In this document: one piece after another, positions 1 through 64,000 of the stretch | Layout: every line of letters starts with the position of its first letter | Position numbering within the stretch: position 1 is the first letter of the stretch | Assembly (NCBI GenBank): GCA_964601615.1 | Contig: CAZRNZ010000002.1 | Span: 142,826-206,825, forward strand | Direction of reading: 5' to 3' | Source of the DNA: an uncultured Candidatus Saccharibacteria bacterium | GTDB taxonomy: Bacteria; Patescibacteriota; Minisyncoccia; Phycocordibacterales; UBA918 | DNA length: 64,000 bases | Translations under genes and position numbers: made by a program | Notes under the pieces: model-generated | Told to the model about the DNA's origin: nothing | What the model saw: the letters and a program-made list of their open reading frames with translations, nothing else | Databases searched by the model: none

Positions 1-1428
1 CTTCCAGTTGCAGCAGCTATTGGTGCAGGAGTTGGAACAAGATTTGCTTTGGGTACTGCTCTTAACGCAACTTATGTAAAAGATGCTAAAAATCGTCTTG
101 ACCAAGCAAGAAATAATCTTGGTGAAGATTTCTTTACCAAATCTTTTTTTGATGACGAAAAGATAATGGAACAGCTTTTTGTAGATGTTGGTGCTAGGGA
201 AGTGCAAGCAAAAACAGTTTCAAATATCGCTGGTGTAGCTGCTGGTATTGGTGCTGCTGGGTATGTTGGTAGTCTTGGACAAGAAGTTATGACTGACCTT
301 CCTGTGATAGAGCCAGCTCCATTACCCGAAACCCCAGAAGTTTCATTTGAACAATCAACTACAACAGGAGTTGTGGAGGATATTTCTCCAGTAAATGAGT
401 CTTTATCTGAAACTACTCCCGATGTGCAAAATATTTCAGAATCAACACCTGAAACAATCGCTAATCCTTCCGTATATGATATTGCTCCTGTTGAACAGGT
501 TGTGGCTAGACAGGCTGAAGCAGTTGTAAATACTGATGTTCCAAATGTTCAAACTGAAGTTATTCCAGAGAATCCTTCATCTTCTGAGGTCTCGGAGACT
601 GCTATATCTGAGACTGAAATTCAAGTTGAAGAAAACCCTGAAAGAGCTGAAGCTTTTGAAACTGAAACCTCAATGGTTTTACATACTGTAGAAAGTGGTG
701 ATAATGTTTGGAATATTATGGAAGGTAAAGGTTCTGACTCTAATCCTGTGGGCGGAAAGTCTGAGGTTTTAGAAGGCATGTCTTTAATTGAGAGACAAAA
801 TGCTTTGGATAAATTGATTGAATATGCCGAAAATAATCCAGAGTTTGCTAAAGAAGTTGGTGCAGTGAGAAGTGAAGGAAATATCAATAAGATTTATCCT
901 GGCGAACAAATAAATGTTTCAATTTTAGATGAAAAACTGCGTGAATTGTTAAATATTGAAGCACCTATAAATGAAGATACAATAATAGAATCTGCACCAG
1001 AAGAATCTATAAATCAATTTGAATCACAAGATGATGATCATTCACTATATCAGTCTGAGAATCAGAATACCTCAGTAGTGGATCAATATTCGCCCAATAC
1101 AGTGACTCCTTCAGAAGAGAGTATTTCTTATGAAGTTAATTTTGTAGAATCTTTAAATAGAACAGTCGGTGAAGTTGAGCGAGCGAGCGGTTTTATATTT
1201 AGTCGTCCAGATGTTTCGGGAACTTTTGAAATTCTAAAGGATTATAATTTTGGTGAAATAAAATCAATGGCGATGAATGGCTCATATCCTGAAGGAGTTT
1301 CTACCGATGGATTTGAAAGATGGACAGAGTACGTCAACGAGGCTTTTGAAAGGGGAATTGAGACTAATGACAATGAAAGTCTGGGTAGTTATGTTAATCG
1401 TGTTGTTATGACACAAGTCACAAGATAA
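1..1428 (+). CDS. Partial CDS, 5' end outside the window. Hydrophobic N-terminal segment, then an acidic S/T/E/P-rich low-complexity region with SE(S/T)TPE-like repeats, a possible LysM-like motif (HTVESGDNVWNIM ... IYPGEQINV), and a C-terminal globular part.
   Basis: The reading frame is open from nucleotide 1 (LPVAAAIGAGVGTRFALGT...) and continuous to the stop at 1428. The repeat and low-complexity composition is seen directly in the translation. The LysM resemblance is weak. Confidence 0.45.
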   Translation, partial: LPVAAAIGAGVGTRFALGTALNATYVKDAKNRLDQARNNLGEDFFTKSFFDDEKIMEQLFVDVGAREVQAKTVSNIAGVAAGIGAAGYVGSLGQEVMTDLPVIEPAPLPETPEVSFEQSTTTGVVEDISPVNESLSETTPDVQNISESTPETIANPSVYDIAPVEQVVARQAEAVVNTDVPNVQTEVIPENPSSSEVSETAISETEIQVEENPERAEAFETETSMVLHTVESGDNVWNIMEGKGSDSNPVGGKSEVLEGMSLIERQNALDKLIEYAENNPEFAKEVGAVRSEGNINKIYPGEQINVSILDEKLRELLNIEAPINEDTIIESAPEESINQFESQDDDHSLYQSENQNTSVVDQYSPNTVTPSEESISYEVNFVESLNRTVGEVERASGFIFSRPDVSGTFEILKDYNFGEIKSMAMNGSYPEGVSTDGFERWTEYVNEAFERGIETNDNESLGSYVNRVVMTQVTR

Positions 1429-1429
1429 T

Positions 1430-1735
1430 ATGACAACTGAAATTCAAAACAGAATAGAAGACCTGTTTCATTTCTCAGAAATGTCTCAAGATGAAAAGGC
1501 TATTTTCCTGGCCGACTTGGGTGGATTAATTATGGAAAGTTCTGTCACCAGATTTATTGCTGAAAGTGATGAGGCTTCTGGTACGGAGTTTACTCGTGTT
1601 CTGGGTATGTATGCTGATAAAGATGATTTGCATGTTATCTTGTCTGATATGTTCCCTTTGTTTAAAGCAATTTTGGAAGAAGAAACACAATCTTTTAGAG
1701 AAGATGCAGAAAGGGTTTTAGGTAATTCACAATAA
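1430..1735 (+). CDS. Hypothetical small acidic protein, 101 aa.
   Basis: Its start is tightly coupled to the upstream stop, and its stop overlaps the next start (TAATG). No motif recognised. Confidence 0.45.
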   Translation: MTTEIQNRIEDLFHFSEMSQDEKAIFLADLGGLIMESSVTRFIAESDEASGTEFTRVLGMYADKDDLHVILSDMFPLFKAILEEETQSFREDAERVLGNSQ

Positions 1736-2160
1736 TGGAAAAAATATTTGTACATTCTGATGGTGGATCAAGAGGTAATCCTGGTCCGGCTGGTATTGGA
1801 GTCATTGTAACTGGAGTTGATGGAGAAGTGATTAAGGAAATCTCAGAGTATATTGGTGAAAGTACCAATAATATTGCTGAATATTCTGCTGTTTTGCAGG
1901 GTTTGTTAAATCTTAAAGCAATCTATGGTGCGAAGACAAAGGATATTGTTTTTGATTGGAAACTAGATAGTGAGTTGGTGGTGAAGCAGTTGTCTGGAGA
2001 ATATAAAGTAAAAAATCCTGGATTAAAAGAGATTAATCAGTCAATTCAAGATTTGCGGAAAGATTTCCCGTTACTAACATTTACACATGTTCGTCGCGAA
2101 TTTAACAAAGAAGCCGACCGTCTGGTCAATGAAGCACTTGATGCTGCGATTAAATCGTAG
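1735..2160 (+). CDS. rnhA: Ribonuclease H-like protein (RNase HI family).
   Basis: Motifs SDGGSRGNPGPAGIG (N-terminal DG..GNPG) and TNNIAEYSAVLQGL (TNN.AEY). About 140 aa, typical of RNase H. Confidence 0.75.
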   Translation: MEKIFVHSDGGSRGNPGPAGIGVIVTGVDGEVIKEISEYIGESTNNIAEYSAVLQGLLNLKAIYGAKTKDIVFDWKLDSELVVKQLSGEYKVKNPGLKEINQSIQDLRKDFPLLTFTHVRREFNKEADRLVNEALDAAIKS

Positions 2161-2163
2161 TTC

Positions 2164-3663
2164 ATGGAGAGTAATGTTACTTGGTTTTACATTGCTACTA
2201 TTGCGTTTTGTTTAGGTATTTTCTTTCGGTCATTTTATCAGATAGGAATGCCAATGATTATCTGGTTTTGTTTGATCGGATTTGTGGTGGTGGTGATAAG
2301 GCGCAGATGGAACGAAGTTCCATCTGCGCCTTTATTATTGTTCTCACTAATAATCTTTTGTTTCTCTCTTGGCGCTCTTCGTTTGGAAGTGGCGAGTTGG
2401 AATGAAGTCAATCCTGTTCTAGATAGTAAAGTCGATACAGAGGTCACTCTAGAGGGGGTTATTAAGCAAGAACCAGATATACGTACAAACTCCATTCACC
2501 TTTATGTAGAGACTGAATATGGGCTTATTTTGGTAAAAACAGAAGTTGGTGGTGATTGGAGTTATGGTGATTATGTAATAGCTTCAGGAAAAATATCGAA
2601 ACCAGATTCATTTGAAACAGATTTAGGAAGAGAGTTCGATTATGCTGGTTATTTGTTAGCTAAAGGCGTTTCTTATACAGTCGGATTTGCTAAGGTAGAG
2701 AAAATATCAGAAGGAAATGGGTTTTTCTTAATAGAGAAATTATTGGATTTAAAAGGCCATTTTATGGCAAGTTTAGAAAAAGTTTTACCTGAACCACAAG
2801 TTGGTTTAGGAGAAGGATTACTTTTGGGGGTTAAGAGAGCTCTGGGAGAAGATTTGGAAAATTCTTTTCGCAAAACTGGAATAATACATATTGTGGTTCT
2901 TTCTGGCTATAATGTAATGATTGTAGTGGCTTTTATTCTTTATATTCTCAATTCAGTTTTAGGAAAAACAAAATCAGTTTGGTTTGGTATTGTAGGAATA
3001 ATTTTGTTTGCAATTTTAGTTGGTCTTGGTGCTACTGTAGTAAGGGCTAGTTTGATGGCTTGTTTATTGCTTATTATGAGTCTGACTGGAAGAACTTATT
3101 TAGTTTTGCGTGGATTGTGTGTGGCGGGGTTGGCTATGCTCTTATGGAATCCATATCTCTTGGTTTTTGATGTTGGTTTTCAGTTATCTTTCTTAGCGAC
3201 AATGGGTTTGATATTTATTTCTCCAATATTGATAGAAAAATTTTCTTTAGTACCTCAATTTATTGGTGTAAGAGAATTTCTTACTGCCACAATTGCAACC
3301 CAGATATTTGTTTTACCAATATTACTCTATCAGATAGGGGAGCTGTCAGTGGTTTCGGTTGTTGTAAACGTGCTAGTTTTACCAATGGTACCAATAGCAA
3401 TGTTGTTAACATTTATAACTGGGATTATCTCTCTGTTTTCTCCTTATTTTGCATTGCCAGTAGCTTATTTAGCTAACTTGTCACTCTCTTACATCATTTT
3501 TCTGGCAGAGTGGTTTGGTAACCTTCCATTTGCTGCTTTTGTAGTACCAGCATTTTCTTTTTATTTTGTACCTTTTGGCTATCTATTAATATTTATATTT
3601 TGGTACTTTATTAATTATTCCCCTGAATACTTAAAAGATTGGATAATTGAGGAAGAAAAATAA
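2164..3663 (+). CDS. comEC: ComEC/Rec2 family competence protein: N-terminal OB/DUF4131 part plus the polytopic competence membrane domain. The C-terminal MBL domain is missing here; see 4297..5175.
   Basis: Multi-TM protein with the VLSGYNVMIV motif and an overall DUF4131 plus Competence-domain architecture. 499 aa. Confidence 0.75.
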   Translation: MESNVTWFYIATIAFCLGIFFRSFYQIGMPMIIWFCLIGFVVVVIRRRWNEVPSAPLLLFSLIIFCFSLGALRLEVASWNEVNPVLDSKVDTEVTLEGVIKQEPDIRTNSIHLYVETEYGLILVKTEVGGDWSYGDYVIASGKISKPDSFETDLGREFDYAGYLLAKGVSYTVGFAKVEKISEGNGFFLIEKLLDLKGHFMASLEKVLPEPQVGLGEGLLLGVKRALGEDLENSFRKTGIIHIVVLSGYNVMIVVAFILYILNSVLGKTKSVWFGIVGIILFAILVGLGATVVRASLMACLLLIMSLTGRTYLVLRGLCVAGLAMLLWNPYLLVFDVGFQLSFLATMGLIFISPILIEKFSLVPQFIGVREFLTATIATQIFVLPILLYQIGELSVVSVVVNVLVLPMVPIAMLLTFITGIISLFSPYFALPVAYLANLSLSYIIFLAEWFGNLPFAAFVVPAFSFYFVPFGYLLIFIFWYFINYSPEYLKDWIIEEEK

Positions 3664-3695
3664 AATGCCCCGAAGCGAAGCTTCGGGGCATTTGG
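3664..3695. terminator. Bidirectional rho-independent terminator hairpin (GCCCCGAAGC-GAA-GCTTCGGGGC) between convergent comEC and sod.
   Basis: Perfect 10-bp GC-rich stem flanked by A-run and T-run. Confidence 0.7.
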
Positions 3696-4253
3696 TTAGA
3701 TTCTTTTAGCTACTGTTTCCCAGTTTAGATTTTTAAAGAAAGATTCAATGTATTTTACTTTCTCGCTAGGTGGATAGTCGAGCATGTATGAGTGTTCCCA
3801 CATATCTAGTCCAAGGACAATATCTAAGTCAGCCAATTGACCAAAGTGTTGTTCGTCTACCCAGGCAGAAACTAGCTGGTTAGTTTTGCGATCTATATAT
3901 AGCATCGCCCAACCTACTCCACGAGTCATGGCTAATTTCTTGAAATTTTCCAGGAACTTCTCAGCAGAACCCCATCTTTGCTCTAGTAGATTTTTAAATT
4001 CACCATCAGGAATATCTGTGGCACCTCCCTCAAATTGCGAGAAGTAGTATTCGTGGTTACGCATACCACCAAATTCAAAACCAAGACGTCGCATCATTTC
4101 AGCGCGAGCATAGTCGTCTCCCACATTCTCTAGTTCGTTATGAATGTGATTTACGTGCTTTACATAGCCTTGATAAAGCTTGTAGTGTTCGTCGATTGAT
4201 TGTTGTGAGATTCCTTCAAGTTCTGGAATGTTGAATGTTTTAGCTTCGTACAT
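3696..4253 (-). CDS. Fe/Mn-family superoxide dismutase-like protein.
   Basis: C-terminal GLDMWEHSYMLDY matches the conserved D..WEH..Y metal-binding motif. GGMRNHEYYF resembles the GGH.NH region. The N-terminal His-containing helix is present but divergent. 185 aa. Confidence 0.65.
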   Translation of the reverse strand: MYEAKTFNIPELEGISQQSIDEHYKLYQGYVKHVNHIHNELENVGDDYARAEMMRRLGFEFGGMRNHEYYFSQFEGGATDIPDGEFKNLLEQRWGSAEKFLENFKKLAMTRGVGWAMLYIDRKTNQLVSAWVDEQHFGQLADLDIVLGLDMWEHSYMLDYPPSEKVKYIESFFKNLNWETVAKRI

Positions 4254-4296
4254 AAGAAATAATTAAAGGCTAATGCTATGACATTATAATACGTAA

Positions 4297-5175
4297 GTGA
4301 ATGAAAGGATAATAAGGAAAAGGTTTTATGTAATTGGGCTGTTTTTGCTCTTTATTTTATTGATGTGGTGGCCGGAATTTGACGGAGTCAAATTCCGGCC
4401 ACCAGTCTGTAATCCCACGCTTCTTTGTGTCGTCTTTCTTGATGTTGGTCAGGGTGATTCTATTTTTATTCAGTCACCAACTGGTGGTCAGATGATAATT
4501 GATGGAGGAAGAGATAATAGTGTTTTGCGAGAAATTAGCGATGTAATGGATTTTTTCGATAGAGATATTGATTATATTTTAGTTACTCACCCAGACAGTG
4601 ATCATATTACTGGTTTAGTTTCTGTCTTAGATCGATATGAGGTTTCTGGTGTCATTAGGACTGAAAATGTTAGTCAAAGTGCCATTTGGCTTTCCTTTGA
4701 AGAAAGAATAAAAAGCAATAAATACAACGTGTTTTTTGCGAAACGTGGACAAAGGTATGACTTGGGCGGTGGTGTATTTTTAGATATTATTTTTCCTGAT
4801 ATAGACGTAAGTGATTTTGAAAGTAATAAGTCTTCTATCGTCGCTAGATTAACTTATGGTGAAACATCTTTTCTTCTGACAGGAGATTCGCCAAAAGGAA
4901 TTGAGGAATATTTAGTTTTGATCGAGGGCGATAGTCTTCAGAGTGATGTATTAAAAGTTGGGCATCATGGTTCCCGTACTTCTACTTCAGAGATGTTTCT
5001 CAGTGAAGTGTCTCCAAGTCATGCAGTTGTTTCTGCTGGTAAAGATAATTCCTATGGACATCCTCATTTAGAGGTTACTGATTTACTTTTTAATTATGGA
5101 GTAGAGATTTTAAATACATCCGACAAAGGAAAGATTGTATTTTGGTCTGATGGTCAATCACTAGAATTACGTTAA
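4297..5175 (+). CDS. ComEC-like metallo-beta-lactamase domain protein: an N-terminal TM helix plus an MBL fold, as in the ComEC C-terminus.
   Basis: FLDVGQGDSIFIQSPTGGQMIIDGG, LVTHPDSDHITGL and GHHGSRTSTS are the classic ComEC C-terminal MBL motifs. It is encoded separately from the comEC membrane domain, with a convergent sod gene in between. Confidence 0.7.
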   Translation: MNERIIRKRFYVIGLFLLFILLMWWPEFDGVKFRPPVCNPTLLCVVFLDVGQGDSIFIQSPTGGQMIIDGGRDNSVLREISDVMDFFDRDIDYILVTHPDSDHITGLVSVLDRYEVSGVIRTENVSQSAIWLSFEERIKSNKYNVFFAKRGQRYDLGGGVFLDIIFPDIDVSDFESNKSSIVARLTYGETSFLLTGDSPKGIEEYLVLIEGDSLQSDVLKVGHHGSRTSTSEMFLSEVSPSHAVVSAGKDNSYGHPHLEVTDLLFNYGVEILNTSDKGKIVFWSDGQSLELR

Positions 5176-5184
5176 TATTATTTT

Positions 5185-5523
5185 ATGAGAGATGAATCTT
5201 TCCATTTATTTGTAGTGCAAGATTTATTTGGTGATATTGATGGAGTTACATCAAAGCCTTTGTTTAGTGGATGGGGAATATATAAAGACGGTGTTATTTT
5301 TGCTTTGGCTCTTAATGGGGAATTGTACTTCAAAGTTAATGAATCAAACTTAAGATATTTTAAGGATATGGGAAGTCATCCTTTTAGTTATCAAACTAAG
5401 GTAGGAGAAAAAACTCTTAGCTCTTATTGGTTATTACCAGAAGAAATTCTGGAAAATAAGGATGATATAAATGAATGGGTAGATAGGTCTGTGGCGGCCT
5501 CGTTTCAAAACATAAAAGAATAA
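5185..5523 (+). CDS. TfoX/Sxy N-terminal domain-like protein (competence regulator family).
   Basis: LFSGWGIYKDGVIFALALNGELYFKVNESN...SHPFSY...SYWLLPEEILEN matches the TfoX_N pattern (GGyGlY.DG.mFAli.dd.LYlKvd..n...f...g..PF.Y......SYw.vPdevled). 112 aa, adjacent to comEC. Confidence 0.5.
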   Translation: MRDESFHLFVVQDLFGDIDGVTSKPLFSGWGIYKDGVIFALALNGELYFKVNESNLRYFKDMGSHPFSYQTKVGEKTLSSYWLLPEEILENKDDINEWVDRSVAASFQNIKE

Positions 5524-5560
5524 AAAGACCGAGAAGTTTTACTTCTCGGTCTTTTTATTC
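5523..5560. terminator. Bidirectional terminator hairpin (AGACCGAGAAGT-TTTA-ACTTCTCGGTCT) between the tfoX-like gene and convergent rpmB.
   Basis: 12-bp perfect stem with T-runs on both strands. Confidence 0.7.
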
Positions 5561-5566
5561 TTTATA

Positions 5567-5809
5567 CTAGATAAGTCCAGCTGCTTTTAGTGTCTTGAAT
5601 GCGCCGTTCTTTGCAATTGTACGAAGTCCCTTAGTAGAAACATTTACAGTTACATGAGAGTCAATCTCTGGAACGAAGATTCGCTTCTTTTGCAGGTTTG
5701 GAGAACGACGAACCTTACCACAAGGGTTAAACTGTGTCGCACGAGTGCGGTTAGAATATCGTCCACCAATTTGAGTGGTCTTGCCAGTTATTTCGCATTG
5801 CTTAGCCAT
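5567..5809 (-). CDS. rpmB: 50S ribosomal protein L28.
   Basis: MAKQCEITGKTTQIGGRYSNRTRATQFNPCGKVRRSPNLQKKR... is the typical L28 sequence. 80 aa. Confidence 0.85.
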   Translation of the reverse strand: MAKQCEITGKTTQIGGRYSNRTRATQFNPCGKVRRSPNLQKKRIFVPEIDSHVTVNVSTKGLRTIAKNGAFKTLKAAGLI

Positions 5810-5897
5810 AGTGGCGCAATACTACCATAATTAGTGGCTTACGCAAGCGTTTATAAGTCAAATGGGAAATATATTAGTTATTTGTTAGAATCCAGCT

Positions 5898-6089
5898 ATG
5901 AATAACACAGAAAATAACAAAAATACGACCGATACGTACTCTTACAAAGGTTGGCTTAATTCTGACTCTTTTCTAAAGCGTGCCTTTGGGGTTTGGGGAC
6001 ATATGTTTGTAGCCCAGCTTATTATTGGGGCAATAACTTTCTTCTTTGTTGTGTTGATGGCAATTTTAATTGGTATCGCGGTTTATTAG
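5898..6089 (+). CDS. Small membrane protein (hypothetical). Stop tightly coupled to the next gene.
   Basis: C-terminal TM helix. 63 aa. Confidence 0.35.
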   Translation: MNNTENNKNTTDTYSYKGWLNSDSFLKRAFGVWGHMFVAQLIIGAITFFFVVLMAILIGIAVY

Positions 6090-6092
6090 TAT

Positions 6093-6740
6093 ATGTTTGA
6101 AATAGCCTCAATAATAATCATTGCAGTACTGATAATATCTATTGTTCTGCATGAAATTGCCCATGGCTGGATGGCTAATTACCTTGGTGATCCAACGGCT
6201 AAGTTACAAGGAAGGTTGTCGCCAAATCCGTTGGTCCATATCGATCCAATTGGTTCTGTTTTAGTGCCTGGATTGTTGCTTTTGACTAATGCGGGAATAC
6301 TTTTTGGTTGGGCAAAACCAGTGCCTTATAATCCATATAACTTGCGTGACCAAAAGTGGGGAGAAGCTAAGGTTGCTATCGCTGGTCCGGTAGTAAACCT
6401 TATTTTAGCCTTAATTTTCGGCTTATTTATACGTTCTGCCGAATTTTTAGGATTAAGTGCCTCTGTAATTGAAATTTCATCCTATATTGTTTATATCAAT
6501 ATATTACTAGCTTTTTTCAACCTGATCCCATTTCCTCCACTAGATGGATCAAAGATAATTCAGCCTTTTTTGCCTTTGTCAGCTCAAATCGGATATCGCA
6601 AATTTGTGCAGAGTTTTGAGAGATTTGGCTTAATTGGCACCTTCTTATTTATCTTTATCTTTATAAATCTTCTTTGGACACCGTTTTCTAAAGTCGTTTT
6701 TGCAGTTTTTGAATTATTTACTGGACTTAGCGGTTTTTAA
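6093..6740 (+). CDS. Site-2 protease family (peptidase M50) membrane metalloprotease.
   Basis: HEIAHG (HExxH) inside the first TM helix. Polytopic membrane protein with an LDGS-type motif near the C-terminus. Confidence 0.75.
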   Translation: MFEIASIIIIAVLIISIVLHEIAHGWMANYLGDPTAKLQGRLSPNPLVHIDPIGSVLVPGLLLLTNAGILFGWAKPVPYNPYNLRDQKWGEAKVAIAGPVVNLILALIFGLFIRSAEFLGLSASVIEISSYIVYINILLAFFNLIPFPPLDGSKIIQPFLPLSAQIGYRKFVQSFERFGLIGTFLFIFIFINLLWTPFSKVVFAVFELFTGLSGF

Positions 6741-6808
6741 TTTTCTTTAAAATATCCCAAAGACTTGCGATTTTCTCTCATTTGTTGTAATCTTCACGCC
6801 ATTGATTT

Positions 6809-7222
6809 ATGGCAACAATTAAACAACTTATTAAGAAGAAGCGAGTTAATCCAGTCCACAAAAGTAAGGTTGGAGGTTTAGCTGTTGGTTTTGATAAAAT
6901 CAAAAACCGACCTAACTCATACAACTCACCTTTTAAGCGTGGCGTTTGTACTCGTGTTACAACCAAGACACCTCGTAAGCCTAACTCTGCGATTCGTAAG
7001 ATTGCTCGTGTTCGTCTTACAAACGGTCAGGAAATAACAGCTTACATCCCAGGTATCGGACACTCTTTGCAGGAGCACTCAGTAGTGCTTGTTCGCGGAG
7101 GACGTGTTAAGGACATTGGTGTTAACTACACTGTTGTGCGCGGTAAGTACGACTCTACAGGAGTAGATAAGCGTATGCAGGGGCGTTCACGTTATGGTGC
7201 TAAGAAGCCAAAGGCAGCTTAG
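6809..7222 (+). CDS. rpsL: 30S ribosomal protein S12, with an insertion of about 20 aa relative to E. coli.
   Basis: [60 protein letters not shown]. Confidence 0.95.
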
Positions 7223-7277
7223 TCCAAAATATTAATCATTTAGAATTTTATTCGCTATAGATAATAGATAGGAAATT

Positions 7278-7748
7278 ATGCGAAGACCAGTAAAAAAGAG
7301 AAATATCCCAAAGCCAGACGTAAAGTTTGGTGATGAGACAGTAGAGAAGTTTATAAACTATGTAATGCTGGATGGTCGCAAAGAGACTGCTCGCAAAGTA
7401 GTTTACGCAGCTTTCGATGTTATCAAGAATGACAAAGAGGGTGGTGAACCATTAGAAGTATTCAAGACTGCGGTTCAGAATGCTGGACCACTTATGGAAG
7501 TTCGTTCACGTCGTGTTGGTGGTGCTAACTACCAAGTTCCTCGTGAGGTTCGTCCTGAGCGTCGTACTTCATTGGCATTTCGTTGGATAATCAACTCTGC
7601 TCGAAATCAAAAGGGTACTCCAATGTTCAAGGCTTTAGCTGCGGAATTGTTGCTTGCTGCTAAAAACGAAGGTGCTGCTGTGAAGAAGCGTGATGATGTA
7701 CATAAGATGGCTGAGGCCAACCGTGCATTCGCTCACTTCGCTTGGTAA
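7278..7748 (+). CDS. rpsG: 30S ribosomal protein S7.
   Basis: Typical S7 sequence with a conserved C-terminal region. 156 aa. Confidence 0.95.
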   Translation: MRRPVKKRNIPKPDVKFGDETVEKFINYVMLDGRKETARKVVYAAFDVIKNDKEGGEPLEVFKTAVQNAGPLMEVRSRRVGGANYQVPREVRPERRTSLAFRWIINSARNQKGTPMFKALAAELLLAAKNEGAAVKKRDDVHKMAEANRAFAHFAW

Positions 7749-7763
7749 TACTTTTTATAAAAC

Positions 7764-7800
7764 AAAAACCGCCGCATTTATGCGGCGGTTTTTGTTTTGT
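7764..7800 (+). terminator. Rho-independent terminator after rpsG (AAAACCGCCGCA-TTTA-TGCGGCGGTTTTT).
   Basis: 12-bp stem plus T-run. It separates rpsG from an inserted gene and from fusA. Confidence 0.7.
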
Positions 7801-7819
7801 CCTTTGATATAATTACTTA

Positions 7820-8647
7820 ATGGAAAGTTTTTCTAAAAATACATCAAATTCAGAAAAGGATAAAAATGGTTGGGGTAAGAATATTATAAAAGCCAGTGTT
7901 GTTGCAGGTATTTTAGCTGCCGCACCAACAATGAAGGCTGAGGCTCTGGAAATAGAACCAACCGCTTCTTGGAATCAAGGTATTGATGCTGCCAAAAACA
8001 GCGTACAAGAAGATATAAATGAGACACAGTTTACTTTCTTTAAGACAGGTGAAGGAGTTGGATATTGGTCTCCCATGACTGAAGGTGAAGTTGATACGGT
8101 TGCTCTTGAAGTGACAAAGATTACTCAAATAGCTAAAGAAAAGATATCTGGTGGAGAAATTGAGTCGATTTGTGTTGGACACACTCATCCAATTATTCCA
8201 GAATATGCTGAGTACTTTTCCGAGGGTGATGACAGGTGGAGAACCATATCTATTCCTCCTAGCGAGGGTGATATAAAAACAGTCTATTCGCTTGTTGGGG
8301 AGTTTATGAGATATGGCTTGGATCCTCAACATAATCTTGAATCATTTGCTGTGGATGCTAGAGGTGTTTGGTATTATGACTATGTCCACAAAGCAGATCT
8401 TGAGTCAGAAACTGAATTTGAGATGGTTAAGAATCATGGCTCAGAGGAAGCTAGAGGACAGTGGTTGCAAGATATGACTAGTTTCGTAAATGATACTATT
8501 GATCCCGATATTGATGTCAGAGAATTGGATTCATATAAGCAGTTGCAGCATTCTTATCGTGTGAATTTGGCAGCTAGTGTAAGGTTTGTGCCTTTTTCTG
8601 AAATTAATGAAGAGGCTCCTTGTGCTGGAGTTAGGCCTTCTGAGTAG
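7820..8647 (+). CDS. Hypothetical secreted protein inserted between rpsG and fusA.
   Basis: N-terminal signal peptide (IIKASVVAGILAAAPTMKAEA). Contains CVGHTHP...SEGDD and PPSEGD (a possible HxH...S..D metal-binding motif). Not recognisable as a known family. Confidence 0.5.
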   Translation: MESFSKNTSNSEKDKNGWGKNIIKASVVAGILAAAPTMKAEALEIEPTASWNQGIDAAKNSVQEDINETQFTFFKTGEGVGYWSPMTEGEVDTVALEVTKITQIAKEKISGGEIESICVGHTHPIIPEYAEYFSEGDDRWRTISIPPSEGDIKTVYSLVGEFMRYGLDPQHNLESFAVDARGVWYYDYVHKADLESETEFEMVKNHGSEEARGQWLQDMTSFVNDTIDPDIDVRELDSYKQLQHSYRVNLAASVRFVPFSEINEEAPCAGVRPSE

Positions 8648-8764
8648 TTTTTCAGGTTGCTCTAAGAGCAGAAATACCGTATAGTACCGGCACTTTCGTT
8701 AGCGCGGTCTGCGCTTTTGTTGATAAAGAAAGAATTACAAATAAAAAACAAGTTTATATAATTT

Positions 8765-10933
<2,169 letters not shown>

Positions 10934-10961
10934 TATTTCTTCTTAAGTTTAAAAAACACAA

Positions 10962-10997
10962 AAACAGACAACCTTGAAAGTTGTCTGTTTTTGTATT
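10962..10997 (+). terminator. Rho-independent terminator after fusA (ACAGACAA-CCTTGAAAG-TTGTCTGT plus T-run).
   Basis: Hairpin followed by TTTTGTATT. Confidence 0.6.
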
Positions 10998-11212
10998 CAA
11001 ATAGGTTGCATTTATTGATTTCTTGCTGTACGATACCGGCACCCGTTCACAGTTTTTTGCTGTGTAGGAATAGCGCTCTTTGAGAAGTGATGTGTGCCTA
11101 GTTGTAGTGCGATGTTCTCGCGCCACTACAATTGGAGCGCACGTCCTGCTTTTTCCTTTTTAACTAACAATTAGCAGTGTGCGGGCTTTAGTAACAAATA
11201 ATATTAATTATT

Positions 11213-12400
11213 ATGGCAGATTACGATCGTTCAAAGCCGCATATGAACGTAGGTACCATTGGTCACGTAGACCATGGTAAGACTACTCTTACTGCTGCTC
11301 TTCTAAACGTACTTAACACTAAGGGTGGAGAGTACGGAGCTAACATTAAAGCTGTTGAGGATATCGACAAGGCTCCTGAAGAAAAGGCTCGTGGTATTAC
11401 TATTTCACTTTCTCACAGTGAATACTGGACTCCAAACCGTCACTACGCACACATTGACGCTCCAGGCCACGCCGACTACATCAAGAACATGATTACTGGT
11501 GCTGCACAGATGGACGGTGCTATCCTAGTGGTAGCTGCTACCGACGGTGCTATGCCTCAGACTCGTGAGCACGTGCTTCTAGCTAAGCAGGTTGGTGTAC
11601 CTAAGATTATCGTTTTCCTTAACAAGTGCGACATGGTTGAGGACGAAGAGATGCTTATGCTTGTTGAAGAAGAACTTCGTGAACTTCTAGCAAGTAACGG
11701 TTACGACAGCGATGCTCCTATTATTAAGGGTTCTGGTCTTCAGGCTCTTGATAATCCTACAAGTGATTGGGGGAATAAGGTTATTGAGTTGGTGGACACT
11801 ATGGACACTTACTTCCCAATGCCTGAGCGTGAACTAGACAAGCCATTCCTTATGCCAGTTGAGGACATCTTCTCAATTGAAGGACGTGGTACGGTAGTAA
11901 CCGGTCGTGTAGAGCGTGGTAAGGTAACCGTTGGTACTGAGATTGAAATCGTAGGTATCAAGGACACTACTAAATCTACTGTTACTGGTGTTGAGATGTT
12001 CAACAAGTCACTTGATGCTGCACAAGCTGGTGACAACGCTGGTATCCTTTTGCGCGGTACTAAGAAGGAAGATGTACACCGTGGACAAGTGTTGTCTGCT
12101 GTTGGTTCAATCACTCCTCATACTGAGTTCGAAGCTGAGGTTTACGTACTTGGTAAAGATGAGGGTGGTCGTCACACTCCATTCTTCTCTGGTTATAAGC
12201 CACAATTCTATGTTCGTACAACTGACGTAACTGGTGAAGTTACTTTGGCTGACGGTGTAGAGATGGTTATGCCAGGTGACACTGCAACTTTCAAAGTTAA
12301 GCTAGTAGCTCCAGTAGCTCTTGAAGAAAAGCAATCATTTGCTATTCGTGAAGGAGGTAGAACTGTAGGTGCTGGTGTTGTAACCAAGATCGTTGTTTAG
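11213..12400 (+). CDS. tuf: Elongation factor Tu.
   Basis: [21 protein letters not shown] and NKCD motifs. 395 aa. Confidence 0.97.
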
Positions 12401-12437
12401 TCAACAATATTGATTTCAGAATTTAGCACTTTCAAAT

Positions 12438-12809
12438 ATGGCAACTGCAACTAAAAAAACAACAACAAAACGTACAACTAAGAAGGATGTTAACCCTTCT
12501 GATGTACAAAAGTTACGTATCCGCGTACGCGCTTACGAACACAAGATTCTTGATACTTCAGTGAAGCAAATCATTGACACTGCTATGCGCTTTGATGCGT
12601 CAGTAGTAGGGCCAATTCCTTTGCCAACTGAAATCAAGAAGTACACAGTTAACCGCTCGACGTTCATCGATAAAGATGCGCGAGAACAATTCGAAATGCG
12701 CCTTCATAAGCGTGTTCTCGATATCCTCAATCCGAGCGCTAAAGTAGTAGAAGCTTTGACCAATCTTTCACTTCCTTCTGGAGTATCGATTGATGTCAAA
12801 ATGAGCTAG
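12438..12809 (+). CDS. rpsJ: 30S ribosomal protein S10, with a K/T-rich N-terminal extension.
   Basis: LRIRVRAYEHKILDTSVKQIIDTAMRFDASVVGPIPLPTEIKKYTVNRSTFIDKDAREQFEMRLHKR. Confidence 0.9.
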   Translation: MATATKKTTTKRTTKKDVNPSDVQKLRIRVRAYEHKILDTSVKQIIDTAMRFDASVVGPIPLPTEIKKYTVNRSTFIDKDAREQFEMRLHKRVLDILNPSAKVVEALTNLSLPSGVSIDVKMS

Positions 12810-12825
12810 TTGCCATTTTAGAAAA

Positions 12826-12863
12826 GAAAAGCACCGCGGGCCGAAGGCCCGCGGTGCTTTTCG
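12826..12863 (+). terminator. Terminator after rpsJ (GCACCGCGGGCC-GAA-GGCCCGCGGTGC plus T-run).
   Basis: 12-bp GC stem. It cuts rpsJ off from rplC. Confidence 0.7.
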
Positions 12864-12884
12864 ATATATAAATAAAACAAAAAA

Positions 12885-12924
12885 TACCCGACGAGTGTTT
12901 ATAGCCTCGTCGGGCTTTGTTTTA
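12885..12924 (+). terminator. Second tandem terminator (CCCGACGAG...CTCGTCGGG plus T-run).
   Basis: 9-bp stem plus CTTTGTTTT. Confidence 0.55.
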
Positions 12925-13137
12925 CCGAATTGACTGTCGGTACAGCTGACTTGTAGGCCTCGTAGTCCTACGTATCAGGAATGGAAATGAGGATTAAGAA
13001 TCCGAAAGCAGTTAACGCCTTTTTTCCGGCTTCGTATTTCCCCATGAAAAACTCCTTTAAGGATCTGCCTGTGGGAATAGAGAAATGGCTATGGGAGGTC
13101 ATTTCTCTTCTGACATAGTGCTACTTTAATTAGAAAA

Positions 13138-13935
13138 ATGCAAGTTTTTAGCTGTTTATGCTATATTGGGCGAGTGAAAAATACCAAAAGTAAACTAAAG
13201 GACGAGAAGATTTATATCTATGGTCGCCACTCACTAGTGGAAGCTCTTCGTGATGCACCTCATACTATTAAGACAGTTTTTCTAGAAAATGCTGAAAATG
13301 AGCCAGAAATTGTATCTTTAGCTGAAGTTGGTAAGGTGCCAGTAAAGCAACTTGGTAATGAAGCTCGGGCAGTAGGGAAAGACGCTGTTCATCAAGGTGT
13401 AATTGGAGTCTTTAACCCAAAGGCACTTTTTGTTGATTTAAAGAAATTTCTCGATGAGGTTGATTTAAGTACGAATCCCGCAGTAGCGGTTTGTGCTGAG
13501 GTACAAGATCCACACAACCTTGGAGCTATTATACGTTCAGCGGCAGCACTTGGTATGTCTGCAGTAATTATTCCTGAACACCGCCAAGTTTCTATTACTG
13601 GAACGGTGGTAAAAACTTCTGTAGGAATGGTTTTTCGCATCCCAATTATTAGGGTTGGTAATGTAAATCAGACGCTAACTACTTTAAAGGAATCTGGTTT
13701 CTGGACTTATGGACTAGATATGGAAGGGGAGGTTTTGACTGAGACAAAGTTTGACCGACCAAGTGTATTCATTGTAGGGAATGAAGGAGCTGGTATTCGG
13801 GAAAAATCTTTAGAGCTTTGCGATTATCGCCTTTCTATTCCGATGCACTCTCGCACTGAATCACTAAATGCGGCAGTTTCAGCTGCTGTAGTATTCTATG
13901 AGTGGAGTCGTCAAAATCCATCTCATTTAAAATAA
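13138..13935 (+). CDS. TrmH/SpoU-family RNA 2'-O-methyltransferase (RlmB-like). The true start may be GTG at 13174.
   Basis: N-terminal IYGRHSLVEAL..., and C-terminal GNEGAGIREKSLELCDYRLSIPMHSRTESLNAAVSAAVVFYEW (SPOUT motif). Confidence 0.8.
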   Translation: MQVFSCLCYIGRVKNTKSKLKDEKIYIYGRHSLVEALRDAPHTIKTVFLENAENEPEIVSLAEVGKVPVKQLGNEARAVGKDAVHQGVIGVFNPKALFVDLKKFLDEVDLSTNPAVAVCAEVQDPHNLGAIIRSAAALGMSAVIIPEHRQVSITGTVVKTSVGMVFRIPIIRVGNVNQTLTTLKESGFWTYGLDMEGEVLTETKFDRPSVFIVGNEGAGIREKSLELCDYRLSIPMHSRTESLNAAVSAAVVFYEWSRQNPSHLK

Positions 13936-13937
13936 TT

Positions 13938-14810
13938 ATGTTAGAGCAAAAAGACGTTATCACTTCTGCCTGGAATGATTATGAATTAATCGATTCAGGA
14001 AACGGTCGAAAGTTGGAGCGTTTTGGTGTGATTGTTACTGATCGCCCAGATACTCAGTCTATTTGGTCTCCTTTGAATCCAGAAGCTTGGAAAAAAGCTG
14101 ATGCTAAATTTACCTTTGAAGGAAAAGAAGGAAAGTGGTCTTTTCAAACTGATGTACCAGAAAAGTGGAACATTAATTTTGATAAACTAACTTTTGGTTT
14201 GCGTCTTGGAAACTTTAAGCATTTGGGGCTTTTCCCAGAACATGCTAGTCAATGGACTTGGATTCAGGAAAAAGTTTCGGAGCTTAATAAAACCGAAAAT
14301 GCCAATATTTTAAACCTCTTTGGTTATACCGGAGCAGCTAGTTTGGCAGCTGCCTCTACTGGTGCGAAAGTTACTCATGTAGATTCATCTAAACAATCAG
14401 TAGAGTGGGCAAGTGAAAATGCCAAGGCTTCGGGAATTGAAGATGGTATTCGTTGGATTGTTGATGACGCGGTAGCTTTTGTGAAGCGAGAAGCAAAAAG
14501 AGGAGTTAGTTACGATGGAATTATTCTTGATCCGCCAGCTTTTGGTCGTGGTGCCAAAGGTCAGGTCTGGCATATCGAAGAAGATTTGATGCCACTCCTG
14601 GGTGAATTAAAAGAAATCTTGTCTAACAAACCAGGTTCTTTTGTATTACTTTCTGGTTATGCTGCTGGTTTTGCACCACAATCTTTTGCTCAAGCAGTAG
14701 AAAGTATTTTTGGTTCAGAAATTTCTGGTACTTTCGGTAATCTTAACCTGCAAGAATCAAATTCTGACCGTGTAATTCCAACTGGTATTTACGTGAGATT
14801 TGAGAGATAA
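13938..14810 (+). CDS. Class I SAM-dependent (rRNA) methyltransferase, RlmI/YccW-like.
   Basis: LNLFGYTGAASLAAASTGAKVTHVDSSKQS (SAM-binding) and DGIILDPPAFGRG (DPPxF catalytic motif). The start at 13938 immediately follows the upstream stop. Confidence 0.6.
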   Translation: MLEQKDVITSAWNDYELIDSGNGRKLERFGVIVTDRPDTQSIWSPLNPEAWKKADAKFTFEGKEGKWSFQTDVPEKWNINFDKLTFGLRLGNFKHLGLFPEHASQWTWIQEKVSELNKTENANILNLFGYTGAASLAAASTGAKVTHVDSSKQSVEWASENAKASGIEDGIRWIVDDAVAFVKREAKRGVSYDGIILDPPAFGRGAKGQVWHIEEDLMPLLGELKEILSNKPGSFVLLSGYAAGFAPQSFAQAVESIFGSEISGTFGNLNLQESNSDRVIPTGIYVRFER

Positions 14811-15098
14811 AATATTTGCAATTTTTTGAATAAAAAAGTAGAGTGGCAACCCTTTGAGCAAAGGGAGAAATATTGTGTCACATCATGAGGATGGAAAAGA
14901 CATTAGTCCAGCACTTCTTGAGACTGGAGAGGAACGTAAGAAAAAACGGATAGACGCTTTGGGTGCGTCTATCACCAATATCCATACAGGAGATCTTACG
15001 GAAGAATAGACTGAAATTTATGTCCAAATATTAAGGACAAAGATTGAAAGACCCACCAGTTTTACCAGCGGTATGGTTTTTTGATAGCTAATTTGTAT

Positions 15099-15131
15099 GC
15101 AACTCTGATAGATTCAGGGTTGCTTTTTTTA
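15099..15131 (+). terminator. Hairpin plus T7 run (GCAACTCTGA-TAGAT-TCAGGGTTGC-TTTTTTT) in the rpsJ-rplC gap.
   Basis: Imperfect 10-bp stem followed by seven T. Confidence 0.55.
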
Positions 15132-15213
15132 TAAAATCCAGTATAGTACCCGAGTCTTTAAGACCTAAGTTCGTTGATGGAAAGCTTGCTTTCTTGAGAA
15201 CCAATGGGCGATG

Positions 15214-15260
15214 GCCGCATTTAAAGCGGGCTTAAGCCCGCTTTAAATGCGGCTTTTTAT
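15214..15260 (+). terminator. Strong hairpin plus T-run 40 nt upstream of rplC (18-bp perfect stem GCCGCATTTAAAGCGGGC-TTAA-GCCCGCTTTAAATGCGGC). Could be a terminator or an attenuator.
   Basis: Perfect 18-bp inverted repeat followed by TTTTT. Confidence 0.65.
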
Positions 15261-15299
15261 ATCTCCCGGTCAAAGACATTTATCAGATAACCTAGATAA

Positions 15300-15932
15300 A
15301 TGAAGTTTATTTTAGGAACAAAGGATAAGATGACACAAGTCTTCGATGAGAAGGGTGTTTGTTATCCGGTAACAGTTTTGCGTGTTGATCCGCTAACTGT
15401 AACAGCTATAAAATTGGCTGAAAAAGATGGCTACAATGCAGTGCAGGTAGCTGGTGGTGAACAAAAAGAGTTTCGTCTTGGAAAGGCTGATTTAGGTCAC
15501 CAAGGTGGAGCTAAAAAGTTTGTTAAAGAGTTTCGCGCGCGCGAGTCTCAGAATGAGAAAATTGAAGGAGTTGAAGTTGGACAAACTATCGACGCTTCAG
15601 TATTTACTCCAGGAGACAAAGTAACAGTGTCTGCTATTTCTAAGGGTAAGGGATTCCAGGGTGTAGTTAAGCGCTACAGATTCGGTGGAGACCTCGCTTC
15701 TCACGGACGTAAGCACTCACTTCGTGCTCCGGGTTCTATTGGTGGTGGTGGTCGCGCAGGCGGTCGCGTTATCAAAGGTATGCGTATGGCTGGCCGTATG
15801 GGTGGTGATCGTATTACTGTGAAGAATCTTTCAATCGTTCAGGTTAACCCTAACGAAAACATTATCCTTGTGAAGGGAGCTATCCCGGGTCGAAAGGGTA
15901 CTTTAGTAGAAGTTCGCGGTATCACCGCTTAA
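15300..15932 (+). CDS. rplC: 50S ribosomal protein L3.
   Basis: MKFILGTKDKMTQVFDEKG... and full-length L3. Confidence 0.95.
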   Translation: MKFILGTKDKMTQVFDEKGVCYPVTVLRVDPLTVTAIKLAEKDGYNAVQVAGGEQKEFRLGKADLGHQGGAKKFVKEFRARESQNEKIEGVEVGQTIDASVFTPGDKVTVSAISKGKGFQGVVKRYRFGGDLASHGRKHSLRAPGSIGGGGRAGGRVIKGMRMAGRMGGDRITVKNLSIVQVNPNENIILVKGAIPGRKGTLVEVRGITA

Positions 15933-15949
15933 TGCCTTAACCAAAAGTT

Positions 15950-16612
15950 ATGAAAGCACAAATATTCAAACAAGATGGTGGCAAGGGATCAGAAATCACA
16001 TTGTCTGAAAATATTTTCGGAGCGAAGTGGAATCCAGACCTTGTTCATGAGGTGGTTGTAGCTATGCAGGGTAATGCTCGTGCTGGTACAGCTGATGCTA
16101 AAGACCGTGGAGAAGTTCGCGGAGGTGGTAAAAAGCCTTGGAAGCAAAAGGGTACTGGACGTGCTCGTCATGGTTCACGTCGTTCTCCAATTTGGAAGGG
16201 CGGTGGTGTAGCTCATGGACCTCTAGCTGAAAAAGATTATAGCCGTAAAATTAACAAGAAAGTTAAGGCTAAGGCTCTAGCTAGCGTACTTTCTAAAAAG
16301 AATGCTGATAGCGAAGTTATCTTTGTTGAAACATTGAACTTTGCTAATCCAAAGGCTGCTGATGCTAAAAACATCATCAAGTCCCTAGCGACAGCTTCTG
16401 ACAAGAAGGAACTAGCAACTAAGAGAAAGAATGCTGCAGTTATCGTTCTTAATGACCGTGATGTTGCAACTGAACTAAGTTTCCGTAACTTCGGCAACTA
16501 CGAGGTTGTAATGGCAAAGGATGTTAACCCAGTTGATCTTCTTACTTACAAGTACGTTATCGTGTCTAATCCAGAAGCTTCTTTGGAGGTTTTGGAAAGT
16601 CGTGTAGCGTAA
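15950..16612 (+). CDS. rplD: 50S ribosomal protein L4.
   Basis: KPWKQKGTGRARHGSRRSPIWKGGGVAHGP. Confidence 0.95.
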   Translation: MKAQIFKQDGGKGSEITLSENIFGAKWNPDLVHEVVVAMQGNARAGTADAKDRGEVRGGGKKPWKQKGTGRARHGSRRSPIWKGGGVAHGPLAEKDYSRKINKKVKAKALASVLSKKNADSEVIFVETLNFANPKAADAKNIIKSLATASDKKELATKRKNAAVIVLNDRDVATELSFRNFGNYEVVMAKDVNPVDLLTYKYVIVSNPEASLEVLESRVA

Positions 16613-16629
16613 TTAGATAATTATAAAAT

Positions 16630-16995
16630 ATGGCACTTTTTAGTCGAAAAACTCCAGCGAAGAAGACTGCTTCTGTAAAGAAGAGTGATGCTGCAGTAGT
16701 ACCAACAGTTGAGCGTGACCTTTCAGGAATCATTCGTTCACCTCGTATTACTGAAAAAGCAATGCGTAACAGCGAGAAGAATGTGTACACATTCGAAGTA
16801 GCAAGAACTGCTACTAAGTTTGATGTTCGCGATGCTGTTAAGAAATTCTTCAATGTGACGCCGGTGAAAGTAAACATCGTAAACAAAGCTCCTAGACAAT
16901 TTAAGACTACTAACAACCGTCGTACAAAAACTGAACACGGTATGAAGAAGGCTTATGTCTATCTTAAGAAGGGAGACACAATCTCTCTTGTATAA
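16630..16995 (+). CDS. rplW: 50S ribosomal protein L23, with an N-terminal extension.
   Basis: IIRSPRITEKAMRNSEKNVYTFEVARTATKFDVRDAVKKFFNVTPVKVNI. Confidence 0.9.
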   Translation: MALFSRKTPAKKTASVKKSDAAVVPTVERDLSGIIRSPRITEKAMRNSEKNVYTFEVARTATKFDVRDAVKKFFNVTPVKVNIVNKAPRQFKTTNNRRTKTEHGMKKAYVYLKKGDTISLV

Positions 16996-17036
16996 AGTTA
17001 TTACAGTTATGGGTTTCAAAACCCGCAAAGTAAATT

Positions 17037-17897
17037 ATGAAAAAATATAAACCAACCTCAGCCGGTCGTCGTGGAATGACTGTGATTGAGTACAAAAAGA
17101 AGCTTTCTTCTACTTCAAGCAAGCCTCTGAAGTCTCTAACTAAGGGTCGCCGTTCAACTGGTGGACGCAACAGTCAGGGACGTACTACCAACTTCTATCG
17201 TGGAGCTGGAAACAAGCGCACTTATCGTGATATTGATTTCAAGTTCAACAAGAAGGATGTTCCAGCTCGTATCGAGACTATTGAATACGATCCTTTCCGT
17301 ACTGGATTCATTGCTTTGGCATTGTATGCAGATGGTGAGCGTCGTTACGTTCTTGTTCCTCAGAACATGAAAGTAGGTGATACATTTGTTGTTTCTGAAA
17401 CTGCAAAAATCACTACTGGTAACCGTCTTCCTTTGGCAAAAATCCCAGTTGGTACATTCGTGTACGCAGTTGAGATGAAGCCAGGAGCTGGTGCTCGTAT
17501 TGCTCGTTCTGCTGGTAACTACGCTGAAGTAGTTGCTCAGGACGGTAGTTATACTCAACTACGTATGCCTTCTACTGAAATTCGTAAGATTCTAAGTAGC
17601 TCATGGGCATCAGTTGGAGAAGTATCTAATGAAGAGAATCGTCTTGTTAAAATTGGTAAGGCAGGTCGCGCACGTCATATGGGACTTCGTCCTAAGACTC
17701 GTGGTACTGCTAAGAACGCCGTTGACCACCCACATGGAGGTGGAGAAGGACGTCAGCCACGTGGACACAAGCGCTCTCGTACTAAGCAAGGTCGTCCGAC
17801 CGGAAAAGGTCAGAAGACTCGTAGTCCGAAGAAGTACTCTAATAAGTTTATCGTTAATAGACGAAAGCCTGGAGTACGTATGCGAAGTGGTAAGTAA
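17037..17897 (+). CDS. rplB: 50S ribosomal protein L2.
   Basis: Conserved L2 core (...GRNSQGRTT..., HPHGGGEGR). Confidence 0.95.
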   Translation: MKKYKPTSAGRRGMTVIEYKKKLSSTSSKPLKSLTKGRRSTGGRNSQGRTTNFYRGAGNKRTYRDIDFKFNKKDVPARIETIEYDPFRTGFIALALYADGERRYVLVPQNMKVGDTFVVSETAKITTGNRLPLAKIPVGTFVYAVEMKPGAGARIARSAGNYAEVVAQDGSYTQLRMPSTEIRKILSSSWASVGEVSNEENRLVKIGKAGRARHMGLRPKTRGTAKNAVDHPHGGGEGRQPRGHKRSRTKQGRPTGKGQKTRSPKKYSNKFIVNRRKPGVRMRSGK

Positions 17898-17917
17898 ACC
17901 CTACGTAAAGAATAAAA

Positions 17918-17952
17918 TAAAACAGCGCCCCTTTGGGGCGCTGTTTTATTTT
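17918..17952 (+). terminator. Terminator directly after rplB (AAACAGCGCCCC-TTTG-GGGCGCTGTTT plus T-run).
   Basis: 12-bp stem. It separates rplB from rpsS. Confidence 0.7.
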
Positions 17953-17986
17953 AGATAATTGAATACGTTTTCATTTTATGCTCTAA

Positions 17987-18349
17987 TTGAATCAGATAGC
18001 ATTAAAGAAAGGTTTTTCGATGCAATGCATGAGACTGCCTTCGCGAACTATTTCTGGAGAGCCTTTTCTAGAACCTTTACCAGACGGTGATTATGCTCTG
18101 ATTTGTTTTAGAGGTACTTATAGTAACGAAAATAAATTTGGGTTTACCTTACCAAATCCTTTTCCTTGGTGGATTGAGATAGTTCGTTTCTCTGACTGTG
18201 TTTGTTACGATGTTTGCGAAGGATCAAATATTTCAGAAATGTTGTTGCGCACAACTCCTAAAGAGGTGCTTATTATAGAAATGTCGGTAGGAAAAAGAAG
18301 AGAGCTTGATGATATTTTATCTCAGAGAAATATTGAATTAGTTGAGTAA
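17987..18349 (+). CDS. Hypothetical protein inserted between rplB and rpsS.
   Basis: ORF of 120 aa with an uncertain start, followed by a terminator hairpin at about 18361-18393. Confidence 0.35.
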   Translation: MNQIALKKGFSMQCMRLPSRTISGEPFLEPLPDGDYALICFRGTYSNENKFGFTLPNPFPWWIEIVRFSDCVCYDVCEGSNISEMLLRTTPKEVLIIEMSVGKRRELDDILSQRNIELVE

Positions 18350-18469
18350 TAAAATTTATTAAAACCACCTGAATCTCAGGTGGTTTTTCTTTTATAAGAT
18401 AAAGCATTGATTTAATTTTTTGGAGGTGTAGATTAGGATTCAGTTTGATCTTAAGAAGGAGGAAAATAA

Positions 18470-19138
18470 ATGCCGTCTAAAGGTAAGAATGCTCACTCTG
18501 GCCAAAATCAGGGTTCTGCTCGCAAAAAGCAGAACCGTTTGCGGAAGTGGACAATCAACTTTCAATCTAAGAAGAGAGCGCTCAACACCGCCCAAGACTT
18601 GCAGGATGCTGTGGAGTGCGAGATTGTCATTCGTGATATCGAGCAGATTACTGGTTCGCGTGACTGGAAAAGTGCTTTCTCTGATACTGTACGGATTCGT
18701 CCAGGTCTGGAGAAGTATTTTGGTGGCAGTGTGATAAATACTCTCGATTATTTACAGTTCGAGGCCAACCTTGATGGTACTAGCTTCGAGCGTGAAGCTT
18801 TGAGTCGTTTGATTGCTCTTGGTTATCAGCTTGAAGAGATCGAGGTTGAATTTGGCTTTGATGATAAACGGGAAAAGTGGGGAAGGTGTGTCTGGTACAA
18901 GGATCATCCTTCGTATCATGACACCAAAAAGTTAGAGGAAATGAAGCCCTTTTTGCATATAATTGCACCTTTGGGACTGAATTTCCTTATTTCTTGGTTT
19001 AAGACTGAGAACTGTGGAGATCAGGAGTTTACTCTTACTTCTACCCAATTCGCTCCGCATTTCGTGTTCCATAAAACTATTATTTTCCGGAAGGTAGTTT
19101 TATCACTGCCGCCTCAGAATTATGCTAAAGCAGCGTGA
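18470..19138 (+). CDS. Hypothetical protein, 222 aa. It is GC-richer than its surroundings and is inserted between rplB and rpsS.
   Basis: Strong RBS AAGGAGGAAAATAA-ATG. Basic N-terminus. Local GC visibly elevated. Followed by a terminator (GGCCCGCGC-GAA-GCGCGGGCC) at about 19153-19185. Confidence 0.5.
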   Translation: MPSKGKNAHSGQNQGSARKKQNRLRKWTINFQSKKRALNTAQDLQDAVECEIVIRDIEQITGSRDWKSAFSDTVRIRPGLEKYFGGSVINTLDYLQFEANLDGTSFEREALSRLIALGYQLEEIEVEFGFDDKREKWGRCVWYKDHPSYHDTKKLEEMKPFLHIIAPLGLNFLISWFKTENCGDQEFTLTSTQFAPHFVFHKTIIFRKVVLSLPPQNYAKAA

Positions 19139-19387
19139 TTCTGGAAAATGTATGGCCCGCGCGAAGCGCGGGCCATTTTGTTTGACATTTAGCCTTATTT
19201 CACGTAATATTGCCCCGTTCCAAACCTCGAGCCATTTATTTCCCTGGCAGGAAATAATAGGCACAAATTAGAACAATTTATCAGGTTTGGGGTCTCTGTT
19301 AAGGACGGCCGTTACCTTTCTTTACAAGAGATCCCAAAAAGGCGTTTATGCGCCGTTTTGTCGTATATTGAAGCGAATTTCCAATTT

Positions 19388-19723
19388 ATGTCACGATCGC
19401 TATACAAAGGACCATATATAGATGAGCGCCTGCTCAAGAAAATCGCTGGCAAAAAAGCTAGCGAGACTGGCGTTATCAACACTTGGTCAAGAGACGCTGT
19501 AATCTCACCAGAAATGGTTGGGTTTACTTTTGGCGTTCATAACGGTAGAGCTCACATTGAGGTAATGGCCACTGAAGAAATGGTTGGTCATCGTCTTGGT
19601 GAGTTTTCACCTACTACAAAATTCCTTCGTCACGGAGGTAAGATGCAGAAGGAACTTGATCAGAAGAAGAAGGATGCAGAAATTGCAGCCGCTAAAGCAG
19701 CTAAGTCTTCAGATAAGAAATAG
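19388..19723 (+). CDS. rpsS: 30S ribosomal protein S19. The start is taken at the internal [10 protein letters not shown] rather than the ORF-track start at 19358.
   Basis: [12 protein letters not shown]...[45 protein letters not shown]. Confidence 0.9.
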
Positions 19724-19726
19724 TAT

Positions 19727-20044
19727 ATGAAAGCTGTTCTAAAAAATTATCGCCAATCTCCTCGTAAGGTTCGCCTTATTGCAGATTTGGTTAGAGGTAA
19801 GAAGGTAGAAGAGGCTCTTCGTACTCTTTCTTTTGTTGATAAAAGAGCTTCTCTTCCTTTCTCAAAAGTAATCCTTTCTGCTGCTGCTAACGCAGAGCAG
19901 TCTGGAAGATCTTTAGATTCTCTAAAGATCGCTAAAGTTTCGGTCGACAAGGGTGTTGTTTTCACTCGTTTTATGCCACGTGCTCGCGGTAGTGCATCTC
20001 CGATCAATCGCCGCTCAAGTCACATAACTATTGAATTGAAATAA
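19727..20044 (+). CDS. rplV: 50S ribosomal protein L22.
   Basis: Typical L22. 105 aa. Confidence 0.9.
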   Translation: MKAVLKNYRQSPRKVRLIADLVRGKKVEEALRTLSFVDKRASLPFSKVILSAAANAEQSGRSLDSLKIAKVSVDKGVVFTRFMPRARGSASPINRRSSHITIELK

Positions 20045-20045
20045 T

Positions 20046-20771
20046 ATGACACACATAGCACACCCATTCGTTCAACGTATTGGAATCAACCGTGACTGGC
20101 GTAGCCGCTGGTTCACAGCTGACAAAAAGCGTTTCCGCGAATATCTTCGTACTGATGCTGCTATCCGTAAACTTCTAGCAAAGCGCTTGAAGGGAATGTC
20201 TGTTGACGTTATCGAGATTGAGCGTGATGAGAAAGCAATTCGCGTTATCATCAAGTCTGCTCGTCCAGGATTGGTTATTGGTCGCAGTGGTGAAGGAGCT
20301 ACTAAGATTAAGAAAGAAATCGATCTTCTTCTTAGAACTCTTAAGCTTTCTGAAAAGCCAGAACTAAAAATTGATATTGAAGAAATTCGTTCACCAGAAA
20401 CATCAGCTGAAATAGTTGGTCAGATGGTGGCCGAAGGTCTAGAAAAGCGTATTCAGTTCCGTCGTATTTTGAAGCAAACAATCGAGAAGGTTATGGCTAA
20501 TCGTGATGTACAAGGTGTACGTATCATGATGTCAGGTCGTCTTGGTGGTGCTGATATGTCTCGTACTGAAGAGCTAAAGAAGGGTCGTATTCCACTTCAG
20601 ACTTTGCGTGCTGACATCGACTTCGCTCGTGTTCGCGCAAATCTTCCTTATGGAGTTATTGGAATTAAGGTTTGGATTTACCGTGGTGATGTCTTCGCAG
20701 ACCGTCGCGCTGGAGCAAATACTCGTGAAGAGTCAGCTCAGAATCGTCCAAATCGCCGTACTCGTAATTAA
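20046..20771 (+). CDS. rpsC: 30S ribosomal protein S3.
   Basis: KH and S3 C-terminal domains (GVRIMMSGRLGGADMSRTEELKKGRIPLQTLRADIDF). Confidence 0.95.
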   Translation: MTHIAHPFVQRIGINRDWRSRWFTADKKRFREYLRTDAAIRKLLAKRLKGMSVDVIEIERDEKAIRVIIKSARPGLVIGRSGEGATKIKKEIDLLLRTLKLSEKPELKIDIEEIRSPETSAEIVGQMVAEGLEKRIQFRRILKQTIEKVMANRDVQGVRIMMSGRLGGADMSRTEELKKGRIPLQTLRADIDFARVRANLPYGVIGIKVWIYRGDVFADRRAGANTREESAQNRPNRRTRN

Positions 20772-20780
20772 TAAACTACT

Positions 20781-21212
20781 ATGCTGTTTCCTAAGAAAGT
20801 AAAACACCGCAAGTGGCAAGTAGGCCGCAAAAGCGAAGTAAAACTATCTCGTCCTGAGACAAGAGGTATTACTGTTGCTTTTGGTTCGTATGGTCTTGAA
20901 GCTACTTCACCAGCGCGTGTAAAAAGTAATCAGATTGAGGCGGCGCGTCGAGTTATTTCTCGTACGCTTGGTAAGACTGGAAAAATATGGATTCGTATTT
21001 TCCCAGATCGTCCAGTAACCCAAAAAGCTGCTGAAACTCCGATGGGTAAGGGTAAGGGTGATCCAGATCACTTCGTATTTGAGGTTGCTCCAGGTCGAGT
21101 ATTATTCGAGGTAGATGGTGTGTCTGAAGACATTGCTCGTGAAGCAATGCGTAAGGCTACTGCCAAGTTGCCACTTAAGGGTCGTTTTGTTACCCGTGAT
21201 GGTGCTAAATAA
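20781..21212 (+). CDS. rplP: 50S ribosomal protein L16.
   Basis: MLFPKKVKHRKWQ... Confidence 0.95.
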   Translation: MLFPKKVKHRKWQVGRKSEVKLSRPETRGITVAFGSYGLEATSPARVKSNQIEAARRVISRTLGKTGKIWIRIFPDRPVTQKAAETPMGKGKGDPDHFVFEVAPGRVLFEVDGVSEDIAREAMRKATAKLPLKGRFVTRDGAK

Positions 21213-21238
21213 GCACTATCAATTTCAAAGAAACTTTT

Positions 21239-21445
21239 ATGACAAAGATGAATGAAATAAAGAAGATGAAGGACAACGACCTAATCAAGCTTGTTGGCGA
21301 AAAGAGAGAAGAAATTCGTTCTTTCCGCTTCGGTACTGCTGGACGCAATGTTAGCGCTCACAGAATCGCTCGCAAAGATGTGGCTCGTGCATTAACTGAA
21401 CTAAATGATCGTCGCCTCGGAGAGGATACTCTCCCTAATGCCTAA
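21239..21445 (+). CDS. rpmC: 50S ribosomal protein L29.
   Basis: Small helical protein with an L29 pattern. Confidence 0.85.
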   Translation: MTKMNEIKKMKDNDLIKLVGEKREEIRSFRFGTAGRNVSAHRIARKDVARALTELNDRRLGEDTLPNA

Positions 21446-21448
21446 TAA

Positions 21449-21712
21449 ATGACTATGACTACTGAAAATACATATCAAAACGGCAAGGGACGTGTGATCA
21501 CTGGTACAGTTGTGGCCTCTAAGATGCAGGACACTTGTACTGTTGCCGTAGAACGTTACGTAAAGCATCCAAAATACAAGAAGTTTATCCGACAGACCAA
21601 GAAGTTCTTGGTACACGATCAAGGTAACACCGCAGTTGTTGGTGATAAGGTTGAAATCGTGGAATGTCGTCCTATTAGTAAGCGCAAGCGTTTTGCTCTA
21701 GTAACAAAATAA
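21449..21712 (+). CDS. rpsQ: 30S ribosomal protein S17.
   Basis: KGRVITGTVVASKMQDTCTVAVERYVKHPKYKKF... Confidence 0.9.
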   Translation: MTMTTENTYQNGKGRVITGTVVASKMQDTCTVAVERYVKHPKYKKFIRQTKKFLVHDQGNTAVVGDKVEIVECRPISKRKRFALVTK

Positions 21713-21718
21713 AGGCTT

Positions 21719-22090
21719 ATGATACAACCACAAACTATCGTAAAGATAACAGACAACTCTGGAGGTAAAGTAGGTCGCGTTTTTAAAGTTCTAGGAGGTT
21801 CAAAGAAGCGCTATGCTGAACTAGGAGAAATGGTCGTTCTATCTGTACAAACTGCAGAGCCACGTAAGGCGGTAAAGAAGAAGGATATTGTTTACGGCGT
21901 AATCGTTCGTCAACAAAAGCCTTTCCGTCGTGCTGATGGTTCTTATGTTAGCTTCGATGACAACGCTGTTGTTCTAGTGGACAAAGAAAAGAAGGAGCCT
22001 AAGGCTAACCGCGTTTTCGGTCCGATCCCTCGCGAACTAGCGGAGGCTGGTTATCAGAAAATCGTGTCATTGGCACCTGAAGTTGTTTAA
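21719..22090 (+). CDS. rplN: 50S ribosomal protein L14.
   Basis: MIQPQTIVKITDNSGGK... Confidence 0.95.
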   Translation: MIQPQTIVKITDNSGGKVGRVFKVLGGSKKRYAELGEMVVLSVQTAEPRKAVKKKDIVYGVIVRQQKPFRRADGSYVSFDDNAVVLVDKEKKEPKANRVFGPIPRELAEAGYQKIVSLAPEVV

Positions 22091-22100
22091 TCACACGCAT

Positions 22101-22400
22101 ATGAAGATAAAAAAAGGAGATAACGTCATCGTTCTTTCTGGAAAAGATAAAGGAAAGACTGGAAAAGTAGAGCAAATAATCTCTAAGGATGACAAGGTCC
22201 TCGTTGAGGGCGTTAACGTAATCGTTAAGCATCAGAAAAACCGTCGCGCTCGTTCACAAGGTCAGGTAATCAAGAAGTCTGCACCAATTCACATTTCTAA
22301 TGTGGCGTTTGTAGAAGGAAAGAAGCCTGTACGTATTGGATACAAGATCGAAGAAGGTAAGAAAGTGCGTATTAGCAAGAAGACTGGCAAAGCAATCTAA
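22101..22400 (+). CDS. rplX: 50S ribosomal protein L24. The start is taken at MKIKKGDNV.
   Basis: KIKKGDNVIVLSGKDKGKTGKV... (KOW motif). Confidence 0.9.
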   Translation: MKIKKGDNVIVLSGKDKGKTGKVEQIISKDDKVLVEGVNVIVKHQKNRRARSQGQVIKKSAPIHISNVAFVEGKKPVRIGYKIEEGKKVRISKKTGKAI

Positions 22401-22530
22401 AACTCAAATCAACGAACTCCTTGAGTTTCAGAATTTTGTCTCCCGCGCCGTAGTTTATCTACGTCTTGGTCGTCAAAATTCTTCCAACTCTACGGATTTC
22501 ATTTGATTTAAAGTTTAAATCTAGAAATTT

Positions 22531-23079
22531 ATGAAAACTATAAAAGAAAAGATAAGCGGTTCATTCGAAGCTTTGAAGTCAGCTTTTGAGTACAAGAACC
22601 CAATGCAAGCTCCTCGTTTGGAGAAGGTTGTTGTGTCAGTTGGTATTGGTAAGGTTGAGGATAAAGCAAAGCGCGAACTTATTTTTAGTCGCTTAGCTCT
22701 TATTACTGGACAGAAGCCAAGTCCACGTGCTGCTAAGCAATCTATTGCATCTTTCAAACTGCGCGAAGGAGAAATCATTGGTTACCAAGTAACTTTGCGT
22801 GGTAGTCGCATGTATAACTTTGTTGATAAGTTGATCCATGTTTCATTGCCACAGACTCGCGACTTCCGCGGTCTAAAGACAACTGCAATTGATGATATGG
22901 GAAATATTACCCTTGGTATCAAGGAGCATACTATCTTCCCAGAAACAGCTGATGAGGACATCCGTGATGTTTTCTCACTAGCTATCACAATGGTAACTAC
23001 TGCTAAGACAAAGGCAGAAGCTGAGGCTTTCCTTCGTCATATCGATCTTCCGTTGATGAAAGAAGAGTCTGCAAAATAA
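22531..23079 (+). CDS. rplE: 50S ribosomal protein L5.
   Basis: Typical L5. 182 aa. Confidence 0.95.
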   Translation: MKTIKEKISGSFEALKSAFEYKNPMQAPRLEKVVVSVGIGKVEDKAKRELIFSRLALITGQKPSPRAAKQSIASFKLREGEIIGYQVTLRGSRMYNFVDKLIHVSLPQTRDFRGLKTTAIDDMGNITLGIKEHTIFPETADEDIRDVFSLAITMVTTAKTKAEAEAFLRHIDLPLMKEESAK

Positions 23080-23097
23080 TTTAATTTTGTAAGCTAG

Positions 23098-23130
23098 AAA
23101 AGCGCCGCCTAAAGGGCGGCGCTTTTTGTT
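23098..23130 (+). terminator. Terminator after rplE, a member of the recurrent GCGCCGCC-NAAG-GGCGGCGC hairpin family.
   Basis: AAAGCGCCGCCTAAAGGGCGGCGCTTTTT. Confidence 0.7.
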
Positions 23131-23195
23131 AGTTGCTTAACAAGCAAAAATGTGATATAATTAAGAAAGATAGGTCTATACAAGAGGAGTTGCCT

Positions 23196-23714
23196 ATGGG
23201 TTTACCTGCAGAAAAAAAGTCTATCAGTGCAGTAGTTCCTCCCCAAGGAGGCAAAATTTTTTCCGATACAATTACCATTGATATGTCTAAGACTTGGAAG
23301 GAGGCGGTTGATGCAGCGGTTTCTAAGGTGCCAATGTTTTCAGTGGTGCGAGGGGGTTCAGTCTCTTGGTATTATCAGCCAGCATCTTTTAGTTCTTCAA
23401 AAGAATTAAAACATGTTGTGTTGGTTAATTTTGGTCGAGTCATTTCTGGTTCTGATGCCCCACTGTCGTGGGGGAAACAGTCAGGTTTATCTCCGGCAAA
23501 TCCAAGGATTATTTTTTCTTTATCAGAAAACAACCCCGATTTGAACAATATTCTTGGTTTTGAAGAAATGACGATTTTTTCAACAGTTCCTTGTGAGTTT
23601 TTTGCTTGCGATTACTTCCCAGGAATTTTTTGGAAAAACGGTCTTCGCAAAGCAAACATGGAAACATGTTTCGATAGTTTTGAAGAAAACGCTTGGTTTG
23701 CGTTTACTGCCTAA
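23196..23714 (+). CDS. Hypothetical protein inserted between rplE and rpsZ.
   Basis: GAGGAG RBS 6 nt before the ATG at 23196. Not recognisable. Followed by two hairpins (23715-23758 and 23761-23790). Confidence 0.45.
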   Translation: MGLPAEKKSISAVVPPQGGKIFSDTITIDMSKTWKEAVDAAVSKVPMFSVVRGGSVSWYYQPASFSSSKELKHVVLVNFGRVISGSDAPLSWGKQSGLSPANPRIIFSLSENNPDLNNILGFEEMTIFSTVPCEFFACDYFPGIFWKNGLRKANMETCFDSFEENAWFAFTA

Positions 23715-23758
23715 AAAAAACATAAGCTGGTCTCAAGAGACCAGCTTTTTATTTTTAA
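23715..23758 (+). terminator. Terminator hairpin (AGCTGGTCTC-AAGA-GACCAGCT plus T-run).
   Basis: 10-bp stem plus TTTTTATTTTT. Confidence 0.65.
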
Positions 23759-23982
23759 TATGCGCCACTCCGAAGGAGTGGCACTATTCTGTTTAAGAAG
23801 ACAATCTAATAAAGAAATAACTCCAATATTTCATTGACTTTTACCTTATTTCTGGTAATGTTTCCAGCAATTATGAATTGTTGATAGATGCTCACTTTGG
23901 GCGGCATTCATAAGAATTATAAGCGGAGAAGGTCGGCACATCTAGCCGAAACCACTTCGAAACCCTAGATATTTAAATCTAA

Positions 23983-24168
23983 ATGGCTCGAACATCAGTA
24001 AAGGTGCGTGCAACACGTACCCCTAAGTACAAGAGCCGGGTTGTACGTCGTTGTGTGCAGTGTGGACGTAAGCATGGATACATGAGAGATTTCGATCTTT
24101 GTCGTATCTGTTTCCGTGAACATGCACACGAAGGTTTCATCCCGGGTATTAAAAAGAGTAGTTGGTAA
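23983..24168 (+). CDS. rpsZ: 30S ribosomal protein S14, type Z (zinc-binding).
   Basis: 61 aa with CVQCGRKHGYMRDFDLCRICFRE (C4 zinc ribbon). Confidence 0.9.
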   Translation: MARTSVKVRATRTPKYKSRVVRRCVQCGRKHGYMRDFDLCRICFREHAHEGFIPGIKKSSW

Positions 24169-24169
24169 T

Positions 24170-24556
24170 ATGGATACTATCGGAGATTTCATCATTCGGC
24201 TGAAGAATGCCGGAGCGGTGGGGCATGACATTGTGTCTTTACCTCACTCTAAGTTAAGAGAATCAATAGCTAACAAACTAGTTTCTATTGGTTACTTAGC
24301 TGAAGCAAAAGTAGAAGGAAAGGACGTAAAGAAAACTCTAGAAGTTAAGCTTGTGTACCAAGGTGGAAAGCACGTTATTAACGATGTTAAGCGTGTTTCT
24401 AAGCCAGGTCGTCGTCTTTATGCGAAGGTCGAAGAAATTTATCCAGTTAAGTTCGGCAAGGGTCATTTGATCCTTTCAACCCCTAAGGGAATCCTTACAG
24501 ATGAGGAGGCTCGTAAGGAAAAGGTTGGTGGCGAGCAGTTATTTAAGATTTGGTAA
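24170..24556 (+). CDS. rpsH: 30S ribosomal protein S8. The start is taken at MDTIGDF.
   Basis: MDTIGDFIIRLKNAG... Confidence 0.9.
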   Translation: MDTIGDFIIRLKNAGAVGHDIVSLPHSKLRESIANKLVSIGYLAEAKVEGKDVKKTLEVKLVYQGGKHVINDVKRVSKPGRRLYAKVEEIYPVKFGKGHLILSTPKGILTDEEARKEKVGGEQLFKIW

Positions 24557-24557
24557 T

Positions 24558-25091
24558 ATGAGTCGTCTTGGAAAACAACCGATCACTTTGCCTGCTGGTG
24601 TTGAAGCAACTTTTGTTGACGGTATTCTTACTGTTAAGAAGGGAGGAAGTGAACTTAAGAGAGAAATTAAGCCTGCGGTAAACGTAGCGATTGAAAACAA
24701 CACAATCACAATTTCTCCAGCTGATGATAGTTATGAAGCTCGTGCTCTTTGGGGTACTTATGCAGCTCATGCTAGAAACATGGTGACTGGTGTAAATGAA
24801 GGTTTCAAGAAAGTTCTTGAAATTGAAGGAGTTGGTTACCGTGCAGAAGTTAAAGGTAATACGTTAGTTCTATCAATGGGATATTCACATCCTGTTGAGT
24901 TGGAAGTGCCAGCAGGACTAACTGCTACTGTAGAAAAGAACGTTATCACTATTGCTGGCGTGAACAAAGACGAAGTTGGTCAGTTCTCAGCAAACGTTCG
25001 TAAGGTAAGAAAGCCAGAGCCATATAAGGGCAAGGGAATTCGTTACCAAGGTGAATATATTATTCGTAAGCAAGGCAAGAAGGCCGTGTAA
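24558..25091 (+). CDS. rplF: 50S ribosomal protein L6. The start is taken at MSRLGKQPI.
   Basis: MSRLGKQPITLPAGVEAT... Confidence 0.9.
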   Translation: MSRLGKQPITLPAGVEATFVDGILTVKKGGSELKREIKPAVNVAIENNTITISPADDSYEARALWGTYAAHARNMVTGVNEGFKKVLEIEGVGYRAEVKGNTLVLSMGYSHPVELEVPAGLTATVEKNVITIAGVNKDEVGQFSANVRKVRKPEPYKGKGIRYQGEYIIRKQGKKAV

Positions 25092-25110
25092 TCCAGTTAG
25101 GAATTAGAGT

Positions 25111-25464
25111 ATGAAAACAAAAACTCAAATAAAGACTGATCGTAGAGTTGCACGTCGTCGTCGCATTCGCTCACGTGTAATCGGTTCATCAACAAAGCCT
25201 CGTTTGGCTGTATTTAAGAGTAATACTGGTTTGTATGCTCAACTTATCGATGATCAGGCAGGAGTTACTTTGGTAGCGTCTGATACAAGAAAGTTCAAAG
25301 CAGACACACCTCTTCTACGTGCAGTAGCACTTGGGACAGAAATTGCTAAATTAGCAAAAGCTAAAAACGTTGAACAAGTAGTGTTCGACAGAGGTGGATT
25401 CATCTATCAGGGAGCTATCAAGGCTATGGCTGACGCAGCTCGTGAAGGTGGTCTAAAGTTTTAA
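25111..25464 (+). CDS. rplR: 50S ribosomal protein L18.
   Basis: PRLAVFKSNTGLYAQLIDD... Confidence 0.9.
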   Translation: MKTKTQIKTDRRVARRRRIRSRVIGSSTKPRLAVFKSNTGLYAQLIDDQAGVTLVASDTRKFKADTPLLRAVALGTEIAKLAKAKNVEQVVFDRGGFIYQGAIKAMADAAREGGLKF

Positions 25465-25487
25465 TCAAATTAAATTAATAATCTGTT

Positions 25488-26099
25488 ATGGAAAAGCAGG
25501 AAGCTAAAAAAGTCGAAGAGACTAATAAGACATCTGAAAAGACTGTCGCTGATGCACCTGCCCGATTCGGTGCAAACCGCGGTAGAAGCCGTGGTCGCAG
25601 CGGAGAAGGTAGCGATCGTCGCAACCCACGTCGTCCTCGTCGAGGAAATGGACGTAATGAGCGCGTTCGACCTGAATTTGATCAGAAGATAATCTCAATC
25701 CGTCGCGTAACTCGTGTTATGGGTGGTGGTCGTCGTTTCTCTTTCTCTGTATCTATGGTGATTGGAGATAAGAAGGGTCGTGTTGGAGTTGGTATCGGTA
25801 AGGCAGGCGACACTCAGCTTGCTATCGAAAAGGCTGTGCGTGACGCTAAGAAGAATATGATTACTGTTCCTATGAACGAAAAGAGCCAAATTGCTCACGA
25901 TGTTCAGAAGAAAGTATCTTCAAGTGAGGTAATGATTATGCCAGCACCTGGACGTGGTCTAGTTGCCGGTAGTTCTACTCGTACTGTACTTGAACTTGCT
26001 GGAGTTAAGGACGTTACTGCTAAGCTACTTAGTCGTACTAAGAACAAACTTAACAATGCTCGTGCTACGGTAGCCGCACTCAAATTATTGAAATCTTAA
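25488..26099 (+). CDS. rpsE: 30S ribosomal protein S5, with a long R/G-rich N-terminal extension.
   Basis: IISIRRVTRVMGGGRRFSFSVSMVIGDKKGRVGVGIGKAGDTQLAIEKA. Confidence 0.95.
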   Translation: MEKQEAKKVEETNKTSEKTVADAPARFGANRGRSRGRSGEGSDRRNPRRPRRGNGRNERVRPEFDQKIISIRRVTRVMGGGRRFSFSVSMVIGDKKGRVGVGIGKAGDTQLAIEKAVRDAKKNMITVPMNEKSQIAHDVQKKVSSSEVMIMPAPGRGLVAGSSTRTVLELAGVKDVTAKLLSRTKNKLNNARATVAALKLLKS

Positions 26100-26108
26100 A
26101 ACATTACT

Positions 26109-26558
26109 ATGCAGTTACACGAATTAAAACCAACAACCCCTCGAAAGACCGCTCGTCGTATCGGTCGTGGTGGTAAGCGTGGTAAAATGTCCGGTCGCGG
26201 ACACAAAGGTCAGACTGCTCGTGCTGGTAACTCTACTCGCCCAGAAATGCGCGATCAAATCAAGAAGTTGCCTAAATTGCGTGGTCATGGTGTAAACCGT
26301 GCTAGTGCAGTAAATTCCGAGCGTGTTCTACCTGTAGTTATTAACGTTAGCGCTATTGATTCTGTAATGGAATCTGGAGCTGCTGTTAATCCAAAGACAC
26401 TAGTTGCTGCCGGATTGGTAGCAATGCGTCGCAAGCGTATCCCAGCAGTGAAGGTATTGGGAACTGGTGAAGTTACCAAGAAATTTATTGTTAGTGACTG
26501 TTTGGTTTCATCTACAGCGAAAGCTAAAATAGAGAAAGCAGGCGGAGAGGTAAAATAA
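26109..26558 (+). CDS. rplO: 50S ribosomal protein L15. It directly follows rpsE, so no L30 gene is present.
   Basis: Basic N-terminus (GRGGKRGKMSGRGHKGQ). 149 aa. Confidence 0.9.
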   Translation: MQLHELKPTTPRKTARRIGRGGKRGKMSGRGHKGQTARAGNSTRPEMRDQIKKLPKLRGHGVNRASAVNSERVLPVVINVSAIDSVMESGAAVNPKTLVAAGLVAMRRKRIPAVKVLGTGEVTKKFIVSDCLVSSTAKAKIEKAGGEVK

Positions 26559-26613
26559 GGGGTATAATAAAGGCACGGCAACGAGCCGTGCCTTTCCCAT
26601 TTAACTATTAGCT

Positions 26614-27885
26614 ATGCAGAAATTCTTACACAAACTAAAGATTGCCCTAACTGACGAAGCGATTCGCAACAGATTGCTTTTTGTTGTAGGTGCGCTCTTC
26701 GTATTTCGCGCCCTCTCAACTATTCCTATTCCAGGAGTTGATCATGTTGTACTTGAACAATTCTTTGCTAACAACCAATTCCTTGGTTTGTTGAACATCT
26801 TCTCAGGAGGCGGTTTGGCAAACTTGTCCATTATTATGTTGGGTGTCGGTCCTTTCATTACTGCTTCGATTATCATGCAGTTGATGACAGTGATGTCACC
26901 TAAACTAAAAAGTCTAAATACAGAAGAAGGGGAAGCGGGACGTGCTCGTTTTACTCAGTACTCTAGACTTTTGATGTTGCCTTTGGGTGTTTTGCAAGGA
27001 TATGGTTTCCTAACTTTGCTACAAAGCCAGGGAGTAATTTCTAACCTTTCTACTTTTGCATTTATTGCTAACGTAATATTGATTGTAGCTGGTTCTATCT
27101 TACTTACTTGGATTGGTGAACTTGTAACTGAATACGGTATTGGTAATGGTGTTTCTATCATTATCTTTGCTGGTATCGTGGCTACTTTGCCTGCAACTGT
27201 TAGTCAACTTGCCTTTGGTTACACAGCAGCGCAGTTGCCTATCTATCTAGGTTTTGCGTTTGCTACTTTGGCTGTTTTGTACGCTGTGGTTATTATGACC
27301 GAAGCCGAACGTCCAGTTCCTATCACTTATGCTAAGCAAAGTCGTGGTGGACAAACTTACGGTGGAGCATCTTCATACTTGCCACTACGTCTTAACCAAG
27401 CTGGTGTGATTCCAATCATCTTTGCGATGTCTATCCTATTGTTCCCTCAGATGTTGTTGAATGTTCTTTCTAGCTTCGATATTCCTGGTGTTTATCGTTG
27501 GTCAGAAATAATATTAGCTTTCTTTAATAATCAATTGTTGTACGCAATTATCTACTTCGTATTGGTTATTTTGTTTGCTTTCTTCTACACTGCGGTGACT
27601 TTCGAGCCAGACTCAGTTGCTAAGAACCTTCAGCGTAGTGGTGCTTTCATTCCTGGTATTCGTCCTGGAGCTGCTACTTCTGAATACCTTGGAGGATTGA
27701 TTACTCGCTTGACCCTAGTTGGTGCTGGATTCTTGGGAATTGTTGCTGTACTACCTCTTGGTATGCAGATGATTACCGGAATTGCTGCTCTGGCTATCGG
27801 TGGAACAGCCTTGTTGATTGTTGTGTCGGTAGTGTTGGACTTGCTGCGTCGTGTAGATGCTCAGGTATCAATGCGCGAATATTAA
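26614..27885 (+). CDS. secY: Preprotein translocase subunit SecY.
   Basis: 10-TM protein with SecY signature regions. 423 aa. Confidence 0.95.
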   Translation: MQKFLHKLKIALTDEAIRNRLLFVVGALFVFRALSTIPIPGVDHVVLEQFFANNQFLGLLNIFSGGGLANLSIIMLGVGPFITASIIMQLMTVMSPKLKSLNTEEGEAGRARFTQYSRLLMLPLGVLQGYGFLTLLQSQGVISNLSTFAFIANVILIVAGSILLTWIGELVTEYGIGNGVSIIIFAGIVATLPATVSQLAFGYTAAQLPIYLGFAFATLAVLYAVVIMTEAERPVPITYAKQSRGGQTYGGASSYLPLRLNQAGVIPIIFAMSILLFPQMLLNVLSSFDIPGVYRWSEIILAFFNNQLLYAIIYFVLVILFAFFYTAVTFEPDSVAKNLQRSGAFIPGIRPGAATSEYLGGLITRLTLVGAGFLGIVAVLPLGMQMITGIAALAIGGTALLIVVSVVLDLLRRVDAQVSMREY

Positions 27886-28037
27886 AATCATTCACAAAAT
27901 CACTTCATCTACATCGTTGTGCTTTGAAAAATAATTCTCACTGAACCATAAAGTTCACCTCGAATTATTTTTCTCGCCCGCCTTGTAGCTAAAGCAATTT
28001 TGTAAAGATTTAAAAATTCTATAAATTGACCTAAAAC

Positions 28038-28068
28038 AAAAAGCGCGCCCAGGGGCGCGCTTTTTGTT
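28038..28068 (+). terminator. Terminator hairpin after secY (GCGCGCCC-AG-GGGCGCGC plus T-run).
   Basis: GC-rich 8-bp stem plus TTTTT. Confidence 0.6.
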
Positions 28069-28103
28069 TACACTTACACCCCAAATTGTTATCCTGAAGA
28101 CTC

Positions 28104-28706
28104 ATGTTAGGAAAAGATTTGTCTGGTCATTTGGTTTTATTGATGGCTCCGTCGGGAAGTGGTAAGAGTGTGCTTATCAAGCACTTGAGAGAGAATTTGT
28201 CGGGTGTAGTTTTTTCAGTTTCTTGCACAACTAGGTCGCCTCGTTATGGTGAGAAAAACGGCGAAGTATATTACTTCCTGTCTAGGACAGAGTTTGAAAA
28301 GAAGATAGAAAATAATGAATTTTTAGAATGGGCAGAGTACAGCGGCAACCTATATGGCACACTAAATTCTGAAGTTGTTTCACCAATGCAATCAGGAGAA
28401 ATTGTGCTTAGAGAAGTTGATTTGCAAGGAGTGCACTCTATTTTAAGTAAAATTAAACGATCAAAAATCACCGTAATCTACATTGATGGCGGCGCTTGGG
28501 AGACTCTTAGTAAAAGGATAAAATCTCGCTCAAAAATTAGTGAGGAAGAACTAGAGCTTCGAAAACAAAGATACCTTTTAGAATCAAAAGCCAAAGAATT
28601 AGCTGACTTTGTTGTGATAAATGAAGAAGGTAGACTCAATGAGTCAAAAAGTGAATTGATTGCTATACTACAAGACGTAATAAACAGAAATAAAAATAAT
28701 GCCTAA
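28104..28706 (+). CDS. gmk: Guanylate kinase.
   Basis: APSGSGKSV (P-loop) and SCTTRSPRYGEKNGEVYYFLSRTEF. Confidence 0.85.
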   Translation: MLGKDLSGHLVLLMAPSGSGKSVLIKHLRENLSGVVFSVSCTTRSPRYGEKNGEVYYFLSRTEFEKKIENNEFLEWAEYSGNLYGTLNSEVVSPMQSGEIVLREVDLQGVHSILSKIKRSKITVIYIDGGAWETLSKRIKSRSKISEEELELRKQRYLLESKAKELADFVVINEEGRLNESKSELIAILQDVINRNKNNA

Positions 28707-29292
28707 AACAATTATATTTATTGGTCCGCAAGGAAGTGGAAAAGGAACTCAGATAGAAAAATTAGACAGAATTCTAAAAGAAGCTGATCCAACAAATCGA
28801 GTAGTTGATATCCAAACTGGTCGTCGTTTTAGAGCAATGGCGGCTTCTGGTGAAGGTTACACTGAGAAGCATGTGCAAGACACTTTAAATAGTGGCATGC
28901 TTCAGCCATTATTTTTATCAACTGTTTTATGGGGGGACGCTATGCGTACTCATCTTGATAGTGAATGTCATTTGCTAATTGATGGTTTTCCTCGTGTTTT
29001 AGATGAGGCAAAAGTTCTAGAGTCAGCATTAGCTTTTTATAAGCGAGAGAATGTTGAAATTATTAACCTTGATACACCAGAAGAGGTAGTAAGAGAGAGA
29101 ATGGTTTCTCGTGCCAGAGAAGATGATACTTCAGATTCAATTGAAGAGCGTCTGCGTTGGTATCGAGAAGAGACTCAGCCAGTTTTGACGTACTATCGAA
29201 ATCGACCAAATACTCTAGTTCACGACATTGATGGGACTTTGACTATTGATGGAGTTCATGAAAGAATCGTTGAATCTTTAAACTTAAAGTAA
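28699..29292 (+). CDS. adk: Adenylate kinase.
   Basis: IFIGPQGSGKGTQ and LLIDGFPRVLDEAK. Confidence 0.85.
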   Translation: MPKTIIFIGPQGSGKGTQIEKLDRILKEADPTNRVVDIQTGRRFRAMAASGEGYTEKHVQDTLNSGMLQPLFLSTVLWGDAMRTHLDSECHLLIDGFPRVLDEAKVLESALAFYKRENVEIINLDTPEEVVRERMVSRAREDDTSDSIEERLRWYREETQPVLTYYRNRPNTLVHDIDGTLTIDGVHERIVESLNLK

Positions 29293-30077
29293 TGTCAATC
29301 ACAATAAAAACAGCCGAAGATATAGAAAAGATGCGCAAAGGCGGCCGTTTTTTGGCAATTATCCTTGATGAGTTGGAGAAAGAGGTTGTGCCTGGAGCAA
29401 CGACCTTAGATATTGATGATAGAGCTATGGAGTTGGTTGAAGAATATGGTTTGGAGCCAATGATTCTTGGACATCAGCCAAGTTTTGCGCCAAGACCATA
29501 TCCTGCTGCCACCTGTGTCTCTATTAATGATGTTGTGGTTCATGGTATTCCAAATGAAGAGCCACAGACTATCAATGAAGGCGATGTTGTTTCTATTGAT
29601 TTAGTAATTGGTTATGAAGGAATGGTTGTTGATTCTGCCAGAACTGTTATTTGTGGCAAAGGTTCAGAAGAAGCTAAGGAACTAATTTCGATTACCAAAA
29701 AGTCCCTTATGGAAGGGATTAAGGCAGCAAAAGTCGGTGCTTATGTTTCTGATATTAGTGCCGCTATTGAAAATGCTGTACCGAAAGGTTTTGGTATTGT
29801 CGAAGAATTATGTGGGCATGGCGTAGGTTATTCTTTGCACGAAGAACCACAAATTCCTAACTACACTATGAAGGGACATAAGGGTGCAAGACTCCAAGCC
29901 GGTATGGTGTTAGCAATTGAACCAATGCTGATTAAGGGAGGTAAAGAAGTGTTTTTTGACGAAGAAGATGGTTACACAGTATTCTCTGCTGACGGCGGCA
30001 TTGCTGCTCATATTGAGCATTCTGTACTTATTACCGAAGACGGTCCAGAGATTTTGACTCTTAGTCCAAGTAAATAA
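29292..30077 (+). CDS. map: Methionine aminopeptidase, type I.
   Basis: Pita-bread fold metal ligands (D...D...H...E...E pattern, GHGVGYSLHEEP). Confidence 0.9.
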   Translation: MSITIKTAEDIEKMRKGGRFLAIILDELEKEVVPGATTLDIDDRAMELVEEYGLEPMILGHQPSFAPRPYPAATCVSINDVVVHGIPNEEPQTINEGDVVSIDLVIGYEGMVVDSARTVICGKGSEEAKELISITKKSLMEGIKAAKVGAYVSDISAAIENAVPKGFGIVEELCGHGVGYSLHEEPQIPNYTMKGHKGARLQAGMVLAIEPMLIKGGKEVFFDEEDGYTVFSADGGIAAHIEHSVLITEDGPEILTLSPSK

Positions 30078-30159
30078 TTCTTTCAAAAAAGATTGAAATT
30101 TGGCGGTTTTCCTTGTATACTCACGGCGATTTAACCGTTATTGTTTATAATTTATTTCT

Positions 30160-30765
30160 ATGATTAAACAACCACATCAGGAGCGTTCATTGGTGCTTTT
30201 GAAGCCTGATACAGTACAACGTTCACTAATTGGTGAAGTTATTAAGCGTTTTGAGAATACAGGTCTGAAGATTTCAGCTCTTAAAATGATTGTACCAACC
30301 GAAGAACAACTTCTTACTCACTACAATAAGTCTGACGAATGGTATGAGAGAAAGGGGAAGGGTATTATCGAGGATTTGAAGGCTCAAGGAATGGAGGTTA
30401 ATAAGGAGCCAATTGAATACGGTAAAGATATTATTCGTACAATTGTTAAGTACATGACTGCTGCGCCAGTAGTGGCTATGATTCTTGAGGGTAACCAGGC
30501 TTGTGCTGTTGTGACTAAGATTGTTGGAACAACTGAACCAGCAACATCAGATGTGGGAACTATCCGTGGAGACTACACGGTAGACTCATACGCTCACGCA
30601 ACTTACGAAAACAGAGCTGTACGTAACCTTGTACACCAATCTGAGTCTCCAGAAGAAGCAGAAAGAGAGATGGCTATTTGGTTTAAGGCTGAGGAAATCA
30701 TGAATTACTCTACTGCACAGGAGAGAATCATGTATGACGTAAACTTTGACGGTACACCTGAGTAA
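30160..30765 (+). CDS. ndk: Nucleoside diphosphate kinase. At 201 aa it is longer than typical and carries insertions.
   Basis: SLVLLKPDTVQRSLIGEVIKRFENTGLKISALKM... and the NDK core (ILEGNQA...GTIRGDY...). Confidence 0.75.
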   Translation: MIKQPHQERSLVLLKPDTVQRSLIGEVIKRFENTGLKISALKMIVPTEEQLLTHYNKSDEWYERKGKGIIEDLKAQGMEVNKEPIEYGKDIIRTIVKYMTAAPVVAMILEGNQACAVVTKIVGTTEPATSDVGTIRGDYTVDSYAHATYENRAVRNLVHQSESPEEAEREMAIWFKAEEIMNYSTAQERIMYDVNFDGTPE

Positions 30766-30912
30766 ATCTCCAAAATTAGGTAAAACCTAGGACTTCAGGA
30801 TTTTTATTCAGTCGTCGTATATAAATACAATGTCCTAAGACGGACATTCGAAGCAAGTCTCCCAGACTTCTTCGTTTCCTCATAAAAACCCTTCCAGTCC
30901 GTCGGTTTTTCG
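30766..30912 (+). repeat. Copy A of a repeated intergenic element. It begins 1 nt after the ndk stop and is about 85-90% identical to the sequence immediately after pilC (63895..64000).
   Basis: Shared blocks AGGTAAAACCTAG(G/C)ACTTCAGGA(T/A)TTTT(A/G)TTCAGTCGTCGTATAT and CCTTCCAGTCC(G/T)TCGGTTTT. Confidence 0.7.
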
Positions 30913-30952
30913 CTAATTTTAAAAGATTCACACTTTTGAAGTGTGAAAAAAG

Positions 30953-30990
30953 AAGAGGGGCGCCGAAGGCGCCCCTCTTCTTTTTATTTT
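30953..30990 (+). terminator. Terminator hairpin (AGAGGGGCGCC-GAAG-GCGCCCCTCT plus T-run). A near-identical copy lies at 49864.
   Basis: 11-bp GC stem plus TCTTTTTATTTTT. Confidence 0.7.
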
Positions 30991-31199
30991 TATGATATTA
31001 TTTTATTAGAAGGTCGTAAGCATGTTCCGAGTTATTTAACTTTCAGGGCTGCCTGCAGTCGCAAATTTTAATGAGAACGATTTATCGATTTCAGCAAAGT
31101 TTGGAAAGGGTGCCCACCTGACTTTTTCGTCAGGGACATGCGCGACCTTCTTTATAAAAGCTTCGTCATTTTGACGAAGCTTTTTGATATAATAAACAG

Positions 31200-31586
31200 A
31201 TGATTAAGCCAGTCACTCCCATCTTTATCCTTTCGTTCTTTATGATGGCGGTTTTTCATTTCTTGGCCTTGGAATTATTTTTATACTGGCGCTATCTCTG
31301 GCTCGATATACCAATGCATATTTTAGGAGGTTGTGTAGTAGCTTTGGGCTATTTAAGTATTCGAGACTTCTTTCCCAAATTAAAACCAAAATGGTTTAGT
31401 TTATTTTATGTTATAGCCTTTGTAGTGATTGTAGCGGTTTTGTGGGAAATCTTTGAAGTGGTGATTGGTGTGACTTTTGATGAATCTAGATATGTGATTG
31501 ATACAATTGCAGACTTTATCTTTGGTTTACTTGGTGGATTTATTGGTTATTTTGTAGCGACAAAAATTAGAGAATTATATCTATGA
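31200..31586 (+). CDS. Small 4-TM membrane protein (hypothetical). Its stop is ATGA-coupled to the next gene.
   Basis: Four predicted TM helices. No family recognised. CrcB was considered and rejected. Confidence 0.45.
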   Translation: MIKPVTPIFILSFFMMAVFHFLALELFLYWRYLWLDIPMHILGGCVVALGYLSIRDFFPKLKPKWFSLFYVIAFVVIVAVLWEIFEVVIGVTFDESRYVIDTIADFIFGLLGGFIGYFVATKIRELYL

Positions 31587-32944
31587 ATACAAAACTAGGT
31601 TTCTATGGTGGAGTGGGAAGTGTAACCGGTGCAAACTTTTTGCTTGATTCTGGCGCTTCTAAAATTGTGGTTGACTGCGGATTGGTTCAGGGAGACGAAT
31701 TTGCTGACCAAATAAACCAAGAAGATTTTGCTTACGACCCAACCTCGGTTGATTTTCTTCTGGTTACTCATGCTCACGCCGATCATATTGGACGTATTCC
31801 AAAACTAGTTAAAGATGGTTTTAGGGGAGAGATTTATTCTACTGAGCCAACCAGAACGTTAGCTAATGTGATGTTACGGGATGCTTTGAATGTGATGGCT
31901 TTCGAATCGAGGAAGAAAAATATTCCCATGATTTATGCTGAAGAAGATGTCCTGAAAGCTCTATCTCTCTGGAAGACAGTTGATTATAAAGAAGAGTTAA
32001 AACTCAAGGATAATATTTCTGCAGTATTTTCTGACGCTGGCCATATTCTTGGTTCTGCTTGTATTACTCTTAGTAGGGGAGATAAAAAAATTACCTTCTC
32101 TGGTGATATTGGTAATGTGCCACAACCTTTAATGAATCCGCCAGATACGCCAAAAGATTATGATTACCTAGTGATTGAGAGTGTTTATGGCGACAGAAAA
32201 CATGAAGATATTGAAACTCGTAGTGAGATGTTGAAGTTTTTTTTGCAAAAAACTATTAAACAAAAAGGTACTTTGATTATTCCGGCTTTTTCTATTGAAA
32301 GAACTCAAGCGATGCTGTTTGAAATAAATAATCTGGTAGAAGGTGGGGAGGTGGAATCTTTACCAGTATTTCTTGATTCCCCATTAGCAATTGAGGTTAC
32401 TGAGATATATAAAGCCAGAGCAGATTATTTAAAAGAAAGTGTAAAGGAACAAATTAAAAACGGTGATGATATTTTTTCTTTTCCAAAATTAAAGTTTACC
32501 GCAACCGTAAGTGACTCTGATGCTATTAGAAAAACAGATGGGCCAAAAGTAATTATTGCTGGTAGTGGAATGTCTCATGGAGGTAGGATTCGAAAGCATG
32601 AAAAGAATTATCTTGGTGATACGAAGACAATTGTTTTGCTGGTAGGGTATCAAGCGGTTGGATCGGTAGGGCGTCGGTTGCAGGACGGTGCAAAGAATAT
32701 AAAGATTGATGGCAAGTCGGTAAAGGTAAGGGCTGAAATTGCCGCCATTCGAGGTTGGTCAGGACATGCCGATCGTGATCAGCTTTTAGAGTTTGTCGAG
32801 AAGGGCGGCGCCAAAGCCAAGCAAGTTTTTGTGGCAATGGGAGAGGAAAGATCTTCACTTTTCTTGGTGCAAAGAATTAGAGATTATTTGGATATAAATG
32901 CTGTGGCACCAGCAGAAAATGAGGTGGTTGAGCTAGATTTTTAG
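31583..32944 (+). CDS. MBL-fold beta-CASP ribonuclease (RNase J / CPSF-73-like).
   Basis: LLVTHAHADHIGRIP (HxHxDH), beta-CASP-type motifs downstream, and a C-terminal GHADRDQL. Confidence 0.7.
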   Translation: MNTKLGFYGGVGSVTGANFLLDSGASKIVVDCGLVQGDEFADQINQEDFAYDPTSVDFLLVTHAHADHIGRIPKLVKDGFRGEIYSTEPTRTLANVMLRDALNVMAFESRKKNIPMIYAEEDVLKALSLWKTVDYKEELKLKDNISAVFSDAGHILGSACITLSRGDKKITFSGDIGNVPQPLMNPPDTPKDYDYLVIESVYGDRKHEDIETRSEMLKFFLQKTIKQKGTLIIPAFSIERTQAMLFEINNLVEGGEVESLPVFLDSPLAIEVTEIYKARADYLKESVKEQIKNGDDIFSFPKLKFTATVSDSDAIRKTDGPKVIIAGSGMSHGGRIRKHEKNYLGDTKTIVLLVGYQAVGSVGRRLQDGAKNIKIDGKSVKVRAEIAAIRGWSGHADRDQLLEFVEKGGAKAKQVFVAMGEERSSLFLVQRIRDYLDINAVAPAENEVVELDF

Positions 32945-33324
32945 TGTTAAAATTTATCTATATGAATTTTGAAAAAATAAATACACAGGAATCCTTAAGA
33001 AAGGCTACAGATGAGGATATTCAAAAACTCGATAAGGCATTAGATCATTTGGTAAATTCAAAAGCAATGACTGAATCTATTTATGATTTAAGAAGTGTTC
33101 TGTCAGACTTAATATCTGAATCAAGAAAAGCTGGTTTTGAGCCTGAGTATACTCATCCTGATGCTGGACCACTTCCTTTAAATGAGGATACTATCAGGGT
33201 ATTTGATTCATTGGTTTCTGCTGCCTCAACAGCTAAAGATGCTTCTGAGCTCTATCAGTTTAGTGATGCTGGTCTACCTCCAGATGTGATAAGAAGAGTT
33301 AAGGAATTAAATAACTTACAGTAA
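32944..33324 (+). CDS. Hypothetical acidic protein, 126 aa.
   Basis: ORF only. No motif recognised. Confidence 0.4.
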   Translation: MLKFIYMNFEKINTQESLRKATDEDIQKLDKALDHLVNSKAMTESIYDLRSVLSDLISESRKAGFEPEYTHPDAGPLPLNEDTIRVFDSLVSAASTAKDASELYQFSDAGLPPDVIRRVKELNNLQ

Positions 33325-33330
33325 ACAACA

Positions 33331-33360
33331 AAAAGCGCCGCCCGAAGGGCGGCGCTTTTT
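33331..33360. terminator. Bidirectional terminator (AAAAGCGCCGCCCGAAGGGCGGCGCTTTTT) between convergent genes. Member of the recurrent hairpin family.
   Basis: Perfect 9-bp GC stem, GAAG loop, A-run and T-run. Confidence 0.75.
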
Positions 33361-33372
33361 ATATTTAAGGTT

Positions 33373-33717
33373 TTATTTAACCTGATCTACAATTCTCTGG
33401 AAAGCTTCCGGACGATCTTTTGCTAGAGTAGCTAGGATCTTACGATCAACAGCAATTTGTTTGTCGCTCAATGCTTTGATAAAACGACTGTATTGCATCC
33501 CTTGTCCCTTTAGAACTGCATTGATGCGAACGATCCATAGACGACGGAAATCATTCTTCTTATCTTTGCGGTGTCCGAAAGAATAAAGGTGAGCGTGATG
33601 AATTGCTTCAATAGCTTGACGCTTCTTCTTTGAGCGGCCGAAACGATATCCCTTAACTTGTTCAAGAATATTGCGACGACGCTTTTGGGCCATTAAGCCT
33701 CCTTTTACACGTGACAT
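33373..33717 (-). CDS. rplT: 50S ribosomal protein L20.
   Basis: MSRVKGG...RRRNILEQVKGYRFGRSKKKR... Confidence 0.9.
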   Translation of the reverse strand: MSRVKGGLMAQKRRRNILEQVKGYRFGRSKKKRQAIEAIHHAHLYSFGHRKDKKNDFRRLWIVRINAVLKGQGMQYSRFIKALSDKQIAVDRKILATLAKDRPEAFQRIVDQVK

Positions 33718-33735
33718 ATTTTAATAATTAAAAGC

Positions 33736-33927
33736 TTAAGCACCAGTGTTTGGCAAGAAACGGCGAGTAATACGCTTGCTCAGATTTAGTAGCTGAGTTC
33801 GCTTGCGGCGTAGACGCTGCTGACCACTCTGACGAGCGTTAAAGTGGTTTTGACCTGGCTTACGAGCCACCAATTTACCGTTCTTGGTCACTTTTATTCT
33901 TTTGGTGTATGACTTGTTAGTTTTCAT
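33736..33927 (-). CDS. rpmI: 50S ribosomal protein L35.
   Basis: MKTNKSYTKRIKVTKNGKLVARKPGQNHF... Confidence 0.85.
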   Translation of the reverse strand: MKTNKSYTKRIKVTKNGKLVARKPGQNHFNARQSGQQRLRRKRTQLLNLSKRITRRFLPNTGA

Positions 33928-34000
33928 AATATTTTCTCAAATCGGGGTATTCTGTCAGAGAAGTGACAAAAGTGGTTAGAAATATACCTTAATTCATTAC

Positions 34001-34626
34001 TTAAATCAAGCCTCCTTCTAGTAGATCGTCCAAAGACTTTTTCTTGGACTTATTTTCTGGTTCAGTGGATTCAATCTTAGGCTTTTCCTCAGCTTTTTCC
34101 TCTCTAAAGCCTTTGTTTGACTCAAATTTTGCTTTACCGTCTCTTTCTAGAGTTACTGTGTAGCCCTTTGGACTTTTCTTCATTGGTTCAGCAATCTTGT
34201 ACTCAATTGGAATAATCTTTAGAAAACGCTCCAATCTTTCCTTCAAAAAAGCCTCTTCCATGTACTTGTATCTGCCAGATAGAAAAAGATCAGCCTTAAC
34301 TCGGTGTCCCTCAGACATCCATTCAGCCGCTCGACGAGCCTTTAGTTGCTGGTCATGATCGCCGGTAATAACTTTTACCTGAATAGACTTAGTTTCAGTA
34401 ACGTGAGACTTACTCTTTACTTCACTAGCTTTACGCTTGGTGTCGTAACGGTGTTGTCCAAAGTCCATTATCTTGGCCACTGGGGGATTGGCGTTTGGAG
34501 AAATTTCAATCAAGTCCAACCCTGCTTCATCAGCCGCTTTAAGAGCGTCATTCAAAGAAAGAACACCGAGGTTTTCGCCATTAGCACCAACTACACGAAG
34601 TTCGCGCGCGCGGATGCCGCTATTGA
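34001..34626 (-). CDS. infC: Translation initiation factor IF-3. The C-terminal 184 codons (34001..34555) are in one frame. Conserved N-terminal-domain residues (INSGIRAR / LRVVGANGENLGVLSL) continue upstream but are split by an apparent 1-nt frameshift near 34600 inside a (CG)5 run. No ATG/GTG start is present, so the start is non-canonical (ATC/ATT-type) or the gene is disrupted.
   Basis: DLIEISPNANPPVAKIMDFG...YKIAEPMKKSPKGYTVTLE matches IF3. Manual translation of the upstream minus-strand sequence gives INSGIRAR in one frame and (R)LRVVGANGENLGVLSL in the -1 frame. Confidence 0.8.
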
Positions 34627-34748
34627 TACGAGTTCGGTCTTTTTGGCTTTTAAATGAATTTGGATTTCTCAGATTGGTTTTTGCTTAATTTGTAATCTTT
34701 TAAAGGATTTTTAACTTACGCTGAATATAACACAGATGACTATAAAAT

Positions 34749-35165
34749 CTAGTCTTTTACCTGCGAAATATGCTTCGGGCATTTGCATCCATGAGGTTTA
34801 ATATATTCCTCAAAATGGTCCTTGCCGTAGTCGTAGGTAAGCTCTTCTCCAGCTTTGATATCGCGAATCGCTTCAATACCAATTTCGTTGGTGTCAGTGT
34901 AATAAACAGCTTCGCAGTTAGGGACACAAGAATGATTTATATAACGAGCGGTATTGCTGCGAGGAGAGCCATCGATGGTCATTTTTTCATCAAGGTCGAA
35001 TAAGTAACGGTTTGGTTTTTCCTCAGCCTTTTTGTTGCTGATTTTTTTACCCTTATATTCAATTACCAAATCTCCTTTTTCAATATCTATCAGAGTTTTC
35101 AAACCAAAACCCGCACTGCTCTTGAATACCTTAAAATCTTTTTTTGTGGTTGTCATGATGTGCAT
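34749..35165 (-). CDS. SET domain protein (putative protein lysine methyltransferase).
   Basis: GFGLKTLIDIEKGDLVIEYKG...ARYINHSCVPNCEAV...IGIEAIRDIKAGEELTYDYG gives the SET signature (NHSC, ELTYDY). 138 aa. Confidence 0.75.
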   Translation of the reverse strand: MHIMTTTKKDFKVFKSSAGFGLKTLIDIEKGDLVIEYKGKKISNKKAEEKPNRYLFDLDEKMTIDGSPRSNTARYINHSCVPNCEAVYYTDTNEIGIEAIRDIKAGEELTYDYGKDHFEEYIKPHGCKCPKHISQVKD

Positions 35166-35191
35166 GATTCTATCACGTCAGTACTTTTATT

Positions 35192-35818
35192 TTGTTAAGT
35201 TCTGGTAGAATAATATTTATGTTTGATTGGACTTTGGGAATTATCGAAGCAGGTGGTTATTGGGGAATATTTCTTTTAATGGTTTTGGAAAATGTTTTTC
35301 CACCAATTCCTTCAGAGTTAATTATTCCTCTTTCTGGCTACGCTGCCGCACAAGGGGATATGAATATTGTGTTAGTGATTCTAGTAGCTTCTTTAGGAGC
35401 TGTTGCTGGTGCGTTGCCTTGGTATTTTCTAGGAAGGTTGTTTGGAATTAAAAGACTAAAGTATTTATCCAATAAATTTGGTCGTTGGATTACTCTCAAT
35501 TCAGAAGATATTGATTTGGCCAAAGGCTGGTTTGATAAACATGGTTTCAAGGCAGTTTTATTTGGCCGTTTAATACCAACAGTAAGAACTCTTATTTCGG
35601 TACCAGCAGGCTTGGTAAAAATGTCTGTGCCAAAATTCCTATTCTTTTCTTTTATCGGAAGTAGTATTTGGACAGCTATTCTAGCTTTAGCTGGATACTG
35701 GCTCGGAGGACAACATGAAGCGGTTTCTGTTTATCTTGATCCACTTTCAAATTTTGTTGTAGTGGCGATAGTAGTTATCTACATTTATAGAGTAGTAACT
35801 TTCAAAAAGAGTTCTTAG
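35192..35818 (+). CDS. DedA/TVP38 family membrane protein.
   Basis: YWGIFLLMVLENVFPPIPSELIIPLSGYAAAQG is the DedA signature. Multi-TM. Confidence 0.8.
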   Translation: MLSSGRIIFMFDWTLGIIEAGGYWGIFLLMVLENVFPPIPSELIIPLSGYAAAQGDMNIVLVILVASLGAVAGALPWYFLGRLFGIKRLKYLSNKFGRWITLNSEDIDLAKGWFDKHGFKAVLFGRLIPTVRTLISVPAGLVKMSVPKFLFFSFIGSSIWTAILALAGYWLGGQHEAVSVYLDPLSNFVVVAIVVIYIYRVVTFKKSS

Positions 35819-35904
35819 AGACTAGACTCACAATACAAAACAAATAAGCCCCGCAGTTATGGCGAAGACCGATTTCTTTGTTTTGTATTGTGTGGAAGTG
35901 TTTC

Positions 35905-36252
35905 TTAGAGATATTTTTTTCCGTAATTATCTAGTTCTTTAATTATTGATTTTAAGCCTTTGCCTTTTTTGGTAAGACTGTAAAAAACACGAGGAGGGAA
36001 GCTGGTTACTTCCTTTCGAGTTATAACCTCTTCATTCTCTAGGTTCTTTAGTTTCTTTGTTAGAGTGCGACTACTTATGTTTGGTAGTGAAGCAGTTAGT
36101 TCGCCAAAACTTTTGTCTCCACGAGAAAGATCTCGCACTATTAAAAGAGTAGCTGAATCTCCTACAAGATCAGCTGTCTTAGCAATCGAGCAATTTTGGC
36201 AAGCTTTTTGTTGAGTAGGTGTTCTAAACATCATTAAACAAAAGGATATCAC
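35905..36252 (-). CDS. HxlR-family (MarR-like winged-helix) transcriptional regulator.
   Basis: C..CSIAKTADLVGDSATLLIVRDL..G.KSFGEL...LPNISSRTLTKKLKNLENEEVITRKEV...PPRVFYSLTKKG. Confidence 0.75.
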   Translation of the reverse strand: MISFCLMMFRTPTQQKACQNCSIAKTADLVGDSATLLIVRDLSRGDKSFGELTASLPNISSRTLTKKLKNLENEEVITRKEVTSFPPRVFYSLTKKGKGLKSIIKELDNYGKKYL

Positions 36253-36255
36253 ATA

Positions 36256-36284
36256 TACAATACTTTACAAAGTAAAGTATTGTA
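36256..36284. promoter_or_regulatory. Perfect 13-bp inverted repeat (TACAATACTTTAC-AAA-GTAAAGTATTGTA) in the divergent promoter region between the hxlR-like gene and the FMN reductase gene. It is a candidate HxlR operator.
   Basis: Palindrome seen directly at 36256-36268 / 36272-36284. Confidence 0.6.
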
Positions 36285-36324
36285 GGTTACAATAGCAAAA
36301 TAATTAGTTTTAAATATAAAATTC

Positions 36325-36858
36325 ATGGCAAATATAATTGGTATTGTAGGTAGCTTACGTAAGGACTCATATAACAGAGCTCTTATGAATGCTTTTGTTA
36401 ATCAAGCTCCAGAAGGAACAAATATCTCTATTGTTGAAATCGATAATCTTCCTTTTTACGATCAAGATTTAGAGGCAGAATTTCCTGCTGAGGCTAAAGC
36501 TCTAAAGGATAAAATTGAAGCAGCTGATGCAATCATTGTTGCTACTCCTGAGTATAACCGTAGTTTTTCATCAGTTTTGAAGAACGCTATTGATTGGTCT
36601 TCTCGTCCGTGGGGACAGAATTCATTTGTTGGTAAGCCGGTATTGGTAGTGGGTGCTTCTGTTGGACCAATTGCTGCTGCTTTGGCTCAAGCTGATTTGA
36701 AGAAGGTACTTTTGTACTTAGATGCAAAGGTTGTTGGTCAGCCAGAATTTTTCCTTGGTTTAGCTGGAGATAAGTTTGATCAGTCAGGAAATCTGACTGA
36801 TGAAGACACAAAGTCTCATATCGATTCAGCTTTGGCTGTTTTGTTGAAGTCTGTTTAA
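36325..36858 (+). CDS. NAD(P)H-dependent FMN reductase (flavodoxin-like, FMN_red family).
   Basis: IIGIVGSLRKDSYNRAL...IIVATPEYNRSFSSVLKNAIDW. Confidence 0.75.
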   Translation: MANIIGIVGSLRKDSYNRALMNAFVNQAPEGTNISIVEIDNLPFYDQDLEAEFPAEAKALKDKIEAADAIIVATPEYNRSFSSVLKNAIDWSSRPWGQNSFVGKPVLVVGASVGPIAAALAQADLKKVLLYLDAKVVGQPEFFLGLAGDKFDQSGNLTDEDTKSHIDSALAVLLKSV

Positions 36859-36880
36859 TTTTTCTAAATTTACAGGAAAC

Positions 36881-36910
36881 AAAAGCGCCGCCCGAAGGGC
36901 GGCGCTTTTG
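36881..36910. terminator. Bidirectional terminator (AAAAGCGCCGCCCGAAGGGCGGCGCTTTTG). Member of the recurrent hairpin family.
   Basis: Identical stem-loop to 33331 and 40888. Confidence 0.75.
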
Positions 36911-36925
36911 TATTTAAATTTTTTA

Positions 36926-37984
36926 TTAACCAGCCTTCACAATTTTCTTACTTTTCTCATTCTCCTTATATTCCTCAGAAAAGATTTTCCATAATGACAA
37001 ACAGAAGGCTGCAAGGATTGGACCGATTACAAATCCGCTTACGCCAAAAGTTGCGATTCCGCCAAGTGTCGCTAGTAGTACAAAGGCATCAGGTATCTTT
37101 GACTGTCTACCAATTAAGATTGGACGAAGAAATTCATCAACTAGAGCAACGAGTGCCATTCCCACACAAATTACCAATATTCCTGGAAGTACTGAACCAG
37201 AAAGAATCAAAATTATTCCTGAAGGAATCATCACAAAAGAAGGACCAACTGCTGGAATAACAGAAAGTACAGTCATAACCACACCCCACAAAACCGGTGC
37301 TGGAATACCAACCATCCAAAGTATTAGTCCACCAAGCGTTCCTTGCAAGATGGCAATTGTGATTGTGCCACGCATGATTGCTTGAGTAGTGTTGTAGAAC
37401 CTATCAAACAAAGTCTTAAGATGTTTCTCGTTGATCGGCATGTACTCCAAAGTCTTGTTCAAGATAACTTTGTCGTACTTAAACATGAAGAAAAGAAGGT
37501 ATAGAGTGATTATTAGTTTAATCAAAAAACTAAAAGTCACATGACTGTATTGCAGAATTGAGCTACCAACAACCGATGCGATATATGTTGCGCTTTCTCT
37601 AACTTTTGCCTCAATAAAAAGTACATCAACATCACCAGGTAGGTGACCATTTATCCTAAAAATTAAATCCTCTACAACCTTATCAGTAATACCATTAGAA
37701 ACAGATTGATAGATTGATAAAGATTCTTTTACCACTAATCCACTGACAGTTATAAGTGGAACTGTTATTACAGTGATTGCAATCAAGATTGTGGCGGCAG
37801 AAGAAATACTCTTAAGTCCTTTAGTTATTTTTACCAACCATTTATAAATTGGGTGAAAAATAATAGCAATTACTATTGCCCAAAAAACTGGCATTAAGTA
37901 AGGACTGAGCATCCAGAGAAAAACTGCTGTTGCTCCAAGTAACAACGCAAGGAAAGAAAAGTTTTGTAATTTTTTAGAGTTCAT
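36926..37984 (-). CDS. AI-2E family transporter (PerM/YhhT-like, UPF0118).
   Basis: Polytopic membrane protein. GPSFVMIPSGIILI... is typical of the AI-2E family. 352 aa. Confidence 0.75.
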   Translation of the reverse strand: MNSKKLQNFSFLALLLGATAVFLWMLSPYLMPVFWAIVIAIIFHPIYKWLVKITKGLKSISSAATILIAITVITVPLITVSGLVVKESLSIYQSVSNGITDKVVEDLIFRINGHLPGDVDVLFIEAKVRESATYIASVVGSSILQYSHVTFSFLIKLIITLYLLFFMFKYDKVILNKTLEYMPINEKHLKTLFDRFYNTTQAIMRGTITIAILQGTLGGLILWMVGIPAPVLWGVVMTVLSVIPAVGPSFVMIPSGIILILSGSVLPGILVICVGMALVALVDEFLRPILIGRQSKIPDAFVLLATLGGIATFGVSGFVIGPILAAFCLSLWKIFSEEYKENEKSKKIVKAG

Positions 37985-38089
37985 ATATTAGTAAATATAT
38001 CACCAGTACATTTAACTAATATTACTACCTTACGGCAGAAAGGGGATAACGAAATTTAAATTTATTTAAGACAAAAGTAAAACAACACA

Positions 38090-38145
38090 AAAAGCGCCGC
38101 CCAAAGGGCAGCGCTTCTTAGATTGTCCTTTTGTGGACATAGCAC
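38090..38145 (+). repeat. Distal direct repeat (attR-like) of the ssrA-proximal sequence. It comprises the GC hairpin plus a 23-nt extension (GATTGTCCTTTTGTGGACATAG) resembling the tmRNA 3' end.
   Basis: About 46 of 52 nt identical to 40888..40941 in the same orientation. The extension is absent from the other hairpin copies. Confidence 0.6.
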
Positions 38146-38354
38146 TTCTTAGCTCGAATCAGATGAAGGACTTTGTATTTGAGTGGTACGGCTCCTTCTC
38201 ACGTCCAGAAAATGCCAATTTATACGTTGGAAACAATGAACTATCGCACAAGTAAGTAATTGAATAGAGAGTATAAGTAAACAGTGATAGCGACCGCTTG
38301 GAAAATAAAAAGGTCGCCAGATATTGGCGACCTAGAACTTCCATCAAAACGCTT

Positions 38355-39251
38355 TTACCCCTTTCGCTTCTTCCGCTTTTTGACCGTCTTTTTACCCGAA
38401 AGATCTTTTTTGAACTGTTCCAAGAGTTGTGGTTCCTCGTTTACGTACGAAACGATAGTACTGTTTGTGTAAGGAACAATTTTCTTAAGCACTTTTTTTG
38501 ACGGCGCTTTTCGTTCACCTGTTGTTTTTAGAATGGTGCACAGTCCTGATCTCGGATCATTAAGGTGGCGCTCTTGTTCGAACGGCAGAATGTATTTGTT
38601 GTAGTAGTCACTGCCATTGATGGCTATCTCAATATTGGCGATGGCCTTGGGTACAAGCAGGATTGGCACCCCGTTGTGCACCGGTAGTCGGAACTCATCG
38701 CCTTCCTGCCACTTCGCGTCTGTAGGACTCCAGGTCATAAATTTGCCAACTGGCTGAGCGGGGACATTGTGCAACTTTGCTTGCTCAATGGTGTACTCGA
38801 CCAACAGCGGTAGACAGATATTTGTCACGATGTCTGAAATTTTGTCCTTACCAATGCCTGGAATAAGTAGGGCGGTATCCTCAATATCCTTCAGTACGCC
38901 AGTTTTTACTGCATGACTGCTTTTCAGGGCTTGGTAAATTTGCTCAGCGTGCTCTGTTGCTATCGCTTTTCCTCGCATACCAACTGCAGAGTAACCAAAT
39001 CGAGTCCAATTGACTTCATGGAGGTTGTCTAGGAGTTCGGTAGCTCGTTTTTCATCCCCTGAGCGGATACTTTTGATCAATTCATCGAAATAGGTTTGAA
39101 GGTACTCAGAGCATACGTACCCAAACTCGCTCTCAAGGTCTTTGATGAGCCAGGGGTCGATGAACTCAAGGTTGTCTTTAGTAAGGTTAATGTCGACAAA
39201 ATCGATTTTTGCCGGGTTGGTCGTAAGACCAAAGTGTTGTGTGAAATTCAC
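38355..39251 (-). CDS. Hypothetical protein, 298 aa, with a K/R-rich C-terminal tail. It is the cargo gene downstream of the HTH/ImmA pair and has no recognisable family.
   Basis: Intact ORF, GC-richer than the genome. Own terminator hairpin at 38309-38335 (GGTCGCCA-GATAT-TGGCGACC). Confidence 0.5.
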   Translation of the reverse strand: MNFTQHFGLTTNPAKIDFVDINLTKDNLEFIDPWLIKDLESEFGYVCSEYLQTYFDELIKSIRSGDEKRATELLDNLHEVNWTRFGYSAVGMRGKAIATEHAEQIYQALKSSHAVKTGVLKDIEDTALLIPGIGKDKISDIVTNICLPLLVEYTIEQAKLHNVPAQPVGKFMTWSPTDAKWQEGDEFRLPVHNGVPILLVPKAIANIEIAINGSDYYNKYILPFEQERHLNDPRSGLCTILKTTGERKAPSKKVLKKIVPYTNSTIVSYVNEEPQLLEQFKKDLSGKKTVKKRKKRKG

Positions 39252-39422
39252 AGATTTAGGATTAAACTTTTAATTTCGGCACTAAATCTGCTACACTGGA
39301 GCAAATGAAAAACACCTCAAGCCTTAATTGGGCGTGATCGCAAGTCGAACCCAGTAAGTCTTTAGTTTTTCATCGGGTGATTTAGTCCCGACAAAAGCCG
39401 CCATTATTGGTGGCTTTTGTCG

Positions 39423-40049
39423 TCACTCAATCTGGTTTCGGTTGTTTTTCAGTTGATAACCAAGTCGATGCATACGAATCTCTCCAGCGTGCCTTGATAA
39501 TCCGAAGCGCTCTGTCAGCAGTGGGGCAATCAAATCCATATCAACCCCTTCTGTATGGAAGATAGGGCTACTTACACCGTTTTCTGATAACAAGTCCACT
39601 ACTAATGGGGCTGGGGCAATCAGGTATCCGGCGTAAGCATTGGCTTGCCATTCAATATGGCTATGCTTCTGAATATCTCGCCATTTCTGTAGCGATGCGC
39701 CTGCTACAAGACAAGTGTGCAGTGAGATGTGCCCCGCTTCGTGAGCAATAGTGAAGTTAATTCTCCCAGTGCTGTTGCATACCTCGGGGTCACATACAAT
39801 CCTTTTGTTTGTTGGATCATAATATCCCAACACTTCTACATCTGCTGGTTGGGGAATTGATTCGTATTCGACCCTGACGCCGAAGACACTTTCTACAAAC
39901 TGGTCAATATCAAGTGGCAGGTTTATATCTTGGGTTGATACACCACGATATTTTGCCAGATCTTGAATCGCCTGACTCTCAACATCAGCGTGCGAAAGGT
40001 AGTATGTTTTTACGGAAAGACCGCTTTTGCTGGTGAGTCGTATAGTCAT
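39423..40049 (-). CDS. ImmA/IrrE-family zinc metallopeptidase (COG2856-like).
   Basis: TIAHEAGHISLH (HExxH) in the appropriate context. 208 aa. Directly downstream of the XRE HTH gene, with a 3-nt gap. Confidence 0.7.
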   Translation of the reverse strand: MTIRLTSKSGLSVKTYYLSHADVESQAIQDLAKYRGVSTQDINLPLDIDQFVESVFGVRVEYESIPQPADVEVLGYYDPTNKRIVCDPEVCNSTGRINFTIAHEAGHISLHTCLVAGASLQKWRDIQKHSHIEWQANAYAGYLIAPAPLVVDLLSENGVSSPIFHTEGVDMDLIAPLLTERFGLSRHAGEIRMHRLGYQLKNNRNQIE

Positions 40050-40052
40050 AAG

Positions 40053-40397
40053 TTATTTCTTGTCGCGTTTTCGGTAAAACACAACACTTTCCACTTTTCC
40101 GTAATCAACATTCGTGTCCTCTGCCACCATCCGTACTTTTTCAGTGGCAACTTGCTCAGCATAAATCTGAACTATTTCCATTCTCTCACTCTGGTTGGCA
40201 TTGTATGCGTTTAGGAGTTTTGCTAGCAACTCAGAGGAGGGTAGGATGATGCCCACCTCAAACTTATTCAGTTGGGTATAGAAAAATTTCGGGAAATCGC
40301 ACTCATCGGCGAGTGACTCACCTACCTTGCGGAGACTTATTCCCGGAAATTTTTTCTTTCGCAACTCTGCGATTTTCTCTCCAAATTCATTTTGCAT
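40053..40397 (-). CDS. XRE-family helix-turn-helix transcriptional regulator.
   Basis: GEKIAELRKKKFPGISLRKVGESLA is HTH_3-like. 114 aa. Confidence 0.7.
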   Translation of the reverse strand: MQNEFGEKIAELRKKKFPGISLRKVGESLADECDFPKFFYTQLNKFEVGIILPSSELLAKLLNAYNANQSERMEIVQIYAEQVATEKVRMVAEDTNVDYGKVESVVFYRKRDKK

Positions 40398-40660
40398 ACC
40401 ATCGTAGTATAGCAGAGTAAGTTGTAGTGTGCAAATATGCTACACATAGCACTATTGGCAATTACTAAATCGAGTTGTTGCTGACTCAGCTTTCGTTGAG
40501 ATATTGAATAAGGAAAGAGCTTTAGTCGAAACTTCAAAAGAGATAATTAAAGCTTTTGAACAAAAGGTTCAAGATAGAATCTCAGAAGTCTGGGGTGACT
40601 AGTTCGACTAAACTGAATTAGTGTTCTAAAATAAATCTATGTCTAAATCGCGAACACAAA

Positions 40661-40882
40661 GTGGGTGAGGATGTTAAAAGTCTGCAACGCTTCCTAAATA
40701 ACCAAGGATTTATTGTTGCAGAATCAGGAAAGATTGGATCTATTGGTTTTGAAAGTAATTACTTTGGAGACATTACAAGGGAATCTTTAGCGAGGTTCCA
40801 GTATCGAAATAATATAGAACCAGCTTTTGGTTATTTTGGTACAACTACAAGGCAGTTAATTAATTCCATGATTAGTAGATAA
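40661..40882 (+). CDS. Peptidoglycan-binding domain (PG_binding_1-like) protein fragment with a GTG start. Probably a remnant of a lysin or hydrolase.
   Basis: GEDVKSLQRFLNNQGF...GKIGSIGFESNYFGDITRESLARFQ matches the PGBD repeat. Only 73 aa. Confidence 0.45.
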   Translation: MGEDVKSLQRFLNNQGFIVAESGKIGSIGFESNYFGDITRESLARFQYRNNIEPAFGYFGTTTRQLINSMISR

Positions 40883-40887
40883 AAACA

Positions 40888-40941
40888 TAAAGCGCCGCCC
40901 GAAGGGCGGCGCTTTTTGATTGTCTTTATGTGGAGATGGGG
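40888..40941. repeat. Proximal direct repeat: a GC hairpin that doubles as the ssrA terminator, plus the 3' end of tmRNA. It pairs with 38090..38145.
   Basis: AAAGCGCCGCCCGAAGGGCGGCGCTTTTTGATTGTCTTTATGTGGAGATGGGG. Confidence 0.6.
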
Positions 40942-41321
40942 AGAATTGAACTCCCGTCCGAGAACGTTGGTTAATATGAATCTACAATGCGTAGTTTTTC
41001 TTTGAAATTTAAATGTAGAAGATAGAAGAAAAACGAAAGATTTCTACATCGAGTTCCTGACATTCATCTTTTTGTTGGAACAACGCAAAAAGATATACCC
41101 CGATGTCTATTCCACTCAGACTACCTTATCAGGAATAGGGTAGGTGAGCGTCGCGAATTCGCGAGCTTAAAGTTAAGCTCGAGCGAAAGCGAACCCGTAT
41201 GCAAACGGGCTTGGTACGCTTTTGTCTGCACGTACAGTGTGAGTAACTTTTAACGAATTGCTACTCAATTTCGGCATGCACATATTAAACTAACAACGAA
41301 CCGTCGATGCCTAGCATCCCC
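40931..41321 (-). ncRNA. ssrA: tmRNA (ssrA), about 391 nt.
   Basis: The minus strand reads 5'-GGGGAUGCUAGGCAUCGACGG...UGUGCAUGCCGA... and ends ...GGACGGGAGUUCAAUUCUCCCCAUCUCCA-3'. This gives a tRNA-like acceptor (GGGGAUG/CAUCUCC) plus a T-arm, and the conserved UCGACGG and GUGCAUGCCGA elements. A candidate tag reading frame ends ...AYGFAFARA-UAA, with the stop at 41173-41175 inside a GAGCUUAA..UUAAGCUC hairpin. Confidence 0.85.
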
Positions 41322-41830
41322 CGATATAGGGCGAGAAGCTAAACTTCTCGCCCTATATCGGCGAAGCACATCTTTCAACAACTTGAAGGTGAAGGTGAAT
41401 ATTTTAAATACTCACCTAGTTAAAGAACATTATTTTTCATTATCTTGGACAACCCTGAGTCGCGGTTTTTTGGGCGGAAGACGAACAATGTCACCCCGCA
41501 ATTTTTTTGCCTCAGGGTTGTCGTACCCAGGTCCTTTTGGAAGGTCTGCCAAATCAACAGTTTCTCCTTCCCAAGAGACTTCTTTTTTCACAACTTCCTC
41601 CTTTGGTGAAATTCACCTTCAAATAGTCGAATTTTTATAGAACACTAACCGCGGGCATATGTATGTCCGCGGTTTTGGTTTAACATCAAGTAAATGATTG
41701 TTTGAACCTGGTTGTTGAGGGACTCTCCGGGTATTTCTGCAGCAATTCACGAATTGCTGCAATAACTTTCGGATGTTTGGATGTTCTCCAAGAAACTTTA
41801 CGTCTCTTGGAAGTGTTTTCCTTTTTCACT

Positions 41831-42280
41831 TTAATCTCCTCTCTTTAATATCCGCTCAATCTCACGTTTCGTGTCACGTTCTTTCAGTGTCTCGCGCTTG
41901 TCTTGTTTTTTCTTTCCGCGAGCCGTAGCGATTTCGAGCTTCAACTTACTTCCTTTATTATACCACTTAATTGGTATAATTGTCAAACCACGCTTCTCGC
42001 TTTCTGTGTACAACTCTTCGAGCTCTTTTTTAGAAAGAAGAAGTTTTCGTGGTCTTTCTGAATCGTGATTTTTGTCAGCATTAGTTTTCTGGAAAGGAGG
42101 AATGGAGGAGTTTACCAAATAAGCCTCGCCACCACGAATTACCACGTGAGAACCGTCTAATTTGCCTTGATTGGCACGAAGTGACTTTACTTCTGTACCG
42201 AGTAAGCTCACACCAGCTTCGTATCTTTTGAGTACTTCAAAATCAAACGTTGCCTTCTTATTTTTTACTAAATCTGCCAT
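41831..42280 (-). CDS. smpB: SsrA-binding protein SmpB. The start is taken at MADLVKNKK rather than the longer ORF-track start.
   Basis: KKATFDFEVLKRYEAGVSLLGTEVKSLRANQGKLDGSHVVIRGGEAYLVN...LLLSKKELEEL... Confidence 0.9.
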   Translation of the reverse strand: MADLVKNKKATFDFEVLKRYEAGVSLLGTEVKSLRANQGKLDGSHVVIRGGEAYLVNSSIPPFQKTNADKNHDSERPRKLLLSKKELEELYTESEKRGLTIIPIKWYNKGSKLKLEIATARGKKKQDKRETLKERDTKREIERILKRGD

Positions 42281-42329
42281 TTGTATATAAATATAGCAAA
42301 AACGTGGTCTTTCTGTATAATTTGCTCGT

Positions 42330-44342
42330 ATGAGTGATAAAAAAACTAATAAAAACAAAGGGAACCAAAAGGCTGGAAAGGGGGGTAAAAATAATCTAAT
42401 GAAGAATTTTGGTCCAGGAAATTTCTGGAACAACATGCTTTCAACTGTGGTGGTTTTGATGTTGCTGGTGGCAACTTATTCATACATCGCTGAAAAACAA
42501 AACAAAGTAGATGAAATTTCTTTGTCAGAAATTTCTGCTCAAATAAAATCTAATGAGATAGAAAGTATTATTGTGCGCGGCTCTAAGTTGGAGGTGTCAT
42601 ATAAAGATGAATCTCGCAATAAAGCTGAAGGTAAAAAAGAAAGCGGTGCTTCACTAACAGAAACTTTGGTGAATCTTGGAGTTGATAATGAATCTTTGAA
42701 CACTGTAAAGATTGATGTAAAAAATGAAACTGGTGCTGCTTATTACTTGGCAACTTTTGCTCCATTCATTTTCCCGTTATTACTTTTGCTTTTGATAATC
42801 TGGTTCTTCACTCGCTCTGTTAAAGGTGCTGGAGTGCAGGCGCTTAACTTTGGGCAAAGTAAAGCTCGTGTTATTGATCCTAATGATGCTTCACAGAAAG
42901 TAACTTTCAAGGATGTTGCTGGTGCTAAGGAGGCAAAGCAAGAACTTGAGGAGATTGTAGATTTCTTGAAGAATCCAAAAAAGTTTATTGATATTGGTGC
43001 AGAGATTCCAAAAGGTGTTCTTTTGATGGGACCTGCTGGAACAGGTAAGACTCTTTTGGCTCGTGCTGTAGCTGGAGAAGCTGGTGTGCCGTTTTTCTCA
43101 ATCTCTGGTTCAGAGTTTGTCGAGATGTTTGTGGGTGTTGGTGCTTCTCGTGTGCGTGACTTATTTGCGATGGCCAAGAAGGCGGCTCCAGCAATCATCT
43201 TCGTAGATGAGATTGATGCGGTTGGACGTATTCGTGGTACTGGTATCGGTGGTGGAAACGATGAGCGTGAACAAACTCTTAACCAAATCTTGGTAGAGAT
43301 GGATGGTTTTGAGCCAAGTCAGAAGGTGATTATTATGGCTGCTACAAACCGTCCAGATGTACTTGATCCAGCACTAGTTCGTCCAGGACGTTTTGATAGA
43401 CGAGTTACTATTGATCTTCCTGATCGTGATGATCGCAAAGCTATTTTGACGGTGCATGCTCGTAAGAAGCCGTTGACTGAAGATGTGAATTTGGATACGG
43501 TAGCGACTCGTACTCCTGGTTTCTCTGGAGCAGATTTGTACTCACTTATGAACGAGGCTGCTATCTTAGCGGCACGTGAAGAAAGAAAGCAGGTTTCTCA
43601 ATTCGATATTATCCGCTCAATTGAAAAGGTAATGCTTGGACCTGAGCGAAAGAGTCATCTACTTTCTAAGAAGGAAAGAGAAGTGACTGCTTATCACGAG
43701 GCAGGACATGCTTTGGTAGCTTCTGTACTTCCTTATGCTGATCCAGTACAGAAGATTTCTATCATCTCTCGTGGACGTGCAGCTGGATATACTTTAAAGT
43801 TGCCAGATCAAGATAGAAAAATGCATTCTAAGAAAGAGTTTATTGACGACATTGCTATGACACTCGGTGGCTATGTAGCTGAGCAAATGATATTTGGTGA
43901 TTTAACCACTGGTCCTTCTAATGACTTGCAGGTAGTGGCAAATCTGGCTCGTGATATGGTGACTAAGTATGGTATGAGTGAAAGACTTGGTCCTGTTGCT
44001 CTGGAAGGTTCTGGTGGTAGATTGATTGGTGGTGGAGTCGGTGAAGATAGAGGATATTCTCCAGAAATTGCTAAAGCGATTGATGATGAGGTTTCTAAGC
44101 TTATTACCGACGGACTAAATACTGCTAGAGAAATGCTTACTAAGTATCGTCCAGCTCTTGATGCTATTTCTAAACGATTGGTTGAGGTGGAAACTTTGGA
44201 GCGTGAAGAGTATGAAAATATTTTGAAAGCACAAGGTGTTGAAATACAAGATGCTTATCGCGATGAAGCGATTGAAGAAGGCAGAACCATTGCTGATCCA
44301 AGTAAGTCTGTAGAATTTGATGCAGATCATTTGAAAGGGTAG
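42330..44342 (+). CDS. ftsH: ATP-dependent zinc metalloprotease FtsH.
   Basis: Two TM helices, an AAA module ([18 protein letters not shown], Walker B, SRH) and HEAGHA (zinc site). Confidence 0.95.
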
Positions 44343-44354
44343 GTGATTGAAAAA

Positions 44355-44390
44355 TAAAAGGCCGGAAGCGAAGCTTCCGGCTTTTTATTT
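44355..44390. terminator. Bidirectional terminator (GCCGGAAGC-GAA-GCTTCCGGC) between ftsH and the convergent tRNA.
   Basis: 9-bp stem with an A-run and a T-run. Confidence 0.7.
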
Positions 44391-44399
44391 ATCTAAATG

Positions 44400-44473
44400 T
44401 CCGCCCTCTTGGATTTGAACCAAGGACCCCAGAGGTATAAGCTCTGTGCTCTAACCAACTGAGCTAAGGGCGG
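44400..44473 (-). tRNA. tRNA-Ile with anticodon UAU, predicted to decode AUA.
   Basis: Hand-folded cloverleaf: acceptor CCGCCCT/AGGGCGG, D-arm GCTC...GAGC, anticodon stem CAGAG/CTCTG with loop CTTATAC, T-arm CTTGG-TTCAAAT-CCAAG, discriminator A. Confidence 0.75.
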
Positions 44474-44521
44474 ATATGGGGTTAGGCACATACTATAAAT
44501 CAAAAAACCCAAAATTGGAAA

Positions 44522-45250
44522 TCAATAGCCCTTGAAGGGGTCATTGATTATGTGGCTTGGTTTTATGAGGCGCGAGCGAAGCTCGCGCCTCATTTCCTCA
44601 ATCATTTTAGGTGAGCCAGATATAAAGTAATAAGCATCATTACCAAATCGTTTTACCTTTTCTTGTAATATTTCAATAGTTTCTTCTGGCTCATTTGTAT
44701 AATTTATTTTTACAAGATTATTTTCTTGTTGCCACTCTTCAAATTCATTTTTGTAAGTGTAGTTTTCTGCTGAGTAAATTAGATCAAGATTAATCTCAGT
44801 TTTATGTAAAGCAATATCACCAACAATTGATCGAAAGGGAGTGATGCCAATTCCTCCTGCCACAGCAACAATCTGTTCCATTTTTGGCTTTAGATACATT
44901 TCTCCATATGGTCCAAACATACGAATTTTATCTCCCTGAATTAGGGAGATAAGTTTTTTCTTAAAAACACTTGGCTGCTCAGAAATGACAGTTCCTATTT
45001 TAATTACTTTTTCATCAGGAAAAGAAGCTATAGAGAATACGCGCCAATTACCGCCAATCATTTTTTCGTTAGGAAAACTAAAAATTGCATGTTGCCCAGC
45101 TTTCCATTTAGGCAATTTATTTGCAGTAAAAGTGAAGGTGAAAATATTTTCAGCTTCGTTTTCCTTTTTTAGAAAAGTCAGCTCAGTAATATTTGCAACT
45201 CCAAAATAATCTAGTGGATTTATAACCGCTCTCAAAAAGACATCTAACAT
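44522..45250 (-). CDS. FAD/NAD(P)-binding oxidoreductase (ferredoxin-NADP reductase-like, Fre/PDR family).
   Basis: RVFSIAS (RxYS-type FAD motif) and AGGIGITPF (GGxGxxP NAD motif). 242 aa. Confidence 0.65.
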   Translation of the reverse strand: MLDVFLRAVINPLDYFGVANITELTFLKKENEAENIFTFTFTANKLPKWKAGQHAIFSFPNEKMIGGNWRVFSIASFPDEKVIKIGTVISEQPSVFKKKLISLIQGDKIRMFGPYGEMYLKPKMEQIVAVAGGIGITPFRSIVGDIALHKTEINLDLIYSAENYTYKNEFEEWQQENNLVKINYTNEPEETIEILQEKVKRFGNDAYYFISGSPKMIEEMRRELRSRLIKPSHIINDPFKGY

Positions 45251-45262
45251 AGATTTATTTTA

Positions 45263-47440
45263 TCACTCTAAGTGTAGAGATTGATTGGTGAGACTGACTC
45301 TCTCATTGAGTAGGGGATGCTTTGCTAACTCAGAATCTTTAGCTATTAAGGAACGAGCTTCTGTTCTGGCTGCTTCCACTAATTTTATATTTTTGATTGC
45401 TTCCATTCCTAAGTCAGTAAGGCCTGACTGCTTTCCACCATATAGTTCGCCAGAACCTCTGAATTGTAGGTCATACTCAGATAATTCGAAGCCATTTTTA
45501 GCTGTTACCAAAGCCTTGAGACGGTCTTTAGTTTTTTCACTTTTTGATTCAGTGACAGTGAAGCAGTAAGGTTGATGAGTTCCTCTAATTACACGACCAC
45601 GAAGCTGGTGAAGTTGAGAAAGACCAAATCTTTCAGCACCTTCGATAATAATGTTTGTTGCATTCGGTACGTTTACACCAACTTCCACCACTGAAGTTGC
45701 TACCAAAATATCTATCTGGTGTTCTAAGAACTTATGCATGACTTTATCTTTTTCAGCAGGAGTCATTTTGCCATGAAGTACATCTATTTTTGATTTCGTA
45801 AAAACATTTCTACGCAATCTTTCAGCCTCAGTGTTGACATTTTTGAGATTCAGGCTGTTTTGTTTGTCAGGGTCTGGCTCGTCAATGCGAGGACAAATTA
45901 CATAAGCTTGTCTGCCAGATTCTAATTCGCTCTTGATATGTTCGTACATTGGTTCTTGTTGGTTTGGACCAATGATTTTTGTGATTACAGGTTTTCGACC
46001 AGCGGGCATTTGGTCTAGTAGAGTAATATCTAGGTCACCATAGATAGTAAGAGCTAGAGTGCGAGGTATTGGTGTGGCGGTCATCGAAAGAAGGTGGGGA
46101 ATGGGTGCGCCTTTCTTGGTCAATGCTTTTCTTTGGTTGGTACCAAATCGATGTTGCTCATCAATAATTACATAAGCGAGATGTTTAAATTCTACAGTTT
46201 TATAAACCAGTGCATGTGTACCAATAAGAATTGGAATCTCACCATTTTTAACCCATTTAAGTAATTGAGCTTTAGAGATTTTTGTTGGTTTGGTGGGGTC
46301 AGATTTTGATGGAAACTTATAACAACCACTACCTGTAATTAAGCCAATCTGTACCGGAAGGTGTGAGAAATATTTTATAAAACTTTCAAAATGTTGTTTA
46401 GCTAGAATTTCGGTCGGTGCCATATAGGCAACCTGAAGATTGCCGTAATCAATACCGCTTTTGGTCGACAGTCCTTCGGGTGGGCGACTCATTGCTACCG
46501 CATACGCAGTAGCTGCTGCAACAGCAGTCTTGCCACTACCAACATCTCCTTCAAGTAGTCGTGACATAGGATGTTGTCCTTTGAAATCTTTTACAATTTC
46601 TTTAATTGCTTTTTGTTGAGCTTCAGTAAGTGGGAAAGGAAAACGTGAGACAAATTCTTTTATATCTTTTTCAGCTGTAGAAATATCATAAGTGGTAGCG
46701 GCACTAACCATGGCACGTTCACGGGCTTTTTGTAGTTGGATATAAAAAACTTCTTCAAAAGCAAAACGTTTTCTCGCACCTTCAGCGTGTTCTACTTTTC
46801 TGGGTGAGTGAATATATCGTAGTGCAATTGGTAGCGGATATAGTTTGTATTTTTTAGTGATTGTTTCTGGAATTGGGTCACTAATGGTTTCTAGTATGCC
46901 TGCTTCAAAACATTTTAAAATCGTATGATAAAACCAGCGACTAGTAACACCTTTACTCTCTCGATAAACAGGATAGATTGATTCTTCCAAATTTTCTCCG
47001 TTTGAAAAAATTGAATCATGTCTATCAATAGGAAGATTTTTTATTGGTTCAACTTCTGGGTTAGCAATGTATGGTTTTTCTCCACCGGTAACTTTGCCAG
47101 AAACTTTTACATACATGCCGTCTTGATACATTTTTGCTAAGTAAGGTTGGTTGAACCACATCAATTTTATTCTTGATGTCCCATCTTCTAAATAACCTTC
47201 GGCAATAGGTCTTTTACTTTTCCAAGCTTTACGAGCCTGAAGACCAGAAAGTTGTCCATAAACTATAGCGTCTTGTCCGTCTGAAATATTTGAAATTGCT
47301 TGAATGTCACTGATGTTGTCGTAACGTACTGGTAGATGATAAAGCAGGTCACCAACTGTGTTGATGTTGAGTTTAGATAAAGCTTTTTGATGGGCAGAAT
47401 CTATACGGAAATGATCAGTGAGCTTATCGTTAATAGTCAT
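45263..47440 (-). CDS. recG: ATP-dependent DNA helicase RecG.
   Basis: N-terminal wedge/OB region, SF2 helicase motifs (GDVGSGKT, DEQHRFG) and TPIPRTL. 725 aa. Confidence 0.85.
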   Translation of the reverse strand: MTINDKLTDHFRIDSAHQKALSKLNINTVGDLLYHLPVRYDNISDIQAISNISDGQDAIVYGQLSGLQARKAWKSKRPIAEGYLEDGTSRIKLMWFNQPYLAKMYQDGMYVKVSGKVTGGEKPYIANPEVEPIKNLPIDRHDSIFSNGENLEESIYPVYRESKGVTSRWFYHTILKCFEAGILETISDPIPETITKKYKLYPLPIALRYIHSPRKVEHAEGARKRFAFEEVFYIQLQKARERAMVSAATTYDISTAEKDIKEFVSRFPFPLTEAQQKAIKEIVKDFKGQHPMSRLLEGDVGSGKTAVAAATAYAVAMSRPPEGLSTKSGIDYGNLQVAYMAPTEILAKQHFESFIKYFSHLPVQIGLITGSGCYKFPSKSDPTKPTKISKAQLLKWVKNGEIPILIGTHALVYKTVEFKHLAYVIIDEQHRFGTNQRKALTKKGAPIPHLLSMTATPIPRTLALTIYGDLDITLLDQMPAGRKPVITKIIGPNQQEPMYEHIKSELESGRQAYVICPRIDEPDPDKQNSLNLKNVNTEAERLRRNVFTKSKIDVLHGKMTPAEKDKVMHKFLEHQIDILVATSVVEVGVNVPNATNIIIEGAERFGLSQLHQLRGRVIRGTHQPYCFTVTESKSEKTKDRLKALVTAKNGFELSEYDLQFRGSGELYGGKQSGLTDLGMEAIKNIKLVEAARTEARSLIAKDSELAKHPLLNERVSLTNQSLHLE

Positions 47441-47499
47441 TGTTTATAAATAATAACAAATAAATAAGTTCTGTTTAGGCGGGGTATAGAAATATCTGA

Positions 47500-47528
47500 T
47501 TGACATTTACTAACAAATATGCTATTAT
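47500..47528 (+). promoter_or_regulatory. Consensus sigma70-type promoter, TTGACA-N17-TATTAT, 66 nt upstream of the 47595 CDS.
   Basis: -35 TTGACA at 47500-47505, a 17-nt spacer, and -10 TATTAT at 47523-47528. Confidence 0.6.
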
Positions 47529-47594
47529 GAGAAAGGTTAGTCGCACACATTTTGTGGCGATGTTTTTTGAAAAAGCAACTTAGGAGTTAATAAA

Positions 47595-48575
47595 ATGAGC
47601 AAGCATACTGACAAGTCTGTCCGTGTTTCCAATTTTCACTATTCTCCCTACGGCGGCATCAGGCAGGGTATTCCGCTTATTGACGACATGCCGAATCTTC
47701 GCAACAACGGTCGGAACTTTCCGTCGCACGTCAGGTGCGGTGAGAGGTTTCTTGCTTTGAATTACAAGGATCGTCCGGCGACACGCTTTATTGAAGATGC
47801 ATCTCGCGTCATGGACGCTGATGTTTTCAGTATCACACCAGCCGAAGGTTCGCCCTTCGATGTTTTGTCGAAAGGTACTGGTGATTCTGTCTTGATCTAT
47901 GTCGAGACCAAGCCAAACGATCGTCGCATCAAGGAAAAAAACCTCGGCGTCGACGTTCGTGAAGGTGTGATGGTGGACGACGGTGGCAAACTTGTCATGT
48001 ATTCTCGTGAAAATGGGCAGTTTCTGATCCAGCTTCGCAGTGGTCAGGGTGCTTACATTTTCATGAGGAACGGCTTAGTGACTCGAATTGATGTCCACGG
48101 CGGCAATGTGATTGAATCAAAACTCGATTTTATCACAATGGCCAGACTTCATGTGGAAAGGTTGGAGAGCGAAATCAATTTCCAAGAAAACCTTGAGGAC
48201 GAAAATGAACGTCGTCTTCATGGGATTCTCGGAAGTGCTGTCCGTTTGCTCAACAATTCACTACGTCGTCCAGAAGTGCGTCGGGTGTTCGTCGGTTTTC
48301 TTGTCGAACACGCTGATAGACTGCCGAAGTCTTTCCGAGAAACTGTAAGGACTTCGCTCTTGTCGGTCGGCGATATGTATGCCGGCAATTTCGTCGAAGG
48401 TTGGGATGGTAACGTCATTTCTCTTACTCAGGGCAAGACTGGCGTCATTTCAGACAAATTGAAAGAAGCGAATACTCGTCGTTCACTTCGTCGTGAAAAC
48501 GACCGTCAGATGCGCAGCCGCATGAAGGGCTCTTCCAACGGCGGCTCCAAGAAAAAAGTTGCCGAAAAAGCCTAA
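47595..48575 (+). CDS. Hypothetical protein, 326 aa. GC is markedly higher than the surroundings (about 55-57% versus about 40%), so it is probably horizontally acquired.
   Basis: RBS AGGAG 7 nt upstream. No family recognised. Composition shift seen directly. Confidence 0.5.
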   Translation: MSKHTDKSVRVSNFHYSPYGGIRQGIPLIDDMPNLRNNGRNFPSHVRCGERFLALNYKDRPATRFIEDASRVMDADVFSITPAEGSPFDVLSKGTGDSVLIYVETKPNDRRIKEKNLGVDVREGVMVDDGGKLVMYSRENGQFLIQLRSGQGAYIFMRNGLVTRIDVHGGNVIESKLDFITMARLHVERLESEINFQENLEDENERRLHGILGSAVRLLNNSLRRPEVRRVFVGFLVEHADRLPKSFRETVRTSLLSVGDMYAGNFVEGWDGNVISLTQGKTGVISDKLKEANTRRSLRRENDRQMRSRMKGSSNGGSKKKVAEKA

Positions 48576-48589
48576 GTTCTATGGCTAAT

Positions 48590-48626
48590 TGAGCCGGTTC
48601 GCTTTGTGAACCGGCTCTTCTTTTTA
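48590..48626 (+). terminator. Terminator (GAGCCGGTTC-GCTTTGT-GAACCGGCTC plus T-run).
   Basis: 10-bp stem plus TTCTTTTT. Confidence 0.65.
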
Positions 48627-48658
48627 CTTAAATTATAAATGGAATATACTTATCTGGT

Positions 48659-49843
48659 ATGGCTAGCAAAACAATCAAGAAAACAGTAAGTAAAAAGATT
48701 ACAACCAAGAAGAAGGATTACAACAAATTAGCACTCACTTTACATAAAAAACTTAAGGGTAAGTTGAGTATTTCTATAAAAGCTAAACTAAAAACAAAAG
48801 ATGACTGGAGCACAATGTATACTCCGGGAGTTGGTGCGGTCTCATCTTATATTGCAAACAAACCAAGAGAAGCAAGAGATTATACTATTAAGAGAAATAC
48901 TGTTGCGGTAATTTCTGATGGTTCTGCGGTGCTTGGATTAGGAAACTTGGGTGCACTTGGTGCTTTGCCAGTAATGGAAGGTAAGTGTGCAATTTTTAAA
49001 GAAATGGGGGATGTGGACGCGTTTCCGATTGTGCTTGATACGCAAGATACTGAAGAAATAATTAAAGTTGTAAAAGCAATTGCTCCAACCTTTGGTGGTA
49101 TTAACCTTGAAGATATTGCTGCACCACAGTGTTTTGAGATTGAAGAAAGATTAAAGGCAGAACTTTCCATTCCAGTAATGCATGACGATCAACATGGAAC
49201 TGCGGTGGTTGTTTTAGCTGGATTGATAAATGCAGCTAAAGTGGTTAAGAAAAACTTGGCTAATTTGAAAGTTGTGATTGTTGGTGCTGGTGCTGCTGGA
49301 ACAGCGATTGCAAAACTTTTAGTTGGGGCAGGTATTGAAGACGTTGTTGTGGTTGATAAGAGTGGAGCTTTATCTCTATCTCGTGGTTTATCTGGTTACA
49401 AAAAAGACTTAGTAAAAATAACCAATCCAAGAAATGTAACGGGTGAATTGGCTGATGTGATTGTTGGTGCTGATGTGATTGTTGGTGTGTCTGGTCCTGG
49501 TTCTATCACACAACACCATATTGAATTAATGGCTGAAAAAGCAATTGTGTTTGCTTTAGCTAATCCTGTACCAGAGATAAATCCTGAAGACGCCAAAAGG
49601 GCAGGTGCTGCTGTGGTTGCGACTGGAAGAAGTGATTATCCTAATCAGGTAAATAACTCACTAGCTTTTCCGGGAATTTTCCGTGGTGCGTTAGATAGGA
49701 ATTTAACAGCTATCACAGACGAAATGAAATTAGCTGCAGCTAAAAAGATTGCTTCTTTAGTAAAGAAACCAACAGCTGACAGTATTATTCCGCCAGTAAT
49801 GACTCCTGGTTTGGTGAAGGCAGTAGCAAGTGTAATTAAGTAA
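48659..49843 (+). CDS. NAD(P)-dependent malic enzyme (short type) with a K-rich N-terminal extension.
   Basis: MYTPGVGAVSSYIANKP...VISDGSAVLGLGNLGALGALPVMEGKCAIFKEMGDVDAFPIVLD...GAGAAGTAIAKLL. Confidence 0.8.
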   Translation: MASKTIKKTVSKKITTKKKDYNKLALTLHKKLKGKLSISIKAKLKTKDDWSTMYTPGVGAVSSYIANKPREARDYTIKRNTVAVISDGSAVLGLGNLGALGALPVMEGKCAIFKEMGDVDAFPIVLDTQDTEEIIKVVKAIAPTFGGINLEDIAAPQCFEIEERLKAELSIPVMHDDQHGTAVVVLAGLINAAKVVKKNLANLKVVIVGAGAAGTAIAKLLVGAGIEDVVVVDKSGALSLSRGLSGYKKDLVKITNPRNVTGELADVIVGADVIVGVSGPGSITQHHIELMAEKAIVFALANPVPEINPEDAKRAGAAVVATGRSDYPNQVNNSLAFPGIFRGALDRNLTAITDEMKLAAAKKIASLVKKPTADSIIPPVMTPGLVKAVASVIK

Positions 49844-49863
49844 TTGGTTGGTATTTAGTCTTA

Positions 49864-49896
49864 AAGAGGGGCGCCGCAGGCGCCCCTCTTTATTTT
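49864..49896 (+). terminator. Terminator (AGAGGGGCGCC-GCAG-GCGCCCCTCT plus T-run), a near-copy of the hairpin at 30953.
   Basis: Same 11-bp stem as 30953-30985. Confidence 0.7.
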
Positions 49897-50038
49897 TCTC
49901 CCTCTCATAATTTGAAAACATTGTCACTTTAAAGTACTATGTTGCTTGCTGCTTAATTAGTGGCATTTCAAAAGAAAAACAGAGCGTGATTATGAATGTA
50001 ATGGTTTATATTCATAGCTCTGGACTCTGATGAAATAC

Positions 50039-50125
50039 GGAGCCGTGGCTGAGTGGTCGAAAGCACCTCACTGCTAACGAGGCAGGGTCTAAAAGCCCTC
50101 GAAGGTTCGAATCCTTTCGGCTCCG
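50039..50125 (+). tRNA. tRNA-Ser with anticodon GCU (long variable arm).
   Basis: Acceptor GGAGCCG/CGGCTCC, anticodon loop CTGCTAA, long variable arm CAGGGTCTAAAAGCCCTC, T-arm GAAGG-TTCGAAT-CCTTT. Followed by a terminator hairpin at 50140-50165. Confidence 0.8.
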
Positions 50126-50267
50126 CAAAACAATGAGCCCAACGCGTTAGCGTTGGGCGATTGTGTTTTTTCGAGAGACGAAAGAATTCGAAAAGGTTGC
50201 CTGATATTTTAAGGAGCGAAGCTGAATTAAAATATCGACAACCTGTACTGGTCATGTAATGACCGAA

Positions 50268-50284
50268 ACTCCTTTCGGCTCCGC
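50268..50284 (+). repeat. 17-nt near-exact direct repeat (16/17) of the tRNA-Ser 3' end (ACTCCTTTCGGCTCCGC), 142 nt downstream of the tRNA. It has an att-site-like signature.
   Basis: Compare tRNA 50110-50126 AATCCTTTCGGCTCCGC. Confidence 0.5.
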
Positions 50285-50379
50285 GATTACAAAATAGCGC
50301 CCATTAAGGGCGCTATTTTGTTAATGGTTGTTTTTATATTTAAAAATGGTCGCTGAAATATCAGCGACCATTGAAAGAT

Positions 50380-50868
50380 CTAGACTCGTCTCTTTTCTTT
50401 AGATGGCAAGGGTCGTTCTTTGTTGTGAACTGTTCTTGCTAAAAGGTTGTAACATTCCTTAAAACTATCGATAGTAAACAGATTACCAATTTTACTTTCA
50501 ATAAAATCTATTTGATCAGCAATTTCTATTCCTATTTGTTTTCCTTCTAGTGTAAGTTCAATGTAGCGTGTCCTGCGATCATTTCCAGTAGAATAAATAA
50601 TATAGCCAAGTCTGATTAAACCTTTGATGCTGTAACTTACATTTGAACCAAGATAGTATCCTTTTCTTGATAAGTCTCCTAATCGAATAGATGATGCTGG
50701 ATGTTTAGCCATTCGACTCAATATAAGAGCAGAGGGAAAGTTGAGCTGATCTGGTATATCTAAAGCTTCTCTGACAAAATACTCGATTAAATGTTGAAGG
50801 TTCTCCACTCGAGCATGAAAATCATGAATAGGTAAGTCAGCCCTAGTGAGTAACTTTACTGTAGTCAT
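50380..50868 (-). CDS. MarR-family transcriptional regulator.
   Basis: Winged-helix pattern (...LGDLSRKGYYLGSNVSYSIKGLIRLGYI...DRRTRYIELTLEGK). Start at the ATG at 50868. Confidence 0.65.
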   Translation of the reverse strand: MTTVKLLTRADLPIHDFHARVENLQHLIEYFVREALDIPDQLNFPSALILSRMAKHPASSIRLGDLSRKGYYLGSNVSYSIKGLIRLGYIIYSTGNDRRTRYIELTLEGKQIGIEIADQIDFIESKIGNLFTIDSFKECYNLLARTVHNKERPLPSKEKRRV

Positions 50869-50998
50869 TGATATGTTCCCCAAGAAGTTTCAACTGTTAG
50901 TCCAAACGATATTTAAGTATAAATATTTAACTAAGTCAATCAGAAAGGTCGTTAAAAAATCCCCAGCTTATAAAAGCTGGGGATTACTCGCGCAGGCA

Positions 50999-51556
50999 CT
51001 AACTGCAGGTCTGTATACGAATACCGTCTTGGAAACAACTCGAATCCTTTATAGTCTCATGCATGATATTGCTTCTTGTTAGATTATCAAGAAAAAGAAT
51101 GAGCCACCTAGACCAGTTTTTTCTTACAATGTCGCCAACTCCATTCCTTAGAGTTATAAATAGACACTTATTGCCAATTTCTATACAAGAGCCAGGCGGT
51201 AAATCTAGTGTTGTTCTATCTTCGATAAAATTTTGTTGGTCATTTATTGCACCAGATAATATCAATACATTATTAGTATTCTTGCGCGTATCAATGTAGA
51301 TACCTTCTTGGAATCCTTTTGAATCTTCAATGACTCTATGACTTGTATTATGAAGAACTAAAGCAGTAATTAAACGCTCAAACCATTCAGACCATATCTT
51401 CCGCATGGGAAAACCGGCAGAGGCTTTTAAGAAAATAATTAGGTATCCTTCACCATTTTTTATGCAAGAGCCATATGGTAGAACTAGGGTCGGATTATTA
51501 ATTTTACTGCTTTGTGTTGATTTGCTGGTACCAAAGAGCGACACCACGTTACTCAT
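50999..51556 (-). CDS. Hypothetical protein made of two tandem copies of a domain of about 85 aa.
   Basis: Internal repeat: LVLPYGSCIKNGEGYLIIFLKASAGFPMRKIWSEWF...HRVIEDSKGFQEGIYIDT versus LDLPPGSCIEIGNKCLFITLRNGVGDIVRKNWSRWL...HETIKDSSCFQDGIRIQT. Its start overlaps the upstream stop (ATGA). Confidence 0.5.
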   Translation of the reverse strand: MSNVVSLFGTSKSTQSSKINNPTLVLPYGSCIKNGEGYLIIFLKASAGFPMRKIWSEWFERLITALVLHNTSHRVIEDSKGFQEGIYIDTRKNTNNVLILSGAINDQQNFIEDRTTLDLPPGSCIEIGNKCLFITLRNGVGDIVRKNWSRWLILFLDNLTRSNIMHETIKDSSCFQDGIRIQTCS

Positions 51557-52278
51557 GTTTGTTCTTCCTTTCGAGGTTTAAGGAATATATACTCATCGTC
51601 CAGTCCAATAATGGTGCTAGAATCACTAGGGAATGGCAAAACCCACAAACATTCTTGACTTGTAATATTTGTGATGCCATTACCTACTTTTAAAAGTCGT
51701 TCGGGGTGATTTATGTTATCACTGTTAGTGGCAATTATTAGCCATTCGCCACAAGGTTGATCTAGATATGATAGTCGCAAAGCAAGGGCTGTCTCGTAGA
51801 AACATAAATCAAGGCCACTTGCAATCGCTTGTGCATAAAATAAATCGCGACGAAGTGATTTTGTACTTCGAAAGCCTAACCTCTTTGGTGTTACCCGCAC
51901 TAAGTCGACCTCATATGATTCGCTTTCAATATATTGTACCCAAGAGTTGCTAGTATCGTATCCTGTTGCAAGAATAGGGTGACCAATTTTGCAACCAAGT
52001 CTTTGAAACTCTTTTACATAATAATCATCCCTCTCTATCCAAAGATGTTCCATTTTGTTTAGAAAGAAATTTCTCATGGTGATAGTTTTCCAGATTGGAA
52101 TATCTTCTATGAGGAATTTACCTTTGAGGATATGACCCATAGCGTCTAATACAAAATCTGACGATAATTCACCATTAGCTATAGCTATGTCTATTTCCGA
52201 AAGTAGCGAAAGTAATCTTGTTTCGTATCCGGAATCATCAGTAACATCTGGCAGAGTAGACATTTTATTCATGTTCAC
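51553..52278 (-). CDS. Hypothetical protein, 241 aa, co-transcribed with the tandem-domain protein.
   Basis: ORF with a 4-nt overlap to the downstream gene. No family recognised. Confidence 0.45.
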   Translation of the reverse strand: MNMNKMSTLPDVTDDSGYETRLLSLLSEIDIAIANGELSSDFVLDAMGHILKGKFLIEDIPIWKTITMRNFFLNKMEHLWIERDDYYVKEFQRLGCKIGHPILATGYDTSNSWVQYIESESYEVDLVRVTPKRLGFRSTKSLRRDLFYAQAIASGLDLCFYETALALRLSYLDQPCGEWLIIATNSDNINHPERLLKVGNGITNITSQECLWVLPFPSDSSTIIGLDDEYIFLKPRKEEQT

Positions 52279-52339
52279 CTCCTAGATTTTCTATAAAAAG
52301 AACTTAATCTCGAAGCAATAAAACAGTATTTGTTTTTTA

Positions 52340-52378
52340 TTGTCAAATAAAAACCGCCGAGACACTTCTCGGCGGTCT
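52340..52378 (-). terminator. Terminator of the response-regulator gene on the minus strand (CCGCCGAGA-AGTGT-CTCGGCGG plus T-run).
   Basis: Hairpin at 52354-52375 followed on the minus strand by TTTTTATTT. Confidence 0.6.
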
Positions 52379-52389
52379 AATGTTTAATT

Positions 52390-53097
52390 TTATGCAGCAG
52401 CAACCTCGTGGGACTCATCGGGTTCCTTTAGAATATAACCTCGTCCCCACACTGTTTGAATATAGATATGGGCACTCTTGCCGGTAGCAAGCCTAATTTT
52501 CTTACGAAGCTTGCAGATAAATACATCGATGATCTTGAGTTCTGGCTCATCCATACCGCCGTAAAGGTAGTTGAGGAACATCTCTTTTGTAAGAGTGGTG
52601 CCAGAACGTAGAGCTAACAACTCCATCATCTTATATTCTTTTCCAGTTAGATGGATAGGATTATCAGATACAGCTACAGTTTTTGAGTCAAGGTTAATGG
52701 TGAGATCACCCATTTTAATAACGGATTCCGCATGACCTTTGCAGCGACGAACAATCGCAATTATCCTAGCAATCAGTTCATCTCGATGAAAAGGTTTTGT
52801 CAGATAATCATCAGCACCAAAACCAAGAGCTTTTACTTTATCTTCTACACCAGCAAGTCCAGAAATAACCATTATCGGTGTAGCAACTTTTGTACTCCTT
52901 AGAGTGCGTATCACTTCATATCCGGACATGTCGGGCAGGTTCAACTCTGTTAAAACAATATCGTAGTCATAGAGCTTGGCCAGATCAATTCCTTCTTCAC
53001 CGATGTCGGTAGTATAGATTGAAAAATTTTCAGCTTTCAGCATCAATTCTATTGATTGAGCTGTTGGTGGATGGTCCTCAATCAGTAGTACTCTCAT
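52390..53097 (-). CDS. ctrA: OmpR-family response regulator with very high similarity to alphaproteobacterial CtrA. The start is taken at MRVLLIEDH, preceded by a GAGGAG RBS.
   Basis: Receiver domain (MRVLLIEDH...[18 protein letters not shown]) and a winged-helix C-terminus [52 protein letters not shown]...TVWGRGY. From memory this is nearly identical to Caulobacter and Sinorhizobium CtrA. No adjacent histidine kinase. Confidence 0.7.
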
Positions 53098-53228
53098 CTT
53101 CTTTCTCCTCGCATGATGAGTTTTTTCTGAGGTACAAGGTACAAATCCACTTTTAAAGTTACTAGTACGGTGTTGGATTGTCAAATTACATAAAATAAAG
53201 AGCCGCCTCATAAAATGAGGCGGCTTTC

Positions 53229-53528
53229 TTAGTTGCGATAAAAATTAGTATACGTTGATCGAAGTCCGGCAAAACCTTTTTCTTTAAATAGTTTCTGCCA
53301 ACTAATGAATTCATCCAAGCTTATCGACCAGTTCTCTTTGACTTCAGTCAATGTGAAAAGGCCTTTTTGTACAGCTAGGACAATTGCGGCTTTACGAGAC
53401 GGTGTCCAGCGGGTGAATTCTTGTCTCAAAATATCTTCTCTTGTCATAACATTGCCGTCTGGCAATGTTATGGCGTTACTCCGTGCTCCACTTTTTCTTT
53501 TTTGAATACTTTTGACGGTAATAGGCAT
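53229..53528 (-). CDS. DUF1153 / SciP-like small HTH protein.
   Basis: ...[53 protein letters not shown] fits the DUF1153 pattern (RWT..RKA.VV.AV..G.I...EA...Y.LS.EEF..W......G..GLR.T). 99 aa, immediately upstream of the CtrA-like gene. Confidence 0.5.
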
Positions 53529-53618
53529 CGCCAGTTTCCTTAGAGAAAAACTTGTCTATAAATATAATACTACAAAAATCAGTTTTGTCTATGTAGTATT
53601 TATTGAGTTTATTTTGTG

Positions 53619-54293
53619 TTATTTAGCAGCATACCAACCAATAATCATAAGTGACTGGAAGAACCGAGTTGGACTTGAAAAGCCTTGTGAACGCATTAGT
53701 TCCTCAGTTTTTTCTGGTGGTAGTATTGTTAAATTACTTCTCATTAAGCTAGGTAGTTTTTCCAAAGATTCTGGTGTTGCGCCCATCAGGGTCTGAACTT
53801 TTTTCCAATTACCTAGCATGGTTGGAAAATTGTCTGAGTCTAAGTCAAAACTAATTTCTGTATTAATAAACTGACCTCCCAATTTCAATCTCTCAAAAAT
53901 ATTTTTGTAGTAGGGAAGACGATTTTCTTCTTTAATAAAATGTCCAACTAAGATACTCAAGACTGCATCAAATTCTTCTTTTGGTGCGTCTTCAATATAT
54001 CCGGTAATAAGTTCACATCTATTTAAAATTCCTGCTTCAGCCAGCTTTTGTTTGCAGACTTCTATCATTGATTCAGAAGGATCAACACCAACGAATTTCC
54101 AATCTGGATTTTCTTTAGCTAAAGAAATAATCTCGGTTCCAGTACCGACACCGACACAAAGTATGCGAGAATTTTCTGGTAAATCTTTCAATAACAATTT
54201 AATTAAAAAATGAACATTGTTGATTATTGGTTTAAGTCCGCTGTTCCTTTCGTCATAAGAATTTGATACTTGTTCGTTAAAAAAGTTTGTCAT
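53619..54293 (-). CDS. Class I SAM-dependent methyltransferase (CmoA/UbiE-like).
   Basis: ILCVGVGTGTEIISLA (motif I), DAVLSILVGHF, and LKLGGQFINTE. Confidence 0.65.
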   Translation of the reverse strand: MTNFFNEQVSNSYDERNSGLKPIINNVHFLIKLLLKDLPENSRILCVGVGTGTEIISLAKENPDWKFVGVDPSESMIEVCKQKLAEAGILNRCELITGYIEDAPKEEFDAVLSILVGHFIKEENRLPYYKNIFERLKLGGQFINTEISFDLDSDNFPTMLGNWKKVQTLMGATPESLEKLPSLMRSNLTILPPEKTEELMRSQGFSSPTRFFQSLMIIGWYAAK

Positions 54294-54432
54294 GTAGTTT
54301 TATTATATCAATATATTAATTTCATTTGACACTTCATATACTGAGGTCTATAGTCTCTAATAGATTGCTAATTTTCCACCAATTTCGGTTGGTGGTTTTA
54401 GTTCTTTCGACACAGTTCTATAGGAGGAAAAA

Positions 54433-54618
54433 ATGGATGTATGTGTGGCAACTTTCACTCTTGAAGAAATAAAAGAATTATTCAAGAGTGAAGATATTAT
54501 CCCTGGTACAGAAAAGTTTCATGAAGAATTTTCACGTCGGTTTCGACCGACGGAACTACCAGGTTATTATGTTGAGACTGATGACTGGACTCCAGAAAAT
54601 CGAGTTAATTCTCAGTAG
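54433..54618 (+). CDS. Hypothetical small protein, 61 aa.
   Basis: Strong RBS TAGGAGGAAAAA-ATG, with a terminator hairpin (AGCGGGCAA-TTTTT-TGCCCGCT) directly downstream. Confidence 0.5.
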   Translation: MDVCVATFTLEEIKELFKSEDIIPGTEKFHEEFSRRFRPTELPGYYVETDDWTPENRVNSQ

Positions 54619-54686
54619 GGTATTTAAGCGGGCAATTTTTTGCCCGCTTTTGTTATAATTACTTGTAAATTAAATTAATAATTTTT

Positions 54687-55319
54687 ATGAATATAAAGAT
54701 AGTAATTAGCGCCTTATTGATTATTGCGGCAGCTTCAGGAATTTATTTTTTTACAAAAGATAATAAAAGTGAGGTTGATGATGTAAAACAGTCAGCTGAA
54801 GTCTTTGAAAAAGGGAAGTTTACAGATCTGGTTAATTCTAATCAGGATTTAAAGTGTACTTTTAATCACGACGACGGAGAAAATATTTCTTCAGGAACAG
54901 TTTATTTTAAATCAGGTGGAGAGAAAATTAGTGCTGATATTGACATTGTTGAGAGTCGTGTCAATGAAATGAAGCTTGGATTGATTAGAAAAGATGGTTT
55001 TAATTATATTTGGAGTGATGTCTTTGGTGGGGTGAAGAATGTTGTTACAGATAATAATTCTTTCTTTGAATCCAGCGAAGATTCTCCTATTAATGAAGAG
55101 GATACTGAGTTTAATTGTGAGACTTGGCAGGTAGATGAGAGTGTTTTTGAGTTGCCAGAAGGTGTTTCTTTTCAAGAATTTTCAGCTTTAAATATTGATA
55201 TGAATAGCAATATTGAAAATCTATCTGAAATAGATATTTCGAATAAGCAGTGCGGTCTCTGCGATATGATTGAAGATTCTGGTTCTGCAAACGAATGTCG
55301 AAAAGCTTTCCAGTGTTAA
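54687..55319 (+). CDS. Hypothetical secreted or membrane-anchored Cys-containing protein, 210 aa.
   Basis: N-terminal signal or anchor (MNIKIVISALLIIAAASGIYFF). No family recognised. Confidence 0.45.
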   Translation: MNIKIVISALLIIAAASGIYFFTKDNKSEVDDVKQSAEVFEKGKFTDLVNSNQDLKCTFNHDDGENISSGTVYFKSGGEKISADIDIVESRVNEMKLGLIRKDGFNYIWSDVFGGVKNVVTDNNSFFESSEDSPINEEDTEFNCETWQVDESVFELPEGVSFQEFSALNIDMNSNIENLSEIDISNKQCGLCDMIEDSGSANECRKAFQC

Positions 55320-55325
55320 TGGTAT

Positions 55326-55360
55326 AAACAAAAAACGCCCTCAAGGGCGTTTTTTGTTTT
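55326..55360. terminator. Bidirectional terminator (AACGCCC-TCAA-GGGCGTT with an A-run and a T-run).
   Basis: Between convergent genes. Confidence 0.65.
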
Positions 55361-55366
55361 TGGAGA

Positions 55367-55627
55367 TTATGACAGGTGTTGAGAAACTAACTTTGTCATT
55401 TCAAACATAGAAACAACTTTCTTTCCACCGAATACCTTCAGTAGGTTTTCGTCAGCAACGATGTTTCTCTTATTCTTTGGGTCCTGAAGATCGTGCTTCT
55501 TGATATACACCCAAATTTGTTTAACAACTTCTGAACGAGGCATTGGCCCCTTACCAACTACTGGTGCTAATTCTGCACTGATAGTCATTGGTTTCATGAA
55601 AGCTGAATTTGCTTTTGCTTGTGCCAT
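55367..55627 (-). CDS. SWIB/MDM2 domain protein.
   Basis: ELAPVVGKGPMPRSEVVKQIWVYIKKHDLQDPKNKRNIVADENLLKVFGGKKVVSMFEMTKLVSQHL gives the full SWIB signature. 86 aa. Confidence 0.75.
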   Translation of the reverse strand: MAQAKANSAFMKPMTISAELAPVVGKGPMPRSEVVKQIWVYIKKHDLQDPKNKRNIVADENLLKVFGGKKVVSMFEMTKLVSQHLS

Positions 55628-55728
55628 TTCGGTTATATTATTTGATATGGGAGTAGTTTATCACCAAAAATGGCTTTGATTGCAAGTAAAATGTTGATTA
55701 CTCAATCTAAATAGGGTTTTGTCAAAAA

Positions 55729-56340
55729 TTAATGTGAGAGGGAAATTGAGATTATTTCTGAGGGGTTTTGAGACGCGAGCTTCGCTCGCGCCTCTTTAAT
55801 TGTTGCTCCAGTTGTGACAACATCATCAATTATTATTATTTTCTTTCCATTAATTAATTCTGGATATGCTACCTCAAATGCATTTTTTAAGTTTTTAAGC
55901 CTTTCTTTCTTGGGAAGGGAGGTTTGTGGTTTAGTGTTTTTAATTTTGTATAAAATATTGGAGTTAATTTTTATATTTTTATTTTCAATTTTATCTAAAG
56001 TCAATTTAGCGACTTCAAGGACTTGGTTATAACCACGTTCCTTAATTCTGTTTTTTGATAAAGGAATAGGGATTAAAATATATTCTCCATTGTAATGTTT
56101 TAAATATAGATTTAACGCCTCAGCTAAAAATCGTTGCGCACGTTTATTGTTGTGGAATTTTGTTTCATGAATAAATGCTCGTACTACCTGATTTTTGAAA
56201 GGCATTAAAGAAATAAAATCACCGTTATTTTCTGGCTGAAGTAATCTAAGGAAAGAAGATAATTTAGTTTCACGTACTATTTTATGATCACCTCTCTCAG
56301 GAAAAATTTGTTCACATAATTGAATTATCGTTTTAAGCAT
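55729..56340 (-). CDS. comF: ComF family protein (ComFC-like phosphoribosyltransferase domain).
   Basis: YILIPIPLSKNRIKERGYNQVLEVAK... and the PRTase motif KKIIIIDDVVTTGATIKEA. It lacks an obvious N-terminal CxxC zinc finger. 203 aa. Confidence 0.65.
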   Translation of the reverse strand: MLKTIIQLCEQIFPERGDHKIVRETKLSSFLRLLQPENNGDFISLMPFKNQVVRAFIHETKFHNNKRAQRFLAEALNLYLKHYNGEYILIPIPLSKNRIKERGYNQVLEVAKLTLDKIENKNIKINSNILYKIKNTKPQTSLPKKERLKNLKNAFEVAYPELINGKKIIIIDDVVTTGATIKEARAKLASQNPSEIISISLSH

Positions 56341-56400
56341 ACATAAATTGATGTGTTAAAATTCTTTTAAAGATTTTAATGCATTTCGTTTTGTACTTTT

Positions 56401-57477
56401 ATGGCGATTCCTTTTTCAAATTTAATAACGGGTTTACAAAAGAGCTCAGTCAATAATACTCCAACAACAGTCGGTATTGATATTGGTAGTAGCACAGTAA
56501 AAGTCGTGGAGATAGAGGAGACGCCAAGAACAATAATGTTGCGCACTTATGGTGAGTTACAACTTGGTCCTTACGATAGTAAAGATCTTGGTGAAATTGT
56601 TAGTTTAGATAATGCTCGTAAGATAGAGGTTGTAACTGATGTCTTGCGAGAGTCTGGTGTTACTGGCCGTCACGGTGCTATGGCAATGTCATTATCTTCC
56701 AGTTTCTTGACCGTGGTTCCAATTATAACTACTCCCCAAGAGGATATTGCGTCTCGTATTCCAGTAGAGGCTCGTAAATACGTTCCATTACCTTTGACAG
56801 AGGTTGCACTTGACTGGGCAGAAGTCGGTACTTCAAAAGACAATAATCATGAAGTGCTTTTAGCGGCAATTGAAAATAAAGCTTTACTAGAACACAAGGC
56901 TCTATTTTCTTCTATTGGAATGACAGGTGAAGCTGCAGAGATTGAAGCTTTTAGTTTAATTCGTTCCATGTGGCGAACTAAAGATACAACGTTAGCGATC
57001 CTAGACTTGGGAGCTAGAAGTTCAAAACTTTATATTGTTAAAAATGGAATGTTGGAAAGATTGCATCGTGTTGCTGTTGGAGGTCGCGAAATAAGTCGTC
57101 TTATATCTGAACGTCTTCAAGTGTCTTTCGAAGATGCTGAAAATCTAAAACGTTCTTATGATAGATCAAGTGAACAGGGGGCTGTTATGTTTCAAGTAAT
57201 GTCATCTGTTATAGATGGACCTCTTTCAGAGTTTGGTAGATTAATTGGTCAATATGAAGCTAGGTCTGGAGAACAGATTGGTAGAATTGTTGTTTCTGGT
57301 GGCGTAGCTGCCTCACCGTATTGTTCTGAATATGTTCAAGATCGTTTTGGGAGACCGGTAGAAAAATCAAATCCTTTTGCAAAAATTGCTTTTCCAGCTT
57401 TTATGGAAGATACACTTAAAGACATCGGACCTTCTTTTGGTGTGGCATTAGGTGCTGCACTTCGACAGTTTCAATAA
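56401..57477 (+). CDS. pilM: Type IV pilus assembly protein PilM (actin-like ATPase).
   Basis: TTVGIDIGSSTVKVVEIEE..., an ASKHA fold pattern, and a position at the head of the pilMNO block. Confidence 0.8.
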   Translation: MAIPFSNLITGLQKSSVNNTPTTVGIDIGSSTVKVVEIEETPRTIMLRTYGELQLGPYDSKDLGEIVSLDNARKIEVVTDVLRESGVTGRHGAMAMSLSSSFLTVVPIITTPQEDIASRIPVEARKYVPLPLTEVALDWAEVGTSKDNNHEVLLAAIENKALLEHKALFSSIGMTGEAAEIEAFSLIRSMWRTKDTTLAILDLGARSSKLYIVKNGMLERLHRVAVGGREISRLISERLQVSFEDAENLKRSYDRSSEQGAVMFQVMSSVIDGPLSEFGRLIGQYEARSGEQIGRIVVSGGVAASPYCSEYVQDRFGRPVEKSNPFAKIAFPAFMEDTLKDIGPSFGVALGAALRQFQ

Positions 57478-57529
57478 TTGTCCACAAGCGACTAGCGATT
57501 AAATTTAAACTACAAAGTATAATTTACGC

Positions 57530-58330
57530 ATGCCTGAACAAGGATCTTCTTTTATACCAAAGAGTGGCGCAAGAGCTGTGCAAAGAACTAGAAGCACAAA
57601 GCGTATTTATGTATTAGCTTACATTAGCTACATAGTCTTCTTTACAACACTCTTTGCAGTTATTGGTGTATTCATTTATGGTTTTACTATTACTCGTTCT
57701 TTAAATTCTCTTAAAGACCAGCTATCCGCAGAACAGCAGCGTTTTGCTACTTCTGATATCGAAACCATCAGATCTTTAGACAAGAGAATGAGACAATCAA
57801 TGATTTTACTTAATGAGTCTACCGCACCTTCACGAATTTTTTCTGATATTGAGTCTATTGTTTCCTCCAATATATTTTTCTCAGCAATGACTTACAAGCA
57901 ACTGCCAGGTAATAAGTTCAGTATAGAGCTGGTAGGACAAGCTTCTGATTTTGAGAGCATCGTCAAACAAAAAGAATTTTTATCAGGAAGTTCTGTTTTG
58001 AAAGACGCTAACGTTACTGCGTATGACTATAGTCTATCTGGCGAGGGTCAGAATATCACTTTGTCAGGCAATGCAGTATTGGCGTTTACATTTACTGATA
58101 CAAGAGACACTTCAATGATTGCTTATACTGTTGATGGTTCTGCTGATAGAACCTATGATTTTTCTACCAGTACTAGTAGCACCATTTCTGGTGGCGATAC
58201 TGATGAAAGTGCTCCCGATACTGGAAATCAGGTTAGTTCAGGAGGAGAAAATAACTCTACCAGTAGTGAGTTAGTTATTGTTGATGAAGGGTCGACATCA
58301 AGTAGTTCTAATCAATCAGGAAATCAATAA
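57530..58330 (+). CDS. pilN: PilN-like bitopic protein with an S/T-rich C-terminal tail.
   Basis: Single TM helix after a short cytoplasmic N-terminus, then a coiled-coil. The call rests on position and topology only. Confidence 0.45.
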   Translation: MPEQGSSFIPKSGARAVQRTRSTKRIYVLAYISYIVFFTTLFAVIGVFIYGFTITRSLNSLKDQLSAEQQRFATSDIETIRSLDKRMRQSMILLNESTAPSRIFSDIESIVSSNIFFSAMTYKQLPGNKFSIELVGQASDFESIVKQKEFLSGSSVLKDANVTAYDYSLSGEGQNITLSGNAVLAFTFTDTRDTSMIAYTVDGSADRTYDFSTSTSSTISGGDTDESAPDTGNQVSSGGENNSTSSELVIVDEGSTSSSSNQSGNQ

Positions 58331-58331
58331 T

Positions 58332-58964
58332 ATGCGTTTTCAATTAGGTATACAATTATTGCTAATAGTAGTTGCGGTTGCAATTGTCTTTGGTGTTATT
58401 AAACCAAAGTTGGCTAGTATTAGTGTTGAGCAAAATGAGGTTGTTTCATATAGAAGTGCTCTAGAAAATATTGGAAGATATAATCAGCGCTTACAGACTC
58501 TGTTAAATCAAGCTAATTCAATGTCTGCATCTGATAGGCGTGATTTGTTCGAGTATCTACCAGAAGAAATAGATATCACAGCTGTTTCGGGTGATATATA
58601 CGGTATCGTTGAAAGAAATAGATTGCTTGTGATAGATATATCTTTTGATGAGCTAACTCCAATCACTGTTGTTGCTCCTGAAGGTGCTCTTATAGATCCA
58701 TTTGGGAATTCAGGAGGTATTGACTCATCTCAATCAATAATTGGAGAACTTGGTGAGGTTGAAACTGGTTTGTACTCACAAAAGTTTAAGGTATCTGTTG
58801 TGGGTTCTTATGAGCAAATTAAGAATCTATTAAAAGACTTTGAAAAAAATAGCTATCCTTTGAGGATAGTAGAATTATCATTTTCTAATGAAGTCAGTAA
58901 TGAGATTGCTGGATTGACACAGTATTTAATAACTTTAGAAACATACTCTCTACCAGGAGTTTAA
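58332..58964 (+). CDS. pilO: PilO-like bitopic protein. The start is taken at MRFQLG.
   Basis: N-terminal TM helix plus a coiled-coil. The call rests on position and topology only. Confidence 0.45.
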   Translation: MRFQLGIQLLLIVVAVAIVFGVIKPKLASISVEQNEVVSYRSALENIGRYNQRLQTLLNQANSMSASDRRDLFEYLPEEIDITAVSGDIYGIVERNRLLVIDISFDELTPITVVAPEGALIDPFGNSGGIDSSQSIIGELGEVETGLYSQKFKVSVVGSYEQIKNLLKDFEKNSYPLRIVELSFSNEVSNEIAGLTQYLITLETYSLPGV

Positions 58965-58968
58965 TATT

Positions 58969-59253
58969 ATGAAATCTGTTTTAAAAAATTTAGTAATATT
59001 TGCAGGCTTAGCTGCCTTGCTTTACGCTGGTTATAATTTCTTTTTCTCTGGCGGTGATATTTATTTAGATAATGGAACTGGCTCATCACAGGGTGAGGTG
59101 TTGACTAGAGAGTTTTTAGTTAGACTTAACGAATTAGAACGAATTGATTTTTCACGAGAACTTTTTGATGATGTAAGATTTCGTTCTCTAACCAGCTTTG
59201 ATAGTTTACCTACCTCCGCTACTGCTGGAAGATCTAATCCTTTTGCACCATAG
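58969..59253 (+). CDS. Small membrane protein in the pilus operon (PilP-like position).
   Basis: TM helix. 94 aa. No motif recognised. Confidence 0.35.
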   Translation: MKSVLKNLVIFAGLAALLYAGYNFFFSGGDIYLDNGTGSSQGEVLTREFLVRLNELERIDFSRELFDDVRFRSLTSFDSLPTSATAGRSNPFAP

Positions 59254-59301
59254 AGATTTCTGTCTAATTTAATAAAGTGTGCAAATAGGTTTTAATTATC
59301 T

Positions 59302-61161
59302 ATGGATTTTTTAAATGAATTACAACAGGAGGGTATAATAAACCCAGAAACAAGAGCTTCCATAGAGAATGAAGTGGAGAAGGGTGTTGCGCCTGAAAAA
59401 GCGTTATTGGCCGTTGGTGTTGCTAGGGAGGTTGTGAGGACTAAGTTAGCTAATTTTTATGGTGTTACTCCATATGTGCCAGCAGATGATGAAAAAGTTC
59501 CTCAGAATGTTCTCGAATTTATTCCAGTTGAAGCGGCAAAAAATTACGGCATTGTTCCATTAAAAATGGATGGAGACACTCTTTTAGTGGGAGTAAATAA
59601 TCCTGATGATTTTCGCCTGCGTGAAGTATTGAATTTCGTTAGTACTAAACATGGTGTTCCATATAAATACGCTTTTCTTCTAGAAGATGATTTACGTAAG
59701 TTACTTAACGCTTACGATAACTTAACTGGTGAGGTTGGTGAAGCATTAACTTCTTTGGAAGGAGAGCTGGATAAAGAAATTGCTGAGAGAAAAAGTGACT
59801 CAATTGAAAACCAAAGATTAGCTCAGGAACATATAAAGGAAGATGCTCCTGTAACTAAAATTGTGGCAACAATTTTACGTTATGCTGTTGACGGTGCTGC
59901 ATCGGATATTCATATTGAACCAACTTTAAATAAAGTTAAGGTACGTTTTCGTGTTGATGGTCTTTTGCAAACTAGTCTTGAGCTGCCAAGAAATGTGCAA
60001 TCAGCTGTTGTAGCGCGTATCAAGATTTTGTCATCCATGCGTTTGGATGAAAGACGTAAACCTCAAGACGGTCGTTTTTCTGCTACGTTTGATGGTAGAA
60101 AAATTGACTTTCGTGTTTCAACACTTCCTACTAATAATGGTGAAAAAGTGGTGATGCGTATTCTTGATAACGAAAAGGGTATTAGAACACTTGATAAAAC
60201 AGGTATTTCTCCACATCACCTCTCAACTATTAGAAGAATCTTGAAAGAGCCATATGGGATTGTTTTGATTTCTGGACCTACTGGTTCTGGTAAATCTACA
60301 ACTCTTTATGCGATGCTTTCTGAAGTCGATAGAGCTAGTAAAAACGTAGTGTCTCTAGAAGATCCGATTGAATATAATATTGAAGGTGTTTCTCAGTCTC
60401 AGGTAAGACCAGAAATTGGTTACAGCTTTGCGGCTGGTTTACGTACTGTTCTGCGCCAAGACCCAGACGTAATCATGGTGGGAGAGATTCGTGATAAAGA
60501 AACTGCCCAGCTAGCTATTCAGGCTGCACTTACTGGTCACTTGGTGTTATCAACTATTCACACCAATAACTCTATTGGAGTAGTTCCTCGACTCATTGAT
60601 ATGGGCGTTGATCCTTATTTGATTGCACCGACTCTAAAGCTGGCGATTGCACAAAGACTCTCTCGTCGTCTTTGTAAACCAGGTAGACAGGTTTCTGTTG
60701 ATGAAAGTACAAGGCAAATGTTTGAGAAGGAGTTTGAGAATTTACCTGAAAAATACAGAAGCACTATCCCTTCATTTGATAACATTTATCATCCAGAACC
60801 AGTTCCTGGTTGTGCTTCAGGAACTAAGGGGCGAATCGCAGTTATGGAAGTACTTGAAGTCGATCAAGAAATACAAAATCTCATCCTTGAAGGTGGTGGT
60901 GAAGATGATATCTACAAGGTTGCCAGAAAGAATGGCTTTATTAGCATGAAGGAAGATTCTATTATCAAAGCTGTTTCTGGAGATATACCTTTTGAAGAAG
61001 TTAACTATTTTGGGGCTAGTTCAGGTGGCGTAGATGTAGATGCGGAAGATCAGGCTGTTAATCCTCCAGTGGAAGTTGCTGCACCAGAAGGTTCTGTACA
61101 AGAAGAACCTCGTGCCCAGGCTTCTAAAGAGGTTAATTTAGATGATGCTGAATTTCAGTAA
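59302..61161 (+). CDS. pilB: Type IV pilus assembly ATPase PilB (GspE family).
   Basis: N-terminal GSPII domain, LISGPTGSGKSTTLYA (Walker A), Asp box and His box (STIHTNN). Confidence 0.9.
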   Translation: MDFLNELQQEGIINPETRASIENEVEKGVAPEKALLAVGVAREVVRTKLANFYGVTPYVPADDEKVPQNVLEFIPVEAAKNYGIVPLKMDGDTLLVGVNNPDDFRLREVLNFVSTKHGVPYKYAFLLEDDLRKLLNAYDNLTGEVGEALTSLEGELDKEIAERKSDSIENQRLAQEHIKEDAPVTKIVATILRYAVDGAASDIHIEPTLNKVKVRFRVDGLLQTSLELPRNVQSAVVARIKILSSMRLDERRKPQDGRFSATFDGRKIDFRVSTLPTNNGEKVVMRILDNEKGIRTLDKTGISPHHLSTIRRILKEPYGIVLISGPTGSGKSTTLYAMLSEVDRASKNVVSLEDPIEYNIEGVSQSQVRPEIGYSFAAGLRTVLRQDPDVIMVGEIRDKETAQLAIQAALTGHLVLSTIHTNNSIGVVPRLIDMGVDPYLIAPTLKLAIAQRLSRRLCKPGRQVSVDESTRQMFEKEFENLPEKYRSTIPSFDNIYHPEPVPGCASGTKGRIAVMEVLEVDQEIQNLILEGGGEDDIYKVARKNGFISMKEDSIIKAVSGDIPFEEVNYFGASSGGVDVDAEDQAVNPPVEVAAPEGSVQEEPRAQASKEVNLDDAEFQ

Positions 61162-61221
61162 TTTTTAGATATACCCACATAAAATTATCTCAAGGATAAA
61201 TTCTGGTTATAATTAAACCGT

Positions 61222-61587
61222 ATGAAAGTATTGCTTGTAGACGACGACGCTTTTTTGAGAGATATGTATGCCACGAAGTTTATTGAGTGTGGACATACTG
61301 TAGAAGCAGTGAGTGAGGCTAAAGAGGCTGTTAGTAAAATGAAAGAAGATAATTACGATGTGGTTATCTTAGATATGATTATGCCTGGAATGTCCGGAGT
61401 TGATTTACTCAAAGAAGTTTCTGGTCTTGGTATAAAAGGAGAGACCAAGATAATCATGCTTTCTAATCAAAGCGATGTATCTGATATGTCTTCAGCTAAA
61501 GAAGCTGGTGCAGATGGTTACATAGTTAAGGCTGAATCAATACCTAGTGAAGTAGTTAAGCGGGTTGAGGAATTGGCGGGAGTATAA
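61222..61587 (+). CDS. Single-domain response regulator (CheY-like receiver) embedded in the pilus cluster.
   Basis: MKVLLVDDDAFLRD...DVVILDMIMPGMSG...K has the receiver Asp and Lys pattern. 121 aa. Confidence 0.75.
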   Translation: MKVLLVDDDAFLRDMYATKFIECGHTVEAVSEAKEAVSKMKEDNYDVVILDMIMPGMSGVDLLKEVSGLGIKGETKIIMLSNQSDVSDMSSAKEAGADGYIVKAESIPSEVVKRVEELAGV

Positions 61588-61600
61588 TTTATTTTTTGTT

Positions 61601-62671
61601 ATGGCTAATGTTGATTATAAAAGGGAGTTAGATGATTTGGTACAAATAATTGTATCTGAGAGTGGTTCTGATATTCACTTATCTGTGGGGTCACATCCAA
61701 CAGTTCGTGTAATGGGGTCACTAGTCCCTTTGGTTAAAAAGCCAGTGTTAACAAGTGAAGATGTTCTTGGATTTTGTAAAGTTTTGATGAGTCAAAATAA
61801 GATTGACAAGTTTCAAGAAATCAATGAAGTAGACTTTTCTTATGCCGCCTCAGAAGGAGTTCGTTTTCGTGGTAACGTTTATCACCAACAGGGTACACCT
61901 GCTATCGCTTTAAGACATATTCCTAATCAAATAAGAAATCTTGATGACTTAAATCTTCCGCCAATTCTTGAGAGCTTTACACAAAGACCACAAGGTTTCT
62001 TTCTTTGTGTAGGTCCTGTTGGACAAGGTAAGTCAACTACTCTAGCTGCTCTTATTCAATCAATTAATCAGAGTCGTCCAGATCATATTGTTACTATCGA
62101 AGATCCGATTGAGTATGTTTATACTCCAGACAAGTCTTTGATAGAACAGAGAGAGGTTGGTACAGATACAACTGATTTTGCTACTGGTTTAAATGCTATT
62201 TTCCGTCAGGATATTGACGTGATTTTGGTGGGAGAGATGAGAAATCCTGCAACTATCGCAACTGCTGTTACAGCTGCAGAAACTGGTCACTTAGTTTTCT
62301 CAACTTTGCATACCAATAACGCTGCACAAACTATCGATCGTATTATTGATAGTTTCCCAGCTGGTCAACAAGATCAGATTCGTGTGCAGTTAGCTGGGTC
62401 ATTGACTGGTATTTTCTCACAAAGATTAATCCCTCGTATTCAAGGTGGAATGATTCCTGCTTATGAATTACTCATTAATAATAATGCGGTTGCAAACCTT
62501 ATTCGTGAGCGTCGTACACACGAAGTTCAGTCTGTAATTGAGACTGGTCTTGAACACGGGATGATTGATATGAATCGTTCTTTAGTAGATTTAGTTCGTA
62601 AGGGTGAAATTACAGTAGAAAATGCTTTTGCTTACGCAATAAATCCGAAGGGACTTGAGAGATTAATGTAA
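61601..62671 (+). CDS. pilT: Twitching-motility ATPase PilT. The start is taken at MANVDYK.
   Basis: FLCVGPVGQGKSTTLAA (Walker A), TIEDPIEY and STLHTNNAAQTIDRII. Confidence 0.9.
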   Translation: MANVDYKRELDDLVQIIVSESGSDIHLSVGSHPTVRVMGSLVPLVKKPVLTSEDVLGFCKVLMSQNKIDKFQEINEVDFSYAASEGVRFRGNVYHQQGTPAIALRHIPNQIRNLDDLNLPPILESFTQRPQGFFLCVGPVGQGKSTTLAALIQSINQSRPDHIVTIEDPIEYVYTPDKSLIEQREVGTDTTDFATGLNAIFRQDIDVILVGEMRNPATIATAVTAAETGHLVFSTLHTNNAAQTIDRIIDSFPAGQQDQIRVQLAGSLTGIFSQRLIPRIQGGMIPAYELLINNNAVANLIRERRTHEVQSVIETGLEHGMIDMNRSLVDLVRKGEITVENAFAYAINPKGLERLM

Positions 62672-62683
62672 AAAATATAAACC

Positions 62684-63892
62684 ATGTTGTTTTCTTATAA
62701 AGCTATAGATCAAAGTAACGTAAAGCGCGAGGGAACTGTCGAAGCCACAAATATCGACACAGCTATTGCGACTGTACAAAAACGTGGCTACACGGTTATT
62801 TCTATTGATCCAGTAGAAGAGAAACAACAATTATTGAGTGCAGAGATTAAATGGTTTCAAAGAATCTCCAATAAGGAAGTTGTGATTCTTTCAAGACAGC
62901 TAGCGACACTTTTTGATGCACAGGTTTCAGCGCTTCGTGTTTTTCGACTTCTAGGAAGTGAGGCAGAAAATCCTCAGATGCGTACCGTACTAAATGACAT
63001 TGGAGATGACCTTCAGGCTGGTAGCTCTATTTCTCGCGCTCTTGGTTCTCATCCCGAAGTCTTTTCTCAGTTTTATGTAAGTATGGTTAAGTCGGGAGAA
63101 GAATCTGGTTCTCTAGAAAAATCTTTCAATTATCTAGCAGATTATCTTGATAGAACTTATCAAGTTGTTACAAAAGCCAGAAATGCTTTGGTGTATCCCG
63201 CGTTCGTGATTGGTGTATTTTTCTTGGTGATGGGTCTGATGCTAACGATGGTTATTCCACGTATTAGTCAGATTTTGATTGACTCAGGTCAAGAACTTCC
63301 TATTTACACAAAGATTGTAATTGGAATTTCTTCTTTCTTTACAGACTTCCTTGGAATAATTTTAGTGGTTGTATCTATTGGTGGAGTCTTTGCGTGGCGT
63401 TTTATTAATACTCCAGTAGGGAGACGCGCTTTTGATGAACTAAAAATTTCTATTCCTTATATCGGTGATTTATACCAAAAGCTATATCTTACTCGCATTT
63501 GTGACAACATTTCTACGATGCTTCAAAGTGGTATATCGATGGTGCAAGCTCTGGAGGTTACTGCCGATGTGGTAGACAATGCCGTTTATAAAGAGATTAT
63601 TGAAAATACTTTAGCAGAAGTTAAGGGAGGACGTTCTTTTGCTGACGCTATTGGTGAATATCCAGAAATTCCTGGTGTACTTTCACAAATGGCAAAAGTG
63701 GGTGAGGAGACCGGTAATCTTTCTGAGATTATGAAAACTCTTTCTACTTTCTATATGCGTGAAGTAAATAACGCAGTAGATACTTTGATTGGTTTGATTG
63801 AACCTGCAATGATTGTATTGCTAGGTCTTGGTGTTGGTACTTTGTTGGCTTCTGTTCTTTTGCCAATCTACAATATGACCGCCTCAATCTAA
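62684..63892 (+). CDS. pilC: Type IV pilus inner-membrane platform protein PilC (GspF family).
   Basis: Two GspF repeats with 3 TM helices. 402 aa. Confidence 0.85.
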   Translation: MLFSYKAIDQSNVKREGTVEATNIDTAIATVQKRGYTVISIDPVEEKQQLLSAEIKWFQRISNKEVVILSRQLATLFDAQVSALRVFRLLGSEAENPQMRTVLNDIGDDLQAGSSISRALGSHPEVFSQFYVSMVKSGEESGSLEKSFNYLADYLDRTYQVVTKARNALVYPAFVIGVFFLVMGLMLTMVIPRISQILIDSGQELPIYTKIVIGISSFFTDFLGIILVVVSIGGVFAWRFINTPVGRRAFDELKISIPYIGDLYQKLYLTRICDNISTMLQSGISMVQALEVTADVVDNAVYKEIIENTLAEVKGGRSFADAIGEYPEIPGVLSQMAKVGEETGNLSEIMKTLSTFYMREVNNAVDTLIGLIEPAMIVLLGLGVGTLLASVLLPIYNMTASI

Positions 63893-63894
63893 AA

Positions 63895-64000
63895 ATCTCA
63901 AAATCAGGTAAAACCTAGCACTTCAGGAATTTTGTTCAGTCGTCGTATATTGAATACGCCTTCCTCACAAAATTCCTTCCAGTCCTTCGGTTTTACACTG
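63895..64000 (+). repeat. Copy B of the repeated element also seen after ndk (30766..30912). It begins 3 nt after the pilC stop and runs to the window edge.
   Basis: AGGTAAAACCTAGCACTTCAGGAATTTTGTTCAGTCGTCGTATAT...CCTTCCAGTCCTTCGGTTTT. Confidence 0.7.

Follow-up and report, generated by a model that had tools for sequence, protein, structure and literature searches.

Mobile islands directly downstream of the single-copy ssrA gene are known from Dehalococcoides, where they are associated with the large serine recombinase (LSR) DsiB (McMurdie et al. 2011, PMC3146451). In these islands, a gene for a serine recombinase of ~520-540 aa lies by ssrA on the opposite strand, with its ORF entering ssrA, the distal boundary is formed by a short stretch repeated from the ssrA 3' end, and decayed or integrase-less copies persist. 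CapH/CapP, ImmR/ImmA and DdrO/IrrE are pairs of an XRE-type helix-turn-helix (HTH) protein and an M78 peptidase that control diverse genes (Lau et al. 2022, bioRxiv 10.1101/2022.04.27.489752; Calloji et al. 2026, PMC13228613); in CapP and IrrE, a GAF domain forms an ssDNA groove, as seen in a published domain map (PMC13228613). Finally, type IIS or modification-dependent enzymes such as FokI, N.BspD6I, MspJI and AspBHI join a recognition domain to a C-terminal FokI-type cleavage domain, an architecture shared by the long forms of the DUF8370 family. We compared these systems with a block next to ssrA in a 64-kb window, the whole stretch of DNA analysed, from a member of the Patescibacteria (Table 1).

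The evidence supports the view that positions 38133-40929 are the decayed remnant of a mobile island at the ssrA 3' end, with the left repeat as its distal junction, as the first-pass annotation had proposed. With moderate confidence, we interpret it as a decayed LSR-type ssrA island, the Patescibacteria counterpart of the Dehalococcoides islands, which would have lost its recombinase and ~5 kb of type I-like restriction-modification (RM) genes and kept a fixed four-part switch module. The tmRNA gene beside the block, confirmed in its position, is intact, specifies the tag peptide ADKSVPSPFAYGFAFARA and has the 3' terminus ...CCCCATCTCCA(C).

Table 1. Features of the block and its ssrA boundary, in window positions. 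L088 is another metagenome contig.
Feature	Position	Strand	Basis or remark
Left, distal repeat copy (T2), attR-like junction	38076-38145		L088 homology breakpoint exactly at the core
40-codon inward-reading ORF at the island end	38133-38255	+	GTG GAC ATA start on the att core; kept in L088
Intrinsic-terminator-like hairpin directly after the DUF8370 stop	38311-38333	-	Conserved in L088
Short-form DUF8370 protein, 298 aa	38355-39251	-	PADLOC PDC-M36A 1.3e-26; phrog_27295 2.9e-66
Multi-helix structured element, candidate RNA leader, 173 nt	39260-39432	-	Immediately 5' of the DUF8370 gene
M78 zinc metallopeptidase (ImmA/IrrE/CapP-type), 208 aa	39423-40049	-	PF06114 2e-6; PADLOC capP 1.8e-15
XRE-type HTH protein, 114 aa	40053-40397	-	HTH_31 E 0.006; phrog_8 E 0.003, both weak
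Putative HTH gene promoter/operator	40398-40447	-	Promoter scan; function inferred
Fused RM remnant	40474-40603	+	blastp-short; DNA homology with L088
PG_binding_1-only ORF, 73 aa	40661-40882	+	PF01471, 2.7e-8
Right, ssrA-proximal repeat copy (T1)	40874-40941		Last ~12 nt of tmRNA, spacer ATAAAGACAATC, terminator hairpin
ssrA (tmRNA), intact	40930-41321	-	ARAGORN; Rfam RF00023, 114 bits, full length

The two repeat segments, T2 and T1, have the same orientation and are ~83% identical, with one indel. The first-pass annotation had described them as ~52-nt direct repeats with an attL/attR signature. Two similar segments in the same orientation do exist, but most of the proposed signature is a widely repeated terminator: the GC hairpin AAGCGCCGCCCGAAGGGCGGCGCTT has five copies in the window (23100, 33333, 36883, 38092 and 40890), three of them exact. 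The specific duplication is limited to ~20-24 nt, a core resembling the tmRNA 3' end plus spacer, and the tmRNA-side extension AT[C/G]TCCACA[T/A]AA[A/G]GACAATC matches the window only twice, both times at the repeats, with 0 matches expected. T1 combines the last tmRNA nucleotides with the terminator, as had been noted, and its hairpin (40889-40915) is an exact copy of the stereotyped one. T1 looks like the intact native ssrA 3' flank rather than an attL, because relatives share the order tmRNA end, spacer, terminator: in all of them, ssrA is followed by a short spacer and then a hairpin. Simple integration does not produce such an intact native flank, and this, together with the lack of any surviving attL or recombinase in the window, counts against the island reading. 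In T2, the core ...CTATGTCCAC (38133-38142) belongs to the island; after it comes sequence resembling a native ssrA 3' flank, with the spacer AAAAGGACAATCTAAG and the stereotyped hairpin in diverged form (38088-38120). The tmRNA 3' end is copied at the distal boundary (ATGTCCAC vs ATCTCCAC), with the duplicated spacer next to a short core.

The distal junction is located by L088, which contains a 2.4-kb block 85.7% identical to that of the window in an unrelated flank context. Homology stops exactly at the core of the left repeat, at window position 38133, and reaches 40504 at the other end; the L088 block has only the ~10-nt core in common with the window repeat. The block is GC-richer than its surroundings, as originally observed (44.0% vs 39.3% for the rest of the window), and constitutes the GC-richest 2.4-kb stretch there. 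The window, L088 and L094 have a common gene order: distal end, triad (HTH, M78 and DUF8370 genes), RM, LSR, t(m)RNA. Relative to L088, ~5 kb of RM genes are missing from the window, and in the fused remnant, ~10 codons from the start of an hsdR-like gene (VVADSAFVE) run directly into ~36 codons from the 3' end of an N6-MTase/specificity fusion gene (...ISEVWGD*), the latter matching L088 M-S residues 784-819 up to the stop (E 8.8e-8, blastp-short). The adjacent ORF with a peptidoglycan-binding domain, on the other strand as first annotated, lies in DNA of host-like GC (35.5% for 40505-40929), is convergent with ssrA, with the T1 hairpin common to both, and has no counterpart in L088; it is probably a remnant. 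Downstream of ssrA, synteny breaks in relatives, and no empty site was found among them, because the closest share only ~71% SmpB identity. That result and the dispersal of the hairpin across the window would both fit two common terminators with chance-similar flanks enclosing a triad of ordinary chromosomal cargo, with no island at all. Such an explanation is highly improbable, as the 20-nt flank occurs at just the two sites, with no match expected by chance, the conserved block in L088 has its breakpoint at the core, the window retains an RM remnant, the block stands out by its GC content, and LSR homologues sit at ssrA in relatives.

No recombinase was found between the two repeats of the window, in agreement with the earlier statement that no integrase is left. 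An LSR is encoded in L088 at the end expected to face ssrA, with homologues in L016 (E 7e-79) and L028 (E 3e-107). The L016 and L028 genes are convergent to ssrA, within ~20-26 nt of its 3' end, and their ORFs read into antisense ssrA, suggesting that the integrase family of the island is likely the large serine recombinases and not the classic tyrosine integrases. Because an LSR next to ssrA is absent from the window, the latter is at best a decayed member of the DsiB-type LSR ssrA islands. The likeness to Dehalococcoides comprises the location directly downstream of ssrA, a distal boundary marked by a short copy of the ssrA 3' terminus, the size and arrangement of the recombinase gene (in L016 and L028), the homologous LSR in L088 and the persistence of integrase-less islands. 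By contrast, insertion here is at the extreme tmRNA 3' end instead of the T-loop, the core is only ~8-10 nt long, the cargo consists of RM and HTH/M78/DUF8370 genes instead of dehalogenases, the phylum is a different one, and the window copy has no recombinase.

A further parallel with dsiB may be found at the far end of the block. The 40-codon ORF has a dN/dS of ~0.11, returned no protein homologues in our search, and is in the same frame on the core as the L016 and L028 recombinase ORFs that read into ssrA. We regard it as a candidate for the 3'-terminal part of the recombinase gene once the island is excised and circularised, perhaps like the far-end 3' gene fragment that completes the recombinase ORF in the Dehalococcoides circle. 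A tyrosine-integrase island of the classic type, whose ~52-nt attL/attR would span the tmRNA end and terminator, is decidedly unlikely. It would account for the direct-orientation segments flanking the block, the right one overlapping the tmRNA 3' end, and has a precedent in a P. aeruginosa long-form DUF8370 gene located in an island with a tyrosine integrase by tRNA-Ser, but 25 nt of the repeat belong to the terminator dispersed in five copies, L088 shares no more than the ~10-nt core with the repeat, the recombinase linked to the block is an LSR, and neither the window region nor L088 contains a tyrosine integrase.

The cargo left in the proposed LSR-type island is conserved. HTH, M78 and short DUF8370 genes occur together in 8/9 contexts, with separate HTH and M78 genes in the window, L088, L006, L093 and L094/95, and a fused, divergent HTH-M78 gene in L002, L098/99 and L100/101. 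The 173-nt element lies just 5' of the DUF8370 gene in the same 8/9 contexts. For L102, also of the short clade, the 245 nt upstream contain neither the RNA element nor regulator genes. Across the module, dN/dS is 0.06-0.12, suggesting that its parts survive under strong purifying selection. The first-pass annotation stated that a signal-responsive defence role would be weakened if the HTH and peptidase genes always occurred together and the downstream gene did not vary; this gene is invariant across the 8/9 contexts, so the three genes form a fixed unit rather than a regulator whose cargo can be exchanged. The fused regulators (L002, L098, L100), which belong to a sister subclade, are 375-379 aa long and combine HTH_3 with M78; that of L002 matches PD-Lambda-2_B at 4e-41. 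They resemble the single fused HTH-M78 protein that is component B of PD-Lambda-2, or RmrA (PADLOC), whereas HTH and M78 are encoded by separate genes in the window, and other PD-Lambda-2 components were not identified by DUF8370.

As in CapH/CapP and ImmR/ImmA, to which the pair had been likened, and in DdrO/IrrE, the putative XRE-type HTH gene is followed at once by the M78 gene, both lie upstream of the target gene in the same direction, and the peptidase active-site motif is intact. The HTH assignment made earlier draws on sub-threshold profile matches, HTH_31 scoring 17.3 bits, below the Pfam cut-off of 27 bits; the protein gave no capH match in PADLOC and no PDB match. It is 86% identical in L088 and 68% in L006 (dN/dS 0.09), with a strongly conserved C-terminal tail (VRMVAEDTNV...), and is a candidate for both repressor and peptidase substrate. 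Its predicted promoter consists of a -35 TTTGCA, an 18-nt spacing and an extended -10 TGcTATACT that ends ~8 nt before the ATG, and is thus near-leaderless. An operator-like dyad, TGTAG(T/C)A-N-TACTACA, conserved in five loci, overlaps the -35, and the HTH protein probably represses its own promoter through it.

The peptidase, identified correctly from the outset, scores 27.9 bits against PF06114 (cut-off 22). Its best PADLOC match is capP (profile positions 14-152 of 242), and its sole PDB sequence match is CapP, 7t5t (E 9e-4, residues 84-174 of 291). The active site comprises HEAGH and a downstream Glu (IEWQAN), and HE(A/T)GH and IE(W/Y)QA are invariant in five homologues; dN/dS is 0.12. With respect to a cysteine-switch loop, an invariant Cys comes 5 residues past the second His (LH[T/S]CL), the spacing in E. 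coli CapP being 13 residues. The capP profile and 7t5t aligned only in part, and the GAF domain is absent: unlike CapP and IrrE, this 208-aa peptidase has no ssDNA groove, and its size is closer to that of ImmA. The ssDNA or DNA-damage trigger of CapP/IrrE therefore cannot simply be assumed, and the proposed DNA-damage-responsive control does not follow. The peptidase probably cleaves, and so inactivates, the repressor on some signal. Two other differences from the known pairs are the invariant regulated gene and the extra structured RNA between the peptidase and target genes.

These features could also describe a three-component toxin-antitoxin or addiction module stabilising the island, with the short DUF8370 protein as toxin, the HTH protein as antitoxin/repressor and the M78 peptidase degrading the antitoxin. 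Strict co-inheritance of the three genes, the matches of fused HTH-M78 proteins to PD-Lambda-2_B and RmrA profiles, a weak match of the peptidase to the NCBIfam 'spr1629 family repressor/antitoxin' model, apparently tight two-layer expression control and survival in an island stripped of everything else, as addiction modules do, all point this way. We nonetheless hold this a minority possibility: the 298-aa effector has no catalytic domain recognisable as toxin-like, the DUF8370 family is otherwise restriction-like, and the mechanism largely overlaps that of the four-part switch, only the purpose being different.

The 298-aa protein, whose position and K/R-rich tail were confirmed, had been called unrecognisable. 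A search with defence-system profiles, suggested in the first-pass annotation, gave PADLOC matches for this protein as well as for the peptidase; the protein also matches phrog_27295, and its PF28123/DUF8370 assignment comes from precomputed annotation, carried by 94/94 homologues including the 89%-identical P0001. Its motif LLIPGIGKDKISDIV resembles a helix-hairpin-helix, and its basic tail, GKKTVKKRKKRKG, is conserved. Most DUF8370 relatives are ~480 aa long and end in a FokI-like nuclease domain, and the short form corresponds to their N-terminal domain: the ~285-aa domain is homologous, 31-52% identical among the aligned long forms, and its invariant residues are shared. The short clade terminates ahead of the nuclease domain, and the PD-(D/E)xK domain (D...ExK motif) of the long forms is absent from the 298-aa protein, whose alignment stops upstream of it. 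The long forms also lack the 173-nt element, and what precedes them is a partner of 279-305 aa (in one case HARE-HTH) instead of an HTH and M78 pair. Membership of a PDC-M36 system was rejected, the PDC-M36A match stopping halfway along the profile (positions 8-230 of 457) and no partner component being found among the neighbours, which match capP, RmrA or nothing in PADLOC.

In the four-part switch, the short DUF8370 protein would correspond to the half that putatively recognises DNA in a family of FokI-type restriction-like nucleases, with the nuclease itself missing. The switch would be held off, and derepression would release a DNA- (or nucleic-acid-) binding protein acting without cutting, with a possible role in island maintenance, defence or counter-defence. 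The anatomy, the module's conservation, the junction of the island, the loss of the domain and the covariation are demonstrated by the sequences, while repression, cleavage, gating by RNA and the activity of the effector are inferred. The N-terminal domain could instead be an enzyme rather than a DNA-binding module, because many of its invariant residues are acidic and the analysis found no structural neighbour for it.

FokI-type cleavage domains cut only as dimers. A nuclease-less protein might accordingly serve as a decoy, occupying a DNA feature or poisoning the oligomer of long-form nucleases or other restriction enzymes. N-domain-only homologues are common (~47 of the best 150 family representatives are <360 aa), they reside on small plasmids, one of them beside an ArdC-like gene, and the short clade is found in islands beside RM genes. 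We nevertheless think this counter-defence role rather improbable: the 64-kb window contains no long-form paralogue, free nuclease domain or any nuclease-domain match, the plasmid homologues are only 25-30% identical and have no 173-nt element, and inducible HTH and M78 repression is more typical of defence or prophage switches.

The remaining part of the four-part switch is the RNA element. The hairpin reported earlier in the 171-nt gap is present, but is a single stem of a conserved 173-nt multi-helix structure. P1 is the outer helix of this structure, which also includes P2, P3, P4 and a hairpin at 39391-39420 that resembles a terminator. The consensus fold has -51 kcal/mol and 58 pairs (RNAalifold), with a single-sequence z of -5.1. 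Compensatory changes occur in 20/58 pairs, as opposed to 0-5 in slid controls, in eight sequences, some closely related, with the alignment fitted to the model. Pairing does not single out one strand, with 92.6% of cells paired in the sense direction and 91.0% in the antisense. No credible Rfam match covers the element, even at E<=1, and its covariance model detected three further loci outside the training set (E 1e-17 to 6e-20). The element is thus a candidate folded RNA leader not described before, and with its terminator-like hairpin it would probably act as a second, RNA-level gate in the switch. More speculatively, and with low probability, it may represent a new structured-RNA class, either an RNA cofactor or a leader sensing a ligand or protein, that gates or partners a nuclease-less DNA-recognition protein, forming with the cleavable repressor a new inducible, non-nucleolytic immunity or addiction module. 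The module of that reading has so far been seen only in candidate-phyla-radiation bacteria.

We conclude that the DNA 3' of ssrA is most likely a decayed ssrA island of the large serine recombinase (LSR) type, whose surviving cargo is a nuclease-less DUF8370 protein gated by a repressor/peptidase pair and a candidate RNA. Current concepts are not overturned; clear precedents exist for the regulator pair as well as for the island type. All open reading frames of the first-pass annotation were recovered at their coordinates, and the block that it had singled out as GC-rich reaches 44.0% GC against 39.3%, above any other stretch of equal length in the window. Its pair of direct repeats, T1 next to ssrA and T2 at the distal end, was upheld in part: the two copies align over ~65 nt with ~83% identity and one indel, but the hairpin within them is not site-specific. 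The same 25-nt hairpin recurs in the window (three of the five copies, including that at 40890, are exact), exclusively between genes, and a similar one closes the DUF8370 gene at one other locus. This distribution makes it a terminator typical of the lineage and uninformative on integration; it probably works in both directions and could be a substrate for rearrangements. Specific to T1 and T2 is the tmRNA-side extension AT[C/G]TCCACA[T/A]AA[A/G]GACAATC, with two matches in the window versus 0 expected.

Features of the probable ssrA island and its surroundings (window coordinates)
Feature	Position	Strand	Remark
Island	38133-40929
Distal repeat copy, T2	38076-38145
ssrA-proximal repeat copy, T1	40874-40941
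GC hairpin AAGCGCCGCCCGAAGGGCGGCGCTT, 25 nt	23100-23124, 33333-33357, 36883-36907, 38092-38116, 40890-40914		five sites in 64 kb, all intergenic
orf40, 40 codons	38133-38255	+	begins on the core with GTG GAC ATA, sharing the frame of the L016 and L028 recombinase ORFs
Short DUF8370 gene	38355-39251	-
Alternative pairings of CAGAUUUAG	39253-39292	-
Candidate RNA leader, 173 nt	39260-39432	-
Terminator-like hairpin	39391-39420		GC stem, U-tract
M78 peptidase gene	39423-40049	-
HTH gene	40053-40397	-
ssrA	40930-41321	-	3' of ftsH-smpB
smpB, longest ORF	41831-42436	-
tRNA-Ile, anticodon TAT	44399-44473

The island boundaries emerged from comparison with L088 (also L001), an 11.8-kb contig holding P0001, the closest homologue of the 298-aa DUF8370 protein (89% identical). 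Its HTH, M78 and 298-aa genes, flanks included, match window positions 40504-38133 at 85.7% identity. On the distal side, the two sequences part exactly after CTATGTCCAC: the window runs on into the spacer and hairpin, L088 into unrelated DNA. The island end thus mimics the tmRNA 3' end over 8-10 nt (ATGTCCAC vs ATCTCCAC), and the window sequence beyond it resembles a native ssrA 3' flank. On the opposite side, the match breaks off 30 nt into an hsdR-like gene. Past this break, L088 encodes the hsdR-like protein (851 aa), an 819-aa N6-MTase/Eco57I/Methylase_S fusion, several small ORFs and, at the contig end, an LSR, whereas the window keeps only the first ~10 hsdR codons, joined at an (F/I)VE microhomology to the last ~36 MTase-S codons (E 8.8e-8, reaching the stop codon). 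The fused remnant, set against L088, shows that ~5 kb of restriction-modification genes have been deleted; the recombinase region, too, is gone from the window.

T1 is composed of the tmRNA end, a spacer and an exact consensus hairpin, the last shared with a convergent PG_binding remnant of host-like GC, a 73-aa ORF that consists of a PG_binding_1 domain alone. T1 thus has the look of an undisturbed native site, not of an attL. Possibly, the ssrA-proximal part of the island was replaced by recombination with an island-free allele; equally on the list of possible origins are a second ssrA island that accreted and then decayed, by analogy with the tandem arrays of Dehalococcoides, and a rearrangement via the dispersed hairpins.

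Homologues of the L088 recombinase were found in two relatives of the window organism, on contigs L016 (E 7e-79) and L028 (41% identity over 499 aa). Both genes are convergent to ssrA and lie 20-26 nt from its 3' end, the L028 tmRNA being confirmed by Rfam, and both ORFs (L016 11713-13322, L028 10884-12362) cross the island junction into the antisense tmRNA 3' end, with the sequences ...VEMGGVEPPSE and ...VEMGEIESP. This arrangement is that of the Dehalococcoides ssrA islands with the DsiB recombinase, where the dsiB ORF likewise runs into ssrA across the island junction and the recombinase gene was suggested to be complete only in the circular form (PMC3146451). In the window, orf40 is co-directional with the position expected for the recombinase gene after circularisation and is conserved in L088 (dN/dS ~0.11); a word search found no protein homologues. 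We infer that, in the attP configuration, orf40 may supply the recombinase gene with its 3' end. A second recombinase family is present on L094, where an equivalent island (triad, HpaII-type restriction-modification genes, LSR) lies against tRNA-Ser. The findings document a family of ssrA-targeting serine-recombinase islands in Patescibacteria, organisms with tiny genomes whose mobile elements and immunity are little known, and show which piece is kept when an island decays.

Repeats on L094 proved to be a large inverted duplication (1-240, 6161-6480, 8030-8101) with no bearing on the window island. It joins the contig start with both the tRNA-Ser junction and the stretch upstream of the recombinase gene; a recombinase-mediated inversion and an assembly artefact are the alternatives. 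LOOT RNAs (RF03000) were detected in L088 at 2688-2803 (-) and in L028 at 5897-6018 (-) and 13609-13730 (+), ~1.2 kb from the LSR gene in two ssrA-island contexts, and none in the window.

The window genome belongs to Patescibacteria (Paceibacterota-like); its SmpB is at most 71% identical to that of any GTDB species representative, the top matches all being Paceibacterota, Kaiserbacteria or 'Saccharibacteria' MAGs. An SmpB-anchored scan of GTDB genomes showed that the FtsH-SmpB-ssrA order is kept in relatives and that synteny is lost beyond ssrA. None of these relatives, at most 71% identical, yielded an island-free ssrA site or an AI-2E transporter 3' of ssrA, and in every one a short spacer and then a hairpin come after ssrA. 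In four of the related loci (L009, L010, L012, L015), an inverted copy of the tmRNA 3' end (GTGGAGATGG...) follows the ssrA terminator, just 3' of the tmRNA gene, and then a T-arm-like sequence with an interrupting hairpin; two possible readings are a structure used in precursor processing and a scar left by recombinase ORFs. The tRNA-Ile is kept near ftsH/smpB across the lineage, in most related loci. The longest smpB ORF carries a 52-codon hydrophobic N-terminal extension, the Pfam SmpB match begins at residue 57, and the true start is probably internal.

The regulatory genes of the island fared differently. The proposed ImmA/IrrE-type metallopeptidase was confirmed as an M78 peptidase (PF06114 above cut-off, capP profile 1.8e-15, invariant HE(A/T)GH and Glu), while the profile support for the HTH call is consistent, though weak. 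Unlike CapP and IrrE, the peptidase has no GAF domain, and CapP proper was rejected as its identity on domain grounds. Five distinct loci share the order HTH (114-122 aa), M78 (206-213 aa), a 170-190-nt gap and short DUF8370, with ~64-66% DNA similarity from the HTH promoter through the DUF8370 stop; three more loci have one divergent HTH_3 plus M78 protein of 375-379 aa as the regulator, and one locus, L102, departs from the pattern. A metagenome scan returned only two contigs, both already among the known loci. Given the invariance of the downstream gene across loci, HTH, M78 and short DUF8370 form a dedicated unit. In the HTH promoter, the -35/-10 pair is near consensus and its end lies ~8 nt from the ATG; a conserved dyad, TGTAG(T/C)A-N-TACTACA, covers the -35. 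The C-terminal tail of the HTH protein (VRMVAEDTNV...) hardly varies between loci.

The gap between the M78 and DUF8370 genes is as conserved as the genes themselves and folds into five helices (58 pairs, -51 kcal/mol; z = -5.1 for the window element alone). A covariance model built from the five split-gene loci, leaving out the three with divergent regulators, matched the element in all three of these (E 1e-17 to 6e-20), on the gene strand and directly 5' of DUF8370. It gave no match elsewhere, the regions upstream of long forms and plasmid homologues included. Across the eight sequences, 92.6% of cells are paired and 20 of the 58 pairs show compensatory changes, compared with at most 51% and 0-5 pairs in slid-partner controls. 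Counts of G-U versus A-C favour neither strand, no convincing internal -35/-10 pair was seen by eye, and Rfam gave no match. The terminator-like hairpin within the element is kept even where no gene precedes it, suggesting conditional termination. This unannotated motif sits where control of a potentially harmful gene would be expected, and the candidate new cis-regulatory RNA is therefore directly testable. A small ORF in the gap was considered and dropped in favour of structure: ATGAAAAAC... yields peptides of 3-16 codons, without conservation as ORFs. Two partners are available to CAGAUUUAG in the window and L088 alone: CUAAAUC upstream, giving helix P2, and CUAAAUCUG downstream, which overlaps the GUG start codon. 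The latter pairing, not conserved at other loci, is a possible start-codon-sequestering alternative.

The 298-aa protein, initially considered unrecognisable, belongs to DUF8370 (PF28123), matching the first half of PADLOC PDC-M36A (1.3e-26) and phrog_27295 (2.9e-66); PDC-M36 membership of the locus was rejected on domain grounds. The phrog_27295 match notwithstanding, a phage origin was rejected: tblastn gave no hit in 50,697 phage records, and IMG/VR yielded none either. An exhaustive search collected 1,222 cluster representatives at 50% identity. Most relatives are 475-495 aa long and carry an additional C-terminal FokI-like nuclease domain (GRKRIDI...ECKNY...ELDQLxGRF). In contexts that resemble defence islands, these long forms are preceded by a 279-305-aa partner, which at one locus is a HARE-HTH protein. 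The short clade (the window protein and P0001-P0011; 55-89% identical, 295-302 aa) ends before the nuclease with a conserved basic tail, and its dN/dS of 0.056 indicates strong purifying selection and hence not a broken gene. N-domain-only proteins make up ~47 of the top 150 family representatives and are found on small plasmids. The AF2 model is confident (pLDDT 88) and has no structural neighbour in PDB or BFVD; its best weak match, an (HhH)2 domain, is consistent with the motif LLIPGIGKDKISDIV. The short form may serve defence, addiction or counter-defence. DUF8370 (~1,200 clusters, with members in P. aeruginosa, Bacillus and staphylococcal plasmids) is a PADLOC-listed defence candidate, and we found no paper on DUF8370, PF28123 or PDC-M36; it is now a concrete problem, a FokI-type nuclease family with a putative recognition domain of new fold that often occurs alone. 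The closest long relative of the short clade, P0012 on L103, lacks the RNA element and is flanked by guanylate-cyclase-domain and DUF2726 proteins, not HTH plus M78. Plasmid loci L104-L109 (e.g. NZ_AP022914.1, NZ_CP073833.1, NZ_CP080956.1) encode nuclease-less DUF8370-like proteins annotated as hypothetical (~300-318 aa, 25-30% identical), in Bacillus, Acinetobacter, Staphylococcus (qacA plasmids) and Rhodococcus (near an ArdC-like gene).

Follow-up and report, generated by a model that had tools for sequence, protein, structure and literature searches.

Why would a tiny-genome member of the Paceibacteria carry ctrA, the gene for the master regulator of the cell cycle in Alphaproteobacteria, beside a relative of the gene for its inhibitor SciP, and what could the encoded regulator do there? 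We addressed this question for a stretch of 64 kb (hereafter, the window) from a 278-kb contig of a metagenome-assembled genome. Our analysis favors, as a reasonably probable answer, that a sciP-ctrA pair was horizontally acquired by Paceibacteria and survives there with CtrA as a phosphorylation-independent pseudo-receiver protein.

An alphaproteobacterial regulator in a Paceibacteria genome

The locus comprises the following features, with positions counted along the window:

50039-50126, plus strand: tRNA-Ser(GCU), found by ARAGORN and Rfam, left landmark of a variable slot
50175-50284, plus strand: conserved element of ~110 nt whose last 15 nt (50270-50284) repeat the tRNA 3' end exactly
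50380-50883, minus strand: MarR-family winged-helix regulator (Pfam MarR_2 and HTH_27), first gene of the window-specific block
50999-51556, minus strand: 185-aa protein with two tandem repeats of ~85 aa, seen by internal alignment
51553-52278, minus strand: 241-aa protein, its ATGA overlap indicating translational coupling with the repeat protein
52351-52378, minus strand: terminator-like hairpin directly after the ctrA stop codon (12-pair stem, 7 GC pairs, T-run)
52390-53097, minus strand: ctrA, 235 aa, with OmpR-type receiver and winged-helix domain (Pfam Response_reg and Trans_reg_C)
53098-53200, minus strand: ctrA upstream region with TTGACA as a -35-like hexamer and, 8 nt ahead of the ATG at 53097, the ribosome-binding site GAGGAG, read from sequence
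53201-53225, minus strand: terminator-like hairpin after the sciP-like gene (11-pair stem, 7 GC pairs, T-run)
53229-53528, minus strand: SciP-like DUF1153 protein of 99 aa, its gene sharing the strand of ctrA and lying directly upstream of it
53619-54293, minus strand: class I SAM-dependent methyltransferase (Pfam Methyltransf_25/12/31/11), last gene of the window-specific block
54433-55627, both strands: native right flank with a 61-aa ORF (plus), a 210-aa ORF (plus) and a SWIB-domain gene (minus)
56356-56370, plus strand: the only TTAA-N7-TTAA motif near the block, in the comF/pilM divergent promoter, overlapping the extended -10 of pilM (TGTTAAAAT)

The regulator encoded at 52390-53097 had been recognized as CtrA in an earlier note on this DNA, and it indeed scores 371.5 bits against the NCBIfam model NF045991 ("response regulator transcription factor CtrA"; equivalog cut-off 350 bits), with PmrA as the runner-up family at 151 bits. 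Its best database relatives are CtrA proteins of Hyphomicrobiales and Microvirga at 72-76% identity, with none above 76% among 5.8 billion proteins, and its best PDB match is the receiver domain of Brucella CtrA (4QPJ). This overall identity equals the average among alphaproteobacterial CtrA proteins (74.4% +/- 11.1; PMC9437464), and the protein is about as close to S. meliloti CtrA (73%) as the latter is to that of Paracoccus (76%). In length and two-domain architecture it matches CtrA of Caulobacter, Brucella and Sinorhizobium, and it is evenly conserved across the receiver (77%) and the DNA-binding domain (75%), including an unchanged 15-residue stretch that we take as the recognition helix. 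Residue 168, T170 and the ...AA C-terminus (...VAAA in the window) are likewise shared, while a two-residue insertion at positions 201-202 sets the protein apart. Judged by these comparisons, the ORF is CtrA and not a generic OmpR/PhoB protein. The annotated ORF of 273 aa is over-extended, with the true start at MRVLL (53097) after GAGGAG and TTGACA. A consensus scan listed no full promoter upstream because the -10 element is weak; the ORF itself is intact and served by a ribosome-binding site and a terminator of its own.

In contrast to all these CtrA-bearing Alphaproteobacteria, the host belongs to the Paceibacteria (Patescibacteria/CPR), as the earlier description of a CPR-like chassis had it, and the contig is patescibacterial, not alphaproteobacterial. 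SecY is 88-90% identical to homologues of Ca. Paceibacterota, Nomurabacteria and Kaiserbacteria, the relatives of PilM lie in the same groups, the tmRNA is one-piece, and the flanks on both sides of the block are syntenic with five sister lineages.

An assembly or binning chimera joining an alphaproteobacterial fragment to a Paceibacteria contig would be a concern for any metagenome-assembled genome, and database entries P0002-P0004 are cases of mis-assembled CtrA genes, but we give this explanation hardly any credence. Besides the synteny of both flanks, GC (0.34-0.41, with ctrA at 0.411) and GC3 match the host, whereas contigs that typically bear CtrA have 0.55-0.70; the ctrA value is in line with the ameliorated value of about 41% given earlier. 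The same CtrA protein is found in the NCBI and an independent Logan assembly, and the same slot holds a CtrA-like gene in a second Paceibacteria genome, for which three independent assemblies exist (ENA, Logan and JGI).

The variable tRNA-Ser/SWIB slot

The six-gene block from the MarR to the methyltransferase gene (about 50.3-54.3 kb) occupies a slot whose position is conserved in all sister Paceibacteria loci. The tRNA-Ser(GCU) gene comes after a malic-enzyme gene in loci L081, L082, L084, L085 and L086, L082/L083 have homologues of the 61-aa and 210-aa ORFs, and SWIB, comF and pilM are syntenic across all sister loci; the adjacent pil operon contains a single-domain receiver gene at 61222-61587. 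Between tRNA-Ser and SWIB, cargo differs in every sister lineage. The block is absent from this slot in the five sister lineages, a comparison that the earlier note had proposed, and its MarR and methyltransferase genes were not found in the sister loci.

The earlier note had also reported a direct repeat of the tRNA 3' end. This repeat is present (16/17 over 50268-50284, with 15 nt exact at 50270-50284), but we rejected it as an island boundary, given that the ~110-nt element which it ends is also found in the island-less sister L084 and that the far end of the block bears no second copy. The alignment with L084 contains three compensatory base pairs, and no Rfam family matched; the element is probably either an old att scar or a small structured RNA.

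The remaining block genes lie where they had been described before. Searched against a collection of 72,556 plasmids and chromids, the MarR-type protein has matches in Alphaproteobacteria alone (30-36% identity); it also weakly matches NCBIfam LdtR (48.7 bits, cut-off 250). The two halves of the 185-aa protein share 32/82 identities with an alignment score of 131 (500 shuffles: mean 24, maximum 40), and this protein has no match in Pfam, NCBIfam, PHROG, PADLOC or the plasmid collection. Its coupled 241-aa neighbor also matches no family in the first four of these and finds its only relatives among the plasmids and chromids in Bradyrhizobium plasmid hypotheticals (29-31% identity, E 2e-7); at a mean pLDDT of 33, its AlphaFold model is too poor for use. 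The methyltransferase additionally matches phrog_4752 "tRNA methyltransferase" and the PADLOC mad2 methyltransferase domain, and is not a DNA methyltransferase of the CcrM type.

We picture the sciP-ctrA pair as having been acquired from an alphaproteobacterium by horizontal transfer, probably together with the MarR regulator and the 241-aa gene with their alphaproteobacterial affinity, and as now occupying a slot prone to recombination, bounded by tRNA-Ser(GCU) and the SWIB gene. Codon fit is about 0 for ctrA, sciP and the 185-aa and 241-aa genes, compared with 0.07-0.27 for host genes. An ancient date for the acquisition, as suggested earlier, is plausible but not proven, based on the host-like GC and GC3 and on a sister homologue with 56% identity described below.

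Glu51 and His9 in the receiver domain

The most informative feature of the window CtrA, not mentioned in the earlier note, is a pair of substitutions in its receiver. Residue 51, the phospho-acceptor Asp in 116/116 close homologues, is Glu (codon GAG), and residue 9, the second Asp of the acidic pocket in 114/116, is His (codon CAT). Ser79 and Lys101 are retained, and the other departures from the CtrA consensus, about 20, are mostly conservative. These two substitutions account for the orphan status of the regulator, and its surroundings are consistent with the earlier remark that no histidine kinase or ChpT is nearby: neither chpT nor cckA nor divK lies near the gene, unlike in S. meliloti with chpT ~1 kb from ctrA, and a Pfam scan found HisKA, HATPase_c, Hpt or HPTransfase domains in 0/39 ORFs of the window.

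With Glu at the position of the phosphorylated Asp, the window CtrA therefore probably works without any kinase. In Caulobacter and Rhodobacter, ctrA(D51E) serves as a phosphomimetic, phosphorylation-independent active-like allele (PMC6363796), and Glu is the commonest substitute at the D position of pseudo-receiver or aspartate-less receiver (ALR) domains (PMC12632262, PMC4395418), where it causes partial activation without phosphorylation in many regulators though not in some others (PMC12632262). The laboratory allele has the same substitution at the same residue, but that of the window is natural, combined with D9H and the further consensus deviations, and found in a host without a CtrA regulon. 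ChxR of Chlamydia trachomatis offers another parallel as an atypical OmpR/PhoB-type protein of a reduced, host-dependent bacterium that dimerizes, binds DNA and activates without phosphorylation (PMC3960148); ChxR, however, is old and spread throughout the chlamydial lineage and has a DNA motif of its own, whereas the window CtrA is an orthologue-grade copy from another phylum. A natural D51E fits an orphan, phosphorylation-independent regulator.

It seems improbable to us that the protein is still controlled by signals through a kinase, phosphotransferase or other modifying enzyme encoded outside the window, for example by modification of another residue. The window covers 64 kb of the 278-kb contig, and the receiver gene in the pil operon means that the lineage has some two-component parts. 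Yet Glu51 is unable to take over a phosphoryl group from either a His kinase or ChpT, the change to His9 costs the pocket a metal-binding carboxylate, and the scan of 39 window ORFs detected no kinase or Hpt domain.

Glu51 also occurs in other CtrA copies. The divergent CtrA-like protein in the slot of sister L082, the three-times-assembled genome, is 56% identical to the window CtrA and has Glu51 as well, with the two placed as sisters in only 11/100 neighbor-joining bootstraps. The same residue is found in proteobacterial CtrA paralogues and in three phage-context CtrA-like genes on IMG/VR contigs (L180, L183 and L190), and all these copies retain Ser/Thr79 and Lys101. The phage proteins resemble the window CtrA in keeping Ser79 and Lys101, in having lost one acidic-pocket Asp (to Pro, Asn or His) and in being encoded on mobile DNA detached from the phosphorelay. 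Unlike the window, their contigs are high in GC (0.57-0.70), presumably belonging to phages of Alphaproteobacteria, and their ctrA-like genes adjoin DNA methyltransferases, without sciP. Being nearer to cellular CtrA than to that of the window, they are not the direct source of the latter.

The location of these phage genes in replication and packaging modules suggests that alphaproteobacterial cells can be manipulated by means of a CtrA that needs no kinase. By analogy, a CPR epibiont of an alphaproteobacterium might disturb the CtrA regulon of its host via a constitutively active CtrA and/or SciP, and the block genes are all of alphaproteobacterial affinity. We regard such a host-directed role as very unlikely, since the block has no link to a secretion system or injection apparatus, its proteins match no families related to secretion, and codon usage and GC are suited to expression in the CPR cell.

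Decay would be another account, with ctrA as a recently acquired neutral passenger that serves no purpose in its new host and D51E and D9H as the first steps of pseudogenization. The changing cargo of the slot, the lack of known relatives above 76% identity, the strong divergence of the SciP-like protein and the missing enrichment of CtrA boxes (see below) would all agree with it, but we consider it rather unlikely. The 235-codon ORF is intact with its expression signals, both domains remain ~75% identical to functional CtrA with an unchanged putative recognition-helix stretch, and the fully host-like GC and GC3 of ctrA imply long residence during which no stops were acquired. Moreover, the two radical changes fall exactly on the phosphorylation site, and the same state is seen independently in phage, paralogue and sister-CPR copies. 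The intact ORF, the even conservation of its domains and the recurrence of Glu51 thus suggest a functional rather than decaying protein. Under our preferred explanation of a phosphorylation-independent pseudo-receiver, the window CtrA would have been severed from the CckA-ChpT phosphorelay while keeping the Thr/Ser and Lys switch residues, the receiver fold and the DNA-recognition helix, and it would most likely act as a DNA-binding transcription factor locked in, or biased to, the active state.

The SciP-like neighbor and candidate targets

The earlier assignment of the 99-aa neighbor to DUF1153 and SciP was borne out for the family but not for the equivalog. The protein matches Pfam DUF1153 (PF06627) over its full length with 85.9 bits (cut-off 23.5) as well as the DUF1153 structures 2OA4 and 2JRT in the PDB, but its 80.6 bits against NCBIfam NF051866 ("CtrA inhibitor SciP") stay below the cut-off of 100, so that its SciP membership holds at the level of the DUF1153 family only. 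It shares the size of SciP and its adjacency to ctrA, with sciP directly upstream of ctrA on one strand as in Paracoccus, and is 38-40% identical to the SciP proteins of Sinorhizobium and Paracoccus, compared with 54% between those two.

Caulobacter SciP binds CtrA and blocks the recruitment of RNA polymerase (PMC4083442). The hairpin after sciP implies that this gene is transcribed separately from ctrA, and we envisage that CtrA output in the window genome would be set by transcription of ctrA itself and by the co-resident SciP-like protein, possibly also tuned by proteolysis via the ...AA C-terminus.

The DNA specificity of the window CtrA is expected to be TTAA-N7-TTAA. The search for such boxes suggested in the earlier note gave no enrichment in the 64-kb window (5 found, 4.8 expected), and neither did a search for TTAACCAT (2 found, 3.0 expected). 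The box at 56356-56370 is a candidate CtrA site, without statistical support. It exists in full in the window genome only, being absent also from the sister with the CtrA-like gene, and its first TTAA is part of a -10 element kept in all sisters.

CtrA, its SciP-like neighbor and the genes around them

CtrA counts as a hallmark of Alphaproteobacteria, with an activity generally taken to depend on phosphorylation of Asp51. The OmpR-type regulator studied here is encoded in a block of six minus-strand genes (ca. 50.3 to 54.3 kb of the window) between a tRNA-Ser(GCU) gene and a gene for a SWIB protein.

Genes of the block and the adjoining tRNA gene (window coordinates, strand, description)
50039-50126, +, tRNA-Ser(GCU)
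50380-50883, -, MarR-type regulator (Pfam and NCBIfam)
50999-51556, -, 185-aa protein with two tandem repeats
51553-52278, -, 241-aa ORF, ATGA overlap with the 185-aa ORF
52390-53097, -, OmpR-type regulator, CtrA (Pfam and NCBIfam)
53229-53528, -, 99-aa protein, DUF1153 (Pfam and NCBIfam)
53619-54293, -, class I SAM methyltransferase (Pfam)

The claim of an earlier note, made from the sequence alone, that this regulator is CtrA and not a generic OmpR or PhoB protein was borne out by database searches. The protein scores 371.5 bits against the NCBIfam CtrA equivalog NF045991 (cut-off 350), with PmrA as the next family at 151 bits, and a search of 5.8 billion proteins gave, among the best 120 matches, 116 genuine sequences, every one of them CtrA (71-76% identity); those with names come from Hyphomicrobiales and Microvirga. 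Its best match in the PDB is the receiver domain of Brucella CtrA (4QPJ). It shares 73% identity with CtrA of Sinorhizobium meliloti and 62% with that of Paracoccus, which are 76% identical to each other; the mean identity of alphaproteobacterial CtrA proteins is 74.4% +/- 11.1 (PMC9437464). Both domains are equally conserved (receiver 77%, DNA-binding domain 75%), a 15-residue segment as well as T168 and T170 align identically with S. meliloti CtrA, and the C-terminus reads ...HEVAAA, its AA being a candidate degradation tag for ClpXP. The protein has 235 aa and starts at the MRVLL methionine at 53097, with a ribosome-binding site (GAGGAG) and a TTGACA hexamer ahead of it; a 273-aa form of the ORF is over-extended. 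Three database proteins from short contigs (P0002, P0003 and P0004) were rejected as sisters of the window CtrA and are evidently assembly artefacts that outscore genuine CtrA because of segments duplicated internally by mis-assembly, e.g., two copies of a 17-residue segment ...TVWGRGY.

The 99-aa protein had been proposed to belong to DUF1153 and to be a relative of SciP. Its DUF1153 membership is clear, with 85.9 bits against Pfam PF06627 (cut-off 23.5) over profile positions 4-87 of 87 and matches to the DUF1153 structures 2OA4 and 2JRT in the PDB, but its 80.6 bits against NCBIfam NF051866, the equivalog of the CtrA inhibitor SciP, fall under the cut-off of 100. Identity to SciP of Sinorhizobium and Paracoccus is 38-40%, compared to 54% between those two, and on these similarities we consider the protein to be SciP at the level of the family. 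A gap of 131 nt separates the gene from ctrA, which follows it immediately in the same orientation. Paracoccus ferrooxidans has a DUF1153 gene in the corresponding position and orientation (gap 92 nt), and in S. meliloti sciP and ctrA fall within 1.5 kb, and together with a receiver gene and chpT within 4 kb. Such linkage of sciP and ctrA is a trait of Rhodobacterales and Rhizobiaceae. In the window, sciP and ctrA are each followed by a terminator-like hairpin and are therefore separate transcription units.

Among the other block genes, the tandem repeat of the 185-aa protein is strongly marked (score 131; the highest of 500 shuffles reached 40). The 241-aa protein was ruled out as a ChpT-like phosphotransferase, given that it matches no Pfam or NCBIfam family and that AlphaFold gave no usable model for it (mean pLDDT 33), and the Pfam assignment of the methyltransferase rules out a CcrM-like enzyme.

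A CPR chassis with a variable slot at tRNA-Ser

The surrounding genome is that of a CPR bacterium, in agreement with the earlier note. SecY shares 88-90% identity with proteins labeled Ca. Paceibacterota, Ca. Nomurabacteria or Ca. Kaiserbacteria, labels that the relatives of PilM also bear, and gene order is shared with sister loci. In addition, the tmRNA is of the ordinary one-piece form; Alphaproteobacteria have a two-piece tmRNA. The sister loci, from five lineages, were fetched via homologues of PilM, while a search of genome contigs with the malic enzyme retrieved distant relatives only (at most 63% identity) and no sister genome. Common to the sisters are, on the left, FtsH, tRNA-Ile(UAU), an NAD-binding protein, RecG, a 320-aa ORF, malic enzyme and tRNA-Ser(GCU) and, to the right of a variable slot, SWIB, ComF, PilM and the pilus operon. 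The cargo of this slot differs between lineages and comprises a RibD_C protein with glutamate dehydrogenase, small hypothetical proteins, or a flavodoxin-like protein with an HTH protein. The six-gene block, described before as an island downstream of the tRNA gene, is absent from L081, L082/L083, L084, L085 and L086: no homologues of its genes lie within 10 kb in any of these sister loci, apart from a divergent CtrA-like gene in L082.

We note two further features of the left flank. The tRNA-Ile gene (44399-44473, minus strand) carries the anticodon UAU for an unusual reading of AUA and is found at the same place in L082, L083 and L084. A 326-aa ORF (47595-48575, plus strand) without Pfam or PHROG match stands out by a GC content of 0.487 and a GC3 of 0.51 compared to ca. 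0.39 and ca. 0.25 for its neighbors; a gene of similar size occupies its site between RecG and malic enzyme in L081, L082/L083 and L084, L086 has two small ORFs there, and a counterpart is missing from L085.

The block begins 250 nt downstream of tRNA-Ser(GCU), and the repeat of the tRNA 3' end reported previously is real (15/15 or 16/17 matching positions, 143 nt after the tRNA and left of the block) but does not mark a block boundary. No second copy was found at the right end of the block, even with three mismatches, and the repeat forms the end of an element of ca. 110 nt (50175-50284) that is conserved, with three compensatory base-pair changes, in the island-free locus L084 (ca. 7895-8000). 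We thus rejected the repeat as the att site of the block; the element, for which there is no Rfam family, may be an older integration scar or a small RNA. None of the block ORFs belongs to an integrase, transposase or phage family.

Searched against 72,556 plasmids and chromids, the MarR regulator (at 30-36% identity) and the SciP-like protein match Alphaproteobacteria only, the 241-aa protein matches only hypothetical proteins of Bradyrhizobium, and the 185-aa repeat protein finds no match. GC (0.34-0.41) and GC3 (0.26-0.35) of the block are within the range of the host, yet synonymous codon choice in the ctrA, sciP, 185-aa and 241-aa genes fits the host somewhat less well than that of native genes. 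The alphaproteobacterial matches and the poorer codon fit despite host-like GC support the idea that several alphaproteobacterial genes were transferred as one segment and have since ameliorated. A chimeric assembly is unlikely because both flanks are syntenic with the sisters, the base composition of the block is that of the host, the window CtrA protein is recorded from two assemblies, and a second genome carries a relative of ctrA in this slot.

This second gene (L082:8105-8812, minus strand) encodes a CtrA-like protein of 235 aa and sits at a different point of the slot, between a 207-aa gene and SWIB, in a genome that has been assembled three times (L082 from ENA, ERZ27245345 k141_56787; L083 from Logan; L093 from JGI, Ga0206107_1000058). 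The protein is 56% identical to the window CtrA and 52-55% to true CtrA, carries Glu51 and Asn8, and ends in ...MQAA; no SciP-like gene lies within 10 kb, and a metagenome search with the protein found only itself. It has 7 of the 20 deviant residues of the window CtrA, the third highest count among 119 sequences, which is suggestive of kinship without being decisive, and the two were sisters in 11 of 100 replicates of a bootstrapped neighbor-joining analysis. The two genes may go back to a single old acquisition and have diverged fast since then, or they may have been acquired independently.

Substitutions at the phosphorylation site and Glu51 copies elsewhere

At the phospho-acceptor position 51, where all 116 best homologues in the alignment have Asp, the window CtrA has Glu (codon GAG), and residue 9 of the acidic pocket is His (codon CAT) in place of the Asp found in 114 of the 116; both changes are likewise evident in the alignment to the Brucella structure 4QPJ. 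The switch residues Ser79 and Lys101 are retained, and the remaining 18 of 20 deviations from the consensus of this alignment are mostly conservative. The protein therefore lacks the Asp51 and intact acidic pocket that characterize a CtrA under CckA-ChpT phosphotransfer control, and with D51E and D9H in a receiver that PF00072 recognizes at 92.9 bits, it classifies as a pseudo-receiver. Pseudo-receivers, or aspartate-less receivers, are defined by a receiver fold without the phospho-acceptor Asp, often with Glu instead and an altered acidic pocket; Glu occurs there most often and confers partial phosphorylation-free activation in many regulators (PMC12632262). For CtrA itself, the phosphomimetic allele in standard use is ctrA(D51E) (PMC6363796).

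The earlier note had called the regulator an orphan for want of a histidine kinase or ChpT nearby, and we confirmed that none of 39 scanned ORFs of the 64-kb window, a part of a 278-kb contig, has a kinase or phosphotransferase domain and that CckA, ChpT, DivK and DivL are not encoded in this window. Because of Glu51 and His9, the D51E precedent and this lack of partner domains, the window CtrA would be an orphan by design and not merely by gene neighborhood. A rival reading has it controlled by a kinase encoded outside the window, and this has to be weighed against the same two substitutions at the site of phosphorylation.

Glu51 recurs in other CtrA-like proteins. Of the 150 best cluster representatives in a set of 1.84 billion proteins, Asp51 is present in 105 and Glu in 13; the others that cover the site have Asn, Ala, Ser, etc. 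One Glu51 representative adjoins beta-oxidation and GlmS/GlmU genes in a proteobacterial context. Another, P0477, is the first of three tandem OmpR-type genes in a flagellar cluster on a Tara Oceans scaffold (L173:8001-10376; TARA_SAMEA6035044_METAG-scaffold_253), where the trio adjoins FlhA, FlhF, FliI and FliJ. The proteobacterial contexts of P0368 and P0477 led us to reject these as CPR copies, and the contigs of P0508 and P0433 were too short to place. As a side observation, the N-terminal "EPHP" of P0477 resembles "EDHP" of the window CtrA.

CtrA-like genes are also encoded on IMG/VR contigs, and three Glu51 copies on high-GC viral contigs stand in clear phage context, each adjoining a DNA methyltransferase.

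CtrA-like genes with Glu51 on viral contigs (coordinates, contig, neighboring genes)
L183:5001-5762, UViG_3300023211_000126, RusA, helicase, DnaB
L180:5001-5771, UViG_3300047994_000350, integrase, head protein
L190:5001-5687, UViG_3300044698_000275, replication initiator, HNH, large terminase

These three copies have retained Ser/Thr79 and Lys101 and lost one Asp of the acidic pocket, and because they are nearer to cellular CtrA than to the window CtrA, they are parallels and not sources. No credible carrier of CtrA or SciP was found among cultured-phage genomes (INPHARED), phrog_731 was rejected as a CtrA-specific family for being a generic OmpR-type family, and no paper in the literature that we searched describes a phage-encoded CtrA. 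The recurrence of Glu51 in separate copies argues that it may be a functional state of CtrA copies detached from their relay. On a rival reading, the block is a neutral passenger in decay; this recurrence and the mostly conservative character of the other deviations have to be set against it.

A possible kinase-free mode of action and its candidate targets

We lean, with some confidence, towards a phosphorylation-independent CtrA. Such a protein, biased to the active state without phosphorylation, would recognize sites of the CtrA type; its own promoter would determine its level, turnover via the ...AAA C-terminus may come into play, and the SciP-like protein would damp its output. The latter is proposed by analogy with Caulobacter SciP, which binds CtrA and blocks the recruitment of RNA polymerase (PMC4083442).

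The wider reading is a good deal more doubtful. It holds that a Paceibacteria lineage has domesticated CtrA as a kinase-free factor with a SciP-like antagonist for control of its own genes, such as those of the adjacent type IV pilus and competence locus or of division. It further holds that this could be one instance of a general rule by which ctrA, upon escaping CckA-ChpT in phages, paralogues or inter-phylum transfer, changes Asp51 to Glu, loses one Asp of the acidic pocket and becomes a portable, constitutively active module. The parallel Glu51 copies of phages suggest that such a portable, active CtrA may be a wider phenomenon. Under a rival reading, the regulator would instead be a tool aimed at an alphaproteobacterial host.

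CtrA, DUF1153/SciP and pseudo-receivers are all known already, and what is new is their combination and the host; no paper in the literature searched links CtrA with Patescibacteria or CPR. The locus pairs an orthologue-grade CtrA with a SciP-like gene in a CPR genome and carries naturally the very D51E change that geneticists use for kinase independence. It offers a tangible example of a master regulator that passed between phyla into a minimal genome, a natural experiment in the rewiring of a response regulator once its phosphorelay has been left behind, and a way into both regulation and, through an alphaproteobacterial donor, a possible host association in this uncultured Paceibacteria lineage.

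Putative binding sites give little guidance on targets. The CtrA boxes that the earlier note suggested looking for (TTAA-N7-TTAA) occur at chance frequency, with 5 observed versus 4.8 expected in a 64-kb window whose small size leaves little statistical power, and the SciP-associated TTAACCAT motif is found 2 times versus 3.0 expected in the same window. Boxes with one mismatch were not convincingly placed in any intergenic region of the block. One full TTAA-N7-TTAA (56356-56370) lies in the divergent comF/pilM promoter, 31 nt before the start of pilM, and is present only in the genome with ctrA and sciP. The first TTAA falls within an extended -10 (TGTTAAAAT or TGTTAGAAT) that is conserved upstream of pilM in all sisters, and we rejected the site as a clear CtrA box because it is largely this conserved -10 element; as a candidate CtrA site, it is a lead at best.

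Two other genes of this region deserve mention. A stand-alone SWIB/MDM2-domain protein of 86 aa (55367-55627, minus strand) adjoins comF in all sister loci, and the type IV pilus operon has a conserved gene for a single-domain receiver protein (61222-61587, plus strand), flanked by those of the PilB-like and PilT-like ATPases.
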